64,000 nt of DNA from Paragordius varius (Eukaryota > Animalia > Nematomorpha): positions 8,370,001 to 8,434,000 of the forward strand of contig OZ176050.1 of NCBI GenBank assembly GCA_964247055.1. The letters run 5' to 3'. This document shows, piece after piece, positions 1 to 64,000 of the stretch. The position numbers were made by a program, and so were the translations under genes. Under the pieces are notes generated by a model. That model searched no databases, had not been told where the DNA came from, and saw only the letters and a list, made by a program, of their open reading frames with translations. The stretch's first letter is position 1, and the number at the start of each line of letters is the position of its first letter.

Positions 1-2486
1 TAAATATGTTTTGAGCCCAACAAACGTGCAATGATGGGTACATATGTTCTTATCTATAGATTTTTTAAAATGAGTAAAATAGTATCAGAGGTAATTTAGC
101 GGGATGATGGGAGGTGTTTTTGTCAATCTCACAAACATAAAAAAATTAATAATTATGTTAAAGCTTTGTGGTATATGGAGTTTAATTAAAAAGGCCATCG
201 GAACACCTTGGATGTAGAGCTTTTCAACTAATTGAAAAAATGATAAAAATACAAAAGTTTTATTGTGATTTAGTAATTTTATAAATCTTATCAGAATCTT
301 ACACATATTTTATCTTATAATTTAGCCAAAAAAACGTTATTTTTTTAGAAACTATTCCTAATTTTAAGTTTCTTATATTCATGAAATCATATGGTTATAA
401 AGCTTTTGCGTTAAGATAAAAGAATTATAATCAAAATAGTGATAATAGCTGTGTTTTTCGGTTTTTTGCATTTATTTCTCTTTTGTTAAATCTTGTTTTT
501 TGGATTCTAAAAGCCCATCCTGCCTTTAAACGGAGATACCACGTAATTAAACTATATTTGTATACCTAAGAGACAAATTTTTTTATAAATTCATATATTT
601 GGAATGAGAAGTTCACCCTTCAGAATTTCAAAAGGCTTTGACATCTGTAGGTAAAGCGTCTAAAAGAATTTTTCTTAAATAAAGTCAAAAGTATTTCATA
701 ACGTTTGGTATAAATTTATGTTTGGTGTATTATATTTTAAATGTACAAATATTTATAAAACTAAGCTTCGGATTGTTGATTAATATAATTTCCATAGGTA
801 CTGATAGGTTAATTACATGTTTTAAATACAATAAATTGAAGAGCTAGTGCAAAAGACTATGAAAACTGATACTATTCGTATTTTAATCGCCCGAATAAAT
901 TTTTACCATTTCTTTCAATTTTTTTAAATATGTGATTTTACATTTTGAAAGCTTTATTTTATACTTTTCTGAGTTTGTTTAAACGTAACTTACAACTTTG
1001 ATATTCTATCATTATCTAATGTTTTATTAATAAATGAAATTTATATCGCCGATTCTTTGGGAAAAAACAGCTGACTCTCCCTAAAATCAATTTTCAGTCT
1101 CTTTCCTTTATGCAACGTAACACCCAAACTTTTTTCGGATTCTGAAAGCTAAATTAATTCTCTGTTCAAATATAAATTATAAAAACTATATTTCAAAATT
1201 TGGCTTACTCTATATACATAATAAAGAGATTTGTTATCGCCGTCCGCTATGATAAAAATTACATTTTTTTGTTAGATAAATAAATAATTATTCAAACGAT
1301 ATTTATTAGGTTAACTTTATTCATATAATAATTAAAATCCTTACCTCGGGGATGCAGTTTTTTGGGTTTTTCATCTGAAATGTGAACTGGCTTAATAGTA
1401 AGTTTTCAGGGTTTTGAAAAATAACCTTAATTAATAATATGTATTATCATAAATATACATAATGTGCCCCGTTTTTTGCACATTGAAAAAGAAACTGTAG
1501 TAATTTATTGGAATTATGATTGGGCAAAATCTGTCTACTTAGAAAAACTAAAATATTATCTTTAATTTCAAAATGTTAGCCTTGTCTTACAGCGTTTACA
1601 TTAAATTATAGTCAAGATTTTTATATAACATTAGTAATATGCATCTAATGTATCACAAAAAATTATTTTGTATTATTTTAAGAATGGGCATTAACTGTTT
1701 AAAGGATTTGAACGAACCAATCTAAATACCCGTTTTAGCCCACTCTGTGATAGCACTAATTATAAAAATAGATAGATTTTATATAGATCCTATTTTAAAT
1801 CAAATAATAATTTATAATCATATGCTCTAAAAATTAAAATTTTTATTTATAATAATAAAAAGTGTTTCGTGTGCCAAATTATATTAAATATAGATATTCA
1901 ATAATTTTAATCACAAAAAAATTTCCATGGTCAAAGGAGATAACGTATGTTTGATAAATCACAATATCAATGGGCGAGGAATAAGTTATGGCAAATTATT
2001 TATTTTTTTTAAACAAATTTTTTGATGTGTCAAGGCATAATTGAATGTCATCACATTCACTTTATAATATCTATCGTGTATTATTTAAAGAGAAAAAAAA
2101 TATATTATTATGCAATATAATGGTTTTTTGGTTTAGTTTAGTTTAGTATTTTGTTTAATACATCAAGATTAAATATTAAAGAGGCGTCTTGTCTAGCTAG
2201 TGTGGTGTCAACACTAACAATCCCCCTTGTTTCGTTACAGCAAGAAGACAAAAATTAATTTAATATTTGGCTTTAAACGAAAATAAAGAAATTTCCCCCA
2301 TACAAAACATAAATATATAATAAATAAAAATTTATTGATCATTTGGGTATTTTTTTTCTGGGACAGAATATTGGATGTCAAAATTTGAGATGACTTATGT
2401 CCCTACACCAATACATGAAACAAACAAGGACTATTTAATTAAATTTAGATAAAAATTTTATTTACACAAACAATAGGTTAGGCATA

Positions 2487-2488
<2 letters not shown>

Positions 2489-2546
<58 letters not shown>
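2489..2546. repeat. (AT)n microsatellite
   Basis: Direct reading, roughly 29 units. Confidence 0.95.
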
Positions 2547-2552
<6 letters not shown>

Positions 2553-5500
2553 TGCGTGCATCGTTTTAATGATATTTTAATTTAGATGTAAAATTAAACC
2601 CTAGAAATTATTTTATGGAATGATAATAATTGTATATTATGTATAATTCAACTCTTTAAGAAAATAGTTAATCATAAGATAAGGCATAAAATTTGATTTT
2701 TCCTATAGGGGTTGTTTTGCCTAATGTATTATAGACAGATTCGCAACCAAATTGGAATTAGTATAAAAATATACTGTCAGTGAAGACCAACAATTAAATT
2801 ATTAAATTATGTTTTAATTTAAACGGATTCATTTTTTTATTATATAGTATTATTTTACAAATCCCCATTCCTTAACTATAATAAAAAATTAAATTCTAAT
2901 TTTATAAGCTAAAGCTCATGGTACTTACAGAGGAGATAATATATATTAATCATATTTCAACAAACATAACATGTGATGTAACCAACGCAACCTTTATAGC
3001 AAATAATTTTTAAAAATTGTTAAAAAGTTATGGTGAATATTACGAAATCGTTTTTTTTCAATATCTTAAAATTTTATTAAATAGATTATTTGAGAAAGTA
3101 TAAAAAACCAAAACATAACAGCCATACTCCAATTTAACGTTTTTGCTTTTTTTTTCAATATGATATAAAATTGAATAAAATATTTCTCTAAATCAAGCAA
3201 AAATAAACTTCAAAACAGTTAGTTTGGCCAGCCAGGAAAGGCAAATGGTTCTTACACACAAAACAAACGTCCATGGAATATTAATGTGCCATTTTATAAA
3301 TAAATAACTAACTAACTTATAATAATAATTTTAACATTATATATATTAATATTAATTTATATTTTACATTATTTTATAGCTAGCTAGCTAGCGAGCTATA
3401 TAATGGCAGGCAAAACGTAATTTTTTTAAATCTAATATATGACTCTTGGATCCGTCCGGACATACGCACTATATTTATCATTCCTGTATTAGAAACTTAA
3501 AAACTTTTATGATGAAAAAAAAACAAATATGTACCACATAAAAATATTTCTTAAGCGGATTAAGATACTAAATTATATGTATTGATATAAGATAGTAAGA
3601 TATTGCGGGCGCGCTTATGTTAAAACAAAACTACCCTTCTTTTAATTAATTATTAACAATTTATAATAAAATAAATTATATTTTGGTTTTTATTTAAAAT
3701 TGGATAAAGTCTTAGTATGTACTAACAAAATTATTAACTTTTATCTGAGATATTTTAACATTGTCATTTTAAATTGTTCCTCTTGCCAAAATAATGTTTT
3801 GCGTAATCGAACTTGACAGAGAAAGCTGTTGTTTGTCTAGAAAATCTAGGATCGAGGAAAATAGAGATATCTATTCAAAAAATCACAATCTTTTACATTT
3901 CAATTTTATAATTACATTTATTTAAAGATTACGATAAGGTATATTTGTCACCAGTTTTTAAAATATGAGCCACGTTGCATTTAGGCCAATAAACCAATAA
4001 CTAATTTTAAACTGCTTTTGAATAATATTTTTAAACAATATCAGCCCAAAGAAAAGTTTGATTTATCAATATTTATTATACAAAGCTCTCCTTCATAGGC
4101 ATCATAATTAATATATCATATGATTTACTTATGCGTACTTAAAATATTTATTGAGGAAATTGTTATAATAAAATGCTATTAAAATATTATATATTTTTTT
4201 CGTCCAAGTCAAAAAGTACCAAACAAATTAAATTACTATTTAATTTTTAAATTTTAATTAGTGGAAATATACAAAATAATATTTGAATATCACACTATCA
4301 TAACACTTTATAAAATAATGCCCCTTTTTATAATAATTAAAACATTTCTATCTTTTTCATAAATAAATTAAAGAAGCGGTAATGACCAGGGTTTGGCTTA
4401 TCTATTTGAATCTTTTGGCTATTTTACAAAATTTGTCATTTTAGAAATATACATCAGTTTTTTAGCTTTTGGAAGCCCAATCGCAACGTGATATTCATTG
4501 TGAGATTTATTAATAACCGAAATTTCAGCAAAATTTATTTGATATTAAAAAACTCTGTAAGTAAATATTTCTATTGGTCTCAATGTAAATGATTGAAATC
4601 CTTTTTAATTTATTAAAATTATAAAAAAAATATATTGACATTATTTATATATTAAAAATATTATTAAACGAAAAAGTATTCTGCGTTATTTCATCCGATA
4701 TGGCCTAATATAAATTCCGTGGAAAGTGAGAATTATTGTAATATCAATAAACATGAAAATTATAGTCAATATCAATTTAATTTTTTTAGTGGACGAAAAG
4801 TTCACTCAACCTTTCAAAAATACCCCACCTGTCCCAACCGACTTTATTAAACTTAAAATGTTTGGCATTTTTTGCAGTTTTTTAAAATTTCACCGTTTGA
4901 GACGAATAATCTGGGTAAAAAAATATACATATTTAAAGATTTAATATAGTTTTAATTTGGATACATTACAAATATTACTTGATGACTGTGATTTTGGTTC
5001 TTCATAACTTTTTTGATCTTTCAAAATTATACTTAATATGTTTATCATTTTCGTATTATACAATTTTACAGATAATTTACTCTTGTTTGGCTGGCTACAA
5101 ATTTGATTTTATTTTAGCCATTTCTATGATGATATATGATATTAGGATGTTATGTATTAAAAAGTAAAAATGTATAACTTTGATTCACAATATGAGTTGC
5201 AAGAAAAGTTATCCAAAAAGTTAACCATATCATTTTTAATCAAATTTTTGTATGGATATTATTCTTTGGATAAAATTAATATTATATATGTTATTATTTT
5301 TATTTTCAGTATTTTTTTAAACATTTGATTGATTAAGATGATAAAATCCAGAATAAAGCGTGTAAAATTTATGGAATACATAAATCAACCAATTTTTAAT
5401 GGAAAAAATTTGTATATTTAATTAGCCTGACTATATATTTATATAATATATTTACAATATTATCTGGGGTATCTGACCGATTATTTATGCAACAATCATG

Positions 5501-6344
5501 GATTTCGATTTAATTTATTTAAAGCAAACACAAATCCAAAATCCTGATTGTTATTAAAGAAACTTAAATTTTTTAAAGATTGAAATCAAGCCATTGACTC
5601 ACAAAACTTCATATTTTTGATGTTGACATTTTGGTTTAATAGTTTTGTTATCAAAAATTAACGTATTCCATTTGATAAATAACTGTTTAGGCATCAATTA
5701 AAATTGCCCAACTTATTTCCTTGAGTTTATGTAATATTAATTAAAAAATAAAATATTAAAGGGGCCTCTGTCAATTTTTGGATCAAAAATGGGGTTGTAC
5801 CATCAACGTTGGGAACCGGTGTGCTTTATTAGCAAAAATACAAATTTCATTTTTATAAAAAAAACTCTGTTGGTTTTATAAGGTTTTAACGGATTGTCAT
5901 TAATTTAAGACAGAAATGCTTATAATTAAAATATAAACAAAAATATTCATCGAAGCAAACAGAATTTGCAGGTGTTTTGGCGGAACTACAGGCCGCTACA
6001 GGCATTCGTAAGCTGATACGCTGTAATTTACATTTACCACTTATTAAACTTAGAGATATTTAAACATATTTCAATTTTACCAAAATTTTTAACATTAGAA
6101 TATAATGCGGCACATTTTAAACATAAGGGGTATGGATTACCAATAAAAATATTATCGATACTCTCTATTCAATATATTGAATTATCAAATATAATATTAG
6201 TTTTTACATTCCCTTAGATCTACAATGAAGCCATTTATCAAACTAATTTTTCAAAGTTATTGCTACGGATAATAGGGTTGGATATTGACTGGTTAGGCCA
6301 ATTCAGGAGTGGCTTTAAAATTATATGGTAAATTATAACAATTA

Positions 6345-6398
6345 GATAAATAAATAAATAAATAAATAAATAAATATATATATATATATATATATATT
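6345..6398. repeat. Compound (TAAA)n(TA)n microsatellite
   Basis: Direct reading. Confidence 0.9.
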
Positions 6399-8613
6399 AG
6401 TAATTTAGATAAAAATATTTCTTATAGATAATTTGTGATAGTTTGTAATAATATAAAACTACATACCGATATCAAAAAATATATCAATTTACAAATAAAA
6501 ACAATTTATCAGTAAAAACCATAAAAAATTTTAATTTAGTTAGCTGTGCGACATATTATAATATATTTTTTGAATGATTTAAAGTTAACATATAATCTTG
6601 AACAACCAAATCACTATGGCAAATTAATTCTAAATTGAGGTTCAGTGGTATAATGAAGGCATTTTGCGCTAGTTTTAATTTTAGTTTTTTTTATCTTTTA
6701 AAAGATTCTTCGGAGTTTAGGCTCTTTGGTTTTAATTGTAAATTTTTGACAGAATATTCGACAATTGTTGCTAATCATATTCTCAATAACTAACATTAAT
6801 AATGTTACAACTTTGAAAAAAAAAACCATTTTTAATTGAAACCAGAGAAGCGAACTTTTTAGTTACACGCAAATTACAAATACAATAACATTAAAAATAA
6901 TAAAATTAATATCTTATAAGGAATTTTAATTGTTTTATCAGTGTATGTTTGCATCCCCCTTTCCCTTTCTTTTTATTGCTTTATGGCAAAAGGCAAGGTA
7001 ATTTAACAACAAAAAATTCTCTAAAAATTAATTAAACTTAATTTCGCTCTCTCATTTTACATGTTATGGCTTAGTTAGGCTGTGTTAAATATTTTGCATT
7101 TTAGTGGCTGGTGTTAAGCCTATGCAATTACAAGCAATTAAAATCACAAACATATAATAATAATAATATAATTACACAAAATATATTTTTTTTAGAGAGA
7201 AATGTTATAATTATTTTATTTTATATCTTTTTCTGTACTATATCCTATTTGAGTGTTAAATTTTTATAACTTTGTTGCATGCACAACACCAAATTTTATT
7301 AAAATTTCAATTATTTAAAAATATATATAAAAATAAGGTTCAAATACCAATTTTCGGTAAACTTTATTAATGGGGTCATTAAGAAGAATCAGGCATTATA
7401 TTATTATTTTTAATCAATTTTACATTTCCTAGGGCTAGAAAGTTTTGACCCGAGTAGAATGCAAATGACTTAAAAGTTTGTAAAAACATTTAGCATTTCC
7501 CATATATAATCAATTTAGAGTTGTATGTAAAATATTTTAACGATAACAAATTTTAATGTTTTTTTAAAGAAAACGACAAAATCCATATATGAAAAGCATT
7601 TTTACATTAATTATGATTTCAGACATTAATGATGTTTATTTTGCGACACCTCAAATATGAATAACTGCAAATTTAGGGCAATATGTCAATTTTATGGAAA
7701 ATTTTTGTCATAATAAATATAAAGACAAGTATGTTTAATTTTAATTTATTGAATTTTTCTTCCATTCATTTTTTAACGTTAGGCATTTAAGTCTTGAAAT
7801 GTGAAGGAAATCTAATTAAAATGATAGGTGATAGATAGGGGCATCGAATTTTCTTACCAAGGATACTTATGATATTTAAACATGTTATACATCTGGTCAG
7901 TGGCGCTAATTATCAACATGCGAATTCTTGCCCAAAAAAACAAAAAGGGGCTATTAAAAAATGGAAAAAGACCCTGTAACGCCCCGTTCCCTCGCAACGC
8001 TCCCCGGTAAGTTAGATACTTGATATACACCTTTAAATATGATAATTAAAATAATTGCTTTAGTTGTACCAAATTGATTTTTATGATTTAGCCGATTTCG
8101 GAAACGTTTTAAACAATAGGGTAATATTTGAGAGGACTTTCTGAAAATTTTCAAAAACTTATAGACAAATCTAAGATGCAGGCCAACATTAAATTTTAAA
8201 AGACATTTTTATACATTTGGCAAAATATACATCTAGCTTCTTCCAAATAAATTAACATAGTATAGATTTGTACGAACATAAGAATATAAAAAAGCACCGT
8301 CTGATTCCAAACACCTTACTGAAATACTTTTAATATATTAATTTTTGATCCATCGCACAGTTTAATTCAATTATCAAATTATATATTAATCGACTATTAA
8401 TTCAAATATTTTTATATTAATATTAGTATGAACATATATATCCAAAACTTCAAATTAAAGACGACCTATTTACATATTCAAAACAATCTTAGCAAAACAA
8501 CATTTGTTTTAATGAAGATCATACTACACATGATAAAATAAACCACCGAAAACAAATATATATTATATATTCCTAAATGTATGATTTATTATAAAAATAT
8601 ACGCGCCATTTTT

Positions 8614-8617
<4 letters not shown>

Positions 8618-8654
<37 letters not shown>

Positions 8655-8695
8655 AAATAAAAATATTGAATATGTCATATCATAAATAAATTTGG

Positions 8696-8728
<33 letters not shown>
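8618..8728. repeat. Two (TA)n tracts downstream of the POU3 stop codon
   Basis: TA runs at ~8618-8655 and ~8700-8728. Confidence 0.9.
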
Positions 8729-8735
<7 letters not shown>

Positions 8736-9184
8736 ATAAATTTGTAAGTAACCATGTTAAGGGTGATGTGTGTTTAATCAATAATTTAATCTACATAAAA
8801 TAATACAAATTTATATCTTTTGAAACTTTGTTTTGGAATGTATGAATTTACTTTTTCGCTGAAAATCAAGCGAGGTCTAATGTCAGTTCTTAGGTGGTTT
8901 CTCCATCAATATTACCAATTAACTAAGATTAAATTGAGGAGAAATCGCGATATTAATTGTTGGAACAACGATAACTTAATAGTATATATATATGCCATAT
9001 AAATAGAGTACCATGTATAATTAAATATTAGCTAAAATCTTCATTTTACAAAAACTATCATTTAAAAAATGCAAGTGTAATAAAAGGAGACAGATTTTCA
9101 GCAATTATCAATAGAGTATTTGACGAGATGATTTTAGACCGCGCTAGCCTTTCTTCCACCTTGTTTCCATAAACTTTTCAAGAC

Positions 9185-12100
9185 TTATTGGATTAAGGAT
9201 GAATACCCTGATAAAATTGTCGATGATTCCGTTTTTCCCACATCATTAATGATGTTTGACTTGTTATTATCATTATTATTAATGGTATTATTGTAATTAA
9301 ATCCATCAATCATGTTGTTAAAAGTCACGACACTATTAGACCCCATAAGAAAATTAGTATTAGTACCAGCGACAGGTGTTACCCCAAACTCATAGGGACC
9401 AGGGTGATGCGAGTTAAGGAATGTAGTATAGTTGAATGGATTTGGTTGATATGCTTGAATGTAATTTGAGAATAAGGCTTCACCACTAGATGATGCATTT
9501 GGAATACCGGCTGTCGAATATGGAAAAATGGTTGGAGATGGATCCACCTCCGATTGGTGATTTATCATGAAAGGAGGAAGTGATGGATGGCCAACATTTT
9601 CTCCTCCTTTGACTGTGACATCGAAATTGAAGGAACTTGGATTAGTAATATGGTCAATTTTGTTGCCACCAGGGCCATAATTGGGGAGAGCAGTGAGATA
9701 TGGATGTGTTCCCAATAATCCATACGTGTAGGATGGTATATTATTACTATAAATGTTTTTGCTAAGAGAGGAAGGAATGTTACATTCCATTTGAGTGGGT
9801 TGGGATGTGGAGCAGACGATTTCATCAACATTATCAGTTGATGCAATGTTTGAGTGATGGTTTTTCTTTTTACCATATGTGTCTGCTGAACTAATATCTA
9901 GCCTTCTTTGTTCGTGAGTTGAAGAATGGGTTATATCATTGCTATTTTTATGTGAAGGCCTGTCTTTATTTTTCTTACCCGCAGCGGAGTAATTATTGTT
10001 ATTATCTGGGTTTGCATCACATATTTCCATAGTCTGATCGCTCGATCGAGATATTTGGGGCGTTGAGGTGGATGTGTTATCATTCGAAAACATTTTTTTC
10101 GTATCACACGAATCATGAACCAAATCGAATTGCGAGGAAGATGTATTTTGGTTTACATTGTGGTCTCCATTCATATTTCGATAGACGTCAGTTGATCCAC
10201 TAATTAACAAGGAATCATCATAGTTTATGGAATGATAATAACTGTTATTGTGAGACATTTCATTATCGTCTGATAAACTGATAACACTACCAAGAGAAGC
10301 ATAATGATTGAGTTGTCCCATGTTCGCACAATTACTAGGTGGTGTCATTCTTTTTTCCTTTTGTCTTCTGTTACAAAACCAGACACGAACAACCTCTTTT
10401 TCAAGTTGTAGGCTATCTGCCAACGAAGTTATTTCTTGGGCCGATGGTTTGGGCTGTTTTATGAAATGATGTTCTAAAGCACCTTTGATCGATATTTCAA
10501 TACTTGTCCGTTTTTTTCGTTTTCGACCCTGTGCAGCAATTTTGTCAATGCTACTTGGTGACCCCGAATTACTGTCAGCCTCTTCAAGCCATTTGGTTAA
10601 CAATGGTTTCAATTTGCACATATTTTTGAAGCTCAATTGAAGGGCTTCAAACCGACATATTGTTGTTTGGCTGAAAACGTTCCCGTACAGTGTGCCAAGG
10701 GCAAGACCAACATCGGCTTGAGTAAAGCCAAGTTTAATTCGACGCTGTTTAAACTGTTTGGCAAATTGTTCAAGGTCATCCGAACTGGGGTGATTTGAAG
10801 CGCTACTGCCGCCACAACCAAAGCCAGGAATGTGATCCAAAGAGTCTGAATCACAATCATCGTCATCATTTTCATTGAAGCATCGAAACGAGGAGGATAT
10901 TTGCAATAGCTGTTGGTGTTGCAAATCTGTTTGGGATTGATTTTGGCCTTCATAGTTTGCTGCTGTATTGTCTTTTGGCTGTCCACCATATCCACCCATG
11001 CTAGTTTCACAGTTTGTTGGAGATCGGTGATTAGCATGATAATGGTAAAAACTCTTTTGTTTATCCTGCTCGATACTTATACAAGGGTCATATTGCGCAC
11101 TATATGTCTTGGCGTTAGGCGTCGTGCCTGTTGTTGGAATGAGAGAGTTTGTGATTGGAGGAGGCGAAGTCTCATTGTAGGATGATTGGTAATGATAATG
11201 CGGATTTGTATATTTAGTAGATTCATAATTCCGTTGTATGTAACTTCCAGTGCTGATTGGTGAATGGGATAAATTAGTTTGAAATGTATTATTATCATTA
11301 TCTATGTTATATTGCACTCCTGATTCTGGTACTGATGGTGATAAATTGTTTCCAGAAGTGTGTTTTAAAGTTGAATTGTTAACTAATTCGGTACCCAATG
11401 TTGTAGATTTGGAATATGTGCTACATGTGATATTTTGCGCATTGGCATCAAGCAAAACATCGCTTTTTGCATCATTATACGCATATTGTTGCTCGCTCTC
11501 AAAATTTGTACTGGAAGAATGATCGTCAGTCGTTTTAGATTTTTTAGATTTTTTTGACCCTTTGGATCGCTTTGTATCCTTTTTATTACGAGTTTTATTT
11601 GGGAGATCTTCATTAGTTTTTATTGAGGGTGATATCTTATCTTGTGGTACATAGTCATAAATATTTTCTTTGGAAAAGAGGTTTGTCGAAGATTGCTGCT
11701 CGTAATAATTAGTTGCACCTATGGAGTCTGTGGTGGTATGGGACACATAGCTTTGACCAGCCTGTGTGTAACATATTTGGGTACTAAAAGATTGTTTTCT
11801 CCCATTTTCAGCAGGGTTGGAATCATTGATCTGAGAGGTATTGTATGCATTAACTGGATTTAAGTAGCCATTTATTCCAAGGGGAACATTTTCATAATTT
11901 GCTAGAGACAGAGGATAATAAGACTCATGGAGGTTCTGGTTGGAATAAAGGTTATTGGTTGAGTAATAGTCACTTTTATTAATCAATGACTTCTTATTGT
12001 TATCATCATTATAGGTTAGTTCAGCATTTCGCTCGTAGCGGGCATACACTGTATTTTTATTAAAACTTTGGTTGTATGAAGTATTATAACTATTATTATT

Positions 12101-14122
12101 AATAATATCAGAATGATTTGTAAAAGGGTTTTTGTCAAGGCCCAACCCAAATTTGTCGGATAAATTTTTTAAGGGAGTTGAGGAGTCCTTTAAACCTGTT
12201 TCATCAAAGTTTGCTTTTGCTTTGAGTGAGTCATCAGAATTAAAATTTGTGAGGTTTGTTGGATTGAGCTCTTCATTTAACTTATTTGAAAAGGATAACA
12301 CAGGCTTGTAATTTATGTGCTGTAATGGTAAAGTATTATCTACATACCCTTGTTGCAGTGGAAAATAGGATTTTAAATGATTAAAACCCAAACTGTTTAG
12401 ATTCAAATGGGACAAATAGTCGTTATAAGGATGGCATGATAGGGCAGCATTGATTTGATTTCCATACTCCCCGCCTCTCGCATGAATCGGATTTACCGAG
12501 AATGGGCTACTCAACATGTTTGCCGTGTACGATGTATAATTAGATGGTATTCCAGCGTAATATCCGCTATTGAAATAATCCATATTAGATCCTAGTAAAT
12601 TATCATTATTATTATGATTTGAAATGTTTGAAATGGAAACTGATAAGCCGGATGATTCATTGAGGGGTTGTTGTTGCGCCCCAAACGGTGTATTGTATGG
12701 TAAGCCTCCCATCAAAGAATAACTGCTCCAGGGATATTGGTAATTTCTCATCATTTGAGTGTGAGAGACCGTGTCCTCATCTATTACGCCACTACCATTG
12801 TGACGATTGGGAACAATGACATTTGACTCAATAGCACATCCGCCCACATCATATTTTTCATGGTCAGATAGTAAAAATGGTAATGGTTTGCTGGTATTAA
12901 CATTTTCACACGAGGATGATTGATTAGATCCCACTTCACAACCCGATATGTTGTTGGTGTTATAGTGAGCGGAATTATAAAAGTTTTGATTGCTGTTGTT
13001 ATTATTATATTCAATGCTATTGCTATTATAGCTATTATTATAAGTGCTATTAATGAATGGCCCATTAACATTCGTGCATGCATTAAAGGGTGAAACATTA
13101 GCCAACATGGATGAATTACAGCTTTGACTGTTATTTATATCATCTGAGAGGAGCGGATAGGCCGAATGGGGTGGAATATTGTAAGAATATTTTCGGACAT
13201 GCTGTTCACGGCTATTATTGAATGATGTTTGGGAATCGTGGTGTCTACTACCGTCATCATAATAAAGATTCGTACCACAATTGTTATCATTTTTGTCGGA
13301 GGAACACAGAGGTATATTATGTTGCAACGAAAATTTACGATGATCAAACTTTTTATACGGGATAGCAGTCAAGAATGTGTTGTTGGATTTGCTGCAACTG
13401 GTGATGGTATTGAAAAAAAGATTGGCATTCTCCTGATAAGAGGTGGATGACGATGTGCAAGAGCTGGTAAATGTAGGTAAACTATTTATCACACCATTAT
13501 TGCTGATACAATTTGCGTTTTCATTGCAATAATTCTCGGCATACCTTGCAGCAGTTAAATGATTATTATTCTTACACGTTACATCATTACTTTGCACCAT
13601 TTCTCCGTCCAAATCTATTTTAGTGGCTTGTTTTTCCAACTGCTGTTGGTTAACACTTATCATATCATGGTTTGATGTATTGATAACATTTGTGTAATCA
13701 CTCACATGCATATTATTTACGACGACGGCGCCTTCCTCACACCTTGGATTTGAGAGAGTACCATACTTTGGAATGCCATTTCCATATTTTGTTTTCGAAA
13801 TATCGACATTAATGGTGATATCACCTGGAAACACGGAATAGTTATCATCAAAAACTGTGTCCTTTTTGATAAAAGTGCTGCTATTTTTATTTGGACTTTC
13901 ACAAGTGATAAACTTATAAAATAATTGGCCTCTATCATCGGAATTAACGGAATAATATTTTTCAGATTTTTGGGCTGTATCAATCGAACAATGATCAAGA
14001 ATACATGAGGCATTATCAGCTATGAGTGAATCTGAATAATCTTTCAAATAATTTGATAGCGAATTTCCTGCCACTCCACATCCCGAGGCTATTGTGGAAT
14101 GTTGTTCTATTACCATATTCAT
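9185..14122 (-). CDS. POU3: Class III POU-domain transcription factor (POU3F/Brn/vvl/ceh-6-like), 1645 aa, single exon
   Basis: Uninterrupted 4938-bp ORF with an in-frame TAA just upstream of the ATG. It contains the POU-specific domain [71 protein letters not shown], the class III-type linker [16 protein letters not shown] and the homeodomain [60 protein letters not shown]. An intronless CDS is typical of POU3 genes. Confidence 0.96.
10345..10790 (-). other. POU-specific domain (~10574-10790), linker and POU homeodomain (~10345-10525) within the POU3 CDS
   Basis: Direct translation; the motifs closely match the conserved POU3 DNA-binding region, including [15 protein letters not shown]. Confidence 0.97.
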
Positions 14123-15109
14123 AATAATAAATATTATTGAATAAAAAAATTATTGAATAATTAATCAATTTCTGCTATGAACGCTAGTTGTAAAAACAAC
14201 GGTTGTCAAATGATATCTTTTTAGACGATACAAATATTATCACACAATTGAAATTATGTATATCGAAAAAAAATTGATTTTGGTAATTTATGAAAAATAT
14301 AAATTTTAATAAAATGTAAAACTCTTAAACACATATCGCACCAAAGAAGAATTATATACTTTTTATCTTGATCTTTAATTTTCATACATATATATATATA
14401 TGGTGATATTGATACGATACTAAAAATCAAATTTTGATTGACATTTAAATGTTTAAAAATCAAATATTGAATATAGGAGCGTATAAATACGCTAAAGGCA
14501 ATTTTTTTTTAATGTAATATATATATTGTTTAAAAAAATATTTTTTGTCTAAAATTTGTAAAGCAGTTAGTTAGATATAGTTATAGAAAAATAATATATG
14601 ATATGGTATAAATGCTTTTTACGCAAAATTTATATGTATTGTTTTAAAAATGCATTGTTAATCCCATCTTACACTATTATACGTATGGTATGTGACCTGA
14701 AGGGCATATTTTCTTGTTGAAAGTCAAAATTTATAAATGCTGTCTTAACTTCCATTAAATATTTTAATATTACTTATATTCTACTTAAGTTTCCCAATAT
14801 ATTAAACTTGGTATATTAAAATAGACATTTATTTTTGTGAATAATTAAGTTGGTATTTGTGTTGATTAATTTAGCATGACGACAATATTTAAGGTAAAAT
14901 ATATCCATTGAGCAAACTTTTACGCATACAATATGTGTTGGTCAATTTGTTATCTGGAATATATTTTTATGATATTGTATGAAACCCTTTCCCAATTTAA
15001 AGGTGCCTCAACTTTAAATCTAATAATTTGGAGCCCTAATATACCATGTATGTGCTAGTACATTAAACACCTTATCTTACTTAACCATAGTTAGTATATT
15101 GACAGTCAC

Positions 15110-15240
15110 AGTCCATTAGCATAATTATAAACTTATGCATATTTAAATTACTACACAGACTATGCATAAACTTCCCTTCCTCCATTCTTTGTTCCCCCTT
15201 AATATGCAAATGCTATAAATGTGGTTTTTGCATGTGCATA
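15110..15240. promoter_or_regulatory. Cluster of POU-type sites near the putative promoter
   Basis: Perfect ATGCAAAT at 15204-15211 plus GCATAATT, TTATGCATAT and CTATGCATAAA within ~100 bp. Confidence 0.3.
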
Positions 15241-15266
15241 TAACCCAAAAAGTGCAATCCAAATCA

Positions 15267-15342
15267 AATATGGCGTCGCTTGGTTAGTTATATTTATAAT
15301 AAAATCAATTTAGAGAGACTGGGTAGCCATTCCCTTGCCAAT
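15267..15342 (-). promoter_or_regulatory. Candidate core promoter for POU3: CCAAT box, TATA box and YY1/Inr-like motif
   Basis: On the minus strand TATAAATA (15291-15298) lies 27 nt upstream of the CA in CGCCATATT (15267-15275, YY1-like). CCAAT (15338-15342) is about 70 nt upstream of that CA. Spacing is canonical, but motifs in AT-rich DNA are weak evidence and there is no transcript data. Confidence 0.4.
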
Positions 15343-18300
15343 AATGAAAAATTTTATGAAGCATTGAACCCAGCCAGGTAAAGATATTTATTATGAAAAT
15401 AAATTAAGAATATGGCAGTTAGAATGAAATATTGCCAAAATAAACATGCGGTCAATACCTTAAAAATATAATTGTCCAAATATCATCAGTTAAAATAGTT
15501 AGATATTTAAGCCAGCCTATATCTGTCAAAACTAGCACACAATAAAGAGATACAAATTACTTTTAAAAGATAATAATTATTTTATTAGTCAATTTTAAAT
15601 AATCATTTGTACTTTTTATTTTGATATTATTTTAAAGTATAAAAAGTCCTATTGTATACCAAGGTGAAAATGGTCAAGCGTCACGTTAGATGGTACTCAA
15701 AATATTAAAAGTTTATTTTAATCACTACACATATAAAACACACGCAGATTACATAAAAATATAAAATTCAGGTAGGAGGATGCCTTAATAAAATAATATA
15801 ATATTTTTGCACCAAAAATCATACGTAACGTCAAAAAAAGAGGGTATAAATTTGTAAAAATGTGATAGGAAATAGAGATTATCTATTTCATATATATTTA
15901 TATTTAGGTATAGATAGTATAATAAGATTATAGTTGCAATAACGCAGAAACAATTGTTTTGCGGTATTTATAATACGTACGTACTTACATTTGACACTTT
16001 TCAAACCAACCATACACATATTCATATTTTTTCGCCTTTGCGGTGTGTGTATTTGTACTAAATTAGAAGGTAAAGATATGTGTCAAGGTGTTTTCTAATT
16101 AAGTATTAAATTATATTTTCATTTGTGATTTATTTATGTAATGATATAACTGCAAATGAAACATAAAAGGATTTATATATGGATGAACTTTGACTTTTTA
16201 TTAGTATACATGTATTATTGGATTGGGAAGTATAGAATGCGACAAAGTCGCACAAATTAACGTGTACAAAAAAAATTGTCGTCAATCAAAAGAAACGGTG
16301 TTGTTTTGTAATTGATATGGGAGAATCAACTTTTTAAAATCAGATTAAAAATATCGTAATATAAGCTATCGATTGTATCTTGCCGACAAAGAAATAAAAA
16401 ATCAGAGAAAATATACCCATCACTATACAACTTTCTTTCGTTTTCAAATGCACATCAAAAATTATATACCTGTTAATCTTAACTTCCATTCAAACAAATC
16501 AATATAAATAAAAAATTACGATTCTTGACAACAAACACAAATACGGTAATAGTATTTTTTTAATTGGTCAAAAGAAGTTAAGAGAACTTAATAGATTAAT
16601 TTAAAACAAAATCAATTTTTAATTTCGATTGCCGGCCCTAAGGTACAGAGGTTATAATCAAATAAAAATTTTTTATTTCAAATTAATATATTAAATCATC
16701 AAAAATTGGTGCAAAAATTCAACTACTTTACATCCAAAAAGTAATTTATAATTGTTATTTTGTCATTTAAATATCATCTATCTAACGCTTTATAAATATT
16801 TTAAGACAGGGATTTAAAATGTATCTCAACTAATATCAGCCCAGATAATTCTTAGCTTAACATGTAATAGTAAAAATCCTCATGAATTTTAAATTTACTT
16901 TGAATAAGATTAAATAAAAACCGTTCGAAATTTGTAATTGGCAATTTATTTTGCCCTTAAAAAAGAACCATTTCCATTTTGATAAAAGTTAATAATATAT
17001 ATACATATAAATTATTCCAAGTTTGTTTTTCATTTTCAATGTACCTACCTGTTCTCTTAATAAGATAATAATTTATCATTTCCTATATAATTAATGTAAA
17101 AAACGACTTAAATTTACCCAAAAAAATCATAAAAAACTAATAATGATCGATTTGGTGTGTGAATTATGCTAATTTACTACATTTTTTTAAAAAAAGGTAA
17201 AAAAAATTTATTCAAAAATAAAAGTTATAAAAATAAATTTATTCAAGAGTTTAAAATTGAGTACAACTCAAAAAACTAATCGAATTAAAAAGATGATCGT
17301 TCTCTCTCTACCTGTATAATTATCAAAGCAAACTATATTAATAAATGATTTTTTTTCTTCGTATTGTCGGTAAATTATACAGCATATATATATTTCAAAA
17401 GCCTAATATAAACCACAAATTTATGTTTTTAAAGGTGATAGTGATAGATAGATAGATAGATTTTGTGAATATATAATTTCTTTTCTTCTCTTTCGATGAA
17501 AACCTTCCATTCCCAACATAATTAATACTGCTTAAAAGTTTTATTTAAAACAATATTTTCTACAACTAGTTTTATTTTTAGGATAAATTAGCATTTTTAA
17601 ATCTCATTAATGAGCTCTGAGCTCTTCTGAACTCAAATATTTTTTTCCATCATTTAATATTATTAGAAAAGAAAACAACTTCCAATAGTCATCGCTGGTA
17701 TAGTTTTTAGTATAATACAAATCAACAAACCTAAAATTAATTTACATAAATTTTTTTGAAAAATGAATCATTGATAATAATACTTTTTAAAAAATCCATA
17801 AAAATATAAAATTATTAAACTCCAACTTCAATCAATCAAATAAACATATCCATTTTTGTAAAAGAATGACCTCTTTATGGATATCGCTGGCGTCAAGTTA
17901 AAACATAAATAATAATGATATTGTTTTATAATTTAATTTTTTCTTTTATTTTTTTGGGCAGCATTTTTCGAGGACTCCACAAAATAAAATTAAATTTTAT
18001 TCTGATTTTTTGCATAAATATATTTTTATGGTTTTTCAGCCAAAAACAAACGATAGTTTTTAAAAGTAAAAAATATTTGCCTAGTCAATAGTTTTTCTGC
18101 AAGTAAGAGGTTCCGGTATTTTACGATTAATGCATTGATAACAATTTCCTTCTTGAACAAAAAAATATAATTGTATCGCGAAAACCTAAAATTATATCAG
18201 ATTTGTTTTAAATACTTCGTCAAAAATCAAACATGAATACATAGTTGGTCTGTACAATTGTAATTCCAATTCTTAACATCAAAATGTTAAACGATCGAGT

Positions 18301-19490
18301 TTTCTAAAAATTGTAAAATCCCCTAATCAAAAAATTAATTGATGACACCTTAAATTATTAGGTTTACAAATCCCTATTACGGGTATCAATTGCAGTGACC
18401 GGTTCATAAATTTTCATGTACCTTTCGAGATAAGTTGAAACAGAACTTTTTAATCCTTTATAAAGCACACTACTTAAATTATGAACATTTTGATTATAGC
18501 AAAACAAACACTAGTGTGCCACTAAATTAGCCACCGATATGTGTCGAAACCCCAAAAAAGTGGTATTAAAAAAAGTTATATTCTACTTACATGAAATTTC
18601 GTGGGTATATCTTTTTCAGTTTAACATCTAGTTCGGGTTGTTTTACTCTTCAAATTAATGCTATAACAATCTTCAAATTTAATTAGTGAGCACAACTTAT
18701 CTTTCAACAAAATATTTACATTTAACAATTATACAATTATGGAAAAAAATTAAAGCGTTGACAGTTTTATCAGCCATAAAAATGCAACATCTTACAAAAA
18801 TGTACATTTATATATGATAAAAGGCTTGTGGCTATAATTAGCCTTACTTACTTTTCAACCAACACCTAAAAGCTTGTTCCACACAATGCTCCATAAATTA
18901 TTTTATTATATATTTTATATTATTTCTTAATTAATGGTTTGTTAGTGGTGGCAGTTAAACACAAGACAAGGCAAGCGATGATAAGAAAAAAATTAATTAA
19001 ATTTGCCACACGCGTTAAAATATCTGTCTCAATTAGAGCAAAAACTTGAGACTAACCTTGCTAACCATTTCGCTCTCTCTCTCTAAACGAAAAATCGATG
19101 AATTTGGGTCTTTTATTGATGTTAAAAAAACACTAAAAATTAAACAATTGTATGGATTGTAGAGTTCTTAGCTCTAAAAAATTCATATAATCAAAATTAT
19201 GTAATCTAAAGTTTGTGAATTGAAAATCAAATTAAAATTCAATCTTTTTACAGTATCTTTAAAAAACAAAACACACGTAAACAATTATGAGCTAGTATGT
19301 TATTAATGTCATGAGGGAACCATACACTTTATGAAAGTCTAAACAAAAGATGTAAATTATTTAGAATTTCAGAATATGTTATGCATCTCATCTTCTATTC
19401 AAATATTTAAAAATGAATGATAGATAATAATCTAAAATAATGAAAATATTGAAAATACTAATATATGCAATATGCAATGTAAAATGTAGT

Positions 19491-19505
19491 CCCCCCCCCC
19501 CCCCC
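19491..19505. repeat. C15 homopolymer (G15 on the minus strand)
   Basis: 15 consecutive C in an otherwise very AT-rich region. Confidence 0.95.
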
Positions 19506-22067
19506 AGAGAATAATTGTAATTAACTAGAAAAAAGTAAATTATTATAAGTTTTTGTTAGTTAGTTTGTTTGCGCATGTAAAAAGGCACAACAATATCCAA
19601 AAAAAGAGTATCATCTCAACATTAGCTGGAATGGGAATAGTAAATAAAAATGGCTGAAAAATGCATTAATCATATGAAAATATCAAAATTTTATATACTA
19701 AAAATACTCTATATGTATAGATAGATATTTGGTTGTTTTAATATACATATCATGTCTAAAATTATCTAACACCAAATCTTCAAATATGTTATACTTTTTG
19801 GTTATTAATGGGTTGACCAAAATAGAAATATCAAAGACCCCAATATAAAAAAGGTTATTTTATCAGGAAAGCGAAATTGAATAGATAAATTTTGGGGTTG
19901 GTTTCATCAAATACCATTTTTTACGCATATAAACCTTAACTTCGTCAAAAAAATTCTGAAATTTAACTATTTCTTATTCATCATAGATAGGATCCCAAAC
20001 TAGATTAATTAGCACATATAATTTTTAAAACTCATGTTTTCTTGCAAATTAAATATATTATTTAGACTCCTCCAAAGAAAAAACTCAACTATCCCCTCCT
20101 TTTCTTTCAAAAAAAAGACACGAAAAAGGAATAAAAGTTAATTAGGTCTTTTATGAAAACTACTGGCTTCATATTTTGGCTAAAACTCAATGAATTTTCA
20201 TCTTTACTAGACACCGTTTAAGCAAATTTTTTTTCCACAAAGAATATTATTAATTTTATTGTAATCATTTAGTAAATTAAAAATTATTGAAATTGAATTA
20301 AATAATAAAAAACAGATTAAACACTATAATCGTTAAGTATAAAATACAAATTAATTATTAGCACACTTTCGATAAATTTGCAAAAAAAGTCTGAAGCAGT
20401 TTTTGGATTTATTGCTTCCAAATAAAATAATTTTACTAGATATCAAAACTAAAATGAAAATTTTAAATATTACTTTTTTAAAAAATGAACACTAAAACTC
20501 AACTTCTTTTAAAATCAAAATATAAAAATTATACCACAAAAATCCTATTTGTTCCGCAATAAATATACAAATTTATCAACCTAATTTTAATCTGATAGTT
20601 TGCATAATAAATTTTTGTGTTATAGAAACAAATACTATATGCCAAATTACATTTTCCACCATCATATTTTATTTATTGCCATTCTTCATTCAAACAAATA
20701 CCAAAATATATTATGTTTCTCCCATTTTGGCTAAATTTGTGCAAAAAAAATATTTTATTAATATTAATTTTTACTCCAAAAATGCAATAAATAAGAGAAT
20801 TCGTGACTTTTATGTTTAAACTTTAATTATTTTATGTAAATGTGTTGTCCTCTTCTAGTTTCTTTAGGCTTGTTTTTATTATTATTAATATTATTATTAT
20901 ACAAATGATAAAATTTGGATATATAAATATATATATATATATATATAGTTCTATGCGTTGTACACAGGTTTTATTGGTTTTAAGGGAATTTCAATTGGTA
21001 AATTTTATAATGGTCTAAGCATTCACCAACTAAAGTTCCCTGATAACCAATATTATATGTTCTTTATTTTAGAATGCCTTATATAAGTAAGTATATACAT
21101 AAAGTTTAGTTGGTATAAGTATAAGAATGGTAATCGTATGTAAAAATGGCTAAATATTCAAAATATTCAATATTATTATTTTTATTATTGAAAATAAGAG
21201 AAAGAGATCCCTGGAAACATTTCTAATAGCTAAGCTTGGTGAGATAAAAAACAAGTTTTTTACAATTTAAATAGATTAATTTATATTTGAATACAGAAAA
21301 ACAAAGTATCATCAAAAGAAACGTTTATGGAAAAACCAATTTTTGAATGAATGCATATTTGATTTATTAATGTCTCCAATTGTTTTGCATAAAAATATCC
21401 AATAATATAACAAACACAATATAAACCCTCTGAATTTCTTCTGTGCAATTATACCTTCTATAAATGAATATAAAAAATTTAAATTTCCAAAATTTACAAA
21501 AAAATTTACAAAGTAGTGTTAATTTTTAACTATAGAGGAAAAAAGACGTTATATGCCAAATTATAGGAATACATTTATCAGGCACACCAAATAGATAAAA
21601 TTATAGAGTTTGACTAAGATAGCTAAAAATTATATTGACATTACCTCAAGTAATACCTCGCATTTTGATATCAAACAGTTCCAGGCGAGGTAACGCCACA
21701 TTTTGCAGAATTAATAGTATAAAAAATTTCATTAAACTTTGTGACTTATATGAGATGGTAAAAAATGTTGTTTGTGATCCAAAATTAAATATGGGTATAC
21801 CAACGGATTCAAGAAAAACGAATTCGTATTTTCAGCGATGTGATTGAAAAATGTTCAAATTGCTTTTTAGCGAGACAAATGTTATTATAGGTGAAAAAAT
21901 ATCAAAAAAGTTGAATATAAAAATGTTTTTTATGTTTATCCCATTATGGTAAGATAGATAATTATGCGCTCCAACAAATTAGCCTTAGTTAGTTTTTTTG
22001 TCTTATTCTGGTATAATAAAAATTCATAAAACCTTTCCTCCATTCTCATATCTACTTACATGTATAG

Positions 22068-22104
<37 letters not shown>

Positions 22105-23129
22105 TCCAAAATTCTTTTGAACCACATCGTCTTCATCTTACCTAATCTATATTCCAACTTGCTTCTAACATATGTGTGGAGTTTTCAAATATATTTGTGC
22201 GGATATCATTTGTGATATATTTTTATATTGTATAACAAATTTGGCCTATTTATTTATATAAGCATTTATGTATAGCTAAATCTTATAGAGGGCAATAGAA
22301 TACTAATATCTACAAAATATTTTATAACCTTATAACAATTTTTTTTACAATTAAATAAATATTTCTTTTGCTAAGAAAACGTTTGGGCATATTTTCCGTT
22401 TGCTCATTCCAACACGAATCTACTTAAAAATATCAAGGGAGCAATCAATTGAAAAATATCTCATAAAATTTCTTTTAAACTCGGCTGGCAACAATTTTTT
22501 AAATTAAAAATATTTTTTATTAAAAAACACTGATTCAAATATTCCAGTAAGATTTAGTATCAGGGGCAATGGTTTTATAAAGTTATCAAACCCTAAAGTA
22601 ACACTTATTACTTGTATCATTTCTTTAAATGTAATGTTATTATTATTATTAAAAAGAAAAGATATTGTACCTCGTAGTTTAACATGACAAGAATTTCCCT
22701 TACAAAAGTCAAACAATATGAATCCAATTTTACCTGATAGTTATAAGGAATTTTTTGTTAGGATCATCTTTGTTCAAATATATTTTAATAAAAAAAGTTT
22801 TCACGGTGGTTTATTAAACCATTCTTCTGTTGGTTGACTACTAATTCCCATAATATAATAATACAAATAACTGGCATCATGAATCCACATTAATCTTTTT
22901 ACAGTATCAAATATATAATTATTAAGATATGTTTCCACCATTTTGAAATTATAGGAACAACTATTTTAAATTCTCAAATATTTGATAGGAGGGCCTTGAT
23001 TCAAAGTATTTTTGGGGTTTAAAACGGAAATTAAAACATAAAAATGGGTTGTGTGTGCAGATACAGTCAAAAATATATAAATGATAAAAAATTTTAAATT
23101 TTAAGAGATTTCTTCCTCCAAACAAAAAA

Positions 23130-23410
23130 ATAAATGTTAATTTGCATAAAATTATAATAAAATGGAATGTTAAGCAGCCTATTTATTATTATCATTTATT
23201 CTGAATATTTTTATACATATTATAAACACCAAAAAAATTTAACTAAAAATATTTTTTTACATTACCATTATTATGCAAAACGACAATTTTGTGCATATTA
23301 TTAATAAAAATAATTATATATATTTTATATGATGTGTGCGCGATTTTTGCATGAATATTTATAAATGCAAATTTTTGCTGTTTTAAATTTTCAAACACAA
23401 CCATTTGCAC
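23130..23410. promoter_or_regulatory. Distal cluster of POU octamer sites
   Basis: TAATTTGCATAA (octamer at 23140-23147), TTATGCAAAA (~23272), TTTTGCATGAAT (~23345) and ATGCAAAT (23365-23372). Confidence 0.25.
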
Positions 23411-26400
23411 TTCTCTGCGGTTTTTTCTTAATATGTAATGTATATATTGATAGCATTTTAATTAAATTATTATAGTTAATTATATTTACCAATTTTTTAA
23501 TTAACATGTCGATAAATTATATATGGGAAAATATTTTTACTGCAACGGTTTAAAGGTTTCGCGTTTTTATCAGCCAATAAATATATAATTTAGTCAAAAT
23601 AAGTAGAAGAAGGATAATCTTATTAGAGCGCTGCAAAAATTAAATATGAAAAACAAATTATATTGTATTTTGAATCCAAAAAACCATGTCAGCTAAATAT
23701 AGGAGATCATCAAGTCTGCCTCACCAAGTCAAATTAATTTTTATGTTTTTGCAAATATATTTTGATTATTTCTCTTCCCTTTTATTACAAGTTTAAACTA
23801 ACTATTTATATTAATTATATTTTGGCCCATTGCTAATCTCCTTAGTAATTAATATTTTTAAATAAAAATATATATAAACCGTTTTAAGGCCAGGTAGTAA
23901 TCTGGTAAAATCTAATTGTCTAAGCCGCTAAGTGGTAATTTTGGCCACAAATTGCAACTGAGTTTAGCTAGTTAAAAACGAAGCGGGCTATCGAATGATT
24001 ACATAAAAATGACAATTTTATGCAGTCAGTGTCTGTTGGGTCTTAAGGATGCCCAACATGGGCGTTTTAGAAATAATTAAATATCTCATTTTAGACTGCA
24101 TGTAGGTAAGGAGTCATCATTACCATTTTCTTTATTGGTTTATTCATAAATTATTACTAATGTGGTTTTCTAAGTAGTAGCAGCTATACACTTTTTTGAG
24201 AATAGTGTGTGTGTGTGTTTGTGAGCTGTGCATATCATTTGAATATTAAATAATGTAATCTAATGTTCTTTTATTTTTATTATTGTTATTGTTATTACAA
24301 TATTTATTACATATATTATTATATGTTGGTTGGTTGGTTCTCTTCATTAGTCAAATATGCAAAACCACAACCATATATCAGAATAAGAGCGAATGGCTGG
24401 ATGATAGTTACGAAATTTGAATAAAATTTGAATAAAATTAGAATAAATTTGAATATATCAAATTAATTATTATTATTATTATAGTTTACGAATACTATTT
24501 AATATGCAAAAGGAAGATGCTGTGTTTTATAGCATAATAATATATGTAATAAAATATGCGAAAGAATTTTTACAACAAATATTAGCGGGACGAAAAAAAA
24601 TACCTTCAAATGAAATAAATATACAACACTTTTGACTTGAATATGAATATGTATAAATATAAAATTAGGTATGTATATATAATATATATGTGTGTGTTTA
24701 CGGTTAAAATCAAAAAATATATAATTTTTAGTACAATTTGTAATATATAATTTAGAAAATATTATTATGAAGAACATATATAATTATTTTATATTATTCA
24801 TTATGTAATATACAGACAGTAGTGAAAAGTTACTTATTTTTTATTAATATATTGTATATCTATATTTTGTCACCATAATTTATATGTCGCGAAAAAAAGA
24901 AGATAGACAGGTCTCTTACATATATTACATTATATAGCTTTTAGCAAATACATTATATATTTTGTAAATAAATGATTTGAGTGATTTCGTATTTTTGCAA
25001 TAATTCACAGGGTAAAACTTTCTTCTAAAAAAGTAAACTAGAATATAGGGATTCTTAAGGCATTGCCTATTATTTTCTTTAAGAATTTATGCTTCTTAAG
25101 TGTAAAAAATATAAAATATATGTGCTACCTGAAACAGGGCGTTAATTTATATACCTAATTATCAAAATTTACACACATCTTAATTATTACCTGTTAGGAA
25201 GAAACAGTTATCTAAAAGAAAAGTATGAATAATTTCATATATATATATATATATATATAAACAATTTTTTTATAAAAATAAATTATTGTAAAATTTTAAT
25301 TTACCAAGTAAATGTCACTCAACATAATAAGTAACCGTTATAACGGCAAAACTTAAAGAGTGACTGACTTTTGGAGAAAAAAAGTATATCAAATTTTATC
25401 ATTCAAACTTTGAGGTTTAACTAAATATATTTTGGATCCAAAATATATTAAAAAGGATCAAAAATTAATTTATGCAAAAGTGTTAACATATTGAGAGCAC
25501 TGCTCTTGACTTGATAGCGTGATATTATTAAAATGAAGAAAGTAATGTTTGGTGTTATATTAGGTTTTCTCTGTTAAAAATATTTAACCACATATATACT
25601 GATTGCAAATTCTCATGTGTGATAATTTAATTAAAAATGTAGATTTTTCATAATATACCAGCCATTTTTAGTACAATTTACAGTTTTTTTAATGGAATAT
25701 TTGTTGCATTATAATATCGGAAATGGAGTGAATAAATTAATATTAAAGAGAGTTTTATAAATTGAATGCAAATGTAAATTTTGACATAATTATCTAATAA
25801 TAATAATATGATAATTTATTGTAATAATCTTCATTCAATCTGGTAGATAGCTTTTTCTTAACAGTTTAGGTAAAGTTAAATTAATGTGTTCTTACCTCTA
25901 TTTTTTTAATAATTTTAAGTCGGGGCTTGGCTGGCATAGCCATTTAAAACTAAAAAATCCCCTTCTTAGAAGTTTTAAAATATTTCAATATTTATTCCCA
26001 ATATTTTTAATCATAGTTTTTATTTAGATACATATAAACGGGAGAGAAAAATTACTTTTATTTCATTTCAACACAATATATATACATACATAATAAATTA
26101 TACCTTGAAGTTATTTTATATATTAAAGGTAAAATATAGGTAGGTGTAAGTCAAAAATACGATGCATATTAAATGATGATAGACATATTCATTTTATTTA
26201 TGTATTTGGCTACATTTTTTTACCTGCCTTTAAAATATTTTATTATGGTAAACGCGTAGGCACAAAACAAAAACTATGTATTATTTAAAAATAACTATTG
26301 TTAATATCGGTAAAAAAATCTAGTGGCCAAATTTATTGATCTTCTAATATAAGGAAACCAAATTAGCATATTTGAGATTCTAAAGAAATTTTCATCCTTT

Positions 26401-27518
26401 TGCTAATACGAATTCTCTGCTCCTTAAAATCTAAATCGGTGTTTCAAAGTAGAAATTAAAATATTTGTTATAAACAGAATAAAAAAAGTCGTAAAATCTT
26501 TTTAAAAACTGCCTACACCTTTTGCATTTTAAACCAGCAAAAGTAGATAGATAGTAGTGTTTTTGGTAGTATAACTTGACTTATTTCATCTGTCCTCCTA
26601 AATATTTGGTTGAAAAGGTAAAATAAAATAAGGGTATTTTTTTGTTTTTCGGTGATAAAAATACGAAAATAGGTATAATATAATAAGGGATGATTTCGAT
26701 TTTTTATTATATAAAGTCATATATATTATATATATATATATATATATAATTTATAACATGCCTTTAGGGTTTCCAATGACACATTTTTATGCAAAACACA
26801 AAGCTGAATAAAACAAAGCCTACGATATCACCAATTTGTAGAGGGGAGAAAGGTGTTAAAAAATATTTTTGTTGATATGTTAAAATATTTTATTAAAACT
26901 TAAAAGTTAGCTTTAGTTTTATGTTTTCTGCGAAAAAGATTGGGTAAAATTAAATTATATGTTTGGCAAGATTTTATGATAATATCGGGAATTCGATAAT
27001 GATATTTATAAAGTTTTAGCTACTTATGTCACCCATATACCTGTTTTAATATACAAGTTAATTCAAATACACAAATCGTAAACTAAATAAAAACAAACAT
27101 TTTTTTCCAAAAGACCGCTGTAAATTTTTAATGTTTTTTTGAAATAAACTCATTGTTTTAAAATGCAAAGTATGAGTTAGAGATGTAAATTGGTAACACG
27201 CACAACTATATATTTTACAATCGTAAAATATTTATAGTAAAGATTAAGGTTTAACATATATGTTTGTCGTTAGTATTGGACTTTTTTCTCGTGCGATCAT
27301 TAAAAATTGTAAAAATATGTCATATTTAAAATATAATCTATCAAATTATAAGAGCATAGAGACATAATTAGTTAGTAGTTTTTATAGGTTTCCTAATTAT
27401 ACATTTAGAGTTAAAATAGATTACAAAATAAACCTTATTTTTCCTAAGTAAGTAATTTAATTGATTTAATAGTTTTAAATTAACTTGATAGAAAGGGACT
27501 CATTCGATTGTCCCGACA

Positions 27519-27556
<38 letters not shown>

Positions 27557-29469
27557 TAGTAAATTTATAATGTTATATGAATACATTAGATATGTGGCAT
27601 GGGCTAGCTAAGGTTTTGCTTTTCTATTAACTTTTTTTTATTGGTGACAACACAGCAAATCGTTCTTTTTTAACCATCCCTGAACTTTTTTGACAAATTT
27701 TTTACTTCATTTATCTAAATTTACATTAATATTTGAACATTGACAGGTATATTATTCTCACTAAAGTTGGGTTTAACCGGTTATGAATACATATATATAG
27801 CATATATGGCCATGACTGTTACCGTTTTTACAAATAAAAGACAATTTATTTTGGAAATATGTTTTCATTTATGCGATAAAAAAAATATGCATCAATGGTA
27901 AATAAAGCTTAAATATAAAAAAACCTGTTTTTAAGTTTAACCAATTTTAAATTTTGTCAATAGGTTTATTTTGATTATTTATATCAATTATGGAATTTAA
28001 CCACCTGCCTTCCTAAGCACGGGTTATTGATTTTTAAAATGCCACCAATTCAACTCCTCAAAATTAAATTCGATGAAGCTTGCCTTCACATTCAAAAAAT
28101 ATTAGAAAAATTATTAATGGTTTTCAAGATGAAGTCCTATTTAAGTATCAGCATTATGATAATCAAATATTTTGGTTTAATATTAAATTTCCATTCAGAT
28201 TTATTGATTATGAAAAATCAAAATTCAATTATATATTTGGCAAGGGTGAAATCAAAAACATTTTACATGGGACTTATTATTATACATTAGTTTTTATCTA
28301 TATTTTTATCTTTATACAAAAAAGTCCAAAAATATATTAACAAAGGATAATGAAAATATTGTAATATGTAGAATAGAAATCTGTGCCTAAAAAAGTTGAT
28401 TTATATAATTTGTATAAAAAACACCAAAAAACATACAAAAATTAAATCATTTCAATTCAATCCAATCCAATTCAATTCCTTAGTGAATACATATTTGTGT
28501 TTGTGTATATACGATAATATGACTTTCTTTTTGACAGGAAATATTGTAAAAAAGTTATGGCCATCAAAATCTATATTGATACTAATCAAATACCACCGTG
28601 TATATAATATATCTTATGGCAAAAGTCAATGATAAATCCCAAATTCGTATATACATAATTGTGTTTATAAAATAGATATATTAAATATAAGTGATTATAT
28701 AAATAAGATAATCATATTTTTTCCTAACTGATATAATCTATGAAGCCTCAATCAAAAATATTGAATAACTGGGTAACTAAACTTGACACTGTGCGCCTAA
28801 TTAATATATTTTTCACCATTGGTAGCCTCAAGGTTTTTAAGATATAATTGACATTTTCGATAATTTTTAATCATATCCGCGCAAAACAAATATTTAATTA
28901 AATTTAAACGGTTTTTAGTTTTTTACTATTAAAGTGCACTAAAAAGCAAATTCCAAATGAATAAAGACCTACATATAATATTTAAGGTATATAATATTTA
29001 AAAAATTTGTCTAGTTCTAGCTTTTATAAAACACCCTTTGTATCAAAAAAGACTTCAACAGTGGCTGTTTTTAAATATATCCAGTCAAAAAAATTAATGT
29101 TAACCAAAATTAATATTATTTTTTTAAAATATATTATATATATCAAAGGACAAATTGAAAGGGCTAAATTTTTTATTTAAATTCAAATTTAAAAATATTT
29201 GTTTAAATACAGGTTTAAAAAACTTAAGCCACATGTTGTTTTGCCCTATAAATTTCGTTACGAAAATACAATTAAACCAGCTAACCTCTTTTGTGTGGAT
29301 GTATTAGTATTTCCTTTTTATCTCTTTTTAAGAAATTTGCGATTTTTAAATGTTTGATATCTCATGTTCTATGCATCAGTTTTAAATTATAATTTTTAAC
29401 AAATCAATCCTGTTTTTATAATTTTTTTACAACAAACCCAAATGCCATATTCATGCCCAAAGTCTAAAA

Positions 29470-29776
29470 CAGGGGTGTTCAACACGCGGCCCTCCAAAAT
29501 ATTTCTCTAGCCGGCGATAAATTTAAAAAAAATTACCAAATACAAAATTTCTTTCAAAAAATACTATTTACAAATTATTTATAAAAATGATATTTCACAA
29601 ACAAATTTTGATGGAGTGTTCAAGTAATTAATAGTTATATTGTATTCGTAATTTTTTGGCTTATGTTTATAAACTACAGAAAAAAATTTGATGCCCATGT
29701 ATTTTCAAAATGCGGCCCGTCGGATTTTTTGAGTCCAAAATGCGGCTCTCGAACCCATTTGTGTTGTGCACCCCTA
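29470..29776. mobile_element. hAT (Charlie-like) MITE, ~307 bp
   Basis: Termini CAGGGGTGTTCAAC and GTTGTGCACCCCTA are imperfect TIRs, with subterminal GCGGCCC motifs. The left flank GTCTAAAA fits the NTCTARAN target preference, but no matching TSD is seen on the right. Confidence 0.65.
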
Positions 29777-32053
29777 TTACATGCAATTAAAATAGAAAAG
29801 TTTAAATCTAAGATTAGATAAATCAGAATTAGTTATCTTGTATTTTTAACTGCAAACAAGCACCCAACTAGTCTGCTATTACTAATAAAGACAGTTCAAA
29901 CAAGCTATATATTTTATTAGGGTTAAAAATTTTCTGTTATAGTTAATTGAATTTTTAAATAACATTATTATACAGATTTTAAACAATTTATGCAAATGTC
30001 GGATAAATTAATGCAAAAATCTATATAAAATTTTATTTTAATTAATTATTTTCGTAAATTTAGAGATAATATTTACATTCTATTGTTGTTAATAAGGGAT
30101 AAATTAGTCATTTTGTCGATTTTACTGGATATAACTGTGAGAACCTTATCTTAAGGACTTAGGAACCGGTTATCAATATATTTAGGAACCCCTACTTCTA
30201 ATTTTCCGAAAAGTAAAACGGATAAAAATGTTATTAAACATCTTTATGAGCATGCGCTAATTAAGCAGAAAATACTTTCGATTTAAAGGATTTCAAACAA
30301 TTAATTCCTAATAAAGAAAAAGTAAATGTTTATTATAAAATATGAAGAACCACTATCATCATTCTTTTCTAATTGTAATTACCTTCCTTTTAACAGAGTT
30401 GTTCGGCGTAACACGCTGAAGTGATTGATTGGACAAACAATAATAAAATTTCACACATATTTTACAAATAACACCTTGAAACTTATTTAACATCCGTCTA
30501 CATAATATTCGTCTACAATTTGACTTTTTCGTGCAAATTGTATAATGAGTCAAAATTAAAAGTTCTCTTGATAAAATAAATTTTCGTAAATTAGCGAAAA
30601 TTTATTAAGGTTAGTCGAAGGTGATTTAATAAAATAATTTTACAGTTATTTTAAAGGATCAAGCGTATTATAATTACTCTAGAATATCATTTTGATGATA
30701 TATAGTTTTATAATAACTTACTTATAAATTATTTAAACAAAAGTGTTAAAATTTAATAATTATATTTTTTTTTCAAGACGTGCAACCACCACGCATTTTT
30801 TATTATTCACACCTTTATTTTGTAACTTATTTATCATAATAATTGTTCTCTCCATAAATATCTGGTCATTTAAAATTTTTAGCCTTAATTTTTGCAGCCA
30901 AAGAACAGCATAAAAATAAAAATACTATGAAATTAAAAATTTATATAATTTTTTTACCAGCGTCACAGTTTATCTCATAAATATTTTATCTAATAATATG
31001 GCATTGCATTGAGTCTGTAGTAAATAAATTTTGCCCACTAAACCTTATTGTATGGAAATAGTTTATGCAAAACCACATCTTCCGCAAATCTCGTGATAAT
31101 TACAAGAAATAGATAGGTCTGATTGTTAAGCTTTTTGGATTATATTTGAAAAAATATGCAATGGTTTTGGATTTTTTGCCTTGATGTATAAATAAAGTTG
31201 TTGCTCTACTAATAAAATTTAATTGGGATATATAAATAGTTGAAGTTAACGAAAATAGGTCGCTATGCCAATTTTAATATAAAATTTATTTAACTACACG
31301 GCCTGTTTAAGTATAATTAGTATTTGAAATTACAGTTTTTTGCTTATTAAGGGTAACTTTAATTGTTTTATGTACTATACTTTCTCATTCGCCTGCTCAG
31401 GGCTGACACAAAATGCTGAAAATTTACGCAGTTTTAGATTCGACAGGCCACTCACATGCAGAGAGTGCAAGATCTCAATTCCTTAAACCAGTTTTTCTCA
31501 ATTTCGACTATGCCTCCCCCCCTTTTCAAATATTTTGCTACCATTAACCTTAATTAAAAAAGGAAATTATGCTGGAGAAACTAATCCCTTTAAAACTTTA
31601 ACCATTTAATATAGTTACTCCAAATTTTAAAATTTAACATAGCAGATAAAACTTTAAATCAGTAGAATTCCAAAAATTACATCCTGATTAAATTTTTCAT
31701 ACCAGAGCTTCGATAAACCACAAACATAGGGTTCAGTGTGGTGTGAGTATTATGCAAGCTGTCGAATGCCCAGGACTAGCAAGACTCTGAATATTAAAGT
31801 TTAGACCACCGAAGTCTTGAATCAGTGGTTAAACTTTAAATCTAAAAAATTTTAAAAAACGCCCACTGAGCCCTTGATGTTCCAACACTGGCTGGAAAAT
31901 CCGATTACAGCTATAAATCAACACATGCATTTGTAAAACTTTTCTTAATAGTAAAGGTATTCGAGGTTATTTTATAAAGGCAATGCCGCATAATTTTTAG
32001 CAAGTGTCAAAGAAAGCTTAAACTAACAGCAAAATATTTTTATGCCATATATA

Positions 32054-33845
32054 TAGGGTGACCAGGCGTCCAATCGGTAGCTTATATATTAGTTCAAAAA
32101 TATGAGTACAAAAATAGAATTTCCTTTTATCAAAAAAACGAAGAATGAATCATGTGTTAAATGTTCTTATGCGAGGGGGGATTCACCCTATCACATGACC
32201 ATAAAAAATGTTTATATAAGGTGGCATCAACTTAAAAAATTAGCGATTTTTATCGAAAAACCGCTTTTGGAGAGGAAGAAAAGAATTTGGCACTAGCCGA
32301 AGGCGTTATCTTATCACGCCGTTAATCTCAATCATTCCTTTAGATCTATGGATTGTACCTCACAGGTTATTCGTGCCGGTACAAAGGCTGAAGCCATCGT
32401 ATGCAATGTCTTTTCGAAAGATTTGCAGAAAAAAAATTTCATATCGCTATACTCTTATGCATCAAATCACAAGGAAAACAAAATTATTTCCCACTTTAAT
32501 AAGATATTTTGATCCAGAAACCGGTGTAAAAGATTTTTTTTATTTCTCTACCCGATGAAAATTCCGACATAATTTTTACTTCAATAATGAATATCTAGAA
32601 AAAAATAATTTAACATCGCATATTGCGCTGACAACACCAATACGAGCTTCGGTGGAAAAGCAGGGAGAGGAACAAAATATTTTCCATAAATTAGCAGATA
32701 ATCTTAATCAAAACATTATTGGCGTTGGGTGTGCAGCTGATTTGTTACCCCTAGATGTGGAAAATGTAGTTGTGAAAATATATTCCTATTTTTATATACA
32801 CGGTACGCGTTGAAACGCAAGAATTCTGTGAAAATGCAGACAATATCAAAAAAGGCTTGGATTTTGTAAAACTCGTTGGTTAGCTCTTCTGCCAGCTATC
32901 GAAAGAATTTTAAAAATGTATTATTCTTTAAAATCCTATTTTTTATCACAGGACAAATGTCCTGCAACTTTGGAAAAGTTTTTTGAAAGTGATTCTTCAA
33001 AAATATGGTTAGAATTCTTACATAATCAAGCTTCTCTCTTTCAAAATGTCATTTAATTGATAGAAGGTGACGAAATTTCGGCAATCGAAGTAACAAATGA
33101 AATTAGTAACCTAAAATCCAATGGAAATTCGCAATAGAAAAACAAGGCTTAATAAATCGCCAAGATATCCTGTACCATATAAAATTGTTTTATACAAGCT
33201 GTAAAGATTGGAAGATTGGACGGGGCAATTCAATGAAATTGATCATTTTCGTTAAATAACATTAAAACCAGAATTTAATTGGTGTGATGGTAAATAATCA
33301 TTTGATTACATCTGCATCAAAAAGTAATCTTTCAAATGATATTTTTTCTGAAGTATCATTAGTTAAAAAATTATAAATAATTAAAAACTTAAATTATGGA
33401 CAACAGAAAAAAATACAGTAGAAAAGAAATGGTTAGAAATATTTCATCATTTTGAAACAAACTATATTCCATTCAATAATATTTTAAAAATTGTGGAATT
33501 TGCACTATCTTTACATGGAACCAATGCTGCTACTGAGCGCGTTTCCACAGTAATCAGGGTGTGGACATCGGAATAATCAAAATTAAATGTTGAAACTTTA
33601 AAGGCTACTTTATCTGTCAAATATATTTGGACAAATTATTGTGAAGCTTCTACAATATTTTAAAAAATGATGAGAATCTGCTAAAACGCATTCACTTAAA
33701 TAAAAAATACCAAGGAATAACATATTTTCTTATATTTAAAATGTATATATTACAATAAATTTTTTGTATAAAAATTTGTACCTCCATACCCCCGCCCTTT
33801 CTCAGATTTGTCCCGCTTTTTCCTTCAAAAAATCTGGTCACCTTA
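32054..33845 (+). mobile_element. Decayed hAT DNA transposon (Blackjack-like TIRs) with transposase pseudogene
   Basis: TIRs TAGGGTGACCAG and CTGGTCACCTTA; perfect 8-bp TSD CATATATA (32046-32053 and 33846-33853). Frameshifted transposase remnants include DNTNTSFGG, IIGVGCA, KTRWLALLPAIERILKMY and the C-terminal FALSLHGTNAATERV...VWTSE...LNVETLKATL. Confidence 0.92.
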
Positions 33846-36800
33846 CATATATAACACTTCAATTAAAGTTTATGTTAAGTATTTAATGTAAGAAACAGTG
33901 TCTAAATTATTTGGTTAGCTAATTAATTTCACCTTTTCCTGGATAATTATTATCCGAAACCTCTGCTGATGAGTTTTTTCGGAGACCAGATGATCCAAGT
34001 ATAATATTTTTTCAATTTCATTGGATTAAATTATCATTCCGTATAACATTTAAAGTTTTTAGCTAAAATTGTATCACTGTATATAATGCCAAAAATATTT
34101 TTTGGAAAGTATTTTGAGATTTTATGAACAGTTGCAAAGCATGGTGAATTAGACTTATAGAACCTCTCTTAGTTCATAATCATTATGGGTGAATATCAAT
34201 TTTAAAATGATTCTGATTAAAATTTAAATATGATTGTATAGCACAGAAAACAAAATTGGGTCATAAAAATATGTATAATCTGGAATAATGCATCATAATT
34301 CTTTTCGTTCGGTGGTCTACGCATCTTTAAAAAATTTAAACTATAGCGCATATTATAGTTTATGTTGGCAAATGCAAAATGCTTCAAACCAATTTTTTTG
34401 TTAAATAAATCTAATTAATTATATTTAACAAAACAGCTTGTAATTTTTCGAATGTTCTTAAAACTTTTAAATAAACTGTTTAACGCAAATAACGCCCAAT
34501 TCGAATTTTTGATATATGCTAGTTTTAACATAAAAATAATTAAGGAGCACACCTGTATACATATTTTTTAGCAAAACTTTGCATGTAAATAACATGCTGA
34601 AACGGTATAAAATAATTTTAATATTATAAAAATTATTCTTTAAATACATTTTTAAATTTTTTTATAATTCTTTCAATTATTAGTTTTAAATATTTGGAAA
34701 CACTATTATATAAAAATCAAATTTGAAGGCAAGCGATTCTTTACAAAATTTCATGGTGATAGATACCTGCAGCGATTAATGCAGAAGAATGTTTTTTATA
34801 ATATTAAATGTTTTTCTATCTTAGGCAGCTAAAATCACTTAAAATACTGTAGTAAGTAAAATTTAACGTGGAAAGCAAAATATACGTTTTTGAAAAAAAA
34901 ATAGTCTGGATTTAATTTGGCATATTTTAGATCCTCGCGTATTTTTGACTTTTTTGCAAATTTTTGCTAAATGTTAAAAAATAAGTCTTTTGGAACTTAA
35001 ATTAAATATTATAAAAGTAATTTTTATAATATATAATAATATTTGGTAAGAAAATTTAGCTTCTACTAAAAAATGCTTTTGATTTATAATGAATGATATG
35101 ACTTTCTTAAATGAGTTGTTACAGGAAATTAAATTTTTTTTTGCAGTGTAAATTCATATGATCTTAACTTATTCTGTCACGTGCCGCTGTAACTTATTCA
35201 ATACAGCGATTTATAAATCGGGTCTATTAGAGATATTAATTTTGCAACAAAATCAAAATATGAAAACTGGTACAAATACAAAGATTAATAAAACGAACAA
35301 AATTGTGATGCACTTATAATACATAACAAAAAAAACATGCTAAATTCAATAGGGAAAATAGGTAGGGCATGTTAAGTTACCTTTTATGATAGGGAGCTTT
35401 AAATTTACCATTAAATTCAATTATAGCATACAACTGTTTTTATAACGCTTATCATTTTGCGGTTAAAATGTATTCAATTTTTTTAACATAATTACTTTTT
35501 AGCTATACTATATTCGCAAGTTTTTTTTCACCAAACTATTTGTCGGCTAAAGGTTTTGGAGATGTGGGAACGTTTTCACAATCTGGTATTTTGACAAAAT
35601 ATTTTTTTATGCGCATACACAATTTCGCCCAATACTCTCATATTTGGAAATCGTTCTATCCAGAATAACACACAATGTTAAAGCTGCTTCAAAATCGCGT
35701 TATTTTTGTATGATGGCGTATTGGCTCAGAATCACATCTTTTTATAATGGTGGCGAATTGTACAGAGGGAGAGACTCTACCCACGGGCCAATTGAAAAAG
35801 GGCATGCCTAAAACTTTTGCCAATAGTAGGAGTTCCCTAAAATAATTACATATTGGCTCATGGATTTTTCGAACGTTCATCAAACCATATTTTTTACATA
35901 GTGGCGCATTTTACAAAATGTGACACCCTATCCAGTGACCAAAAAAGGCGCCACAAATTATTTTTACACAGGAAATGTTATTGATTCCTTATGCACGCAT
36001 TGGTTTTGCATAATGCTTCAAAGGCAAACTTTTCGGGGGTTTTCCGGTCCCAATTAAAAAGGCGCTGGACTTAAGCCTTTATCAACCCATATGGTCATGT
36101 AAGTTTGTGCAAATTAGTTTCAAAACATTATTTTCAAATGAGGGCGCATTTTAAAGCGGATAGCGTGACCCAGCGGCAAATATAAAATAGCACTCAACTA
36201 AATTTTCCTTTATCTTGAGAATACCTTAATCATATTATGCCGTTTAAAAACTTCTACGAAATTGACCAAGATTTTATTTTCAGGGATTTTTTGCAAAAAA
36301 TGGCATTTTACGGAGGAGCATATAAATAGGGGAGTTTATGTAAAGAGGCTCGACTATAGTTCAGATATTCACAGAGGATAAAAAAATTTACTTCTGGGTT
36401 AGAATGCCACTCCCCCCCCCGTTTTCCGTAATTTTTTCTCAAAGACACGCCTAGGGGACCTACAACAATGATAAAATTTTTACTTTTGGATCTGAATCAA
36501 TATACGTGTTTTCCGGATTTTTATCTCAAAACCAGTATTCTTTGTTTTTACAAATCTATAGATAATGCAGGCCCCATAATCTTACCTCCCCAATATTTTA
36601 CTTTATTTTTATATTTTAATTGGTTCATAGTAATGTGTATGATAGCTAAGATGCCATTTAAACATTGGATAAGATACCTGAAAATGTTTTACTATATTTT
36701 AACAATTTATAATTTTTTAGTTATTCAAAATTCTTTCTACACAAATGTTAAAACTTAGCAGAAAGGGCCAAAAGCCATGTCTTCCAATCATTTTAATGTA

Positions 36801-37526
36801 CAAAAAATATTTTGTCTGGAAGTTTACTTCCATTTCTGCAAAATGTTATTTAATAAAATACATAACTTTTGAAGTGATTTAATCCATCAACATATGTTAT
36901 ATAGTAAATAAAACTTTTTTGATAACTGAATAGCTTAATGCAAAACAATATTCTTGGCCATCTACAATTGATATACAAATATATGTTTATAATAATTATT
37001 ACGTATAATAATAATAAGCACAAATACAAATTTTTTTATAAATTAGATTATATATATTGAGTAAAAGCAATGAGGATTAAATTGTAAGTCCATCGTGGTT
37101 CCAAAAAGTTTAAATTTTAAGAAAATAATTGGTATACTTTTAGACATGTTTATATTAAAGGAGAAAATTAAATAATTTTGGAGAATATATGATATGTTTT
37201 CAAATGACATGTCCTATCTTACATATCGACAAAAAATAACCTTAAGAGAAACATGAAAAGTTTAAGATTAGTAAGAAGATAATATGATTAAAAAAAATCT
37301 ATTAAATCCTATTATCATTTTTTGCAAAAGGTTATATATATATATCATTACATGACATTTACATCTCTACATATTCCCTTAACTTTCATAATAATAATAC
37401 ATAATCTATGAAAAATTTAATTAGATTTTATGTTTTTGCCTTGTCTGCTATATCCCACCATTATACTAATTTCTAGTTATTACAAAATATTTATATGTAA
37501 AAAAAACTAATACAAATATTTATTGG

Positions 37527-37528
<2 letters not shown>

Positions 37529-37589
<61 letters not shown>
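37529..37589. repeat. (TA)n microsatellite
   Basis: Direct reading, roughly 30 units. Confidence 0.95.
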
Positions 37590-37591
<2 letters not shown>

Positions 37592-40498
37592 GAAAAAGAA
37601 TATACCAAGCCATATATATATGTTCCTCAAATTTTTAATTATAAATATTAAGAACATATTAATTTTCAAATCAATCATTTGGTCAATGACTTTATGATTT
37701 TACTTTTAAATCCACTCAAAATAACTATTTTTTGCATGCCAATTTTGAGAGTAATCCTTAATATTTTGATCCATAAATGCCGTATAAATCTCAAAATACT
37801 TTTTATTAAATTAATCGTATTGCTCAATTTTAAAAAATTGTAAATATATCCCTTTTTAGCCCAAACTTATCCAAACCTCTGGAAGCTACTTTAGGTATAT
37901 TTTCAGCGATGAACAGCTCAAAAAATTAATTTAAAATTTCAATGAAATATTTTTGGAAAGATAAACAAAAATAACCAATTTTACTTCATGATCAGGAAAA
38001 TTATAAATCATTTTAAAATAATTTTTTAGTTTATTGACTCATACAATATACCGGACAGGGGCTGATTTTAAATACAGAGGTTCAAGCATTTGTGCCAATT
38101 GGTAATTTTTAATAATAACCCTCTTTCTAAATATGCCGTTAGAAATATTTCAAATAGATCAAAACAATCAAAGTACATTCGCCCATAATAAACCTACATC
38201 ATACGACAATTAATTTTTCGATTATGTTAGTAAGCTATAAATCCGCAAAAAATTGAAATCAAAAGCCATTTAATTAATATGCGGTAAACAACGTTAAACA
38301 GTTGATTGATATTATGTCAAAACGGTCAAGATTTTATCAAATATACAAAATATATTATATGATAGGGTTTAAATTAGTCCAAGAAATTTGTATCTTTTAA
38401 TTGGCGATTGCTAAATTTTAAGTATAAGGACAGGCAATTCCATCATTATTGTCAGCCAAACAAAACATAATGTTGGCTGTCACCTGTCATGTGTCGCTTT
38501 GTTAGTTATTAAATTTAGCGGTTTAGTTACTTTTATGCTAAATAATATTTAAACTCTGCCAAAATAAAAGAAAATGTTACAATTAAAATTTATTTTGCAA
38601 CGCTCAGTGGGCACAAATGGGTATTACTTCCTTTAAAAATGTAAACAGTTGCGTATCGAGTATTAGCGGCTAAGATTTTTAAAAATACCCCTCTTTCGGA
38701 AAAACCAAAATAATTAGAATGATTAGATACACATATCAGTACTTATATAAATTTATGTTTGTCCATAAAAAGTTAAATACATTTACTAGACATTTTTGAA
38801 AAAATAAGCTTTTCAAATCCGTAAAATGAAGTTTTAAAGCCATGTTGAATCAATAAGGGTTGGAGTATCGGTTATAAATGCATTGATGACCGCGACTATG
38901 ATCGCTGATACAAACAGAAAATTTTTAACATATGATTATCTCCTGTTGTAACATAAATATAATAAATCTTAAATTTAATACAAAAAATAATATCAGTTAT
39001 CTTTCTTTATGTGGTCAGTAAAATTATGAAAATAATATGATATGTTTCCTTCCCTAATAACAACCTAAATTTGTGGTATAGATTGACTGGTTGTGACTTT
39101 GAATGATTGGATCCATAAGCAGTCAAAACGGCTAGTTGTTTCCATCTGACCCAATACGGAAAGCAATGCAAAAATCAATGCTATATGATGTCTAATAATT
39201 GTTCAAAATTATAGTCAAACGGTCAAATTATTTATTAAATATAAGATATGATTAAGATTTTCAGGTATATATATTTTTTTCAAAACCATAAAAGGGTAAA
39301 GTAAACATCGAAAAAGGGTAAAAAGAAAATATTTTTGATAGAAATGTTTTTAATGTGTTTTACAGAGAACATATGGTTTAATACATAATGTTAATGTTAT
39401 ATGCAAAGTTAATTTGCTTATATAAAGTTAACTAACAAAATAATAATATATTAGAAGAAAAAGCTCTGATTTTTTACTTTTTATCATGAATATAAAATTT
39501 CGGCAGTTTCCAAAAAATGAAACATAGGAGCAAATTCACAAAATAATCTAAAAAAATATTAGGATGCAAAAAGTCTGGGATGATAATTTTTTACATCTTT
39601 TATAATAATGCACCAAAAAAGATAATGAAATCAGATTTTAGGAATTCAACTCAATACAATCGGTATTTTAATATTCAATATATGATTGCTATGTGGGAAT
39701 ATTGCAAACTTTATATTTGTTATTTTTGTACCCGTAAACCTAAAGAGAAAGGTTTAAATCATTTATAGTAACGATAATTTGATTTTTCAGCTTACAATTT
39801 ATATATAACACACTAATTAAATAAAAGGTCAAAAATTAAATTAAAAGTGATTTACAAAGCTAAAACTTTAATTAACCGTAAAAAAAGTAAACAGAGCATA
39901 TGGAAAAATCAGTTAAAACTGTTATGGTTTTCGTGCAGTAGTTTCCATAGAAATTTAATAACACATAATTTTGGCCTAGCGATAAAAACCCTGATTCGAC
40001 ACTTTCTACCTTGTTGATGACAAATAATTGAATTTATCATAGCATATTAGTTTTTGAAAAATAATCTGTATGGGCTCTATCCAATAAATTAATTTGCTTA
40101 GTTAAACTTAGAATTATTCCATCATTGGGAAAATTACAGTTTTAGATTAAGCATTGAAAATTGAAATATGTTTTTACCCACGATAATACTTTAATATAAT
40201 TCTACAATCGAGCATTGCGATGATCTCTTATTTTTTGGAGATTAATGGCATATTATAAATATTGCACAGATTTAATTAAAAATCATTTTAATTATTTTCA
40301 ATGGCTTTTAATATTCTTTTAAAGAGAGATCATATATTATAATCCACTATTTAATGAACGTCAAAATTAGCTACTATTTTTTATCTTTTTATCGTAATTT
40401 ATAATTATTTGTAAATTTGGTTGTATCGAGCCGTATTAATAGTTTCTTATTATTATACACATAAATCAATATTCCATTTTTAAATGATTACGTCAAAC

Positions 40499-40499
<1 letters not shown>

Positions 40500-40543
<44 letters not shown>
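40500..40543. repeat. (TA)n microsatellite
   Basis: Direct reading. Confidence 0.95.
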
Positions 40544-40544
<1 letters not shown>

Positions 40545-42293
40545 CTTATATGATTTGGAAAAATTATTTTATCTTTATATAGTAAAGTATAGTAGTTTAT
40601 TTTGCCTACTTAGTTTAAAAGTATAATGAAGGATAAATTTATTCATATGTTGTTATTATAAAAAAAACAGTTATACGTGTCAATATTATGTATGCGAGAT
40701 GGAATACAAATTACTAATTTCCATATATTAATATCCATTTATTATATAGGCAAATAAAATCTATTTATTTAACTATATCACTTACTAACTAACTGACTTT
40801 TTAAAAAGAGGCCCCTGTGGAGATATTTTGTGCGATTAATATAAAGACTATTAATTTTACAATTTTTGCATATAATCTCTCCAGTTCCAGTTTAAACTAT
40901 ACGTTAAAATTTATTCAATATGCATGTCAGTGTATACGCATATGTATAGATTGGTTACAAGGGATTATAACAATAACTTAATTTTTCATAAAACTATAGT
41001 TTAGTTTGATATCAGTCAAATGCCAATGAACACATACATACATATATTTAAATGTTATGATTTTAATCCAAACTTTCGTTCAAATCTGAATTAACTTGCA
41101 TAATATTAAGATAAATGTCATACATACACAAGCTAATTTCCTTCTCTTTTATATAAAAATTACAAAATTAAAGCCATATATTGACATTAGTCGGAGACAA
41201 AAACGACCAGATTTTCAAAGGTAGTTTTAAATTTGTACCCATCAGTCTTTAGGGGAGTCCAAAAGATTAGTTTAGGTGAGGGAGCCTTTCGGATGCGGTT
41301 AACTTTTTTAGGGGCCCTTGGTTTTTTGCCTGAGAGGAGAGTGTCACTTTCATATAGTTTTACCACCGTAGAGTCATGAAACGAGAATAGTCGGAAAAAA
41401 CTTTAAATTAATTTCCAATCGTTTTACAAAGAGTTTTTGGAGTTTATTTTCATATTTTTTGGGTATTATTTTTTGATTTCAGGAGTGTTACGACTAAACT
41501 ATTCAAAATAAAATATTATTTAATAATAATAATAATAATTTATTATAAGTAATTTTGGATTAAAATATCTATTTGTATTGATCCATAACTCATTTATATA
41601 ATTGTACGGATGATGTTTTACTATTTATATTAAACAAATGACAAAAACGCGTAAATTAATGGAAGTTGCTGCCAATTTTATTTTTTATTTAAATCTCAAT
41701 ATGTCATGTACGAAAAACAATTTCATATAATTTATTAAAAATATTTTCAGAGATTGTTGCACTAATATACAACTCGAACGTATATTTGATAAAAAATTAA
41801 TCAAAATTTTTATTTATATTATATATATAGTTTTTTTCATCCCAGAGACTCATATATCATTCAGTATTTATAGGGATGAGTGTTTAGAAATATATTTATT
41901 TTCAATATGCATTTATGTTAAAGTTGAATATATATGCAAGTGTCAAAATCATATTACATATATATTGGAATATGTATAGGAAGAAAGAAATGAGAAAGAA
42001 AATATTCAATAAATCACACCAAAAAAGTTATTTAGTTTTGGAATGTCCAAGTTTACAATAATCATAATAATATAGCAAATATTTTTTTATGATATTTTAT
42101 ATTATGTATGAATGAATGATTTATAACATTTCATAGGTTAATTTGGATTTAATCTATTTGTTACAGATTTTAATAATTATTGAGCAGCGATAAAGCATGA
42201 GTTGTGGCATAAAATAAATACATGTGAGTTGGTAATTGACTTGGGCGCAGTTCTACGATAACTAATAGGAAAATAGTTTCAAATATGGTTGTA

Positions 42294-43050
42294 TACCAGG
42301 TGTTTTCATAAGTTCTTACCGGTTTTTAGTAAAAAATAGTCATTTTGAAAGTGAATCAATTAATTATTTTATTCAAAATGTCCATCGGCTTCTACACGCT
42401 TTGCCTATATCTTAGGTAGTGTATGAATGGCATGTCAGAAAATTAATTGTTTTAGGCTGAAAACCATGCGCCAAGCCATACCCCCTATCTTCGAAATTAT
42501 AGAAATGCTACTCGGCGCACGCGTGAACAATTGATGCAAAGAGGTAATGGTCAGATAGCGTTAGGTCAGGCGAGTTCAGCGGTGGCTAAAAATATCTCTT
42601 TGAGGATATTTTGAAGATATTTCGAGCTGCCTTTTGCTGGTATTGCAGGGTGAGACGGATCATTGCAATGTAGCATAATCACTTTGCCATGTCTTCTGGC
42701 CCATTCCGGTCGTTTTTCGATTAATGCATGGTTTATAATCGATGCGATAATTCTTTTGAGGTTGAAGCAGGACTTTAATAATTTCTTTGCGATTTTCGAT
42801 TGACGTGCATTTAATTTGTATGGAAACAATTTACCGAGTTTATTGGTTCTCCCATCGTCGTAGAGATCTATTGATTGTTGTGATACATGTTATGCTTCTG
42901 CCGATCGCCGTTTGCAGTTGTGCGGACTACCAGAGGGCCCTTTTTTCATATGAAAATAACTTTTAATATTCGAAAACATTTACAGTGTTAATCGACAGAG
43001 AATGTTCCCCATATGTTTCTACAAATAAACGATAACTTTCGGCAGTCAAT
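42294..43050 (-). mobile_element. Decayed, internally deleted mariner transposon
   Basis: Minus-strand remnants: HQKKLTAESYRLFVETYGEHSLS (N-terminus), NHALIEKRPEWARRHGKVIMLHCNDPSH (HDNA region) and SPDLTLSDHYLFAS...AIHTLPKI*AKRVEADGHFE* (YSPDL motif and C-terminus). One TIR-like end, TA|CCAGGTGTTTTCATAAG, at 42294; the other end was not recognised. Confidence 0.9.
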
Positions 43051-43526
43051 TTCTTCTGATGGCAATGTGTGCAGCAAATGTAATTTTTAAGGCACAAAAT
43101 TTGACATATTTACTGAATGATGATAGATACTATTTCACCAAAAATATTGTAAAAATTAAAAATTACCATTTAAGTAAGAAACCAAAGAAAAAGATGACTT
43201 ATCTTTCATCAGCTGCCCTCGATATAGCCGAAAAAGAGGTATAGCTAAAAACAAACCCAATCGAAAGGAGCTTTTGGCATAAAGATTTCGATAACCAACA
43301 AAAAATTGATATAAATGCATATTACGATAATCTTTGCGATGAAAATGAAAATAAAAATAAAAAGGGTATAAACATTTTCACCTCAGTCAAACAAACTATT
43401 GCAACAAAAAAATATATTTATAAAGGCATATACTTGATTCGAATGGGATAATAATTACTGAACATAATATAATTAACAGATGGAAACAATATTCCAAAGA
43501 TCTTTACAGTAACTCAAACGTTATGT

Positions 43527-46050
43527 CCAGATAGGCTGTTTTTTGCGGTACAGTACTGGTTCAGAAACAAACTGTGCCTGTACTGCGTCCACTTTTGTAC
43601 TGCCTTTTTGAAATTAAAAAAAATAATTTTTAATACATATTAATTCCCTTTTATTAATTTAAAAAAATTATTTCATAATTAATAAAGTACCCTCTGTAAA
43701 AAACCCATAATTTATAAAGAAATGGTTCATTTTGCGGTAAAATACTAAGATTGGCCTATTTTCAATTGGTTTATATTTTATTTTCTGCTCAAATTATACA
43801 TAAAACTTAGGATTGCAGCCTTTCGCCCAGTGGGAAAACTATAAATCTCGGAATCCACACCGTAAAATTCAGGCTAATGGTTCTTTCACTCGGGGTCCCG
43901 CAAAAAGAGGTGCCTTAAAATTTGAAATTAACAAAATTAATTTATGATATTTTAATAAATGTTTGATAAAGTTTAGAAAGTTTTTGTTTTTATCAACAGG
44001 AAAATTATATAGAAAATTGTTCCGTAACATATTATTTAAAATTTTTTTATATGTAGCATATGATTTCGAAATAATCTTTTTTTCGTATTAAAAAATTCAG
44101 AGTTTTTTACGTTTTCTACATTCATTAGGTGGGATGTATGATATCTATTTTTTTCCTAAACTTCAATTTTTATTAGTTTTCTTACTTTTTGCATGAACGA
44201 ATTTGTATTTTGTTGAAGCGTAGTATAAGCTATTTTGAAGCATGATGGAAACGGTGTAACGCTTTAAGATATAATAAAACCCTTTTTTCAAATAATTCGA
44301 GGTTGTAGAACATTACTAGGAATTTTAATTCAAAGGTTTGTTTGCAAATTTTGGGGAATTTTCGCAAAAAACACAATTTTTAACATAAATTTGAAAACGA
44401 ATAATCACAATTCTAAATGAAAAAATATATAGCATTATCGAATATTAAAAGTTTTATAACATCTCAACCGTTTATATCGTTTCTATCATGCTTAAAATAA
44501 TATGAAGTATGATTAATGTGACCAGATAGGCTGTTTTTTGCAGTACAGTACTGGGTTTTCGAAAAAAAACTGCAACTGTACTGCGCCCACTTTTGTACTA
44601 CTTTTTAAAATTTAAAAAAATTTAACTATTTATGAATATATATTAATTACCATTTATTTATTCGGAAAAAAATATTTTAAAATTTGATATAGTACCCCTC
44701 TGTAAAAATTAACATTGTAAAGAAATGGTTCATTTTGCGGTAAAAAACTAAGATTGGCCTATTTTTAATTGGTTAATATTTTATATTTCCCTCGAATTAT
44801 ACATAAAATTGGATTTTGGATCGGTCAAACCGCTTATGATTGCAGCCTTTCGGGCAGTGGCGAAGCTATAAATCTCGGACTCTACCGTAAGATTTAGGCT
44901 AATGGCTCTTTCACTCAGGGCTCCCGCAAAAGCAAGTGCCTTAAAATTTAAAATTTACAAAATTAATTTATGATATTATATTAAATGTTTGATCAAGTAA
45001 AGTTCATTTTTTGTTATACTTCTACGGCAAATTACATAGAAAATTGTTATTCCCGTAACTATTATTTAAAATTTATTATATATGACATATCATATCGAAA
45101 TATTCTTTTTTTCGTAAAAATTAGGAGTTTTTACTTTTCCGTACTTACTAGGTGGGAGTAGGGTTGTGCATTTGACTGCTTTTTCAAAAAAGTCCGGTCA
45201 GACCTAGTCAGACCATGGTCATGACCACTTTTTACTTAAGTAAGTATCATGCGATATTGGATTTTCAAAATAAGTTGGAATTACACTTGCGTTTTATTAA
45301 TAATGTTATGTTTTTTCTTTAAAGTTTGTATTATACATTTTTTGATATATATTATTTACATATATTTTCAATCGAATTTGATCAAGAAATTGTTTTCAAA
45401 TAAGTTTTGCCACATGTTTGTGGCTTTATGAATCTTCAAAAACTTAGCTTTTATACTGAATATTTCAAATTTTACCTAGTTTGTTTTACACTTTCTTTCA
45501 TTATTAAAATATCCAATTATATGATGTTTTTCATTTTTTTACATATATGGAATTGCATATTTTAAGTGCTATATTATTTTGTATCTCCAAATAACTGGAT
45601 ATGCTTAAATACTTATGTCATAAAGAGACATGTTTAACAATTTTTAATATTGTTAAATAAGCATATTTAAATATTTAATTTTTATTTTTTAAAAAATATA
45701 TTAAAAAACAATAAAATCTTACTATCTCTCTTCCAAAAAAAAATTTACTAGCATTTTTTCAAAAAACAGCTGTTTTTTTCAATGACCATGGTCAAAAAAT
45801 AAATAGTCACCGACCTGGTCGTGACCCGGAACCCAACTCTAGGTGGGAGGTATGATATTACTTAATTTTTTTTACTAAATAATTTTCATTAGTGTTCTTA
45901 TTTTTTGCATAAACTAATTTGATATATTTTGTTGAAACGTACTTCAAACTATATTAAGCATGATCGAAACGGTATAACGCTTTAAGATATAATAAAATCC
46001 TTTTCCTAAATAATATGATGTTGAACATTCAGAATTTTTGTTTTCTAAAA
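43527..46050. repeat. Head-to-tail dimer of a ~1-kb dispersed repeat of unknown class; the second unit is interrupted by a hAT MITE
   Basis: Units begin CCAGATAGGCTGTTTTTTGC(G/A)GTACAGTACTGG at 43527 and 44522 and are collinear (AGAAATGGTTCATTTTGCGGTAAAA, GATTGCAGCCTTTCG, CTAGGTGGGA/TTAGGTGGGA, AAGCATGAT.GAAACGGT.TAACGCTTTAAGATATAATAAAA). A third copy starts at 63470. Confidence 0.85.
45159..45841. mobile_element. Non-autonomous hAT element (683 bp), same TIR family as 60027-61366
   Basis: TIRs TAGGGTTGTG and CCCAACTCTA (8/10 match); perfect 8-bp TSD GGTGGGAG (45151-45158 and 45842-45849); subterminal GACCATGGTC, GGTCATGACC and GACCTGGTC palindromes. Confidence 0.88.
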
Positions 46051-46164
46051 ATATCTTCATTAGTTCCCCTTTCCAACAACCCAATTTGTTTCCAAATAAA
46101 GACTTAAATTTATTGTAAATATCGGTTCTGTGATATAATTCATTAATATATAATTCATTAGTCA

Positions 46165-46640
46165 ATGGGATAGCTGGATCAAATCCATGCCAAATATTAG
46201 AGGAAGATGTCTTTTTGTAATAAAGTACTTTGTTATCTTTAATATTTGATTTACTTCAAGAGTTACAGTTGTCTCTCCTATTATGTGTGAAGGATTATTA
46301 TCATGGGTTTATCTTAAAATAAATGGGTTTTATTTGAGGCTTCCTTATCTTAAACCACGTGCTAAAAATTACTAACGATATGTCCGCCCCCGTGTCGACT
46401 AACATTTTGACGTGGGTCGAGTTTATTTTTACATTTATTTTAGGTTTCTTTACTATATTATTCACATACCTGTTATAGCTGGCATATTTGTTTTGGCATT
46501 GGCTGCCAAAATGATTTACCGAGACATTTGAAGCATTCCTTCCCAAAAGCTGGGCAGCATCCGTATTTGTGAGTGCGACCGCATCTAAAAAACACTGTTT
46601 TATGCTAGATTTGCGTCTAACCAGATATATTTCATTATGC
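46165..46640 (-). mobile_element. Gypsy-type gag zinc-knuckle and aspartic protease fragment (no LTRs seen)
   Basis: Minus strand, with a frameshift: RCGRTHKYGCCPAFGKECFKCLG..NHFGSQC, then INVKINSTHVKMLVDTGADISLV..TWFKIRKP and PLIFGMDLIQL. Confidence 0.85.
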
Positions 46641-47098
46641 TTTACAAAAATTAATTGGAAATATTAAATATTACTTTTATTGGTCGGATTTAAGAAAAAA
46701 AAGTGAACGCAAATTCGGCAAAAAAAGTCCACAAATACAAATTGACTATAAAAAACGTCTTCATCAAATCCTTAATTTGGAGCAAAAGTTAAAAAAAGTA
46801 TAAATCTGTCCACAAATTGCTTTCTATATGTCGAGTATTATAGAAAATTATTTTTGCAGATTACGTAAATTTCAATTTCTTTATATATTATTTATCTAAT
46901 CATATAAAAACAATTGGCGTGTATGTCAATTAGGTTATTCAATATGTCGAGGTTTCCTCTAAAACTGATTCGGGTCTTGAAAAATTGTTGGATAAAATAC
47001 CTTCAGCTATTAATGAGTAAATAAACATAGATTTATTGCGTAATGAAAGATAATCATAATAAAAAATTATGATTTTATAGTGTTTAATTTTACCGTAA

Positions 47099-47830
47099 TC
47101 TATATATTTATAAAAACGGAAAGTGGGCTTTGTGATCTGTTTCCGGAAAACTAGATCCATTCAAATCCAAATATCAAAAAAATATAATCATTAATCAATG
47201 CCCCGACAATCTCCATCTTTTTTTTGAATTAGGCCCCCAGTTGCCCGTGTAAATAACACAAAAATAGTGTCTTTGAGACAATTTTCCAGAAAACGTGTTG
47301 GACCCTTAGATTTTAAAGTGATTCTTTTAAACTTATTTCCAAATGCGCCGAACATAGTCGACTCGCTTTTTTAACTGAGGCCCTTTTACTCACTCCCCTT
47401 GTAAAATGCCATTTTTTCAAAAAAATTAAGTCCACAAAATAATTTTTTAAATTTAAACGTATACTGTAAAAATTTAATGAGGATTCCAGGTATTCAATGT
47501 TAAAAGGCTAAAATGTTAGTCAAGCGTTTCTTTGTAGATAGCTGCTGGGTAAGGAGATACCCGCTAAAATTTGACAAGTTAAATAGGCCCTTTACGTCCT
47601 AAAAAAATGTGCCACCATAGAAGGATTTTTCAGTGAGGCAATTTTTCCAAAAATTTTGAGCATATCGATCAATCATGATTCCAGGTATCCGTAAAAAGGC
47701 AAAAAATTTTATCAAACGTCTTTTTTATAATGGCCTCTGGGTAGGTAACCTGCCTACAACTCCGCCACCATATCGATACAGCTTGCCTTTGGATCCATAT
47801 TTCAGAAAACCTATGAGACTATAATCATTT
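47099..47830 (+). mobile_element. Non-autonomous Helitron-like element, 3'-truncated copy
   Basis: Starts A|TCTATATATTTATAAAAA and is collinear with the copy at 48225 up to ~47825 (GAAAAC.TATGAGACTAT). No terminal hairpin was recognised. Confidence 0.6.
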
Positions 47831-48224
47831 CAAAACTTCGTGCCGCATAATAGAATTGCTTATAAATCAAAAATATTTTATGCTCATTTTTGTCATTCAA
47901 TATTCAAACGAGAAAATCAACACAAATAACATTGTGGTATCATGCTTTTTCAATCTCAAATGTTGCTTTAAGGAATAAGTTATAATCAGACCATTGATAT
48001 CATATAAGAGTCACGTAGGTTAGCAATAGCGAAATAAGAAATAGTTTCATAATTTAAAAATTATACACTTTTAACCTAGCTTTCTGAGAATTTTTTTGTT
48101 ATGATCAATCAGTCTTTATCGATTAACATAAAATCGTATTAATTTATTGTTTTATTATTTATTTATCTATCATATATATAGGATATTGAAAAATATATGG
48201 ATAATAAAACATTATTTATGGTCA

Positions 48225-50051
48225 TCTATATATTTATAAAAAAAAGTGGTGGCTTTGTGATGTGTTTCCTGAAAACCGGTAATTCAAATCCAAATATCGT
48301 AAAAATATAATCATTACTCAATGCCCCGACAATAGCTTCGCCTTTTTTAATTTGGCCCCAGTTCGGGCCCGTGTAAAAAACTGGTTTTTTAAAAACAAAG
48401 TCCACAAAAATCGTGTTGGACCATTCGATTTCAAAATTTATTTAAACTTATTGATTGCGCCGAACAAGGTTGGCTCGCTTTTTAACTAGGCCTTCATTTT
48501 ACCCGCTCCCCCCGTAAAATGCCATTTTCAAAAAAATTAAGTCCACAAAATAATTTTTTGAATTATTTTTCCCACAGTATAAGATCGTAAAAATTAATAA
48601 GAATTACAGGTATTCCCTGTTAAAAGGCAAAAATTTTAGTCAAGTGGTTCTTTGATTAAAACTGCTGGGTAAGATACTGGCTAAAAACTGACCCGTCATA
48701 TCGAAATACCATGCCTTTTGGGCTAAATTTCAAAAAACCTTCCAGGCCATTTGAGTTCAATAACTGCTTAAAATATTACCTGTAACAAGGTAAAAATTTA
48801 GATCGTCCGGTTTTTTTAAAAATTAGCCGTTAATTAGGCCCTTCACGCCCTAAAAATGCGCTACCATTAAACTATTATTTAGTTTTGAAACCATTCTTCC
48901 ATAACTATTAAGAATATATGGAATAAATGATGATTCCAGGTATTCCCGTATAAAGGCAAATTTTTTTATCTAACTATGTTTTTATATTGGCCTCTGGTAA
49001 GGGGGCTACCCGTCTACAACTGCATATCGATACAGCATGCCTTTGGAGCCAAATTTCAGAAAACTTATGAGACTATGTGAGTTAAATAAGGGCCTAAAAT
49101 ATTTATTACCCCTTAAAAACAAATATTTTAGTACAGGAGGTTATTCACGTTCTGAAAATCCGCCGCCATAGTACACTTTTTCGGTTTTGAAGCATTATTT
49201 CCAAGAATAGGAACATATAGACATTATAATTCCAGATATTCCCCATATAAAGGCAAAAATTTTGCCCGACGCCTTTTTATACCTGCCGGCTAAGTACCCG
49301 CCAAAAACTGTGCCACTATATAGAAATGCGTTGTGGATCTAATTTAAAACTTATGCCATATGAACTCATTTAAAATTCGAAATATTACCCGTAACTAGGT
49401 AAAAATTAAGGTCAGGCCTTTTTTATTAGCCGTTAATTTGGGGCCTTTATGCCCTAAAAACACGCCATCATATAACGATTATTTAGTGTGAGGTTTCCGA
49501 ATTACCCATGTTCAAGGATGATTCCAAATATTTTCCCTCTAAAGGCAAAAAATTTAACTTTGCGCTTTTTCCATATAGGCTTATGGGTAGGGCTCTACCG
49601 GTTTAAAACCGAGACACCATACAAAAATGTCATGGCTTTGGAGCTAATTTTTAAAAAACTTAAGAAGCCATACGCGGTTAATAAAGGCTTTAAATATTAC
49701 CCATAAAAAGGTAAAAATTATAGTATAGAGTTTTTCCGTTAGCCGTTAATTTGAGGTCATTACACCAGTAAACATATATTAGTATGTTAAAAAAACAAAG
49801 CTCAAATGCGTACAAATATATATTTTTTATATTTGTACGCATTTCAGCTTAATTTTTTTAATAAATTTCATAAATACAATGCGTAATTCTCTCAACTTTA
49901 ATATATTAGTATGAATGCACCGTTTTGAAAATCCTATAAGATCTATTAAATAATGTTTTGAAATAATCTACATATATGGATCATTTTATTGTCCCTTTTT
50001 TCAAATGCCCCAGGATTAAATCGGTGCGTAGCAGCACGGGATTTACGATAG
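48225..50051 (+). mobile_element. Non-autonomous Helitron-like element with internal ~300-bp subrepeats
   Basis: 5' end A|TCTATATATTTATAAAAA. 3' GC hairpin CGGTGCGTAGCAGCACGGG (50022-50040) followed by GATAG|T, which is CTAG with one change. No TSD. Internal repeats ATTCCAG(G/A)TATTCC...AAAGGCAAAA and TTAGCCGTTAATT (48823, 49426, 49739). Confidence 0.7.
49798..49850. repeat. Near-perfect inverted repeat (23-bp arms, 1 mismatch, 7-nt loop)
   Basis: AAGCTCAAATGCGTACAAATATA-TATTTTT-TATATTTGTACGCATTTCAGCTT. Confidence 0.95.
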
Positions 50052-51220
50052 TTTTAATATAAAACCATATAAATATTTGATGATTAACGAAATTTAAATA
50101 TTTTTTACAAAATTTAAAATAATAGGTTCCTATACATTAAAATAATTAAAATTATTCTTTAATTTAAACTAATGACGTTTTATGACCACACAGATCTTTC
50201 AAACAGCGACAAAATCCAACAGCTACACATGAAACACAAATTCCTAACCCATCGGAAAGCATATTTTCAAAATAATTATAATAAATATTAGATAAACTAA
50301 TCAATTAAATTAATAAAGATGATTTATTTTTAAACGGTTGTTTATTTAAGTTTTGTACCAATTTTTGATTTTATTTGCCAACACACGGGTTAAATCTTTT
50401 ACTCCCCTTATCATCATTTTCTAATGCGCTCGCTTTTCAACATTGTAACTAGCTTGCGCTCTGACTTAAATTGGGGACTCCGTATTCCTATTTCCAACTA
50501 TTCTACCAAAAAATACAAGTAAACTATTTATCATATATAATATTTGTTTTTCCAATTCCACATTTTCCCTTAACTATCCGCTTTTACCCTAATTTCTAAT
50601 TATTTATATCATATTATTTTTATCCAATATAGATCCTCATTTTTTCATCTAAAAACGATGTCCTGGAGTTTATCTTTGTGCCTAAATTGGGCGCCTATAT
50701 ATTTTAACAGCTGGCTTTAGTTAATTTAAACCTAATCCCATCATAAAATTATTCTTACCAAATTTTTATGTTAGATTTATAATTAAAGGTTTTAAATCCA
50801 TAATACTTTTTCTTTTGTACGCCATGAAATTTTGGCTACCCCAGAGCATCTGTTTTGAAAGTAGTTTTGGTAAAAATTTATCAAACCCTCTGCTCCTGTA
50901 TTATACTGAAAACCTAAAATTTTTACAGTCTTTTAAATTCTAGAGTCCCGAATATGAATAGCTTCTAAGGATTGGAAGAACAGCTGTATTGAAATCAATG
51001 ATTATTAAAAATTATCTGGTAAATTTATGAAAACTTCTTAATTATTTATATTTTTTAGCCATAAATTACATATATTTGCCTTTTGTATATGTATTTTAAA
51101 AATTTAAAGAAAAAGTTAGTGGCAAAAAAGTTTAAGATGAGGATTTTTTAATAAGTTTTTTTATCATGTGCAGGCCATAGGAAGCATATTTATGAATTTG
51201 GCACAATGCTAATTATCTTC

Positions 51221-51538
51221 TATACCATTTACAGTCCAAATTAACCCTTGAACAATTCAAATTCCACCTCAAAAAATTTAAATTCACCCTAAAAAACATT
51301 TATGTCTTTTTGAACTAATACAACTCATTATTAATATGAAATATATCTTTATGGCATAGTTCATTATTTTTTTATTATTATTTTAATTTTCAACAAAATT
51401 TAAATTTATAATAATATATTAAAATATATGTAATAAAAAACACATAATATATTTGTGGTGAATTTGAATTGTTTAAGGGTAAATTTGAATTGTTCAAGGG
51501 CGATTTAATTGTTCAAGATGAATTTAAAAAATAGTATA
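51221..51538. mobile_element. MITE with TATACCATTT termini and tandem ~20-bp subterminal units
   Basis: Left end TATACCATTT, right end AAATAGTATA; CCCTTGAACAATTCAAATT units occur in inverted orientation near both ends. Confidence 0.65.
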
Positions 51539-52853
51539 TATTTTTTAATGGCCCTCCAATACTACCCCATAAGGTCCTAAAGTGTTGCTAAGTACATCAA
51601 ATGTTTAACGTAAATATTATTTCTTCAATGTGTTACCAAAATTAAATTTATTTTGCATATCACCAATTACGAATTGTAGATTAATAATAGAGACCCCATA
51701 AGCAACATCGTTGGTTAAATGTAATAAAAGTTGCAACTATATTAAATTGTATCTCTGGACATCAGAGGCACCTATACATTCAAATAAATAATATGTATAT
51801 TATAAAAAGATAAAATTATTACCATTAGTATTCTAAAATTACCGCATTTCCAGGTATAACACCGAAATTCGCACGTGCCTCTTTCAAATATTCATAACAT
51901 TGTTTTACTACCTGGAGAAAATAGCCCTAAAATTGTATAATATACTGACTGACAATAATTTTTATAAAATATATATAATACCTTTCGGGTTATTTTCTTA
52001 ATACAGAGGAATTTAAATTTGTGTCTTTTAAAATACAAATGATATTGGGCTAAAAAGAAAATTATGCATTCCATGGCCTTTGCAGCTTATTTAATAAGCC
52101 TAAGCTTTTAGCCAACAAATATTTTTTCAGTTTATTTGTCAAATGGTTAACAGGTGGCATAAATATTCATTTGTTGCATAATCATACATAAAAATTCAAT
52201 GTATATGGCAAATATTTGATAATTTTTTTACAAATCACCTGTTTGTTTAAAATTTTTCAACATTAACTTTTGGCCGAGAGGTTCTTCAAGTTATGGCAGT
52301 ATTATATATTAACTAGCGTTTGGACCAAAAAATAGCCCAAGATGCTTATTAAAATTTCATTATTGATAAATTATCAGTATGATTCCAACATTTAATATTT
52401 ATTAAAAGGATTTATAAAAATATTTACAAATAAAATTTACAGATATGATTTTACTTTAAATAGAAACGTAAAGATTGCAGTCGGCATTAGAATGATCAAA
52501 TATAGCTGTTTCGAAGAAAAACTATTCTATATGGATATTATAATGAAGCTACTTAACTTAAATGTTTGCCAAATTTTGGGTCCAGTTTGAGCCTAAACGG
52601 AAATTTAATTATTGCTTAAATAATGGTCCTACAAATATTTTTATAATACTATCTTTGGATTTAAAGCATAATAGCATTTTATTAATAAAGCGCCATGAAG
52701 TTTTGCCTTTTTCATTAAGATAAAACAAACCAATTAATTATATTATAAAATTTAAGCCAATGAGAGTTTTTGATTGTTGTTCAAACTCAAAGATTGTTTA
52801 AAATTCTTTCGGCAAAAAAATTAAAGTACGTTTAGTTACTTTACAGAAATGCT

Positions 52854-52855
<2 letters not shown>

Positions 52856-52906
<51 letters not shown>
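52856..52906. repeat. (TA)n(TG)n microsatellite
   Basis: Direct reading. Confidence 0.9.
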
Positions 52907-52907
<1 letters not shown>

Positions 52908-55262
52908 ACTGTGAGCAAAAAAGAGGATCAAAAAAATTAGACAGCTTATGACTAGTGATTTCATTTGTCGCAAAATTATAATTTGTTGACGACCTAGTTT
53001 TTTAAATGTTAAGAAAATCTCGGGCAAAAAGTGAGAATTATGGATAATTTAAAAATGATTTATATGGTTTTTATCTTTTTAGGAGATTTTTTCAATATAT
53101 AAATATAAAATCACATAAATAAGGTTTAAAATCCCAGTTTAAAATGGCGTTTTTCCTTTAACACACCTAAAAGTCAAAATTTATTATAATATATTAAAAT
53201 ATTTTTTAAATTCTTTAATAGCTGAAATGACTATTAAGAATTAACATTTATTTTATACAGTGATATACGTATCCATAAAATTAAAAAATATTGTTTTTTA
53301 TTTTTTCATTTTGTTTCTGGTTTTCTAGTGTCCAAAAATTTATACTGTTTTATTATGGAATCTTACATGAATGGGGTTATAAAAGTAGATTATTTATGCA
53401 AAATAGGATTCAAAACTAGTGGAATATCAACCGACAATTCTTACAAATTCCTGTAACAAGTTTGTAATATTTTACCGAGATATGTACGGATTTTTGGTTG
53501 ATTTTCACTACATGTAAATTTTATTTTGTATTAATTTTTATACTTATACTTCTCGCTCCTCTAAAATACCGTCATAAACCAGATGAAAATGAAAAAATAA
53601 AAGACAATATTTTTAGTTCTATTTTGATATATAAGTTTTTTATTGTAATCTTTAAAAGGATATTAAACCATAATATCTCAACTTTTATTATTATTTTATG
53701 AATTATCCTTTATTGCTTAATTTTCATTTTTGCCCGATTTCAATTTTCTCTCAATATTTCGAAAACTAGGTCGTAAACATAGAAATTTTTACGGCAAATG
53801 AATATGGTCATAAGCTATCTCATTAAAAAATATATTGTTAAATTTTTGTTTTACACATTGTATATATATATATATATATATATACATATATTTGCATAAT
53901 ACTTTATATGCAAAGGTTATAAAAGAACTTTTTGGTAAAAAAATCCAAATAGGATTTGGTAATCCACACTTAAAAATTACTGATCTTTCTTCATCGTATT
54001 TGTTATTTGTCTTTATAATTAGCTAATTAGCTATAATTAGGAAATTTCAAATATTATCTTTTTTTTCAAATTTTTTATGAGGTATGATTCTCAATTTTTT
54101 TGATAAAAAAATGTTGTAGAAACCAACATCAACAATATCTGAAAATTAATTTTTAAGATGGGCACAAACGGGACCCCTAATTCGTAAACGGATAGACGAG
54201 AAAATATATTAATCTACTTTGGAAAAAGCTTTGAAAAACATTGCCAATACAAATAAAATGGCATCGATAATATGGTAGATAATTAGAGGCCACAACAAAT
54301 TTGCACGAATCTAATAAAAATAATGAATTATATTAGATTAATTTACTTGATATTTTACAATGGTTTGGTTTAATTAGTCCAATAAAAATTGATTTTATAC
54401 GAACGAATCCTAAAAATATAAAAAAAATATTTTTTTTTAAAGACAACCATACTTTTTAAATCTTTATTATAAATATAACTGATTTCAAAGTTTGGCACAT
54501 TTGATTATTTTAAAATTTTTATTATTTATTATATAACAAAAATTAAGGTTTAAAAAGTATAGTTGTCTTTTTAAAAAATTATTTGTCTCTTTATTTTTAA
54601 GTTGTTTCCGTATAACTTCAATTTTTAGTGTATAAGTGAACCTTTGTAAGTAACTACGTTAAATTGTTCGAACGGAACTGGAAAATGCATTATTGAAAAT
54701 TAATTAATATAAAAAAATTAAACTATATGTTGTTTTCCTATAAACCCTCCGTGGCTGTATAAAAGGTATGTTTTATGAAGTAAACTTTGACACTGTGATA
54801 ACATTATTGCGACTCGACTCGCTAAACTTTAGACATCAATATTTGACATATTTAATTTAAAATTTTAGATATTTCATAATCTATAAAATATTTCATTCTA
54901 CAACAATAGCATATTCAATTTGAAATTTAATATTAATATTAAGGCTGTCGCCACTTATTATTATATTTTTATAAATGGTTAATAATCCCATAAATTTGTT
55001 TATTATTTATGACAGTAAAAAAATGATTTAATAAAAATTGCTACTTTTCCCTCGGTTCCTTAAAATTAATAATTATTGCATTTTGAATAGAAAATTATTT
55101 TATTTCTACATTATATTGCTAACAATAAGGATTTTACGGCTTAGTATAGTGAAGTACTTCCTATCGTCAATATAGAAAGATTTGTGGAAGTGTTGAGTTA
55201 GATCCTACTTTCGTGGACACAAACGCACCTATATAATTGTAAATACTCATAACTCTTTGTGA

Positions 55263-56736
55263 TTAATACATATGCAAATTTTTATATATTTTGTAATGCT
55301 ATAGTTTTTGTGAGATTTGCATTGTCTTATTTTTATATTTTTGTATTATATTATATATCCATTTGTTACTCGAAATTTTATTGTTACCAGCATGCAAATT
55401 ATGTTCACTTAAAAATAGTATATATATAGAGTACAAAAAATTCAATAAATATCTTTCAAGTTTTACGTTTTATACCTTTGTTACCTTCTTGAATCTGGTG
55501 GCCAAGCGAATCCCAACTAATCTAACAACTAATCTAACATAACGGTGGAGCTCTCACCGAGTAAACTTGGATGGTGGATATAAAGTCCAAAGTGCAACAA
55601 CCATGACAATGTCAATTACCAATATCACCAACATGTCCACCAAAATAAATATAATGATAATACCAATTATAACAATGGTAATAATTTTAATCGATTACAA
55701 CAATCAAAACCTCGGACACATTCGCGCAAGGGTTATGGGAGTATTCATGGGCCAAGCAAATGTCCCGCCTGGAAACGCAATTGCAAATGGGCAAAACCCA
55801 ACCACTTCGCTAAAATGTGTAGATCAAAAAACGCTGCTAAGAGTGTGTTCAACCGCTAGATCCATAGAAAAGCAATGCCAACCGCCAGCGCACTGAAAGC
55901 GAACGGGCTAAGAATCTGTAGCGACTCTAGAATCACGATCAAATGGCTGCAGTCACAGCATTCAACATTTGATGGTTGGCAAGTAAGATTGGCGCGCACA
56001 AGCTTTTAATAAGATTGATCTGTAAGACGTTTACCTCCCCAGGCCGATGGCTAAAGAGTCGCAACACCCTCTACAATTTCAACGAAAAGAGGATGCTTCC
56101 GTTACAAAACCGTTCAGATTCCCCACAGCGCCGATAATATTTCAGTGCGACTGGACCAGTTTAACAAGAAATGGTCCAGGATGGCGTGAGGCATAGAAAT
56201 GAAACGCGTTGACACACACAACACAGGATGTTATCTTTCAAATTATGATTCGTCGACACACACAACACATGATGTTATCTTTCAAACTATGATGTAACTT
56301 ATGCAAATATTCGTCGACAAACCCAACACATGATGTAATCTTCCAAACTATGATTCGTCGACACACAACACATGATGTTATCTTTCAAACTATGATTCGT
56401 CGACACACAACACATGTTGTTTCAAACTATGATGTTACTTATTATTCGTCGACAGACCCAACACATGATGTTATCTTTCAAACTGGTATTATTTCTCTAA
56501 GGGTGAAGTGATGATACATATGCAAATTTTAAATATATATTTTGTATGTATGCTATAGTTTTTGTGAGATTTGCATTGTCTTATTTTTATATTTTTGTAT
56601 TATATATCCATTTGTTATCGAATTTTATTGTTATATGCAAATTATGTTCACTTAAAAACAGTATATATATAGAGTAAAAAAAACCGAATAAATATCTTTC
56701 AAGTTTTACGACTTAAACTTTTGCTACCTTTTTACA
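55263..56736 (+). mobile_element. Small non-autonomous LTR element (~1.47 kb) nested in the 5' LTR of the Gypsy element
   Basis: LTRs at 55263-~55493 and 56512-56736 (3' copy TG...CA); 4-bp TSD GTGA (55259-55262 and 56737-56740); PBS-like TGGTGGCCAAGCG at 55496; PPT AAGGGTGAAG; gag knuckle remnant HGPSKCPAWKRNCKWAKPNHFAKMCRSK (~55750-55830); no pol. Confidence 0.88.
56207..56484 (+). repeat. Tandem array of ~42-60-bp units inside the nested LTR element
   Basis: About six units built on TCGTCGACACACAACACATGATGTTATCTTTCAAACTATGAT, some with short insertions. Confidence 0.9.
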
Positions 56737-59253
56737 GTGATACCCCTAGTTAATGTTGATTGTAGCTTCAAGCAAATAGTTAGTATATATTTCTTATATT
56801 GTGAGAACACAGACACATGTTTGATTTTGGTATTTATAAATGTTTTCTTTGTAAATATAACTCTACTTCTATTATTGGCGCGGCAATGAACCTGGCAAAA
56901 ATTTCTCTTGAAAGCTTTGATGAAAAGGAAAATTTTGACCTATACGTTTTATACATTCAGCGAATGCTAGCTGCAAAAAACATTAGGCAAGCGACAACAA
57001 TGCAAGACGTTATTTCTCGCTTACGCAAGAATGTCGGTCTCAAAGAAATTCGATCAATTCCTTTTCCTCGCTTGATAATACCTCCTGGACATCATTGCAG
57101 CGGGCAGGAAATATAACGAATCGAATAGGACAAATATATTCCAGGCCAGATTTTATTTCGTAAAACTTCATCGGAAAGAAAATGAAACATTTACGGAATT
57201 CTTTTTACGAGTCAAAAACGAAGCCGCAAATCCAAGCTTGACGTCGATGAAAAAATGCGCGACGCGTTCATTGCAGGCCTGGGAGTGGAAAAATTAGAAT
57301 TAGATCTGTTTTCTAGATTCCCCGACGCCATGTGGCAAAACGAAACTGCCTAAAACAAATAGTAGACATTGCTCTCAACTATCAAAAAGCACATCAACTA
57401 ACAACAATAGGCCAGATATTGCAGACTACAGCTCGGAAATACCAAAACAAGTGTCGATTCTGCGGGTTAGGTCATGCACCCGGCAGATGCCCAGCTTCGG
57501 ACAAGCAATGTTATAAGTGCCAAGGCTGGAATCACTTCCAATACTGTAAGAAGAAAAGGATTAGCAACGTAGCATGTCGAATGTGGAACCACCCCCAAGA
57601 TAACAATAATAATTAATTGTAAGCCAATACACATCATTATAGACACTGGTTCAAGTGTATCTATAATTAATTGTCAAGCGTGGGAAAAAAATTGGAGAGC
57701 CCGAGTTGAAACAAACAGGCCCAGATTTGTATAGCTATGGTGGACAAAGAATCAATTCCAAGGATAAGTGTACGCCTGGGTAAAATGATGAGATGGTGAA
57801 ACAAAATCTTTGGCGTGTATGGTTGTAAGCGGCAAGAATGCCCCAGCGATTCTTGGTTGTGGCTACAAAAATTCCCGAATGCTATAAAACAGTTGATAAA
57901 TTGTCGTAAATGTTTTAATAATAGTATATTTGAGGAAATTTCACTTGTTAATAAATTTAATTCATTTTGTTAAAAGTTAGGGTGTTTCACTGGAACCCCT
58001 ATCAAACTTTTTTTAAAAAACAATACAAAACCAAAAATTTTTAAGTGTCGCCGCATCCCGATTCCGTTAAAAGAAAAAAGCGACTCTGAAATTAAGAGAT
58101 TTTTAGAAGCGGACATAATCAAACCATTAGACCCTACGACTGAGAAACTAACCTGGGCCACCCATATTGTTTGTATAACAAAAGCGAATGGTGCCTTAAG
58201 GTTATGTGCAGATTATCGTGTTACAATAGATCCACATCTAGTAGATGACAGTCATAAAATACCGACATTTAACGAATTAGTTTCCAAAATAGGATTAGGA
58301 TAATCATTTTAGGTAATCGATTTCAAAGAGAATATCTGCAATTGCCAATAGATCAAGAAAGTCAAAAGTTACTAACAATTACCACCCCCCTAAGGTATTT
58401 ACATATAAAAGGCTTCCCTTTGGCCTAACAAGCGCCTCCTGCATTTTTCAAAGATTAATGTATAAGATTTTAGGTGACTGCCCAGGAACAGCTGTATATT
58501 TAGACGATATTTTAATAACAGGAAAAAACCGAAACGAACATAAAAGAAACTTAGAAAAGGTATGTAGGCGTCTAGACGAATCTGGCTTAAAATTAAGTAA
58601 AAGCAAAACTAAAACTTTTTCAACCGTCTGTAAACTATTTAGGATATGTTATAACAAAAAACGGCATATCACCAGCCGCCGATAAAGTTAGAGCCATACA
58701 AGACTTCCCAACACCCACTGACAAAACAACACTTAAGTTCTTCTTAGGCTTAATAAATTTTCACACACGATTCCTCCCCAAATTGCATGGAAGTTTGGCC
58801 ATATTTCACGACCTAAGCAGTTATAAAAAAACCTTAGATATGGACCATAAACCATGAGGACTGTTTTAACAGAGCCAAAAATTTAATATGTCACACTGTG
58901 AAACTACCGTTCAACCCTGAGTTACCAATAATAATCGAAATAGACGCCTCGAATAAAGACGGAGCAGTGGTACTACGGACAACACAGGAGGGCATAAATA
59001 AACCCATTGCCTACGCATCTAAAAATGGTCTAAACCCGAAGAAAATTATTCAGTGATAGAAAAGTAATCACAAGCCATACTTTTCGCTTTTGAAAAATTT
59101 AAAAATTACGAGGAAGGAGTTTGAGCTGCGTACTGATCACAAACCACTAATAAAGCTGTTTGGAAATAATCGTAAACTAGACCAAATAAATAATTCCATA
59201 TCACGTTGGATATATAAAGCTAGCGAAAATTACAATCTTCGGTACATTAAAAG

Positions 59254-59279
59254 CCACGAAAGTAGGATCTAACTTAACA
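59254..59279 (-). mobile_element. Inverted 26-bp copy of the start of the element's own LTR, embedded in pol
   Basis: The reverse complement reads TGTTAAGTTAGATCCTACTTTCGTGG, versus TGTTGAGTTAGATCCTACTTTCGTGG (5' LTR) and TGTTAAGTTAGATCCTATTTTGGTGG (3' LTR). Confidence 0.92.
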
Positions 59280-59281
59280 TC

Positions 59282-59555
59282 CCTACAATACATAGCAATA
59301 TTATAAAAGCCAGGAGTTGTCCTCAACAACATACAGGTTAACGCATGTCGTGTTTGATGTTTCTAAAATTTGCTCCAATGTTTTAATCACGTCCTTTGAA
59401 TCAACTTTGCTATGTGGCAAACCAACATGATCTATCCAACCAACATAGAATTCAGAATTGATTAGAGGTCCGGGCGGTTCTACTGCTCTCTGCTTGGCAA
59501 AAGCTTCATTTACATTGCCACCGGTTCCGAAATCAATTGTAGCAGACCCTTGTTT
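59282..59555 (-). pseudogene. Captured fragment of a glycoside hydrolase family 35 beta-galactosidase (GLB1-like)
   Basis: Translation [77 protein letters not shown], then after a frameshift TTPGFYNIA. This matches human GLB1 as recalled: [49 protein letters not shown]...VNLYMFIGGTNFAYWNGA. The nucleophile Glu codon is at 59451-59453. Confidence 0.88.
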
Positions 59556-59805
59556 TAATTGTAAATAAACGACTCGGATTACTCTCATAAGAAATCAGAG
59601 ATGATAACAAAATCATCCGAAAACACGCCGATCAACTGAGACCAAGAGAAGGAAGCGAAAAATAATGGGAAAGACAACTTCATTCGAAGACTCCACCATG
59701 GCATGACCTATATGTCAGGTGCCCTACTGCCACGATCGAAGCCACGACATTACCTCAGCCCCAACCCTCGAAATCCATCATTGAGTCACCATCCCAATAA
59801 CACCC

Positions 59806-59885
59806 ACCATAGCACCTACCACTGGCATTCACACAGCACCTACCACTGACACTCACACAGCACCTACCACTGACACTCTCACAGA
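59806..59885 (+). repeat. 24-bp tandem repeat (about 3 units) in the pol 3' tail
   Basis: CACAGCACCTACCACTGACACTCA-like units. Confidence 0.85.
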
Positions 59886-60026
59886 ACGGCGATACCCTAC
59901 ACGAATCCGACACCCACCAGATAAATATCAAGGACAGGGAAAAAGTGATGTTAAGTTAGATCCTATTTTGGTGGACACAAACGCACCTATATAATTGTAA
60001 ACACTTATAACTCTTTGTGATACACC

Positions 60027-61366
60027 TAGGGTTGTGATTTTGACCCCCTTTTTTCGAAAAAGGAGGTCCGACCTAGGTCATACCATATGTTATTGCCAAT
60101 GATAAATAACTACATACATAAATACTTGATTAAAATACATAGAAAAGGTTTTTACATAAAGTATATATTTTTTTTAAATTATACTTCCTATCCTGATAAT
60201 GTAAATTTCTACAATTGACGATCTTTGGAATCATACATAAAGACTTATAGAAAGTTTCAAATCACAGAAAGCTAAGACTAACAAGAAAATATGGATTTAT
60301 TGAACCTATTTATGCTCTAATTATTTAGATTGTGTAAAAACGAGTCTTGTCCATGAACTTAAAGTTAACAAAAAAAATTTTATATTGGAAATTTCTTATA
60401 CGATTTATTAGAATATATAATCGTGCTCACTACATTTAAAATTACAATAATCTTAAGTTTAATATATTCTTTCATCAAATTATTTAAAATATGACATTGG
60501 CATTTATATATTGGATATATTAATCAAATTTTCAGCAGCCTTCATGTTCGCTGCGGTCACAATGGCATTAATTATTTTAACGAATATCTTTTATTAGTTT
60601 CATTATGTTATAGATACATTCAGTCTTACTATGATAAGATGTGTCAATAGTAAAAAAATAATTTTATATCCTTGGCCAATAAATAATATTAATTTGCTTC
60701 CTACGAATATTGGTAAAGGGATCGACGATTAATGAAATATTATTTTTACATATTCCAATAACTTCTATTTTTATATTTTCATAACACAAATCTAGAAATT
60801 CATTGATCTGTTTTTTATTTGGAATAGCATAATTAGGTTTAAACTATGAATGAAACTTCGTAAATGTTTATTTTCAACTATGTTAAGAGTTGAGGATATA
60901 AAAATAAATTTTGCTAAATGTTTGGCTAATTTCTCTTAAAAACAAAAATTTTTAATCCTAAACTTAAGAAATTAAATAATTAGCTTGCTTTCGACCATCA
61001 CCCTCTGTCATATAATTTATTTCATGAACTTCTTTTAGATATTTCTTCATTCGGTTTTTATTTAAATATATAAATATATATATAGTGTAATTGCATTTCT
61101 TGCATGTAACTTGATTTTTTGGTCTAAAAATTTCCAAGGTTAATTTCATTATGATATAGGAAGTAAAGAAAAGATGTGTATCATATGATATTTAAAACAA
61201 AATAATACATATATAGATAATATAAGGTTTTGTTTTGCTAAAAATTGTAAAATTAAAAAAATAAAAAATTAAAAAAAATTGACCTAGGTCATTTTTTTTC
61301 GTGGTCATGACCATAGTCATGACCTAGGTCATGACCCTAGGTCAATGACTAATGGGCACAACCCTA
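60027..61366 (-). mobile_element. Decayed, deleted hAT (Ac-type) transposon nested in the 3' LTR
   Basis: Perfect TIRs TAGGGTTGTG and CACAACCCTA; perfect 8-bp TSD GATACACC (60019-60026 and 61367-61374). Minus-strand transposase remnants: BED-finger-like VTCKKC...MKKYLKEVHEI, LAKFIF...NIVENKHLRSF, IVDPFTNIR (DGWTN-like), TIDTS, AIVTAANMKAA and CHILNNLMKE. Confidence 0.92.
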
Positions 61367-61609
61367 GATACACCTAGTTAATGTTAATTGTAGCTTCAAG
61401 CAAAATAGTTAGTACAGACACATGTTTGATTTATTTAATAAATGTTTTCTTTGTGATATAAATCTACTTGTATTAGGAATAAAAGCTATATAAATCCATT
61501 TTATTATTATACCCAATTAATGTATTTTCAAAACCAAGTATAAAATTTATATAATTTTGATGTCTTAAAAAATTATTTATCAATATATAGATATTTCTAA
61601 AAGTAATTT

Positions 61610-62040
61610 TCATACTCTTTCAATGGCAGCTATGGCTAAACTAGAGCACACAACTCCGATAATGCTGACCAATATAACAAACGATAACACAATTACTAAA
61701 TATACATGGAATAAAAATAAACTTAAGAATGATAAAAAAATTAACATAAATTCTATGGATTGCTCTATCATAAAATCTAAAATAAAATTATCAACAAAAT
61801 CTATATCAAATTATAAGTAAAATAAATTTATATTAGTTTTATGAAAATAATTTGCCATCATGTAACTTGACTGATTTCCAATCTGCTTGGTGTCAAAGTT
61901 GCTGTTTGGAAACGTTTGTTCTTTCCCATCTATCGTAATGGTCAAATTTAATTTTCCGATTACGCTGTTATCTATTTGCGATACTTTAGCAGATGTGGTT
62001 ATTTCAATAAGTGCCCCAATAATCAAAAGTAGATTAAGAC
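61610..62040 (-). other. Possible exon or pseudo-exon of a small secreted or membrane protein
   Basis: Follows an acceptor-like TTAAAATTAG|G. The 143-codon frame has a hydrophobic start (LNLLLIIGALIEITTSA), a polar middle, one internal TAA (61811-61813) and a long hydrophobic tail. No family was recognised. Confidence 0.25.
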
Positions 62041-62747
62041 CTAATTTTAAAATAATTAATATACATAGACATATTAATATTATATATATATATATATATA
62101 TAAGGTATCACAATTTAGCGATACATGTTTTAATCCAGGCATGTCACGCTTTTTTCGGTACGCAAAATTGCTTAAAAATGTTAAAAATAGAAAAAATTAG
62201 ATTTCAATCCTAAATTTAGCAGATATATTATCCAAAATATGGAAAATAATAAAAAATCCTAAATATATTCAACCGCAATGATATTTGACTCCTATTTTAA
62301 TCATTCGATGAAAATTGGAACAATTTTTTTTTATTTACGGATTAAAAACCTTCCTTCATAAAGAGCTATTGTAAAGGCGCCTATAAATAGATTAAGTCAT
62401 TATCATTCACTTTTTCAATCACAAGTATAGATAGTTTAATGAAAGAAATTGGGCTTACTAAATCCGAAAAAATAGGAACTTATAAGAAATAAATGAAAAT
62501 AAAATGGGGCAAACATCTGATTAATAACATTTTGGCTAAATTAATATTATATGGATATAGACCACGTTTAAAAGATTTATCATATGTTTGCAGTTCTAAA
62601 GACGGGGGCCCTAGATCGGAGATCGAAAATTGGTAACGAGCCTAGGATAAATGTTGAAAAGTTTTTCAATATTAGTTTCGATACGACAGTCCTATTTAAT
62701 GGAATAAGAAACTTTTTAAAAATAAACACGCATAACAAATACCGCAC

Positions 62748-63287
62748 TATACCATTTGCACTTCTAGAGTGTCCTTGAACACTTCAAGTTGGTCCTTGAA
62801 CAATTCAAGTTGATCCTTTGACTTTGTTTTGTATTTAACTTTTATCAATCAAATCGTAAATAATATCATCTATTTTATTGTTATTAACCTATTTTCTATT
62901 ATTTAACATAAATTTAAAATCGATATCAACTTTTAATCTTTGAGAAACCGTATATCTTTATTAATTTCTTAAAATAATTTTGGATATTTATAAGATTTTA
63001 ACAAGAATTGAAAAATATAGAAGTTTTCTGAGTTATTAATTAAAATTTTTAATCAAAAACATTTAAAAGTCAATAATTTTATTCAATTGAAAAAAAATAG
63101 TTTGAAACAAAAAAGTGGTTTTTCAATAAAATTTTATTTTAAATGAATAAATATATAATAAATAAAGAAAATTAGCTTAAGTAATAATAAAATAAAAAAT
63201 AAATGCAAACATTATGGTTAAATCAAAATTTATAAATTTTAAGGACCAACTTGAAGTGTTCAAGGCTCTAGAAGTACAAATGGTATA
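62748..63287. mobile_element. MITE with ~50-bp TIRs, same family as 51221-51538
   Basis: Left end TATACCATTTGCACTTCTAGAGTGTCCTTGAACACTTCAAGTTGGTCCTT; right end AAGGACCAACTTGAAGTGTTCAAGGCTCTAGAAGTACAAATGGTATA; both ends are flanked by CAC. Confidence 0.8.
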
Positions 63288-63469
63288 CACTATAAAAACT
63301 CATAAACTTTATAAAATTTATGGATGATGTTATTTGAATCTGACTAGGTTTATATGAATATTAAAATAATTAGTAACCGCTGTTTGTTTCGATTGGTGGA
63401 AAAATTATTGCTTTAACGAGTGTTTATTTAATGTCATTAACAATTTGATATCTCCATAAAATAAAGTGA

Positions 63470-64000
63470 CCAGATAGGCTGTTTTTCGCAGTACAGTACT
63501 GGGTTTTCGAAAAAAAACCGCGCCCGTACTGCGCTGACTTTTGTACTGCTTTTTGAAATTTTATAAATATGTTTTAATTAGCATTTATTCATACAAGTTT
63601 TGTTTGTAGAATTCGATAGAGTAACCTTAGTTAAAATAAATAAATGGTTTTTTTTGCTCTAAAAAACTCTGGCTCTTAATTTCAATATTTAATTTTTTGC
63701 TTTAATTATACATGGAGTTGGGTTTTGGACCGGTCAAATCGCTTATGAATGCAGCCATTCGCGAAATGGCAGAACTATCAATATTCCAGATTTAGGCCAA
63801 CCTTTCACTCAGGGCTTCCGCAAAAGCGACCTCAAAAATAAACACAAAATAAAAATATTTTAGTAATTTGATCTTTTGAAAATTCATTTTTGTTTCATAT
63901 AGGTTTCAGCTAAATTAAATTTGTTTGAGTTTACTTTAATTATAATTATCAAACGGAAAATTTTTATATTTCCACAACATATTATTTAAATTCAATATAT
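63470..64000. repeat. Third copy of the ~1-kb repeat family seen at 43527 and 44522 (runs off the window)
   Basis: Begins CCAGATAGGCTGTTTTTCGCAGTACAGTACTGGGTTTTCGAAAAAAAA and shares GGTCAAA.CGCTTATGA.TGCAGCC.TTCG and CTTTCACTCAGGGCT.CCGCAAAAGC with the second copy. Confidence 0.85.

What the first reader, a model, noticed from the sequence alone, without database searches (positions are those of the whole stretch)
59254..59590. Retrotransposon whose integrase core is replaced by an inverted host beta-galactosidase (GH35) fragment fused to its own LTR start
Seen: pol reads ...SRWIYKASENYNLRYIK and then switches to an inverted cassette of 26 bp of LTR start (59254-59279) plus ~275 bp of GH35-like coding sequence (59282-~59555). 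It resumes in the integrase C-terminal tail (RLGLLS*EIRDD...HADQLR). The LTR piece agrees with the majority base at all three positions where the two LTRs differ in that stretch, so it looks ancestral. It is preceded by GA, the same dinucleotide found between the PPT and the 3' LTR. Established: the NSEFYxGW Glu is the GH35 catalytic nucleophile (human GLB1 E268). Inference: a host sequence joined to an LTR end was captured during reverse transcription or repair, either as a flank-LTR junction from a sibling copy inserted in a GH35 gene or as mRNA/cDNA joined to an unprocessed U3 end. If the element was transcribed, it produced RNA antisense to a host lysosomal-type enzyme gene.
Basis: partly seen in the sequence, partly recalled or inferred. 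Interest (0 to 1): 0.8.

Follow-up and report, generated by a model that had tools for sequence, protein, structure and literature searches.

The report
Dead retrotransposon carrying inverted spliced beta-galactosidase fragment
One decayed gypsy-type jumping gene has had its integrase replaced by a backwards, intron-free piece of the host's own beta-galactosidase message joined to the first bases of the element's own LTR; this is a neat fossil of a reverse-transcriptase copying accident of a known kind, and nothing shows that it does anything.

Summary
The window holds a Ty3/gypsy copy at 55191-61475 with a target-site duplication of GGAAG/GGAAT. About 1,040 bp that in at least 9 sibling copies encode the integrase zinc-binding domain and catalytic core are replaced by 295-303 bp.

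The replacement is inverted. It consists of the first 18-26 nt of the LTR, then about 273 nt of GH35 beta-galactosidase sequence, then a 4-nt filler.

New here:
- The GH35 piece aligns colinearly with three consecutive exons of the host's own gene on another contig. Its 810- and 611-nt introns are missing, so it came from spliced mRNA.
- The pol/LTR junction shares 8 nt (CCACGAAA; chance about 2e-4).
- The LTR/GH35 junction lies exactly at the LTR terminus and shares GATG.
- The fragment's own substitutions are spread evenly over codon positions and it has frameshifts, so it decays neutrally.
- Both junctions are unique in the assembly. Unitigs from other samples and from another organism label support them.

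Best reading: a variant of LTR-mediated retroposition (Tan et al. 2016). It is unusual in being inverted and in ending on an LTR terminus. There is no evidence of function.

The scan has already noted other gypsy copies carrying spliced host fragments (Argonaute, RPB1, RPS25) on other DNA of this genome.

The parts
55186..55190 (+). Left copy of the element's target-site duplication (GGAAG)
   Evidence: Compared with GGAAT at 61476-61480 directly after the 3' LTR.
55191..56874 (+). 5' LTR. The true LTR is about 210 bp (55191-55263 plus 56742-56874). It is interrupted by a 1,473-bp nested insertion at 55264-56736 that is flanked by the duplication GTGAT.
   Evidence: Alignment with the 208-210-bp LTRs of sibling copies L050 and L051. 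Break points read. Terminal 225-bp direct repeats of the insert.
56875..59253 (+). Decayed internal region: PBS-like TGGCGCGG at 56876, gag zinc knuckle, protease, reverse transcriptase and RNase H
   Evidence: Pfam hits on ORF pieces: RVT_1 at 58458-58685, RT_RNaseH at 58898-59056 and 59090-59272. Asp_protease_2 is found in sibling L051. Many stops.
59254..59261 (.). Left junction microhomology CCACGAAA, shared by pol (as in sibling copies) and by the reverse complement of LTR nt 19-26
   Evidence: Ten sibling loci continue ...CCACGAAA (or TCACGAAA/TCATGAAA in three) then ACATTGCAG..., whereas the window continues into the inverted LTR. Simulated chance of 8 or more shared nt is 2.4e-4.
59262..59279 (-). 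Inverted LTR (U3) nt 1-18, ending exactly on the LTR's terminal TG
   Evidence: (I13, I19).
59278..59422 (-). GH35 exon-c-derived segment. Its last 4 nt, GATG (59278-59281), overlap the PPT-flank GA plus the LTR's TG. It stops 3 nt short of the host exon's 3' end. It carries a 3-bp deletion near 59296 and a 5-bp deletion after 59320.
   Evidence: Alignments to host locus L048 and to its spliced exons.
59423..59521 (-). GH35 exon-b-derived segment (the complete 99-nt exon, containing the NSEFY nucleophile motif)
   Evidence: The host introns of 611 and 810 nt (GT..AG) on either side are absent.
59522..59552 (-). GH35 exon-a-derived segment (the last 31-33 nt of that exon's 3' part)
59553..59556 (.). 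Four-nucleotide filler TTTT at the right junction, matching neither the host exon nor the sibling elements
59557..59948 (+). Integrase C-terminal tail, a 24-nt x3 tandem repeat (59808-59887), and the PPT (GGACAGGGAAAAAG) followed by TGA
   Evidence: Matches 35 or more sibling copies from 59557 on. Repeat D9. PPT read.
59949..61475 (+). 3' LTR (59949-60026 plus 61375-61475). It is interrupted by a 1,340-bp hAT-like insertion at 60027-61366 with TIR TAGGGTTGTG and an 8-bp duplication GATACACC.
   Evidence: LTR-LTR divergence is 13 of 178 sites, 7.3%.
61476..61480 (+). Right copy of the target-site duplication (GGAAT)

Best explanation
This is a defective copy of a resident Ty3/gypsy family, made by a reverse-transcription accident of the LTR-mediated retroposition type.

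Shown: a spliced host GH35 (GLB1-like) mRNA was reverse-transcribed and became joined to element sequence. The resulting 295-303-bp cassette replaced about 1,040 bp that encode the integrase zinc-binding domain and catalytic core.

Inferred order of events inside a virus-like particle:
1. A growing DNA strand left pol at CCACGAAA by pairing with the same 8 nt in the opposite-sense LTR start.
2. It ran to the physical end of that template, the U3 terminus (a strong-stop or linear-cDNA end).
3. From there it jumped onto a co-packaged GH35 mRNA at GAUG and copied about 273 nt across two exon-exon junctions.
4. It added four untemplated bases and returned to the element in the integrase tail.

The chimeric cDNA kept both LTRs. 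It was integrated by integrase supplied in trans, giving a 4-5-bp target duplication.

Since then the copy has decayed neutrally and has acquired two nested transposon insertions. It has no demonstrated function. Its sense transcript would have been antisense to the host gene over about 273 nt.
For: - Intron loss. The fragment is colinear with three consecutive exons of the host gene at G000:C2:10.558-10.562 Mb. Introns of 810 and 611 nt with GT..AG ends are missing. The paralog on C5 has introns at the same places.
- Replacement rather than insertion. Sibling copies have 1,034-1,052 bp between window positions 59261 and 59557. That stretch carries Integrase_H2C2 and rve.
- Junctions. There are 8 nt of microhomology at the left junction (P about 2.4e-4), 4 nt (GATG) at the LTR/GH35 junction (P about 0.025), and a 4-nt filler at the right junction.
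- Agreement with the published signature. Tan et al. 2016 (PMC5131818) report part of the ORFs replaced, a median of 6 bp microsimilarity, and 2-26 bp of de novo sequence at some junctions.
- The LTR piece ends exactly on the LTR terminus. An end-of-template jump predicts this; a random switch does not.
- Both LTRs and a target duplication are present.
- Native family. There are 40 or more siblings at 77-90% identity.
- Neutral decay. Fragment-specific changes are 19 in 263 sites, split 5/7/7 over codon positions. Host-gene-specific changes are 11, of which 10 are at third positions. The fragment also has 5-bp and 3-bp deletions.
- Both junction sequences are unique in the 110.6-Mb assembly.
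- Independent read support. Exact 145-nt unitigs covering 59252-59396 occur in two samples. Contigs bridging the right junction occur in a second sample and in another organism label.
Against: - The inverted orientation is not what the simple minus-strand template-switch model gives. It needs at least one switch to a template of the same polarity, which is inferred and not shown.
- The same structure could arise after integration by break repair, or from a sibling's flank.
- The fragment's own branch (7.2%) is about twice the per-LTR divergence (3.7%; one-sided P about 0.04 by my arithmetic). The capture may therefore predate this insertion.
- Variant contigs carry the same right junction but have 206 nt on the left that do not match the window (organism C). 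This hints that another, possibly longer, version of the cassette exists. In that case the LTR-terminus junction could be secondary.
- The left junction itself is not bridged by 31 nt on each side in any listed unitig.
Confidence: 0.6

Rival explanations
1. Post-integration break repair. An already integrated, complete copy suffered a double-strand break in the integrase region. The break was patched by end joining that captured a free chimeric cDNA (LTR-start cDNA that had switched onto GH35 mRNA). About 1 kb was lost and microhomology was used at one end.
For: Random orientation of a captured fragment would explain the inversion without special pleading. An 8-nt microhomology on one side and a 4-nt filler on the other are typical of end joining. 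Capture of retrotransposon cDNA at yeast chromosome breaks is established (Teng et al. 1996 and Moore & Haber 1996, from my own knowledge; not read here).
Against: It still needs an RT-made chimeric cDNA whose switch point falls exactly on the LTR terminus. The fragment's own divergence (7.2%) is not smaller than the per-LTR divergence (3.7%), as a later event would predict. The variant contigs show that the right junction is shared by diverged versions, so the event is old.
Confidence: 0.2
2. Sibling-flank origin. A sibling element had integrated into a GH35 exon (of the gene or of a retrocopy). A spliced read-through or chimeric transcript, or that DNA locus itself, then served as template. 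On this reading the GH35/LTR junction is an integrase-made insertion junction copied into this element.
For: The junction is exactly at the LTR's terminal TG, as at any integration site. The host sequence ...GA|TG... fits a strand transfer after GA.
Against: No such locus exists in the assembly. The junction 30-mer occurs once. The only GH35 DNA matches are intron-containing loci on C2 and C5. The host exon c carries no LTR. The inversion still needs extra steps.
Confidence: 0.1
3. Assembly chimera or contamination, or a foreign (horizontally transferred) GH35 fragment.
For: Nothing specific. No listed unitig bridges the left junction with 31 or more nt on both sides.
Against: Exact unitigs cover 59252-59396 in two samples. 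Contigs bridge 59556/59557 in sample S2 and in organism C. The nearest relatives are the host's own paralogs, with the same exon boundaries. The element's closest siblings, at 90% identity, fit a resident family.
Confidence: 0.03
4. Functional antisense cargo. The element, or a small-RNA cluster containing it, yields antisense, si- or piRNAs that regulate the host GLB1-like gene.
For: The orientation is antisense to the element's own transcription. Exact matches to the host mRNA of up to 45 nt persist. The idea that captured gene fragments provoke cross-silencing is published for maize (bioRxiv 10.1101/777037, abstract seen).
Against: There is a single copy. Substitutions are neutral in pattern and there are three indels. 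The element is riddled with stops and both LTRs are interrupted by nested insertions. No RNA run holds the stretch.
Confidence: 0.05

Closest known systems
LTR-mediated retroposition chimeras in animals (Tan et al. 2016, Genome Res 26:1663, PMC5131818)
   Same: An intron-free partial copy of a host mRNA lies inside an LTR retrotransposon and replaces part of its ORFs rather than interrupting them. Junctions show microsimilarity or a short de novo filler. Both LTRs are kept. More than two switches are possible.
   Different: Here the cargo is inverted relative to the element and is fused to the inverted first 18-26 nt of the LTR, with the junction exactly on the LTR terminus. The paper's text contains no occurrence of 'orientation' or 'inverted', and its model gives co-oriented cargo. 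Here the copy is old and decayed, not polymorphic.
Bs1 of maize and the rice retrocopies inside LTR elements; Ty1-mediated chimeric retrosequences in yeast (as cited in PMC5131818)
   Same: An LTR element carries pieces of cellular genes acquired through RNA.
   Different: Those are described as transduced or co-oriented gene pieces and can be propagated. No LTR-terminus junction is reported in what I read.
Retroviral 'deletion with insertion' replication errors and non-homologous RT recombination (Pathak & Temin 1990; Zhang & Temin 1993). Cited from my own knowledge, not read here.
   Same: A deletion is filled with sequence copied from another template after a microhomology-guided switch within a single replication cycle.
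   Different: Those were seen in vector assays and were mostly short. Here it is a natural genomic fossil with a spliced host mRNA as one of the templates.
LINE-type processed pseudogene
   Same: An intron-free copy of a host mRNA.
   Different: There is no poly(A) and no target duplication around the cassette. Only an internal part of the mRNA (three exons) is present. It replaces 1 kb instead of inserting.

Membership tests
Ty3/gypsy LTR retrotransposon | Two LTRs in direct orientation flanked by a short target-site duplication, with a PBS after the 5' LTR and a PPT before the 3' LTR | tested here: met
   LTRs are 92.7% identical over 178 comparable sites. Target duplication GGAAG/GGAAT, PBS-like TGGCGCGG and a purine tract before the 3' LTR.
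Ty3/gypsy LTR retrotransposon | Domain order protease - RT - RNase H - integrase | tested here: met
   The window has RVT_1 and then RT_RNaseH. Siblings L050 and L051 have Asp_protease_2 upstream and Integrase_H2C2 plus rve downstream of RNase H. The window copy itself lacks the integrase domains.
LTR-mediated retroposition chimera | The cargo is an intron-free copy of a host gene that has introns | tested here: met
   Colinear alignment across two exon-exon junctions. Host introns of 810 and 611 nt are absent.
LTR-mediated retroposition chimera | The cargo replaces part of the element's internal ORFs (no simple insertion) and both LTRs are kept | tested here: met
   1,034-1,052 bp present in siblings are missing. 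Both LTRs and the target duplication are present.
LTR-mediated retroposition chimera | Microsimilarity (or a short de novo filler) at the fusion points | tested here: met
   8 nt, 4 nt and a 4-nt filler. Chance of 8 or more nt is 2.4e-4.
LTR-mediated retroposition chimera | Cargo co-oriented with the element, as the minus-strand double-switch model predicts | tested here: not met
   The GH35 sense strand is on the window's minus strand and the element is on the plus strand.
Glycoside hydrolase family 35 (GLB1-like beta-galactosidase) | Significant match to the family profile, including the nucleophile motif | tested here: met
   PF01301 at 39.3 bits against a cut-off of 27, covering profile positions 199-269 of 319. 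Human GLB1 at E 1.7e-19, with NSE aligned to E268.
Glycoside hydrolase family 35 (GLB1-like beta-galactosidase) | A complete catalytic domain able to act as an enzyme | tested here: not met
   Only about 90 codons out of a domain of 319 profile positions are present, with a frameshift. It is a fragment, not a gene.
LINE-mediated processed pseudogene | A 3' poly(A) tail and flanking target-site duplication | tested here: not met
   There is no A/T tract at the mRNA-3' side, which is joined to the LTR terminus. There is no duplication around the cassette.

The most novel reading that the evidence does not exclude
The junction exactly on the LTR terminus may record a specific and recurrent route in this animal's gypsy elements. 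In this route reverse transcriptase, on reaching a strong-stop or linear-cDNA end, jumps onto packaged cellular mRNAs. This would make inverted cargo that is transcribed antisense to the parent genes and feeds small-RNA silencing of host genes. The many other captured mRNA fragments noted in this genome would then be part of one process that has regulatory consequences.
Probability: 0.07. Interest if true: 0.65.

Novelty: new variant of a known kind. Interest (0 to 1): 0.4.

Why it matters
This copy is a clean natural record of how an LTR-retrotransposon reverse transcriptase shuffles host exons. All three junctions are readable, the spliced origin is proven against the host's own gene, and one junction falls on a natural template end. 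It extends LTR-mediated retroposition in animals to inverted cargo. That matters because inverted cargo is transcribed antisense to the parent gene. It is also one more data point for a genome that seems unusually rich in such captures. It does not reveal a new system, and the copy itself is dead.

Tried and rejected
- Word-index protein search with the 95-aa ORF found nothing. Given the length window this says nothing about relatives.
- I looked for a second copy of the cassette in the assembly with a DNA search and with two junction patterns allowing 3 mismatches. Only the window's own copy was found.
- I first read the excess of third-position differences to the C2 gene (23 of 32) as a sign of a missing or foreign source gene. 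I rejected this after the three-way comparison with the C5 paralog. That comparison puts the third-position changes on the functional C2 branch and shows even, neutral-type changes on the fragment branch.
- I first took the LTRs for 1.5-1.7 kb. I rejected this because siblings have LTRs of about 210 bp and the extra DNA is two unrelated nested insertions.
- Autointegration into pol is rejected. The LTR terminus is joined to GH35, not to pol.
- Polymerase-theta-type snap-back synthesis alone is rejected. It could copy the nearby LTR start but cannot supply 273 nt of spliced host sequence.
- A second literature search for inverted RT captures gave no directly comparable case.
- The neighbouring 'gypsy with inverted pol' noted by the scan is a different family, with only 67-70% identity over short stretches. 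I did not pursue it.
- The organism was not identified.

Full report
**What is there.** The window is G000:C1:8370001-8434000 of a 110.6-Mb assembly in 44 contigs. Around the finding lies one LTR retrotransposon.

- Its LTRs start at 55191 and 59949 (family D7).
- Sibling copies elsewhere in the genome have LTRs of only about 210 bp.
- The apparent 1.5-1.7-kb LTRs of the window copy come from two unrelated nested insertions:
  - a 1,473-bp element with 225-bp terminal direct repeats and a GTGAT duplication in the 5' LTR (55264-56736);
  - a 1,340-bp hAT-like element (TIR TAGGGTTGTG, 8-bp duplication GATACACC) in the 3' LTR (60027-61366).
- The host element is bounded by GGAAG and GGAAT.
- It has a PBS-like TGGCGCGG and a purine tract followed by TGA before the 3' LTR.
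- It carries decayed protease, RT and RNase H sequence.
- Siblings add Integrase_H2C2 and rve after RNase H, so the family is Ty3/gypsy in organisation.
- At least 40 sibling copies exist, at 77-90% identity.

- Pol stops being pol at 59253/59261.
- 59254-59279 is the exact reverse complement of LTR nt 1-26. There are 3 matches in the window, at the two LTR starts and here, against none in 100 shuffles.
- The minus-strand ORF 59301-59588 is GH35: Pfam PF01301 at E 7.9e-10 and 39.3 bits, cut-off 27.
- Its best solved relatives are human beta-galactosidase (3THC and 3WEZ series) at E 1.7e-19. NSEFY aligns so that the Glu falls on residue 268 of the full-length-numbered chain. That this Glu is the nucleophile is my own knowledge of the GLB1 structure papers.
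- From 59557 the sequence again matches 35 or more siblings.
- In nine siblings, 1,034-1,052 bp lie between the points matching 59261 and 59557 (one further copy has an internal deletion). In the window 295 bp lie there.
- The missing stretch carries the zinc-binding domain and the DDE core.

**What the tools add, 1: the cargo is spliced host mRNA.** The fragment's only DNA relatives in the genome are two GH35 loci, C2:10.558-10.562 Mb and C5:12.80 Mb.

- Against the C2 gene it matches in three blocks that lie 0.6 and 0.8 kb apart in the gene but are contiguous in the fragment.
- Reading the gene shows three exons with GT..AG introns of 810 and 611 nt.
- The fragment aligns colinearly to the spliced exons across both exon-exon junctions: 275 aligned sites, 88% identity.
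- In window coordinates:
  - exon c gives 59278/80-59422;
  - exon b, complete at 99 nt, gives 59423-59521;
  - the end of exon a gives 59522-59552.
- GH35 homology continues through the ORF's stop. A 5-bp deletion after 59320 and a 3-bp deletion near 59296 shift the frame.
- The cargo ends at GATG, 3 nt before the host exon's 3' end.
- There is no poly(A).

**What the tools add, 2: the junctions.**

- *Left.* Siblings read ...AAAAG CCACGAAA ACATTGCAG... and the inverted LTR reads ...GT CCACGAAA GTAGGATC.... The window reads pol, then CCACGAAA, then LTR. In a simulation with a sibling's internal region and LTR, 8 or more shared nt occur at 2.4e-4 of random junctions. Only 59262-59279 (18 nt) is therefore unambiguously LTR.
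- *Middle.* The LTR piece ends exactly on the terminal TG. The four bases GATG are common to the host exon (...ATAGATGAAG) and to the element's PPT-flank plus LTR (...AGTGATGTT). Chance of 4 or more shared nt is 0.025.
- *Right.* After ...GACCCTTG (host: GACCCCTG) come TTTT and then the integrase tail. The four T match neither parent.

**What the tools add, 3: history.**

- The two LTRs differ at 13 of 178 comparable sites, 7.3%.
- The C5 paralog is a pseudogene, with an in-frame TAG and two 2-bp insertions in exon c. I used it for a three-way comparison over 263 sites:

| Lineage | Specific changes | Codon positions 1/2/3 | Reading |
|---|---|---|---|
| C2 gene | 11 | 1/0/10 | a gene under purifying selection |
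| Fragment | 19 | 5/7/7 | neutral decay |
| C5 pseudogene | 14 | 5/1/8 | not interpreted |

- This removes my first suspicion that the third-position excess against C2 (23 of 32) pointed to a missing or foreign donor.
- The fragment's own branch (7.2%) is about twice the per-LTR branch (3.7%). With these counts that is marginal (about P 0.04 one-sided, my arithmetic). It leaves open that the capture is somewhat older than this insertion.
- The closest siblings, at 90% identity, fit a resident family of that age.

**Is it an artefact?**

- Both junction sequences occur once in the assembly, even with 3 mismatches allowed.
- Of public runs, six hold part of the stretch. All are Logan contigs of unknown library type, so nothing can be said about expression.
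- Two samples of the same species label each give a 145-nt unitig identical to 59252-59396. This crosses the LTR/GH35 junction with 28 nt on the LTR side, just under the tool's 31-nt rule.
- A 183-nt contig in sample S2 (59451-59633, 11 differences) bridges the right junction. So does a 553-nt contig from another organism label (59293-59634, 17 differences).
- These variant contigs carry host-like states where the window copy is derived: the 5 bp TCCGC, G at 59494 and C at 59550. They also have changes of their own.
- They are therefore diverged descendants of the same capture, either allelic/orthologous or a second locus that is not in the assembly.
- The 206 nt of the organism-C contig to the left of 59293 do not match the window stretch. 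I could not read them. This is the main unexplained point.

**Mechanism.**

- *Shown:* RNA origin of the cargo, replacement of the integrase, microhomology at two junctions and filler at the third, an LTR-terminus junction, intact element ends with a target duplication, and neutral decay.
- This is the published signature of LTR-mediated retroposition (PMC5131818): part of the ORFs replaced, a median of 6 bp microsimilarity, de novo bases at some junctions, more than two switches possible, both LTRs needed for integration.
- *Different here:* the cargo and an LTR tip are inverted. The paper's text does not deal with orientation.
- *My inference:* a growing strand switched at CCACGAAA onto a template of its own polarity at the LTR start. 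It ran off the physical end of that template, a strong-stop or linear-cDNA terminus, which is why the junction is exactly at the LTR end. It then jumped to a packaged spliced GH35 mRNA at GAUG, copied about 273 nt, added four bases and returned to the element.
- Integrase for the final insertion must then have come in trans.
- Rivals that give the same sequence:
  - break repair of an integrated copy that captured a chimeric cDNA (the orientation then comes for free);
  - copying of a sibling's integration junction in a GH35 exon (no such locus is in the assembly).
- I put about 0.6 on the single-cycle reading, 0.2 on break repair and 0.1 on the sibling flank.

**Function.** None is indicated. 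The element is full of stops, both LTRs are interrupted, and the cargo decays neutrally. The element's sense transcript would have been antisense to the host gene, and exact matches of up to 45 nt to the C2 mRNA remain. Nothing tests whether that ever mattered.

**Context from the scan (leads, not evidence).** Other notes on this genome describe gypsy copies with intron-free Argonaute, RPB1 and RPS25 pieces. Another describes a gypsy with an inverted piece of its own pol 26 kb beyond the window. I only checked that the latter is a different family with a 153-bp inverted duplication.

**Verdict.** It is a new structural variant of a known process. It is of moderate interest as a mechanistic fossil and has no demonstrated biological role.

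Noticed in passing
window 55264-56736 and 60027-61366: Both LTRs of the element are interrupted by unrelated nested insertions whose target duplications overlap in LTR coordinates (GTGAT at LTR nt 69-73; GATACACC at nt 71-78). The first is a 1.47-kb element with 225-bp terminal direct repeats (55266-55490 / 56514-56733, 87% identical) and internal 37-61-nt tandem repeats at 56207-56507. The second is a 1.34-kb hAT-like non-autonomous element with perfect 10-bp TIRs. This may be coincidence or a preferred target site.
   Followed up: partly
window 59293-59634 (runs X3 and X6): Contigs from a second sample and from another organism label carry the same GH35/integrase-tail junction. They are about 5% diverged and keep host-like states, including the 5 bp that are deleted in the window copy. 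The organism-C contig has 206 further nt on the left that do not match the window. This version is absent from the assembly.
   Followed up: partly
L049 (G000:C5:12798500-12805500), about 2482-3816 on the minus strand: A second GH35 locus, 89% identical to the C2 gene over these exons and with introns at the same positions. It is a pseudogene, with an in-frame TAG in exon b and two 2-bp insertions in exon c. Another decayed GH35 N-terminal piece lies nearby at C5:12811647-12811781.
   Followed up: partly
window 59808-59887: A 24-nt unit is repeated three times in the integrase-tail / pre-PPT region of the element (family D9). Sibling alignments drop to 76-79% identity across this part.
   Followed up: no
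L056 (G000:C1:8454000-8463999) 3005-6936: A young gypsy element of a different family has LTRs that are 99% identical (3005-3343 / 6598-6936). It has a 153-bp inverted duplication (5923-6075 against 6435-6587, 98.7%) abutting its 3' LTR. This is the case the scan noted as 'gag replaced by inverted pol'.
   Followed up: partly
L050 (G000:C1:5289000-5298500) 4179-7062: This sibling copy of the same family lacks gag, protease and most of RT. Its 5' LTR at 4179-4387 is followed almost directly by sequence matching window 58231 onward. Large internal deletions are therefore common in this family.
   Followed up: no
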